A stretch of 20,000 bases of DNA from IMG/VR virus record IMGVR_UViG_3300011883_000001. One strand, given 5' to 3'. Positions within the stretch are counted from its first letter, which is position 1. Every line of letters starts with the position of its first letter. Positions 1 through 20,000 of this stretch are shown here, piece by piece. Source of the stretch: an uncultured virus (IMG/VR IMGVR_UViG_3300011883_000001) (taxonomy: Duplodnaviria > Heunggongvirae > Uroviricota > Caudoviricetes > Schitoviridae). Below the pieces are notes generated by a model. It was not told where the DNA came from and did no database searches. It saw only the letters and a program-made list of their open reading frames with translations. A program made the position numbers and the translations under genes.

Positions 1-2
1 TC

Positions 3-1760
3 AAGATTAATGGTAAGGACTTCGACGGTTCAGAAGACTTTGACATTATCACTGGTTCATCGGCGTTTATTGGTTCCGTGTCCTGGTTTAATGGCAACCC
101 TATGCGCTTACCTGATGGGTATGCGCAAGGTAACGGGCAAATCTATAATCGTGCTGATTATCCCTTCATGTGGGAAGCTATCGAACGAGGTCAGTTTGAA
201 GCTATCGACGATGCAACATGGTTAGCTGATCCGAGCCAACGCGCTAAATATTCATTAGGAGATGGCTCTACTACGTTCCGTATGCCTGATTTAAATGGTG
301 TTCAGCCTGATTCTTTAAATGCGCCTTTCCTACGTGGTAAAGGTGCATTTGCGGTAGGTACAGTGTTAGGGGATGCGATTCGTGACATAACCGCCAGGGT
401 TATTACTGTCCCACACACTATGCATGTAGGTAAGATCAACCATGATTGGACGGCTTATGATGCTGCCAGTATAAATTGGGCAGACACTTCAGGTAACAAC
501 TTAAAATTAGAAGAAAACAATGGCCTCTCTGCCAAAACTTTTCAGACAAACTTTAGAGCATCAAACGTAGTCCCTACCGCCACTGAAAACCGTCCTATTT
601 CCGCCGTAGGTATGTGGATTATCAAGGTACGCGGAGACACTGTAGCTTCACCAGAAAGCCAGCCAGCGACACTGATGCACAATGAATTTCACGGCAATCA
701 GATCATCCATGGTGACATGATCGTTACTGGTGAAGTGCGTTTTGGGGAAGCTAGCAAAGTAGAGGTAAATTTACCTATTGGTTTTGTTGAATGGTACAAC
801 GGCCCACGTACTCATATCAGGATTGGTACACTTCCATCTGACGGTCAGCTACTAAAGCGTGCGGATTACCCTGCACTTTGGGCTGAGATTGAACGTGGTG
901 CATTTGCATCTGTCTCCGAAACAGACTGGTGGGCTACTCCACATAATCGAGGTTCATATTCATTAGGTGATGGGTCCACAACATTCCGAATGCCTGATCT
1001 TAACGGTGTGCAGGAAGGTTCATTTAAACGTAATTTCTTGCGTGGTGCAGATATAGATGCACTTGTAGGTAAAATGCGTGGTGATGCTATCCGCGACATT
1101 CAAGGCGGCTTTACTGCTTCTGTTCCTGCTGGTCATGGAAATTACCGTACAGGTGCTTTTTCTGGATCATGGGGGTTGTCCACATCAAGCACCTCTGATC
1201 CAGCTGTTTACGAATTCCAAGCAGCGGTGCAGGGCGGTAAATACATAGAAGGATCGAGATACGGCTATTACTTTAGAGCTTCTGATGTAGTACCTACAGC
1301 AGAAGAAGTACGTCCAGTCAATGCGATGGGTGTGTGGGTTATTCGTGTAAGTGGTGGCGTACCGAATAACACTACTGGCACAGCAGCAGGGATAGATACC
1401 AACACATTTAACGGTCATCAAACCATGAATGCTGGTGCGTCTATTAATGGCGGGTTGACAGTTGATGGTAAAGAAGTTGTACGTAAGAGTGCAATTACAG
1501 CTGTATTAAGTGCTAGCGGTACACGTCAAAAAGGAGTTGTTTACTATAACGGCCCAAACTTACGAATAGTAATGCTTTATGTGGGGCAAGGTAGTAATAG
1601 TGGTGATACTGGTATTAAGGTAAATGATGTTTTTACAGCAGGAGCTAATATGCCGAACGCGCACTATTCATTGACGGCCCTTATTCCACCTAATACCGCA
1701 TATTCTTTTACAGGGCCGGCATCGGCTACCTATTGGGCATGGACGGAGACAGATATATGA
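3..1760 (+). CDS. Tail fibre protein, C-terminal part (5'-truncated by the window), with two tandem tail-collar-like modules
   Basis: The frame is open from base 3 (KINGKDFDGSEDFDI...), so GTG at 78 is not the true start. Two copies of RADYPxxWxxIERG...YSLGDGSTTFRMPDLNGVQ...FLRG...GDAIRDI...FRASxVVPTAxExRP, typical of phage tail-collar/fibre proteins. Confidence 0.9.
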   Translation, partial: KINGKDFDGSEDFDIITGSSAFIGSVSWFNGNPMRLPDGYAQGNGQIYNRADYPFMWEAIERGQFEAIDDATWLADPSQRAKYSLGDGSTTFRMPDLNGVQPDSLNAPFLRGKGAFAVGTVLGDAIRDITARVITVPHTMHVGKINHDWTAYDAASINWADTSGNNLKLEENNGLSAKTFQTNFRASNVVPTATENRPISAVGMWIIKVRGDTVASPESQPATLMHNEFHGNQIIHGDMIVTGEVRFGEASKVEVNLPIGFVEWYNGPRTHIRIGTLPSDGQLLKRADYPALWAEIERGAFASVSETDWWATPHNRGSYSLGDGSTTFRMPDLNGVQEGSFKRNFLRGADIDALVGKMRGDAIRDIQGGFTASVPAGHGNYRTGAFSGSWGLSTSSTSDPAVYEFQAAVQGGKYIEGSRYGYYFRASDVVPTAEEVRPVNAMGVWVIRVSGGVPNNTTGTAAGIDTNTFNGHQTMNAGASINGGLTVDGKEVVRKSAITAVLSASGTRQKGVVYYNGPNLRIVMLYVGQGSNSGDTGIKVNDVFTAGANMPNAHYSLTALIPPNTAYSFTGPASATYWAWTETDI

Positions 1761-2221
1761 AATACTTTAAAGATAGTAATGACAGCATTCACGGTATCGA
1801 CGAAGGGCAAGAGCAACATATCAAAGATGATATGATTGAACTTACAAAAGATGAGGTTGACCGCATCTTAAATCCTCAAGATTACCTTACTGACGAAGAA
1901 AAGCTGGAACTTGAAACTAAGTCCTTACCGGCACTGTCAGCAAAAGACTTTAGACACATGCTTGATCGTGCCGGATTGCGTGATGATATTGAATTACTCA
2001 TTACGCAAATTGAAGACCCAGCTATTAAACGTGCAATCCAGAATGAGTATGAATATGCTCAATTCTTTGAACGTACTAATCCAACAGTACTTTATATGAT
2101 TAACCTCCTTGGTTTAGATCCTACACAAGTAAACCAAGAATGGAGTACTCCAATCTCTTTAGATTTTGTACTTCCTACTAACCCAATAGAGGAAGAGGTA
2201 CCTAATACTTCAGGAGAATAA
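1757..2221 (+). CDS. Tail fibre assembly/chaperone-like protein
   Basis: ATGA overlap with the fibre stop and a GGAG SD upstream. MKYFKD...EVDRILNP..YLTDEEK...EYEYAQFFERT resembles small genes that follow tail fibres in Acinetobacter phages (recalled, not searched). Confidence 0.7.
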   Translation: MKYFKDSNDSIHGIDEGQEQHIKDDMIELTKDEVDRILNPQDYLTDEEKLELETKSLPALSAKDFRHMLDRAGLRDDIELLITQIEDPAIKRAIQNEYEYAQFFERTNPTVLYMINLLGLDPTQVNQEWSTPISLDFVLPTNPIEEEVPNTSGE

Positions 2222-2238
2222 ACCAAGATAAAAAGAAG

Positions 2239-2264
2239 AGAGGACTGCTAAAGTCCTCTTTTTT
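2239..2264 (+). terminator. Rho-independent terminator, possibly bidirectional
   Basis: AGAGGACT-gctaa-AGTCCTCT followed by a T run and preceded by an A-rich run, just after the chaperone stop. Confidence 0.85.
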
Positions 2265-2510
2265 ATTATGAATAGTATGTACTTAGATTGGTCTTAACTT
2301 TTTTGAAATTTTAAAAAATTAGTATGAGAGCACTAGGAGATATGGATTATTAGTATGAAGAGTAAACAGTTGAAAACTTTTTCAGATTTTTTAATTTTAG
2401 GTATCAGAGCAGGGGTTACTAATATTACCTCCCCTACCCAGTAACCTACCCCCCTCTATTCAATCCTGGAAAAGGATTCTTACCCATACCATGTTCAATC
2501 AAATTTCTCC

Positions 2511-2526
2511 TGCTTCGCAATTGTGG
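2511..2526 (+). promoter_or_regulatory. N4-type virion RNA polymerase hairpin promoter 1
   Basis: TGCTTCGCA-attgt-GG. The template strand reads TGC-GAA-GCA (GCGAAGC mini-hairpin). Lies upstream of the first early gene. Confidence 0.8.
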
Positions 2527-2571
2527 ACTAGTCATCCCAATTAATTAATTAATCCTATAGGAGTTACGACT

Positions 2572-2874
2572 ATGAAATTTGTTAAGAAAGCTGGTACTGC
2601 AGTTGGTTCTATTCTTGATACAACTACCGAAGCTGTAGAGATCTTACATGATGGTGTACTTGCTGTTCGTGAGTTCTCTCGTGAATGGAAAGATGATGCT
2701 CGTGTAGCTGTATTCATTGGTAAGTCAGAGAAACTCAAAGAACAAGGTGAAGCACTTGAAGCTTTAGGTTATACCATCTTACCTGAACATGTTGTAGTGA
2801 ATGATCGTGGTTATCCTGAATTAGATCTTACTGCAATCATGAAGTCTAAACCTGTTCAAGAAGTAAGTAAGTAA
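2572..2874 (+). CDS. First early protein, hypothetical
   Basis: Strong AGGAG SD; bracketed by a hairpin promoter and a terminator; 100 aa. Confidence 0.85.
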   Translation: MKFVKKAGTAVGSILDTTTEAVEILHDGVLAVREFSREWKDDARVAVFIGKSEKLKEQGEALEALGYTILPEHVVVNDRGYPELDLTAIMKSKPVQEVSK

Positions 2875-2885
2875 GTAATCCAAAT

Positions 2886-2918
2886 GAGTACATGACTTAG
2901 GTTGTGTACTCTTATTCT
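2886..2918 (+). terminator. Rho-independent terminator
   Basis: GAGTACATGAC-ttag-GTTGTGTACTC (11 bp including two G:U pairs) followed by TTATTCT. Confidence 0.7.
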
Positions 2919-2927
2919 TATTCTTTT

Positions 2928-2959
2928 ACACATCTAACACATCTAACACATTACACATA
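2928..2959. repeat. Short tandem repeat ACACATCTA x2 plus degenerate ACACAT(T/A) x2
   Basis: acacatcta acacatcta acacatt acacata, read directly from the sequence. Confidence 0.7.
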
Positions 2960-3157
2960 ACCTAAACAGTATGTGCGCTAAACAGTGTCAAACTTTCTAT
3001 CAAATCTATTTTTGCTGTGAATACAGATATTACTCTTAACTTAATACTACTTACTTAATTATATAAATAGTAATTGTCAGAATAGCTATATAGGGAATGG
3101 TATTAGTATTTATTTATCTATAACTATGTATCTAGTTATTACGTAGTTAGTTATTTA

Positions 3158-3213
3158 NNNNNNNNNNNNNNNNNNNNNNNNNNNNNNNNNNNNNNNNNNN
3201 NNNNNNNNNNNNN
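3158..3213. other. Assembly gap (56 N)
   Basis: Run of N in an AT-rich non-coding region. Confidence 0.99.
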
Positions 3214-3261
3214 CTGAATTTTATCGTGAAAGTTCAATCTGTCAAGACTTAATTGCATGAG

Positions 3262-3277
3262 TGCTTCGCAATAGTGG
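3262..3277 (+). promoter_or_regulatory. N4-type virion RNA polymerase hairpin promoter 2
   Basis: TGCTTCGCA-atagt-GG, same core and spacing as promoter 1. Confidence 0.8.
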
Positions 3278-3306
3278 TTATTACTTTAATTACAGGGATT
3301 ACTCTT

Positions 3307-3543
3307 ATGATCTTTACTCACTCTTATATGTCTTATCGTTACTTCACTATGTGGCATTCAAACCAACCTGTGAATACTGATGGTACTCAGACAACTATCA
3401 TCACTACTATCAAGTGTGACAACTGTGGTCATCTAGAAATCAATATGCATCAATCACCTATTGCATTAGTCCATGGTCAATTGATTATTCAACATGATGA
3501 CGTATGTGCTGATTGTGCTGAACTATATGAGATATTGAATTAA
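3307..3543 (+). CDS. Early protein with CxxC...CxxC (putative Zn ribbon)
   Basis: CDNCGH and CADC motifs. Start moved from 3253 to ATG 3307 because the promoter lies at 3262-3277 and an AGGGA SD precedes 3307. Confidence 0.7.
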   Translation: MIFTHSYMSYRYFTMWHSNQPVNTDGTQTTIITTIKCDNCGHLEINMHQSPIALVHGQLIIQHDDVCADCAELYEILN

Positions 3544-3589
3544 TACATGTTCTCTATCTCTCCTCTAATACTTATTAAGGAATAAACCT

Positions 3590-3760
3590 ATGTCTCCTAT
3601 TGAAAAACGATTAAGAGTTGTTATCTCCACAATGGGGGACAACACTATCATGATGCTTAAAGAAGGTTTAATTACCCTCAAGGATCTTGGTCTACCTTCA
3701 GAGCATAAAGCTCTATTAGATCAATTAATTAAACAAGAAATAGAGTTAAGAAACGTATGA
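3590..3760 (+). CDS. Small hypothetical protein, 56 aa (MSPIEKRLRVV...ELRNV); not in the ORF track
   Basis: AAGGAATAAACCT-ATG RBS; ATGA overlap with the next ORF. Confidence 0.75.
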   Translation: MSPIEKRLRVVISTMGDNTIMMLKEGLITLKDLGLPSEHKALLDQLIKQEIELRNV

Positions 3761-3879
3761 TCTTACTTGCTATTATTCCTCTTACTGCTATCACTTGCTA
3801 CGGTGTATATCATCGTAGCATTGGTATACTTATATTCTTATTCACTATTGCTGTGGGGTTAAAATTATGTGGTTATTAA
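3757..3879 (+). CDS. Small membrane protein, 40 aa (MILLAIIPLTAITCYGVYHRSIGILIFLFTIAVGLKLCGY)
   Basis: ATGA coupling to the upstream stop; two hydrophobic segments. Confidence 0.6.
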   Translation: MILLAIIPLTAITCYGVYHRSIGILIFLFTIAVGLKLCGY

Positions 3880-4010
3880 TACTGATTATTACTTGTCTGT
3901 TTGCTGGCGTAGCTCTTATGATCTATGCCTTTGAAACCAAGAGACATTGGTTAGTAGCATCACTTGTTATGTGCTTACTTACCTTGTCTTATCTGTACCC
4001 AGAAATCTAA
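3867..4010 (+). CDS. Small membrane protein, 47 aa (MWLLILIITCLFAGVALMIYAFETKRHWLVASLVMCLLTLSYLYPEI)
   Basis: GGGG SD-like sequence upstream; two hydrophobic helices around a KRH loop; terminator directly after. Confidence 0.65.
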   Translation: MWLLILIITCLFAGVALMIYAFETKRHWLVASLVMCLLTLSYLYPEI

Positions 4011-4018
4011 TATCATTT

Positions 4019-4041
4019 GAGGACGCTATGCGTCCTCTTTT
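4019..4041 (+). terminator. Rho-independent terminator
   Basis: GAGGACGC-tat-GCGTCCTC-TTTT. Confidence 0.8.
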
Positions 4042-4068
4042 GACTTTTAAATTATTACGGATTAAACC

Positions 4069-4335
4069 ATGATCCTTGCAATAGAATATTCCCAAGAAGC
4101 TGTAGATAAGCTACGCACACTAGGATTTACACGTTCATCTGGTTACTCCATACCTGAAGATGAAGTAGTTAGCATTCACTTCTCAGATCAGGCTAAAAAG
4201 TATGTATTCCTTGATACTCCATCAGGATTACCTTACGTCAACCTAAACTGTTTAGAAGCAGTTCTATTACTTTCTCCTAGCTATGAATCAACTAAAGAAT
4301 TTTTACCTATTCTTGAGGAATTAAACCAATGTTAA
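4069..4335 (+). CDS. Small hypothetical protein, expanded paralogue family
   Basis: N-terminal EAVDKLRTLGF and C-terminal LEAVLLLSPSYESTKEFL; GGATTAAACC RBS. Confidence 0.8.
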   Translation: MILAIEYSQEAVDKLRTLGFTRSSGYSIPEDEVVSIHFSDQAKKYVFLDTPSGLPYVNLNCLEAVLLLSPSYESTKEFLPILEELNQC

Positions 4336-4589
4336 TTAAAACCAAAGATACAGCTGCTATTCGTAAGCTGCTTGAGAAACATGGATACACAGAAGCAAAT
4401 AACTATACAAATGAGACTTCTGTTTATATTGTAGTTGCTACTCTTGCTAGAACTTTTAATAAAAGAATAGATGATTTTGACATCTATATGAACTCAACCA
4501 GCTTACGTAAAGCTCTTAGTGTTCAATCACTTGCACCTACATCAGATATAGGCGAAGAACTTATTCGGAGTACTTTTAGTAGTAATTAA
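4329..4589 (+). CDS. Small hypothetical protein, probable member of the expanded family
   Basis: DTAAIRKLLEKHGY...LSVQSLAPTSD; GAGGA SD. Confidence 0.75.
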   Translation: MLIKTKDTAAIRKLLEKHGYTEANNYTNETSVYIVVATLARTFNKRIDDFDIYMNSTSLRKALSVQSLAPTSDIGEELIRSTFSSN

Positions 4590-4652
4590 TATATACCTAA
4601 TTACTCTTAAATGACTCTACAACCTTTAAAAATTTAGTTAAGGAACTATCCA

Positions 4653-4940
4653 ATGCCAATTGACCTATCCATTAAACCAAAGCAAATAGAAGACAATACT
4701 GATTTGTCTGATATGGAAATCTTTGGTCATATTACACGTATGTTAGGTGAGGACCTTATGGTGTCCTTATCTGATGATACCAAGGGTTATTTGCTCTTAC
4801 ATGCGCGTGAAACTTATAAAGATATCTATACCTATGTAGAGTGGTTTACCAATGCTACAGGACAAGTGCCAACTAATGACGCACTAAAGATTATCATTGA
4901 TTCCATACTGCTTGAACGAGTACAAGCAACTAAACCATAA
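4653..4940 (+). CDS. Hypothetical protein
   Basis: AAGGA SD; 95-aa ORF in an operon-like run. Confidence 0.75.
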   Translation: MPIDLSIKPKQIEDNTDLSDMEIFGHITRMLGEDLMVSLSDDTKGYLLLHARETYKDIYTYVEWFTNATGQVPTNDALKIIIDSILLERVQATKP

Positions 4941-4981
4941 GAAAGCTGTTATAGCTCTTTTTCATTGGGATACCCTAAAGA

Positions 4982-5245
4982 ATGAAGCTTTTAAGAAATT
5001 TGCTTATTACACCTAATACTCCAGAAGTAATTACTCAATTAGAAACTCTAGGTTTTACTCAATATAGCAATGAAACGCATACTTTTAAGTATGTCACTAT
5101 CACTGACCCTCGTAAGATTACAGGAGCTTCCAATATTTCAAAAATGCGTAAGGTAATTCCTAATGACAAATTCATCCATATGATCACATTGCTTCAATTA
5201 AATGATGATCCGCACTATCGTCGTATGATTATGGGAATGTATTGA
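4982..5245 (+). CDS. Small hypothetical protein, expanded paralogue family
   Basis: NTPEVITQLETLGF...IPNDKFIHMITLLQL. Confidence 0.75.
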   Translation: MKLLRNLLITPNTPEVITQLETLGFTQYSNETHTFKYVTITDPRKITGASNISKMRKVIPNDKFIHMITLLQLNDDPHYRRMIMGMY

Positions 5246-5310
5246 AGTCTCTGTTCTTAAATCAACTACCATCAAGTGATTGCAGTCCTATTAGAATTGT
5301 TCTCTCGGTC

Positions 5311-5326
5311 TGCTTCGCAGTAACGG
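5311..5326 (+). promoter_or_regulatory. N4-type virion RNA polymerase hairpin promoter 3
   Basis: cTGCTTCGCAg-taac-GG; the stem extends by one C:G pair and the spacing to GG is unchanged. Confidence 0.8.
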
Positions 5327-5367
5327 CAATCATGCCATCAATTAAATTAATTTAAGGAATAAATCCC

Positions 5368-5670
5368 ATGGCTTTTAATAAACCAAATACTGCTGCTGCT
5401 AAATCAACTGCTACTGAAGCTCGTGAAGCTCGTACTACTATCGCTTATGTGAATCTTGGGATTCCTTTAGAAGATGGCAGTACTGCAAAGGTTGCAGGTG
5501 ATCTAACCATCCGTTTATATGCTGAAGACGAAACTCATGCTGAATTCGTTCAAGCTATCCGTGAAGGTCACATTGCAGAAGATGAAGCAGGTGAATACAT
5601 TATGGTTCGTGTATCTCTTGCACGTGATCCTTCTCAACCACGTCCAGGTATCAAATGGAATCGTGACTAA
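5368..5670 (+). CDS. Probable N4 gp2-like ssDNA-binding activator of RNAP II
   Basis: Monocistronic unit with its own hairpin promoter and terminator. MAFN..low-complexity leader then AYVNLGIP..DGS..KV resembles the conserved early protein of N4-like phages (recalled similarity only). Confidence 0.5.
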   Translation: MAFNKPNTAAAKSTATEAREARTTIAYVNLGIPLEDGSTAKVAGDLTIRLYAEDETHAEFVQAIREGHIAEDEAGEYIMVRVSLARDPSQPRPGIKWNRD

Positions 5671-5677
5671 TAATATC

Positions 5678-5712
5678 TCCTCTAACCCTAACGGGTTAGG
5701 GGATTTATTTTT
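5678..5712 (+). terminator. Rho-independent terminator
   Basis: TCCTCTAACCC-taac-GGGTTAGGGGA followed by TTTATTTTT. Confidence 0.85.
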
Positions 5713-5744
5713 AAATTCATTATTAATTCTTGATAGGAAACAGT

Positions 5745-6041
5745 ATGGATATTCAAGATATGTTTTACGTAGTTAATACTCCTGAAGTAGTAGAGTTATT
5801 ACTTTCTACAGGTTATCAACCTTTTTCTCCTGAATCCTTAAAACGTAAATATTTATGTGTTAATGATATTCTTATCTTAGGTAATACTGATTACGATATA
5901 GTTAAAGCATCTCCAGAGCTTAACTATATACAATTAAAACAAATACTAAGTATGAAGATATTATTATCTGATTCTGATTGGCTTCAATTTCTCAGAGACT
6001 TTACTAAAGATTTACCTAGAGCAGAGGATATAAATGAGTAA
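5745..6041 (+). CDS. Small hypothetical protein, expanded paralogue family
   Basis: YVVNTPEVVELLLSTGY...LNYIQLKQILSMKILL; AGGA SD before ATG 5745. Confidence 0.75.
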   Translation: MDIQDMFYVVNTPEVVELLLSTGYQPFSPESLKRKYLCVNDILILGNTDYDIVKASPELNYIQLKQILSMKILLSDSDWLQFLRDFTKDLPRAEDINE

Positions 6042-6171
6042 TGCATTAATAGCTTTCTGTGTGATTTATATGTTTTCTATCCCATTAACTCAACAGAATA
6101 AACGTAAATACCAACTAATTACGTTAATCACTTTAATCCCTATTTACGGGATAACAAGCATAGGATTTTAA
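6034..6171 (+). CDS. Small membrane protein, 45 aa (MSNALIAFCVIYMFSIPLTQQNKRKYQLITLITLIPIYGITSIGF)
   Basis: GAGGA SD; fills the gap between its neighbours; two hydrophobic segments around KRK. Confidence 0.6.
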   Translation: MSNALIAFCVIYMFSIPLTQQNKRKYQLITLITLIPIYGITSIGF

Positions 6172-6174
6172 ACC

Positions 6175-6519
6175 ATGGAATATACTAATGATTTTTATAG
6201 ATTAGAATCTTCTCAAATAATATTTAATTATAAACCTGAAACAGTAAAGTATATTGAATCACTGGGTATAACTATAGATTCAGCAGTATATACTAGATCT
6301 AATTTAGCATACGTATATATAGAAAATCCTTTAACATTATGTGTAGATACAGACCCTATAATACACGAGATAGTTATACCTGATCATTTAGTAAAACAAT
6401 ATCTATCATTGTACGTTCTAGGTTTAAACATACCTGACATTATTAAATGTCTTCCTGACGTCTGGGATTATCAAGAACATATTGACTGTTCTGGACGTGA
6501 CAATCCGTTCATCAAGTGA
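6175..6519 (+). CDS. Small hypothetical protein, probable member of the expanded family
   Basis: IFNYKPETVKYIESLGI...IPDHLVKQYLSLYVL; AGGA SD. Confidence 0.75.
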   Translation: MEYTNDFYRLESSQIIFNYKPETVKYIESLGITIDSAVYTRSNLAYVYIENPLTLCVDTDPIIHEIVIPDHLVKQYLSLYVLGLNIPDIIKCLPDVWDYQEHIDCSGRDNPFIK

Positions 6520-6549
6520 TCCCAATCCTGTTGTTCTGTTTCTCTCGTT

Positions 6550-6565
6550 TGCTTCGCATTTGTGG
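6550..6565 (+). promoter_or_regulatory. N4-type virion RNA polymerase hairpin promoter 4
   Basis: TGCTTCGCA-tttgt-GG; shares the upstream TTCTCTCG with promoter 3; heads the gene run that includes RNAP II subunit 1. Confidence 0.8.
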
Positions 6566-6598
6566 CATTCGCCTCTTATCTAAACCAAAGGATAAACC

Positions 6599-6862
6599 AT
6601 GAAACGTAAATCTGTAGATCCTACTGTAGCTATGTATTTCAAATTTATTAAAGATAATCATAAACGTATGTTTATTGATGGTTCTAATTATAAGTGGTTA
6701 GTTGAATCTTCTGAAACTGACTACAAGAACATGTTGGATATTATTGACATCATTGTTCAAATGCCTTCAACTAATAAAGATTTAGTTGAACGTTACCGTC
6801 AGGTAGCAGAGTTTATGTTAAATGAGATGTTATATGCATTTAAGGAACGTGAAAATGAGTGA
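6599..6862 (+). CDS. Hypothetical early protein
   Basis: AAGGATAAACC-ATG directly after promoter 4. Confidence 0.8.
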   Translation: MKRKSVDPTVAMYFKFIKDNHKRMFIDGSNYKWLVESSETDYKNMLDIIDIIVQMPSTNKDLVERYRQVAEFMLNEMLYAFKERENE

Positions 6863-7238
6863 AGCTCAGGCTACAGTTAGTAAGATACTAAAGAATGTTT
6901 CTATAGGATCTTCCCTTACTTATAAAGATAAGTCTTCAACAGTCATTTATGATTATCAAATATCTAAAGACGATAAGCTTATTTATAAGATTATAGCTAC
7001 TTATTTTAATGCAGAAGTTAAGTTTAAAAACCGTTGTGTTATTTATAAGAGACTACCTGAATTAACTGAAGATCCTTTACTAGCTACTTATATCTTAGCT
7101 TTATATTTACAAGCTAAAACTGAACAGAATAGTACTGATGAAACCAAGATGAGTTTAACTACTAAATTTATTATTGGGTTTACTTTATTAGCTCTTACTT
7201 ATCTCAATACAATTGCAGTATCTAATGCAATTTCTTAA
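6855..7238 (+). CDS. Hypothetical protein with C-terminal membrane anchor
   Basis: AAGGA SD before ATG 6855; C-terminal FIIGFTLLALTYL; LPELTEDPLLATYILA motif shared with 7674-8057. Confidence 0.75.
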   Translation: MSEAQATVSKILKNVSIGSSLTYKDKSSTVIYDYQISKDDKLIYKIIATYFNAEVKFKNRCVIYKRLPELTEDPLLATYILALYLQAKTEQNSTDETKMSLTTKFIIGFTLLALTYLNTIAVSNAIS

Positions 7239-7672
7239 TGGAATTAATTATGCGTATCATTGATAAATTACAAGCAGCTATTGAATTAGCTCAAGGCTAT
7301 CGTAAAGAGATTGTTGACTTTGAATCTCTTAAAGATAAAACAGTATTGGAAGTTTATTCTACTGAAGACGTCATTGAGATTCTTACTGATGATGGTTTGT
7401 ATTACCTGGAACATATTCAGGATTGTTGTGAACAAGTCTACGTAGAATCCATTGTAGGTGATCTACAATCCCTTGTAGGTCAAACAATTCTATTAGCTGA
7501 AGAATCTACAAATTCAGAAGGAGAACCTTCAAATGAATGGCAAGATTCATTTACCTGGACATTCTATAAATTAGCTACCATTAAAGGATATGTAGATATT
7601 CGTTGGTATGGTACGTCTAATGGTTATTACTCTGAATCAGTGACATGTAGGAAACTTACAGTAGGGCGTTAA
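7238..7672 (+). CDS. Conserved phage protein of unknown function (QDCCE / WTFYKLAT / SNGYYSE family, DUF7448-like)
   Basis: HIQDCCEQVYVESIVGDL...SFTWTFYKLATIKGYVDIRWYGTSNGYYSESV is a widespread phage signature (recalled). Confidence 0.8.
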   Translation: MELIMRIIDKLQAAIELAQGYRKEIVDFESLKDKTVLEVYSTEDVIEILTDDGLYYLEHIQDCCEQVYVESIVGDLQSLVGQTILLAEESTNSEGEPSNEWQDSFTWTFYKLATIKGYVDIRWYGTSNGYYSESVTCRKLTVGR

Positions 7673-7673
7673 T

Positions 7674-8057
7674 ATGCAACCTTTGTATGAAACTGCACTA
7701 GACAGGATCAAAGACATAAACATGGATGCTGAATTAGAACCTAGATCTCATTTCACTTATTTCAGTGGTACTACTAAGGTAAGACATCAAACTGTATTCT
7801 GGGCATATGACAATCTAGATTTAGCTATATGTATTACTTTTCATTTACCACAAATAAAAGAAGGCATCTCTAAGAGGTTTCTCTTACCTCTTGAGGAATT
7901 ACCTACTGATCCCTTGGCTATTACATTAGTATTAGCTACTTGGGTAGAGTTGGAAGAAAAAACTAAACGTAGAGAGTTAAACCAATTAACTCTACGTATT
8001 CTCCTGGCTCCTCTAATTATCTTCATCACTGTAGCTCTCGCTGCTTACTTCGCTTAA
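7674..8057 (+). CDS. Hypothetical protein with C-terminal membrane anchor
   Basis: C-terminal ILLAPLIIFITVALAAYFA; LEELPTDPLAITLVLA motif. Confidence 0.75.
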   Translation: MQPLYETALDRIKDINMDAELEPRSHFTYFSGTTKVRHQTVFWAYDNLDLAICITFHLPQIKEGISKRFLLPLEELPTDPLAITLVLATWVELEEKTKRRELNQLTLRILLAPLIIFITVALAAYFA

Positions 8058-8079
8058 TTAAATCTTAAAGGAATAAACC

Positions 8080-9039
8080 ATGTATAAATCTCCTGCAGAA
8101 ATGCAAGAAGAGATCGAACTCTCTTTATCTCGTAAACGTATCAAGGAGGTAGTCCTTGAAGAACTGACTTCTGATATGGACATGTTAGATAAGATTATTG
8201 AAGGTATTGAATACCTTGATGCATGGACCAAGACAGAATCTACCTACGAATCCAAACAAATGCGTAAAGATCATATTGCATCCATGGATTTACAAGAGAT
8301 TGTAGAAACTATCTATGTCACTATCCTTGCTCAGAAAGCTCCTAGTACCTTGAATAACCTTGCATGTCAGTTAGCAGGTATCCTTCAGTTTGAAGAGAAC
8401 TATCAAGGTATTACAGCTATTGCTGAGTGTATTGCAGTGCTTTGCCATACCAACGTGTATGACTTAAATAAGCCTCATAAGTACAGTTCTATCCTTGTAG
8501 TACCTAACTTCACTCTCTCAGATGAAACCAAGGAATTCATTGAGAATGCTCAGTATTTACCTCCTATGAAAGTATTACCTAAGTTCTTGATCCATAACCG
8601 TAGTAGTGGGTACAAGACGATTAAAGGTGATTCCCTGATTCTAGGAGGTAAACATAACCATCATACTGAAGATATCTGTCTGGATGTCTTAAACATTATG
8701 AACAGCATACCTCTGGTATTAAATCAAGAGATGTTAGCTATCCAGCAAGAACCTGAGAAAGACTTAGATATTATTGAAGACTTTGTAGGTACTCAACTGG
8801 AATACCAGAAAGCTATTAGCCAACAGAAAGAGAACTGGAAGTTATTCCTTAAACGTTCTGATCTGGCTTATCAATTAATGGGTACTGATCCGTTCTATCT
8901 CACCAACAAGGTAGATAAACGAGGACGTATCTATACCCAGGGATATGCAATCAATATTCAAGGTAACTCTTACCAGAAAGCCTGTATTGATCTTGCACGT
9001 AAAGAACACGTACACGTACCAGAGGATTTCTTTAAATGA
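8080..9039 (+). CDS. N4-like RNA polymerase II subunit 1 (gp15-like)
   Basis: YLPPMKVLP, SLILGG.HNHH..DICLDVLN and FYLTNKVDKRGRIYTQGYAINIQG (DxRGRxY motif of T7-type RNAPs). Confidence 0.93.
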   Translation: MYKSPAEMQEEIELSLSRKRIKEVVLEELTSDMDMLDKIIEGIEYLDAWTKTESTYESKQMRKDHIASMDLQEIVETIYVTILAQKAPSTLNNLACQLAGILQFEENYQGITAIAECIAVLCHTNVYDLNKPHKYSSILVVPNFTLSDETKEFIENAQYLPPMKVLPKFLIHNRSSGYKTIKGDSLILGGKHNHHTEDICLDVLNIMNSIPLVLNQEMLAIQQEPEKDLDIIEDFVGTQLEYQKAISQQKENWKLFLKRSDLAYQLMGTDPFYLTNKVDKRGRIYTQGYAINIQGNSYQKACIDLARKEHVHVPEDFFK

Positions 9040-9317
9040 TGCATTTAATCTTGCCAATATCTTTTGCAAAGAATCCAATCTATTTTTCTTATTCAGGACA
9101 CTACTTTTGCAATGCTGTGTATATGGCGTTGCATACCCAACACATCACAGTATTTAAAGTAAATGCTGGATTACTCAGAAAGAATTATCCATCACGTAAT
9201 ATTATAACTGTTTCTGCTGATCAAGCAGCAGCTATTGGTATGTTATTTGATGTTTTTGCTCAGCAAGATGTTGAATCATTCTATAAAGCTATTGAACAAC
9301 TGTTGGAGGTAAATTAA
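9036..9317 (+). CDS. Small hypothetical protein, possible member of the expanded family
   Basis: ATGA overlap with the RNAP subunit 1 stop; C-terminal ITVSADQAAAIGMLF...FYKAIEQLL. Confidence 0.7.
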   Translation: MMHLILPISFAKNPIYFSYSGHYFCNAVYMALHTQHITVFKVNAGLLRKNYPSRNIITVSADQAAAIGMLFDVFAQQDVESFYKAIEQLLEVN

Positions 9318-9668
9318 ATGTTATGGACAGAAAGAGACATTATGTATCTCAGTGCTTTATATACTGATGAATCATTTGAATCAGCTAAACACTTAATAGA
9401 TCCAACTAAGTATAGAAAACTCACAGAATTAACTGCTAACCGCGTAGTTATAACGTTTGCGTATTCTGAAATAGGATCTCAGCTTGTACACGCTTCTGAA
9501 TATCCTCTTATATTACTGGATGTTCGCTATGTAGAAACAATAGTTAAATTAGATGATCTTATTCAGATACATCAGTTAATGCTTCTATGCGGTAATCAAC
9601 CTGATGTATTTCAGACCATGGCTTCAGAATATTTAAACCAACAAGGATATAAACCAAATGAATCCTAA
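9318..9668 (+). CDS. Small hypothetical protein, expanded family (closest to 9658-9996)
   Basis: GGAGG SD; VKLDDLIQIHQLMLLCGNQPDVFQTMASEYL. Confidence 0.8.
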   Translation: MLWTERDIMYLSALYTDESFESAKHLIDPTKYRKLTELTANRVVITFAYSEIGSQLVHASEYPLILLDVRYVETIVKLDDLIQIHQLMLLCGNQPDVFQTMASEYLNQQGYKPNES

Positions 9669-9996
9669 TTCTTATTTAGATCTTGATGTGCTTTATTCAG
9701 TAGAAGCACATGATGAGTTTGCTCATCTAATGAATGACGAAGGTATAACTTCCTTTGAAGAGCAGGAACGGTTAACCATTACATTTAAAAATTCTTATTA
9801 TCCACATATTCTAAATGAATATCCGCAGTATCCCTTAACCATCTATAAACGTCATAAAGCTAACCTAAATCGTTGCTTAACTATCAAACAGTTCAAACAT
9901 GTAGTTAATCTCTTTCAAATTACTCTAGGTAATGAAGAAGCATTTAATGAAATGATCAAAGCTTATTTAATCTCAGAAGGAATCAAGCATGATTGA
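9658..9996 (+). CDS. Small hypothetical protein, expanded family
   Basis: AAGGA SD; LTIKQFKHVVNLFQITLGNEEAFNEMIKAYL. Confidence 0.8.
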   Translation: MNPNSYLDLDVLYSVEAHDEFAHLMNDEGITSFEEQERLTITFKNSYYPHILNEYPQYPLTIYKRHKANLNRCLTIKQFKHVVNLFQITLGNEEAFNEMIKAYLISEGIKHD

Positions 9997-10348
9997 TGCA
10001 CATTTAGCACTTAAAGTTCCAGTAGTTAAAGACAATCGCCAAGTACTTATAGATGCTGGTTTACTTAATCCTCATGTATCAACCCAATATTTACATTTGA
10101 ATATTGAACCCTCTACAACTACCTGGAATAAACAATGGTCTTTACGTTATGAAGATTCTTCTTATAACGGACGTACTTCAATCACAATTAAAGCTGAAGA
10201 GTTTATTAATGTATTTCATTTATTACAGTTAAATGCTCGATTACCTGTTGAAGCTTATCTTGGACCAGTACGAATTTATGCCCAACATCGTACTAACTTC
10301 AAGAATAATCCTCATTGGAAACACTTCCCAACTACTGAAACTGAATAA
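9989..10348 (+). CDS. Small hypothetical protein, expanded family (closest to 10360-10743)
   Basis: NRQVLIDAGLL...WSLRYEDS...IKAEEFINVFHLLQL. Confidence 0.8.
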   Translation: MIDAHLALKVPVVKDNRQVLIDAGLLNPHVSTQYLHLNIEPSTTTWNKQWSLRYEDSSYNGRTSITIKAEEFINVFHLLQLNARLPVEAYLGPVRIYAQHRTNFKNNPHWKHFPTTETE

Positions 10349-10359
10349 GGAATAAACCA

Positions 10360-10743
10360 ATGCTACAACCTAAAGTAATCTTTGCTGTATCTCTTAAGAA
10401 AAAGAATGCTGACAAAGAACGAGCTATCCTGATTAAAGCAGGTCTACTTACATCTGCTCAATCTAATAATTATGCTTATCTTATTAAAAATTATCCTTGG
10501 CATTTAGGCTGGAAGTTAACTTTACAAGATTCTTATAAAACGTCTACTTACAGACCATTCTTAATAGTTACAGCTAAACAGTTTGTACAACTCTACCATT
10601 TGAGTCAGTTAATTCCTAACTGTGAAGCTACTACCTTACTTGATTCTATTAAGCTAACTGCACGTAACAAATCAGTTCTTCTTTGGGGGGATGCAATAAG
10701 TAAGCAATATTATGCGAATCGTTATTTAAAGGATGCAGCTTAA
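10360..10743 (+). CDS. Small hypothetical protein, expanded family
   Basis: ERAILIKAGLL...WKLTLQDS...VTAKQFVQLYHLSQLIP. Confidence 0.8.
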   Translation: MLQPKVIFAVSLKKKNADKERAILIKAGLLTSAQSNNYAYLIKNYPWHLGWKLTLQDSYKTSTYRPFLIVTAKQFVQLYHLSQLIPNCEATTLLDSIKLTARNKSVLLWGDAISKQYYANRYLKDAA

Positions 10744-11051
10744 TGACCTATATAGAGCAGTATATTAATGATATCTCTGTTGGATGTAATGTATCTAAAG
10801 AATTAATTCAGGAATTTGCAGGTAAAGTTATTCTACCTAGAGAAGATATTCATCAGTATTTAAGGTTTAACCTACCTTTTCCTGGACATTATATTGATAA
10901 GGATCGTATGCACGAATCTTTATGGAATACTGAATATCAACCAATGATTTTACTTACTCAAGATCATTTCAGATCTCTGTATCAAATTTTAGTATTAACT
11001 GTAGATATCAACGTATTTCGTGCTTTTTTGAAAGAGCATAATTATCTCTAA
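10743..11051 (+). CDS. Small hypothetical protein, expanded family
   Basis: TAATG coupling; LLTQDHFRSLYQILVLTVDINVFRAFL. Confidence 0.75.
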   Translation: MTYIEQYINDISVGCNVSKELIQEFAGKVILPREDIHQYLRFNLPFPGHYIDKDRMHESLWNTEYQPMILLTQDHFRSLYQILVLTVDINVFRAFLKEHNYL

Positions 11052-11080
11052 CCAACCTAATTTACTTAAGGAATAAACTC

Positions 11081-11194
11081 TTGAAATCTTATTCACCTAT
11101 TGAATACCTATGCATTGATATTGCTAACTGCTATGGTATGATAAATGCTAACCATAGAGGATTGACAAATGAAAGTATGTACCCACTGCAATAA
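11081..11194 (+). pseudogene. Orphaned 5' end of the RNAP II subunit 2 gene (19 codons, running on as a 37-codon ORF)
   Basis: AAGGAATAAACTC-TTG then KSYSPIEYLCIDIANCYG, 16/18 aa identical to KSYTPIEYLCIDISNCYG at 11804-11857. Confidence 0.85.
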
Positions 11195-11795
11195 ACTATT
11201 ACCATATACAGCGTTTGCTAAACAATCTACAGGTAAACAAGGTTTACGTGCTGATTGTAAAGAATGTCATAAAGCATATGGATACACCGAAGAAGGTGTT
11301 ACTAAAGCTATGTATGCAAATCAGAAATCTAAGTCCAAGAAGCGAGGTCATGTACTACCTAACTATACATGGGAGCAATTCCATGCATGGTGTATATCAC
11401 AACCTAATTGGACTTTACTATTCAATGCTTGGGTTGCATCAGGTCATCTTAAAGATCTCAAACCAAGTGGTGACAGATTAGATGACTACCAATCTTACAC
11501 CTTAAACAACCTTCAATTAGTCACTACTAAGCAGAACTTAGATAGATACCGTAATGATGCTATTCAAGGGATCAACACTAAAACTTGTGTACCTGTTAGC
11601 CAATATACCTTAGACGGCGTGTTTGTTAAAAAACACCATTCCGTAAGTGAAGCTGCACGTGTAGTAGGTGATACAGCTACCAATATTCGTATGGCTGCAC
11701 AAAATAAAGAAATTAAACGTAAAAACCCTGATGGTACATACCGCATTGAAGTACGAAAACAATGTAAGGGTTTCAGATGGAAATTTGAGGATTAA
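11169..11795 (+). CDS. Free-standing homing endonuclease (His-Me/HNH-like core, N-terminal Zn finger, C-terminal NUMOD1-like domain)
   Basis: CTHC...CKEC; KPSGDRLDDYQSYTLNNLQLVTTKQN; PVSQYTLDGVFVKKHHSVSEAAR...CKGFRWKF. Confidence 0.85.
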   Translation: MKVCTHCNKLLPYTAFAKQSTGKQGLRADCKECHKAYGYTEEGVTKAMYANQKSKSKKRGHVLPNYTWEQFHAWCISQPNWTLLFNAWVASGHLKDLKPSGDRLDDYQSYTLNNLQLVTTKQNLDRYRNDAIQGINTKTCVPVSQYTLDGVFVKKHHSVSEAARVVGDTATNIRMAAQNKEIKRKNPDGTYRIEVRKQCKGFRWKFED

Positions 11796-11797
11796 AC

Positions 11798-12412
11798 ATG
11801 TTTAAAAGCTATACCCCAATCGAATATCTATGTATTGATATAAGTAATTGCTACGGCTTAGATAAAGACTTATTTGAAGACAGAATCCAATGGGTTAAAG
11901 ATAACTTTCATCAGTTAGATTCCTTTGTGGATAAAGCTGATGATAAGTATCAGTACATCAAAGCTGTCATTGCTTTACGTGAAGTATTAGCTGGTAAAGC
12001 TACAGGTCATACTGTAGCTCTGGATGCAATCTGTTCTGGTATCTCATTAATGAGTGCTATGACAGGGTGTATTAAAGGTTGTAAAGCTACTGGTTTAATT
12101 GACACTGGTTTACGTCCTGACGCTTATTCTGCTGTAACGGTAGAGATGAACAAGATTCTAACTAAACAAGGACTAGCAGCATTGGAGGTGTCACGTAAAG
12201 AGACGAAAGCTGCCATGATGACAAAAAGTTATGGATCATCTAATAAACCAAAGGAAATCTTTGGTGAAGATACTCCAGCTCTGAAAGCATTTGAAGATGC
12301 TTGTCATGCTGTTGCTCCTGAAGCATTTAAGCTCATGCAAGACCTGATTGATGCTTGGCAGCCTTATACCTTAGAACATTCTACATGCCTGATGGCTTCT
12401 CTGTGCGTTTAA
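11798..12412 (+). CDS. N4-like RNA polymerase II subunit 2 (gp16-like), N-terminal part; leaves the homologous frame near 12383
   Basis: YLCIDISNCYGLDK..FEDRIQW; motif A LDAICSG; motif B RKETKAAMMTKSYGS. Confidence 0.92.
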   Translation: MFKSYTPIEYLCIDISNCYGLDKDLFEDRIQWVKDNFHQLDSFVDKADDKYQYIKAVIALREVLAGKATGHTVALDAICSGISLMSAMTGCIKGCKATGLIDTGLRPDAYSAVTVEMNKILTKQGLAALEVSRKETKAAMMTKSYGSSNKPKEIFGEDTPALKAFEDACHAVAPEAFKLMQDLIDAWQPYTLEHSTCLMASLCV

Positions 12413-13032
12413 AGACTATGGAAACTGTAGAGAAAACTCTTCGTATTGATGAGCTTGACGATACAGCAATCACAGTCCACATCAAAGAGAACAAAGGATC
12501 TAAACGTGGTGTAGCTTTAGCTGCTCATGTAGTCCATTCTGTAGATGCGTACGTACTTCGTACTATGCAACGTAGATGCTCATTTGATTCTATTCAGGTA
12601 GGTCAGATAGCAGACATGATTCAGTGTGAGTTATACGAAGCATCTAAACCAACATTAGTAGATCCTAAGCTTGTAGAGCTTGTAGAGCTGTATAAAGCTA
12701 CAGGTATAGCTGACGTACGTATTATTGATTACATCACTGATACGTCAATTGGGGCTGTTCCACAGCCTCTATTAAAGAAGCTTGTTGCTATCCTGGATAA
12801 GATGCTTGAACTAGGTAGCTTTGATCTACTCACAGTACACGACTGCTTTAAGTCGCACCCCAACCACTGTGATGCAGTACGTTACTGGTACAAGGAGATT
12901 TGCGCAGAGATTGCAGATTCTAATATCCTGCAATGTATCTACTCTCAAATCGTAGGTTATGAAGTGACATTTACTAAAGCCATGAATGGTATTGGTAAGC
13001 TCATCCGACAAGCTAACTATCAACTATCTTAA
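12355..13032 (+). CDS. N4-like RNA polymerase II subunit 2, C-terminal part (homology from about 12385), -1 frame relative to the N-terminal part
   Basis: MPDGF.V, LAAHVVHSVDAYVLRTMQRRC, motif C TVHDCF, HPNH...VRYWYKEI.AEIADS, terminal NYQLS. Confidence 0.92.
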   Translation: MAALYLRTFYMPDGFSVRLKTMETVEKTLRIDELDDTAITVHIKENKGSKRGVALAAHVVHSVDAYVLRTMQRRCSFDSIQVGQIADMIQCELYEASKPTLVDPKLVELVELYKATGIADVRIIDYITDTSIGAVPQPLLKKLVAILDKMLELGSFDLLTVHDCFKSHPNHCDAVRYWYKEICAEIADSNILQCIYSQIVGYEVTFTKAMNGIGKLIRQANYQLS

Positions 13033-13037
13033 TTTAT

Positions 13038-13065
13038 AGACTACCTTTGGGTAGTCTTTATTTTT
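13038..13065 (+). terminator. Rho-independent terminator
   Basis: AGACTACC-tttg-GGTAGTCT-TTATTTTT right after the RNAP subunit 2 stop. Confidence 0.85.
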
Positions 13066-13079
13066 CTTAGGAATAAATT

Positions 13080-13403
13080 ATGCAACAGATTAATGAAGTA
13101 GCGGATGTATTCTTTTTAAATAAACCAGAATATTGTGAGTTATTTAAAGAGCTAGGTTATAAAGCTTATCGTATAGATGATGCTGAAGTCTTTGTAGCAA
13201 CAACTCAGATCACACTTAAACGTATTAAAGAAGAAAAAAGTTTCACTACCTTTGGTACTAATAACGATACCGATAGAGCATTAAATACTTCTATCCCTGT
13301 AACTAAGCAGATATTAATTCTTATGGATCTTATGCCTACAGAAGAAACCTATATAGCTGCTGTAAACCAAATCTTAAAGGAACAAATCAATGAAAGTATT
13401 TAA
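13080..13403 (+). CDS. Small hypothetical protein, expanded family
   Basis: FLNKPEYCELFKELGY...VTKQILILMDLMPTEETYIAAVNQIL. Confidence 0.8.
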   Translation: MQQINEVADVFFLNKPEYCELFKELGYKAYRIDDAEVFVATTQITLKRIKEEKSFTTFGTNNDTDRALNTSIPVTKQILILMDLMPTEETYIAAVNQILKEQINESI

Positions 13404-13662
13404 TTCTATTTATATTAAGCGCAATCGAGCGAACACTAATTTAATCATGGAACATGGATTACATATTGTAAGTTTTAATCCAGGACGTTTACTTAAAATA
13501 GATATTGCTTTTCCTGCAAGTTCTCCTAAAGGATTCCATACTGCTGTGTTTACTTCAGGAGATAACCCAAAGAAAGTATTATCAACTAAAGAGTTTAAAG
13601 CAGCTTTACTGATGCCTTCCTACGAGAGTCTACAAGCTTATTTAAACACTGTAATTAAGTAG
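13390..13662 (+). CDS. Small hypothetical protein, expanded family
   Basis: NTNLIMEHGL...LSTKEFKAALLMPSYESLQAYLNTV. Confidence 0.8.
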   Translation: MKVFNSIYIKRNRANTNLIMEHGLHIVSFNPGRLLKIDIAFPASSPKGFHTAVFTSGDNPKKVLSTKEFKAALLMPSYESLQAYLNTVIK

Positions 13663-13669
13663 GTGAGTT

Positions 13670-13915
13670 ATGGCTGTTAATTTTTTCTGGGTATCTATTG
13701 AAGAACCAGGAGTTATAGAGTTTCTGTTGCAACAGGGATTTAGGGAAACAACTCCTGTAACTTCCCCAAATAAACCAAGAATGTCATATTACGTAGATGT
13801 TCAAAAGAAACACTTCTTTGAAACTGTGACATTACCTACATGTACTCTTGAACAGCTTAAGTTATATCTAGCTTTCCCTGAGCTTAGACCTCTCGAATTT
13901 AAACCAGACTTTTAG
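13670..13915 (+). CDS. Small hypothetical protein, expanded family
   Basis: EEPGVIEFLLQQGF...CTLEQLKLYLAFP; AGGTGA SD. Confidence 0.8.
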   Translation: MAVNFFWVSIEEPGVIEFLLQQGFRETTPVTSPNKPRMSYYVDVQKKHFFETVTLPTCTLEQLKLYLAFPELRPLEFKPDF

Positions 13916-13923
13916 GAATAAAT

Positions 13924-14217
13924 ATGCAATTACCTCCAGCTATTTATATAGAAATACCTATCAATACAGTTGAGGCGAATAAACGTGGATTTACTATTTT
14001 AGGAGCTAAAATTTCAATAGCAGCTTATTCAGAAAGACTAATTAAAATTATTCCTAACTACCGTAGTATGTCTCTAAAAATTGTTAAAGATTGGAGAGGA
14101 TTTCCTGTCACCTTAGAACAATTAAGTGTTATTAGCATGTTACCAACATACGAATCTATCTATGTTTACCTGTTTGCTCTAGGGCATGATTTTAAGTATC
14201 CACAAACATATCGGTGA
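13924..14217 (+). CDS. Small hypothetical protein, expanded family (sister of 14223-14513)
   Basis: WRGFPVTLEQLSVISMLPTYESIYVYLFALGHDFKYPQ. Confidence 0.8.
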   Translation: MQLPPAIYIEIPINTVEANKRGFTILGAKISIAAYSERLIKIIPNYRSMSLKIVKDWRGFPVTLEQLSVISMLPTYESIYVYLFALGHDFKYPQTYR

Positions 14218-14222
14218 TTAAT

Positions 14223-14513
14223 ATGAAATTACCAGAAGTTGTTTATATAGTTACTAACTATACTCACAAAGAACTTAAAGAAAGAGAAGTAACCTTCTTT
14301 GGTCATCCTATTCAAGGTTTTGATCCCACAAACACTCTTATTGCTCTTTACTCTGATGAAACATCTTTAACCTTATGGAAAACACATGGTTGGCAAGGAT
14401 TTCAAGTAACTGATGAACAATTATCTGTTATATCTTTAATACCTTCTTATGAAGGCATCGTTCATTACCTGGCTTCGTTAGGTGATACTTTTGATTACCC
14501 TCAACATAGTTAA
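14223..14513 (+). CDS. Small hypothetical protein, expanded family
   Basis: MKLPEVVYI aligns with MQLPPAIYI of the upstream gene; WQGFQVTDEQLSVISLIPSYEGIVHYLASLGDTFDYPQ. Confidence 0.8.
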   Translation: MKLPEVVYIVTNYTHKELKEREVTFFGHPIQGFDPTNTLIALYSDETSLTLWKTHGWQGFQVTDEQLSVISLIPSYEGIVHYLASLGDTFDYPQHS

Positions 14514-14573
14514 GGATGCTCTGCATCCTAAGATGGTTGGTTGGTCCAACATTTCTCTTAAAGGAAAAAACTC

Positions 14574-15218
14574 ATGCTTAAACCAAAACATACAAATACC
14601 AAGACTGTCATCTATCAAGGTCTTGAGATTCAAATTCCTGAAGATGCTCAATGGATCTTCCTACACATGGCTCGTAATGATGTACATATCTGTACTTCAG
14701 TTGAAGAACCTGAATTCAAGAAGTTTACTTGGCAGCAAAAAGATAAGACAGTCATTATGGCTGTTGATGCTAAACAGATGTCTATTGGTCAAATCCAAGA
14801 CTCTCTCGAACACGTTAATGGTTTGCAACTACCACTACCTTTATTAGGTGAATCAGTTCCTGCTGAAGAACCTCAAGTAGATCTTCGTGAAGAAATCTTT
14901 AAAGAACAGATTGATCATTTAGACACAGTATTAGCTAAATTCAGTGAAGCTGCCTTCAAAGCAATTAACGGTGACGATACTCCTGAACGTAAGTATGAAA
15001 TTGTCCTTGGTCCTCAAGGATATGCTACTCAATTAGTTGATAAGATTAACAAGCTTAATGAAGTTACAGCTAATCGTTTAGAAAGCATTGAATCAGAACA
15101 GGATGAAGAAACTTGTGATTGTCCTGTATGCTCTGCTGGACGTAAACAAGAAGAGCCATCTAAAGAAGATGTACTTCGTTTCTTAGCTGAATTGTTTGCT
15201 ACTAAAACTCGTCATTAA
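14574..15218 (+). CDS. Hypothetical acidic protein with C-terminal CDCPVC motif
   Basis: AAGGA SD; 214 aa; EETCDCPVCSAGR. Confidence 0.85.
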   Translation: MLKPKHTNTKTVIYQGLEIQIPEDAQWIFLHMARNDVHICTSVEEPEFKKFTWQQKDKTVIMAVDAKQMSIGQIQDSLEHVNGLQLPLPLLGESVPAEEPQVDLREEIFKEQIDHLDTVLAKFSEAAFKAINGDDTPERKYEIVLGPQGYATQLVDKINKLNEVTANRLESIESEQDEETCDCPVCSAGRKQEEPSKEDVLRFLAELFATKTRH

Positions 15219-15234
15219 ACCAAGGATGTAATCT

Positions 15235-15504
15235 ATGTTTGATCTTCGTGTGTCTATCAATCCTTTAGAATCAGATATGCTTAATAGAACACCTCATAGA
15301 TTACGTGATCTTTTTTCAGGTTTTAGATTTACACGGTATTCTTTAAATGACTGTGAATATATCCAAATCAGTTCATCTAAAGAAAATACTGAAACGTTAA
15401 CAGTGAAAGAATTAACACCAGAATTGTTTCAAGTACTTGAAATGTTCCCCTCTGCCGAGGCAAGATATAACTTCCTGGTCAGCCATACCCTACAAGCTGA
15501 TTAG
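15235..15504 (+). CDS. Small hypothetical protein, expanded family
   Basis: LTPELFQVLEMFPSAEARYNFLVS; AAGGA SD. Confidence 0.75.
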   Translation: MFDLRVSINPLESDMLNRTPHRLRDLFSGFRFTRYSLNDCEYIQISSSKENTETLTVKELTPELFQVLEMFPSAEARYNFLVSHTLQAD

Positions 15505-15665
15505 GAGAAGCCTTGGTTCATGGCTTTAAGTGAATTAAGCACTTTACTGCCTCTACTAGCTCACCCCGACTAGAATGCGGTGTAATGGACAAGTCAAGGT
15601 CTACAATACCTTTTCCAGATGTTCCCTTGCATCTGACGAAACAAGGAACAATTTCACTCTTTACA
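15505..15665 (+). ncRNA. Candidate structured RNA with H-type pseudoknot (function unknown, strand uncertain)
   Basis: Long ORF-poor gap with several hairpins and interleaved CAGATG/CATCTG and CCTTG/CAAGG stems; a terminator follows. Confidence 0.4.
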
Positions 15666-15699
15666 GCCTATTTGTACCCCAACAGATAGGTTTTTTTTT
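15666..15699 (+). terminator. Rho-independent terminator
   Basis: CCTATTTGT-acccca-ACAGATAGG followed by T9. Confidence 0.8.
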
Positions 15700-15713
15700 A
15701 TCAGGAATAAAAC

Positions 15714-15983
15714 ATGTTATTGAGCAGATATCAGATTCAAGTTAAAGACCACACTTTATATGAACTACCTAGGCTTAATTTTGAATACTCAGGAGGAATA
15801 TTCAAAGACGATACTGTTTTGGTTATACGCAATGACAATGCAAATACTAAACCTTTAATTACTTTAAGTTGTACTCAAGATTATGCAGTACTTCAGCAAC
15901 TCACTGTCGAACAGTACACAGTACTTACGTTCCTTCCAACTATTGAAAGTATCTGTACATACCTAGAATATTTGAAGGAATAA
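15714..15983 (+). CDS. Small hypothetical protein, expanded family (sister of 15987-16262)
   Basis: RYQIQV...LPRLNFEY...LTVEQYTVLTFLPTIESICTYLEYL. Confidence 0.8.
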   Translation: MLLSRYQIQVKDHTLYELPRLNFEYSGGIFKDDTVLVIRNDNANTKPLITLSCTQDYAVLQQLTVEQYTVLTFLPTIESICTYLEYLKE

Positions 15984-15986
15984 AAG

Positions 15987-16262
15987 ATGAAACGGCGTTA
16001 TCAAGTTGAAGTGCTTGGATACTTAGTAGGTACGCTCCCACCTTTAGATTTTAAGTATGATAGTATTATTTATAGCAATGATAAGTACTTGCATGTTCTT
16101 CCATACAGAAAAGCAGATCCATTAATTACGTATACTGACTATACACCTTATGCAGATCTAATTCAGATCACATTACCTCAATATTATGCCATGAGACTAC
16201 TTCCTACAATAGAAGCAGTATGTGCTTTCTTAGATGGTTTAGAACAGGAAAATACTAAATGA
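15987..16262 (+). CDS. Small hypothetical protein, expanded family
   Basis: RYQVEV...LPPLDFKY...ITLPQYYAMRLLPTIEAVCAFLDGL. Confidence 0.8.
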   Translation: MKRRYQVEVLGYLVGTLPPLDFKYDSIIYSNDKYLHVLPYRKADPLITYTDYTPYADLIQITLPQYYAMRLLPTIEAVCAFLDGLEQENTK

Positions 16263-16567
16263 ATAATATAATTATTTTTAGAGTAGCATGTAAGCAACCT
16301 GTAGATTTACCTGCTTTAAATATTCCATACAGTATTCCTGTTCTAACAATTGATCAGGCTATTTTAATTGATGGCAATAACGGAACAGCACAAGGAATTA
16401 TTAACCCAGATATATCCAAATATACAACTATGCTTATCACTCTAGAACAGTATCTAGTTATGACATTATTGCCTAGTGCTACAGCATGTATTCATTATTT
16501 AAATTCTCTACTTGAAGAGAATGCTCCGCATTCTTCTGTGGTCTTAAATCCAGACATTAAGGAATAA
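16259..16567 (+). CDS. Small hypothetical protein, expanded family
   Basis: LPALNIPY...ITLEQYLVMTLLPSATACIHYLNSLL. Confidence 0.8.
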   Translation: MNNIIIFRVACKQPVDLPALNIPYSIPVLTIDQAILIDGNNGTAQGIINPDISKYTTMLITLEQYLVMTLLPSATACIHYLNSLLEENAPHSSVVLNPDIKE

Positions 16568-16570
16568 ATT

Positions 16571-16882
16571 ATGTTCACTAAAGAACAACGTCAAAACATT
16601 GTTGCTGATTGGCAAACCAATACTTATAGCTATGCTGATTTAGCTCGTAAGTACGATAGCTCTCAATCCAATATTGCTCGTCTACTGCATGAAGAACGTG
16701 CTGTACGTACTGTCATTATTAAAGGTAAACCACGTACTGAAACAGTGACTAATATTCGTCATAAAGCGAACTGGGAAAATAAATTATTAGATACCCTTCG
16801 CTTTCATGGTTTAGATGATGCTGATAAACTCCAGCGTTTTATTTCGGAGGCTAAACAGAATGCACAAACCAATCGAACCTAA
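16571..16882 (+). CDS. Helix-turn-helix DNA-binding protein
   Basis: FTKEQRQNI...SYADLARKYDSSQSNIARLL fits an HTH pattern. Confidence 0.75.
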   Translation: MFTKEQRQNIVADWQTNTYSYADLARKYDSSQSNIARLLHEERAVRTVIIKGKPRTETVTNIRHKANWENKLLDTLRFHGLDDADKLQRFISEAKQNAQTNRT

Positions 16883-17039
16883 ACCATTGTATCCAAGTAT
16901 GGATACTCTGGATGAAGCTGTAGCTGAGATTAAAGCAAGACTGCCTATTGAAAACAGTATTGAACTCAGTGCAGCTCTTGGCTTATACCACAACACACTC
17001 CTGAGCATTATTGAACAGGAAACCAATAATCAGGAGTAG
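16860..17039 (+). CDS. Small conserved N4-like phage protein (LYHNTLL motif)
   Basis: GGAGG SD before ATG 16860; PLYPSMDTLDEAV...LPI....L..YHNTLL, recalled from N4-like genomes upstream of the ATPase. Confidence 0.7.
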   Translation: MHKPIEPKPLYPSMDTLDEAVAEIKARLPIENSIELSAALGLYHNTLLSIIEQETNNQE

Positions 17040-17041
17040 TT

Positions 17042-17371
17042 ATGTCTTCTGAACAACAACTAACTCAATGGCAGCAGATTACTTTTAAGAATACTGAATC
17101 AATTACGAAACTTATTGAACAGTATGGTATTGAAATTAACAGACACGCTAACATGAATAATTCATATTATTTCATTGATCATCATGATGATGATGTAGAA
17201 GGTTTGGATGACCTGAGTTTGAATACTCACGATATGGTTTATGATATTGATATCTTCTTAGATGAAGATGCTGCTGCTGGTCTTCTTAGCTTGATGACTA
17301 TACTCAAGGATAACTTTGAAGCTATTAAAGCTTATGTTCTTGAACATGCATCAGAATATCCAGGAGATTAA
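17042..17371 (+). CDS. Small acidic protein, probable member of the expanded family (sister of 17374-17715)
   Basis: WQQITFKNTESITKLIEQYGI...LLSLMTILKDNFEAIKAYV; AGGAG SD. Confidence 0.8.
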   Translation: MSSEQQLTQWQQITFKNTESITKLIEQYGIEINRHANMNNSYYFIDHHDDDVEGLDDLSLNTHDMVYDIDIFLDEDAAAGLLSLMTILKDNFEAIKAYVLEHASEYPGD

Positions 17372-17373
17372 AC

Positions 17374-17715
17374 ATGAAGGTAAATATTCCTCGATTACTC
17401 TACTGGAATCAGATCATGTTCAGCAACACTGAACAAAACAGACAATATTGTTATGCGTTTGGTTTATGTGATGAGGAAGATTTAAAACGTTTTGACCATT
17501 ATGCAAAAGATGATCCTTATTTATTCATAAGCGAAACATCTGATGAAGATTTTGAGCTTAATGGTTGTTTTTGTGTATGTGAGTTTGGAAAGATTGATTC
17601 AAAAGATTTATTAATTCCAGACCAACTTGTTGTACCTTTAGTTAGCTACCTTCAGCTAACCAATCCAACTTTAAATGAAACAGCTCAATTTTTAGAGCAA
17701 CTACTTAACCCTTAA
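17374..17715 (+). CDS. Small protein, probable member of the expanded family
   Basis: WNQIMFSNTEQNRQYCYAFGL...IPDQLVVPLVSYLQLTNPTLNETAQFLEQLL; AGGAG SD. Confidence 0.8.
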   Translation: MKVNIPRLLYWNQIMFSNTEQNRQYCYAFGLCDEEDLKRFDHYAKDDPYLFISETSDEDFELNGCFCVCEFGKIDSKDLLIPDQLVVPLVSYLQLTNPTLNETAQFLEQLLNP

Positions 17716-17728
17716 TAGGAAAAAACAA

Positions 17729-18754
17729 ATGAATACTTCTATTTCTAAAGCTCGTCAATTAGTTATTGCTCTTATGCAGTCTAACGTTCCTGTAAACCTA
17801 ATCAGTTCTCCTGGTTTAGGTAAATCAGATTTGATTCGTTCTATCGCAGACGAATTTAAACTTAAACTGATTGACTTGCGTTTATCTACTTGTGATGTAA
17901 CAGACTTAACAGGTCTGCCTAACATCAATGAACAAGGTCGTTCAGTATGGTCACCAAATGAATGCTTCCCTGTACAAGGTGACAAGATTCCTGATGGTTA
18001 CGAAGGTTGGTTATTATTCCTTGATGAAATTACCAATGCTCCACGTGCTGTACAGGCTGCTGCTTACAAATTAGTTTTAGACCGTCAGGTAGGTATGTTT
18101 GATTTACATGAAAAAGTAATCATCGTATCTGCAGGTAACAAGGTAGATGACAATGCAGCTGTAACAGAAGAAATGTCTACAGCACTAAAGTCTCGTATGG
18201 CTCATATCAATCTTGAGATCAACGTAGATGATTGGTTAGACTGGGCTATGCGTCAAAACGTACACCACTCTATTACATCATTTATTGAATTCAAACGTAC
18301 ATCTTTGTACAATTTCCAACCGAATGTTGCAGCTGATACTTTCCCATGTCCGCGTACTTGGGGAATGGTAGCGAAGATTGTAGACAATGTAGGGATTAAT
18401 AATCCTGCTTTACAAGACCTTGTAGCAGCAACTATTGGTGATGGTACAGCACATGAATACATGAGCTTTACCAAGTTCTTCAGTAACTTGCCTAAGTTTG
18501 AAGATATCGTAGCTAATCCAGAAAAAGCTAAAGTACCTGAACAACCAGGACCTCTTTATGCAATCTCTGGTTCTATCGGCTCTCAGATTGAAACCAAGAA
18601 TGCATCTGCTGTATGGAAGTATGTGTTACGTCTTCCTATGGAATTCCAGATGTGTGTATTCCTGAACACTGTTAAACGTAATCCAGGTTTAGCAGCAAAC
18701 AAAGATGTGTTGGATTGGGCAGTTAAATTTGCACCTAAAATCTTAGGTCAATAA
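17729..18754 (+). CDS. MoxR-like AAA+ ATPase (N4 gp24-like)
   Basis: Walker A SSPGLGKS, Walker B LLFLDE, sensor AGN, ALKSR, FPCPRTW. Confidence 0.92.
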   Translation: MNTSISKARQLVIALMQSNVPVNLISSPGLGKSDLIRSIADEFKLKLIDLRLSTCDVTDLTGLPNINEQGRSVWSPNECFPVQGDKIPDGYEGWLLFLDEITNAPRAVQAAAYKLVLDRQVGMFDLHEKVIIVSAGNKVDDNAAVTEEMSTALKSRMAHINLEINVDDWLDWAMRQNVHHSITSFIEFKRTSLYNFQPNVAADTFPCPRTWGMVAKIVDNVGINNPALQDLVAATIGDGTAHEYMSFTKFFSNLPKFEDIVANPEKAKVPEQPGPLYAISGSIGSQIETKNASAVWKYVLRLPMEFQMCVFLNTVKRNPGLAANKDVLDWAVKFAPKILGQ

Positions 18755-18767
18755 TTAAATAAACCTT

Positions 18768-18795
18768 GCCTAGTAGAAATACTAGGCTTTCTTTC
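18768..18795 (+). terminator. Rho-independent terminator between the ATPase and VWA genes
   Basis: GCCTAGTA-gaaa-TACTAGGC followed by TTTCTTTC. Confidence 0.7.
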
Positions 18796-18809
18796 TTACG
18801 GGAATAAAC

Positions 18810-19950
18810 ATGCAATCATTTACACCAACACAAGAACAACGTGATGCTTTATCAGTAGTTCGTGTACATATCTTACGTAAACCAGAAAATGCATTCTTTG
18901 CTACCTTGGTTTTAAACACTCCTACTCACTGGACAATGTCAGTTCCTACTGCAGCAACCAATGGTATTGATTTGTTTATTAACCCTGATTTCTTCATGGG
19001 ACTTAATAAAGAAGAACGTATGTTCCTGCTGGTCCATGAATGTATGCATGTGGTTTATGAACATGCTAACCGACTAGGTAACCGTGATCGTCGTTTATGG
19101 AACGTAGCTGCAGATTACGTAATTAACATAGATCTGGTAGATCGTGGTTATGTTATGCCTAAAAAAGGACTTCTTGATCAGAAGTATCGTGGTATGTCTG
19201 CAGATGAAGTTTATGAGAAACTTCGTGAAGAAGATAACCAGGATCAAGCTCCGTGGGATGATCTTCAACCTAGCTCTAATGGCTCAGGAGAAGACGGAGA
19301 AGGTGAAGGGAATAGTAATGGTAACCAACCTACTTATACATCAGAAGAAATCTCTGAGCACGTTAAAAGCTTAGCTGTACAGGCTACTCAAGCAAGTAAG
19401 CTGGCTAAAGAAGCTGGAGGTATTCCAGGTGATATTGAACGTTTATTAGATGATTTATTAAACCCTAAGCTTCCATGGGATAAGATCCTTCAACGGTTCT
19501 TGTTCTCTATTAACAAGACAGATTACTCTTGGGCTAAACCAAACAGACGTTTCCTACATAAAGGTATTATCTTACCTTCTATGCATGGTGATTCTATTGG
19601 TCAACTAGACTTTGCTATTGATACCTCTGGTTCAGTAAGNNNNNNNNNNACGATTCAAACCTACTGGTGTAGGTGTGATGCAGTTTGACCACGTTATTCA
19701 GTCAGTCAACCAGGTAGCTACAATCCATGAATTTAAGAAACTTAAATTTAAGGGAGGAGGCGGTACTAATATTGAGCCAGTACTGCAGCATTTTAAAACC
19801 AAATCACAAGCTAAAGCTTTGATCGTACTGACAGATGGATACTTCCATCACAGTAAAGAAATGGACCCAAATAAACCTGTTGTATGGCTTATCTACGATA
19901 ACCCAGGATGGCAACCTCCATTTGGTACAGCTATTTACTTTGACAATTAA
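18810..19950 (+). CDS. Putative metallopeptidase plus VWA-domain protein (N4 gp25-like); one gene interrupted by a 10-N gap at 19640-19649
   Basis: TAATNG, HECMH (HExxH), WNVAADYVIN, MIDAS-like IDTSGS before the gap; RFKPTGVGVMQFD, GGGGT and LTDGY after it. Confidence 0.9.
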
Positions 19951-19952
19951 TA

Positions 19953-19974
19953 TAAGGACTCTACGGAGTCCTTA
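19953..19974 (+). terminator. Stable hairpin after the VWA gene (terminator or RNA-stabilising stem)
   Basis: TAAGGACTC-tacg-GAGTCCTTA, a cUACGg tetraloop, with no adjacent U run. Confidence 0.55.
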
Positions 19975-20000
19975 AACTATTTTAAATTATGAAGGAATAA

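Follow-up and report, generated by a model that had tools for sequence, protein, structure and literature searches.

A putative homing-endonuclease cassette with a linked foreign gene start in the RNA polymerase II large-subunit gene of an N4-type phage

Some phage endonucleases split the gene they enter into two proteins, as with MobE in nrdA of Aeh1 and MobA with genes 39/60 of T4. Gene 39 of 10Gb is likewise split by the insertion of an endonuclease (bioRxiv 10.1101/542787). The free-standing Seg and Mob endonucleases of T4-type phages home without an intron, with co-conversion and marker exclusion, and resistance is provided by sequence differences in the neighbouring gene (PMC2988022). 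Mobile ORFs of fungal mitochondria, in atp6 of Allomyces and in atp6, atp9, cox2 and nad3 of Glomus, make gene hybrids in which the two copies are about 63% alike in DNA and alike in protein (PMC3630166). The closest described protein is the gp15.1-type endonuclease of the Gamaleyavirus G7C, which lies between gp15 and gp16 and is annotated as a 'putative HNH homing endonuclease' (HQ259105); the account of G7C in PMC3670811 has its endonuclease genes disrupting no gene.

The window analysed here, a stretch of 20,000 nucleotides from an uncultured virus (IMG/VR record IMGVR_UViG_3300011883_000001), encodes a homologue of the G7C protein (43% identity), also positioned right before the RNAP II large-subunit gene. 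A sequence-only reading of the window had proposed that the endonuclease invaded this coding sequence while carrying a replacement N-terminus; its coordinates and counts were all correct on recounting. We consider it probable that 720 nt (11138-11857) are a free-standing homing-endonuclease cassette with a linked foreign, presumably resistant gene start, which arrived by intron-less homing and left a stub marking the break point. As judged from the alignments below, the entry point is in the N4-type RNAP II large-subunit gene directly after the 19th codon (...CYG/LDK..., the slash marking the junction). The features of the locus are as follows.

8080-9039, + strand: RNAP II small subunit (N4 gp15-like), given for context; phrog_2166, N4-like RNA polymerase, 4.5e-83.
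11068-11078, + strand: native ribosome-site context motif AAGGAATAAAC; eight matches (four exact) against 0.78 expected.
11081-11137, + strand: stub, the native TTG and 18 codons of the large-subunit gene (recipient allele); runs on unbroken in the endonuclease-free allele of X1 contig record 4 and is similar to Acinetobacter N4-like phages.
11081-11194, + strand: predicted stub ORF of 37 aa (ORF list), crossing the endonuclease start and ending 26 nt inside the endonuclease gene.
11131-11157, + strand: 7-bp perfect inverted repeat (11131-11137 with 11151-11157) across the left junction; predicted hairpin.
11138-11857, + strand: whole inserted cassette, 720 nt; the X1 contig departs at 11137 and resumes as 11858-11887 (30/30 shown).
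11138-11168, + strand: leader of 31 nt with the endonuclease Shine-Dalgarno GAGGA at 11157-11161, read from the sequence.
11169-11795, + strand: putative homing endonuclease gene, 208 aa, with an N-terminal Cys4 ribbon, a PacI-like His-Me-finger core and a NUMOD1/I-HmuI-like DNA-binding tail (phrog_1035, 4e-16; family profiles; structure model).
11787-11791, + strand: Shine-Dalgarno GAGGA of the restarted polymerase gene in the last codons of the endonuclease, read from the sequence; the layout in G7C is alike.
11798-11857, + strand: foreign replacement start, ATG and 19 codons of the large-subunit gene; 15/54 nt differ from the stub and the next 30 nt equal the X1 relative.
11858-13032, + strand: native body of the large-subunit gene (N4 gp16-like), with a frameshift near 12376-12385; phrog_2051 over two ORFs.

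The large-subunit gene begins twice. The TTG at 11081 is preceded by the genome's recurrent ribosome-site context, which has four exact and four one-mismatch matches, all on the + strand (0 of 200 shuffles reached eight), and which also stands in front of the starts at 8080 and 10360. The 54 nt of the stub that follow this TTG (11084-11137) recur behind the endonuclease at 11804-11857, where 39/54 nt and 16/18 aa are identical and nine codons are swapped synonymously, TCT to AGC among them. The protein local score of the duplication is 100, far beyond chance, since 200 shuffles reached at most 42 and 30 codon shuffles at most 44. The endonuclease ORF starts after a gap of 31 nt from the stub, its stop is 2 nt from the ATG at 11798, and the GAGGA of the second start falls within its final codons. 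The restarted copy bears an extra Phe codon typical of MFKSY-type starts. The leader, whose frame 0 reads LTIED-stop, was considered as the tail of a donor gp15; only LxxED-stop is common with the gp15 C-termini of G7C and HK2, which is too short. GAGGATT was also set aside as a mark of a foreign ribosome site; it has 7 matches against 2.36 expected and also precedes the ORF at 9036. No break in base composition was seen at the cassette. A promoter scan gave 10 sites where 24 were expected, and with fewer sites than expected the one across the left junction is no evidence.

An allele without the insert is present in a close relative found in a public sequencing run (X1). Contig record 4 of this run (736 nt, depth 6.5) matches the window over 10435-11137 and continues for 36 nt more; the 30 nt shown of these equal 11858-11887 throughout. 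Given that the contig jumps from 11137 to 11858, the 720 nt between are an insertion. The sequence-only reading had predicted that an endonuclease-free relative would follow the upstream stub and then the sequence beyond the downstream copy, and X1 does so, switching exactly at the YG/LDK codons. This empty allele is represented by the one contig, reaching 36 nt beyond the junction; the X1 contigs give unbroken cover of 8058-11137 at 88-97% identity, and none falls on 11216-11818. The sequence of a more distant relative (X2) also runs through the site without an insert. The endonuclease is therefore present or absent at one site among close relatives, as is known for free-standing endonucleases. 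The sequencing runs that were found carry relatives rather than this genome, each run holding only a small share of the window and none of those listed being an RNA run, and they contain no independent reads over the window's own junctions. The N-terminal half of the polymerase retrieved no closer relative from viral contigs or metagenome contigs, in which the 30-nt stretch 11858-11887 also had 0 exact matches.

On nucleotide similarity the stub is identified as the native allele, like those of other Acinetobacter N4-like phages, and the downstream copy as the outlier. Against At2, nACB1, Presley and XC38 the stub is identical at 44, 45, 41 and 41 of 54 nt, and the restarted copy at 37, 33, 34 and 32. 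A blastn search of 50,697 phage records with the stub matched nACB1 (84%, E 4e-8) and At2 (86%, E 1e-7); the restarted copy matched At2 only, at E 2. The two copies differ at 15 of 54 nt and then, as compared with the X1 relative, at none of the following 30 nt, a pattern that excludes divergence in place. The downstream copy had been called a recoded 5' end, a description that did not survive comparison with the rest of the gene. Where its protein agrees with the relatives, its codons are identical in 7/15, 4/11, 5/14 and 3/11 cases, only slightly lower than the 53/102, 43/91, 51/84 and 34/67 obtained for the remainder of the gene by the same measure. Recoding beyond background was thus not found by codon identity. 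The divergence is no larger than is usual between such phages, suggesting a foreign allele rather than purposeful recoding.

Homologues of the endonuclease are found directly upstream of the large-subunit gene in G7C, HK2, pSb-1 and pVco-5 and in the viral-contig loci L018 and L045. In G7C the gene is flanked by two separate genes, each 1 nt away, which indicates that the family is free-standing, and the ribosome site of the polymerase gene is similarly located in the last codons of the endonuclease (AGGAG, 1 nt to the ATG). Nine of 58 matched Gamaleyavirus records were compared, four with the G7C-type endonuclease and five without. Over nucleotides 1-60 of the polymerase gene the two groups differ from each other by a mean of 21.2 positions, against 7.7 and 9.3 within groups, and in the next four 60-nt blocks the groups differ by 4.5, 4.8, 4.2 and 2.9. 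The divergent 60-nt start goes with the endonuclease, and its end falls at the YG/LDK codons, as does that of the foreign copy in the window. As read from these alignments, an endonuclease-linked gene-start patch is present in a second, coliphage lineage; the four endonuclease-bearing coliphages are probably one clade, and the first 60 nt of the gene are also variable in the coliphages without the endonuclease. Four different fillings of the homologous site were seen among the Gamaleyavirus records. Unlike in the window, the native start in G7C has been replaced rather than duplicated, no stub was found, and the left border is the gp15 stop codon. Flanking DNA appears to have been inherited with the endonuclease in both settings, with the foreign 60 nt adjoining it here and the patch linked to it in the four against five coliphages.

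The codons at the boundary were compared in 18 alleles. The codon in front of the Gly codon has a third base other than T in 7/7 alleles with an endonuclease at most 22 nt upstream, and T in 10/11 of the others, the exception being XC38. Ser (AGT) replaces Ala in DIxN only in the restarted copy and in L018, of the 18 alleles; L018 also encodes the homologue that is nearest to the endonuclease among the viral contigs (47%). In the Vibrio lineage of pVco-5 a patch would not be visible, as even the nearest relatives that lack the endonuclease have just 72% identity.

A stub appears at this locus only among those searched. In the six other loci with an endonuclease upstream of the polymerase gene none was found, with scores of 23-30 against null maxima of 38-44 (for G7C, 27 against 43). 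The 63 viral-contig loci comprised 51 that were scored, two with flanks that were too short, and ten omitted as duplicates or partial matches (L036-L039, L051, L059-L061, L064 and L066); no duplication was found in the 51. Scores slightly above the nulls at L014 and L015 came from alignments with stop codons and charged low-complexity runs and these two were rejected. In the literature searched, including the relevant parts of PMC3670811, PMC6027278, PMC2988022, PMC10448857 and bioRxiv 10.1101/542787, no description of a phage 5' stub was found, nor any paper describing the linked patch of the G7C-type phages. The arrangement had been thought new for N4-type RNAP II. This holds in part: an endonuclease of this family immediately before the gene was already annotated in G7C (gp15.1), and what appears to lack any earlier description is the stub together with the linked replacement start.

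The endonuclease ORF is intact, retains all 23 positions that are invariant in the family, and matches phrog_1035 at 4e-16. Its sequence occurs on one contig only in a collection of 5.8 billion proteins, and its closest homologues are 71% and 68% identical. The PDB searched by sequence gave no significant match, and neither Pfam on the single protein nor NCBIfam gave anything above cut-offs. Across the family, profiles detect NUMOD1 in 12/16 members (best E 1.7e-6) and His_Me_b4a2 (PF18275) in 7/16. The structure model (pLDDT 89.6) has strands at 99-103 and 115-119 and a helix at 120-133, a beta-beta-alpha metal fold whose best structural matches are PacI (Z 7.4, 94 residues aligned; Foldseek probability 1.00) and I-HmuI (residues 118-172 aligned at Z 7.1, rmsd 1.6). 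The DNA-binding domain of I-TevI aligns at Z 4.9, and a NUMOD1-type helix-turn-helix DNA-binding module is recognised. The modelled enzyme therefore looks like a PacI-like His-Me-finger core with an I-HmuI/NUMOD1-type DNA-binding tail, and probably acts as a nuclease. The catalytic His expected at the end of the first strand is absent, with no invariant His in the 16 members or in the 6 aligned, and Arg103 is invariant where HNH enzymes carry this His. D102 and Y110 are invariant, and 90% or more of members retain Y107 and N123.

PacI (PDB 3ldy/3m7k; His-Me finger group 20) is the best structural match of the core. PacI too has no catalytic His, and the conserved Asp, loop Tyr and Asn of the family would correspond to the metal ligands and the Tyr base of PacI (PMC5714182, PMC4081073). 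This modest structural match suggests that the active site may be of the PacI type with Tyr as base. PacI differs in having 17% identity, with no significant sequence match, and the protein here has in addition the N-terminal Cys4 ribbon and the NUMOD1 tail; PacI is a restriction enzyme, whereas the endonuclease here behaves as the enzyme of a mobile element. If confirmed, the His-less active site would be an extra catalytic variant among known homing endonucleases.

The junctions bear on whether the element is instead a self-splicing group I intron with its endonuclease, in which the stub, carrying the native ribosome site and TTG, would be spliced to the body of the gene and the internal copy of the gene start would be incidental. 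The insert lies exactly between two codons of an intact frame, the last exon base is U, and in the predicted 7-bp helix the end of the exon (11131-11137) is paired to 11151-11157 in a P1-like geometry. However, the last base of the insert is C and not the required G, and the splice-site U would pair with A rather than G. No Rfam match was obtained up to E 10 beyond four chance snoRNA/miRNA rows, though the proven gene 16 intron of G7C-like phages likewise lacks an Rfam match (bioRxiv 10.1101/542787). Only 31 + 2 + 60 nt lie outside the ORF, so the earlier statement that there is no room for a group I core stands, and none was found. The fold z-score of 11120-11880 was at first suggestive (-4.26) but fell to -2.19 with other shuffles, and the values for seven neighbouring coding windows of 761 nt ran from -0.08 to -2.92; these controls indicate that the fold signal of the insert is not special and it was dropped as a sign of an intron. 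The in-frame ATG, ribosome site and 20 matching codons fit a translational restart and would be superfluous for an intron, and the family is free-standing in G7C, between two separate genes. We regard splicing as highly unlikely, and a polymerase gene restarted from within the cassette would not need it.

The duplication might also come from an assembly error in which two strains present together, only one of them bearing the endonuclease, were merged into a chimera. Such a join would agree with the single contig that carries this protein, the lack of any sequencing run with this exact genome, the existence of an endonuclease-free relative and the 4-nt frameshift in the same record. The longest exact word common to the two copies is, however, 8 nt, which makes a join driven by a repeat unlikely, since no k-mer graph path would connect them; the left junction from stub to leader matches no repeat, and the layout is biologically coherent and parallels that of G7C. 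An assembly error is accordingly given very little weight. Somewhat less improbable, but still unlikely, is a chance illegitimate recombination between two phages with the endonuclease as a passive passenger at a site that it did not target. In its favour, the endonuclease is a putative nuclease only, the canonical His is absent, and N4-like phages recombine often (bioRxiv 10.1101/542787). Against chance stands the coincidence of the end of the stub (11137) and the end of the foreign tract (11857) at the same base, as expected of a break there and not of two random crossovers. In addition, members of this endonuclease family hold the equivalent position in six or more further phage lineages, and in coliphages the endonuclease co-segregates with a patch ending at the same codon.

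Thus intron-less homing of a free-standing cassette is preferred, and the switch of X1 at YG/LDK supports the proposed invasion with a replacement N-terminus; nuclease activity, the cut site, immunity to cleavage and the absence of splicing we infer. The enzyme would cut endonuclease-free alleles at or next to the YG/LDK codons, and repair of the break from an endonuclease-bearing genome would copy the endonuclease and the linked gene start together. The many silent differences in the foreign start may prevent the target from being re-formed at the new right junction, and the insertion itself would split the target at the left junction. We propose that the invaded phage had nothing homologous to the sequence upstream of the endonuclease, so that the left side of the break was closed by illegitimate joining and the stub was left. 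Once present, the stub could act as a left homology arm in further homing. A bolder and rather tentative version, which we think somewhat less likely to be right than wrong, makes the stub part of a working mobile unit: it would provide left homology and a native ribosome site driving or coupling translation of the endonuclease, and the target would be split while the foreign start makes the gene whole again and prevents another cut. With the G7C-type patch taken into account, this might amount to a general third route, beside introns and inteins, into conserved phage coding sequence, and the PacI-type His-less centre might be new among homing endonucleases.

By analogy the locus would represent a known homing behaviour in a new form, mirroring the gene hybrids of fungal mitochondria, and the fungal parallel drawn by the sequence-only reading is an apt one (PMC3630166). 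As there, an apparently intron-less insertion in a protein gene brings a foreign copy of the displaced end that keeps the gene whole, and the native end remains as a relic. The fungal ORFs differ in affecting the 3' end, in often being fused in frame, in belonging to the LAGLIDADG or GIY-YIG families and in residing in organelle DNA. In the window a phage gene is affected at its 5' end, the His-Me finger enzyme is encoded by a separate ORF with a start and stop of its own, and the polymerase gene must be given another ribosome site and start codon. Like Seg and Mob, the endonuclease gene probably lies outside introns and would be inherited with flanking DNA after a break in an endonuclease-free genome, resistance coming from differences in the adjacent gene; those enzymes belong to other families (GIY-YIG, canonical HNH), are located between genes and leave no duplicated gene piece, and a word search of the T4-type homing review PMC2988022 returned no instance of 'duplicat'. 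Shared with the gene-splitting endonucleases is a presumably unspliced insertion in an essential phage gene with a new ribosome site for the downstream part. Those insertions yield two polypeptides, whereas in the window the downstream part codes for the complete protein, which makes the upstream piece redundant.

Comparison of the filled and empty alleles locates the probable break point of this uncharacterised family of endonucleases at a single base position or directly beside it, and the empty allele, left junction and right junction form a natural set of substrates for biochemistry. The locus suggests a route by which a selfish nuclease may enter the conserved start of an essential polymerase gene, with a replacement start and no intron, and the same logic would explain the hypervariable first 60 nt of this gene in G7C-type coliphages. 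For annotation, displaced gene starts may lie behind short 'orphan' ORFs that precede endonuclease genes, and the first codons of a gene may differ in history from the remainder.

Separately from the cassette, the polymerase gene of this record has a 4-nt frameshifting deletion, with the result that a working gene after the cassette is not readable from this record. The profile phrog_2051 is matched at positions 1-193 by residues 2-197 of the first ORF and at positions 192-401 by residues 9-225 of the second. The X1 relative has four extra letters after 12376, which restore a single frame.

The sequence-only reading had described a stub of the RNAP II large-subunit gene, an endonuclease ORF, a restart of the gene and the ribosome sites of stub and restart, and all of these elements were found in place:

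11084-11137, + strand, stub copy of the gene start (TTG at 11081)
11169-11795, + strand, intact endonuclease ORF between stub and restart
11804-11857, + strand, restart copy of the gene start (ATG at 11798)

Stub and restart are identical at 39/54 nt and 16/18 aa, with nine synonymous codon swaps, and at the protein level the restart scored 100 in local alignment with the upstream region against null maxima of 42 (200 shuffles) and 44 (30 codon shuffles). The endonuclease ORF is separated by 31 nt from the stub and by 2 nt from the ATG at 11798, and its final codons contain the GAGGA ribosome site (11787-11791). The sequence ahead of the stub TTG, AAGGAATAAAC at 11068-11078, is a recurrent ribosome-site motif. 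Eight occurrences at ≤1 mismatch were found where 0.78 were expected, all eight on the + strand, and the starts at 8080 and 10360 are likewise preceded by it. The stub's final nucleotides, 11131-11137, form a perfect 7-bp inverted repeat with 11151-11157 across the left junction, ending just 5' of the endonuclease ribosome site; this may be a hairpin that controls translation, a remnant of junction formation or chance. A sigma-70-like site (11115-11142; TTGATA, 16 nt, TATGAT, with TG) also arises across the stub/insert junction and means little alone, since the scan overall gave fewer sites than shuffles.

Contigs from three public sequencing runs were compared with window positions 8000-14000. 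Run X1 contains contigs of a close relative (88-98% identity by piece) that cover 8058-11137 unbroken. One of them (record 4, 736 nt) follows window 10435-11137 and extends 36 nt further, of which the 30 letters shown match 11858-11887 at 30/30, and no X1 contig matched 11216-11818. The X1 relative's gene is therefore uninterrupted, with the stub sequence as its start. This is the read-through that the sequence-only reading had predicted for an endonuclease-free relative. Compared with this sister allele the window carries a 720-nt insertion (11138-11857) placed precisely after codon 19. A more distant relative in run X2 also reads through without the insert, and it aligned to the stub, not the restart. 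Restart and stub are unlike at 15/54 positions, and the 30 nt that follow the restart are identical to the X1 relative. This makes the downstream copy foreign DNA, sharply bordered on its right and provided with its own ribosome site. The same figures rule out a local duplicate that drifted.

The closest phages are the Acinetobacter N4-like At2, nACB1, Presley and XC38 (67-75% nucleotide identity); no record of the window's own phage was present in the phage collection searched. The stub shares 44/54, 45/54, 41/54 and 41/54 nt with these four respectively and the restart 37/54, 33/54, 34/54 and 32/54, compared with 38-44/54 among the four themselves. A blastn search of 50,697 phage records gave nACB1 (84%, E 4e-8) and At2 (86%, E 1e-7) for the stub and At2 only (77%, E 2) for the restart. 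An extra Phe codon (MFKSY...) is common to the restart, At2 and Presley, while the stub begins MKSY..., as in nACB1. The restart had been proposed to be recoded. The nine synonymous swaps stand, but codon identity to the four relatives at protein-agreeing positions (7/15, 4/11, 5/14 and 3/11) is only slightly lower than elsewhere in the gene (53/102, 43/91, 51/84 and 34/67), which speaks against purposeful recoding. From its sequence, the replacement start looks like an ordinary allele of another lineage.

Homologues of the endonuclease were found by tblastn in 113 phage records. They lie immediately 5' of the large-subunit gene in G7C, HK2, pSb-1, pVco-5 and viral contigs L018 and L045, and downstream of it in nACB1, XC38 and L008. 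G7C has the same cassette layout as the window: a single nucleotide lies between its endonuclease, gp15.1, and the gp15 stop, and another between gp15.1 and the ATG of gp16, the large-subunit gene, and in both phages the ribosome site of that gene is inside the last codons of the endonuclease. No stub was detected in the six loci with an upstream homologue (scores 23-30). There was no flank duplication in 51 scored viral-contig loci out of 63 (two had flanks too short, and ten were omitted as duplicates or partial matches); two marginal scores were judged spurious. The large-subunit gene is annotated in two pieces in XC38 (L007 1350-3424, near residue 145) and pVco-5 (L005 3132-5228, residue 120-140), split by an inserted ORF of ~530-550 nt. 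In gene 16 of G7C-like phages an endonuclease-bearing insertion was shown to splice (bioRxiv 10.1101/542787). The large-subunit gene is a mobile-element hot spot.

The G7C region matches 58 Gamaleyavirus records, with several different fillings between gp15 and gp16. The gp16 start was aligned in nine of these, four with the G7C-type endonuclease (G7C, Bas96, Moonfish, PGN829.1) and five without: HK2 and pSb-1, which have a different, spaced homologue, EC1-UPM, which has nothing, and PhAPEC5 and Bp4, which have a small ORF. Over gp16 nt 1-60 the groups differ by a mean of 21.2 nt, against 7.7 and 9.3 within groups; in the following four 60-nt blocks the between-group differences are 4.5, 4.8, 4.2 and 2.9. 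The endonuclease is thus accompanied by a divergent gene start in a second, distant lineage, and this patch stops at the homologous counterparts of the window's junction codons. Two further hints come from alleles that are phylogenetically non-independent. The codon before the Gly codon has a third base other than T in 7/7 alleles with an endonuclease ≤22 nt upstream, and T in 10/11 others, the exception being XC38. Ser (AGT) replaces Ala in the DIxN motif in just two of 18 alleles, that of the restart and that of L018, the contig with the nearest homologue (47%) of the window's endonuclease among the viral contigs. Even in coliphages that lack the G7C-type endonuclease the first 60 nt of gp16 are hypervariable, with 6-15 differences there and 7-17 over the next 240 nt (L071-L076, L004, L006, L017), which would fit repeated cassette gain and loss.

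The endonuclease sequence alone gave no match in a Pfam search and matched phrog_1035 'endonuclease VII' (4e-16) in PHROGs. When 16 aligned homologues (40-100% identity) were scanned singly, NUMOD1 was found in 12/16, the His-Me finger PF18275 in 7/16 and the I-HmuI NUMOD-like domain in 3/16. The AlphaFold model (pLDDT 89.6) contains a beta-beta-alpha unit at residues 99-133, and the top two Foldseek rows against the PDB were I-HmuI (E 2.4e-3) and PacI (E 6.4e-3). A wide structural search gave modest Z scores: 7.4 for PacI (rank 1, residues 35-131), 7.1 for the DNA-binding part of I-HmuI (rank 2, residues 138-208, rmsd 1.6) and 4.9 for the DNA-binding domain of I-TevI. No invariant His was found among the aligned family members; Arg103 is invariant at the His position of HNH enzymes; D102 and Y110 are likewise invariant, Y107 and N123 nearly so. 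PacI is the known His-Me finger enzyme with a loop Tyr in place of His and metal held by Asp and Asn (PMC5714182 and PMC4081073). Given the structural matches and this residue pattern, the modelled protein may be read as an N-terminal Cys4 ribbon, a PacI-like putative nuclease core and a NUMOD1 tail, and we infer nuclease activity.

On a homing model, the enzyme would cut the empty allele at or near YG|LDK, the codons at the window junction, and repair would copy the endonuclease together with the linked gene start. The new right junction would be spared because its left half has a different spelling, and the left junction because its right half is replaced. In the coliphages the native start is replaced, since gp15 offers homology on the upstream side. 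A donor of G7C layout would have had no upstream homology in the window's lineage, where six unrelated small ORFs (9036-11051) intervene between gp15 and the polymerase gene, and the left end of the break may have been joined as it stood, leaving the stub behind. That the stub (11137) and the foreign tract (11857) end at the same base fits a break at that point. Random recombination with the endonuclease carried passively would leave both these coincident borders and the recurrence of the same niche unexplained.

A group I intron has some appeal as an explanation of the insert: the last exon base is U, the exon end can form a 7-bp helix with 11151-11157, and Rfam also missed an intron that is proven for gene 16 of G7C-like phages (bioRxiv 10.1101/542787). 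However, the insert's final base is C, the exon U would pair with A, just 93 nt of the insert lie outside the ORF, the fold energy of the region is similar to that of neighbouring genes and the endonuclease family is free-standing in G7C. That the duplication is an assembly chimera is unlikely, the longest exact word common to both copies being ≤8 nt. In its behaviour the cassette resembles the free-standing endonucleases of T4-type phages, whose homing involves co-conversion (PMC2988022). The proposed parallel with fungal mitochondria also holds: there, mobile endonuclease ORFs bring a foreign gene end and the native end becomes a relic (PMC3630166). The window differs in that the end concerned is the 5' one, the genome is that of a phage and the His-Me finger enzyme is translated separately. 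The portion of the phage literature searched gave no description of a stub of this kind or of the patch seen in G7C.

The polymerase genes of the window are as follows:

8080-9039, + strand, N4-type RNAP II small subunit (phrog_2166, 4.5e-83)
11798-12412, + strand, N4-type RNAP II large subunit, first half (phrog_2051 profile positions 1-193)
12355-13032, + strand, N4-type RNAP II large subunit, second half (phrog_2051 profile positions 192-401)

In the window the large-subunit gene is frameshifted, one frame stopping at 12412 and the remainder lying in another frame from ~12385. The X1 relative has four additional letters after 12376, a 4-nt direct repeat being present in one more copy, and these join the two into one open frame (...LEHSFYMPDGF...). 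The frameshift is either a genuine inactivating or splitting deletion or a record error. The six small ORFs that separate the two subunit genes have no family matches, and relatives have one or two in this place. Several of the window's small ORFs look paralogous by eye, such as the pairs 13924-14217/14214-14513 and 9318-9668/9658-9996. A further presence/absence difference is seen at 13092-13351, where the X1 relative is without 258 nt (13092 and 13351 are joined in one contig). Beside an ATPase gene (17729-18754) lies another endonuclease gene, unrelated to the first (18810-19688; phrog_1314 'HNH endonuclease', 9e-88).
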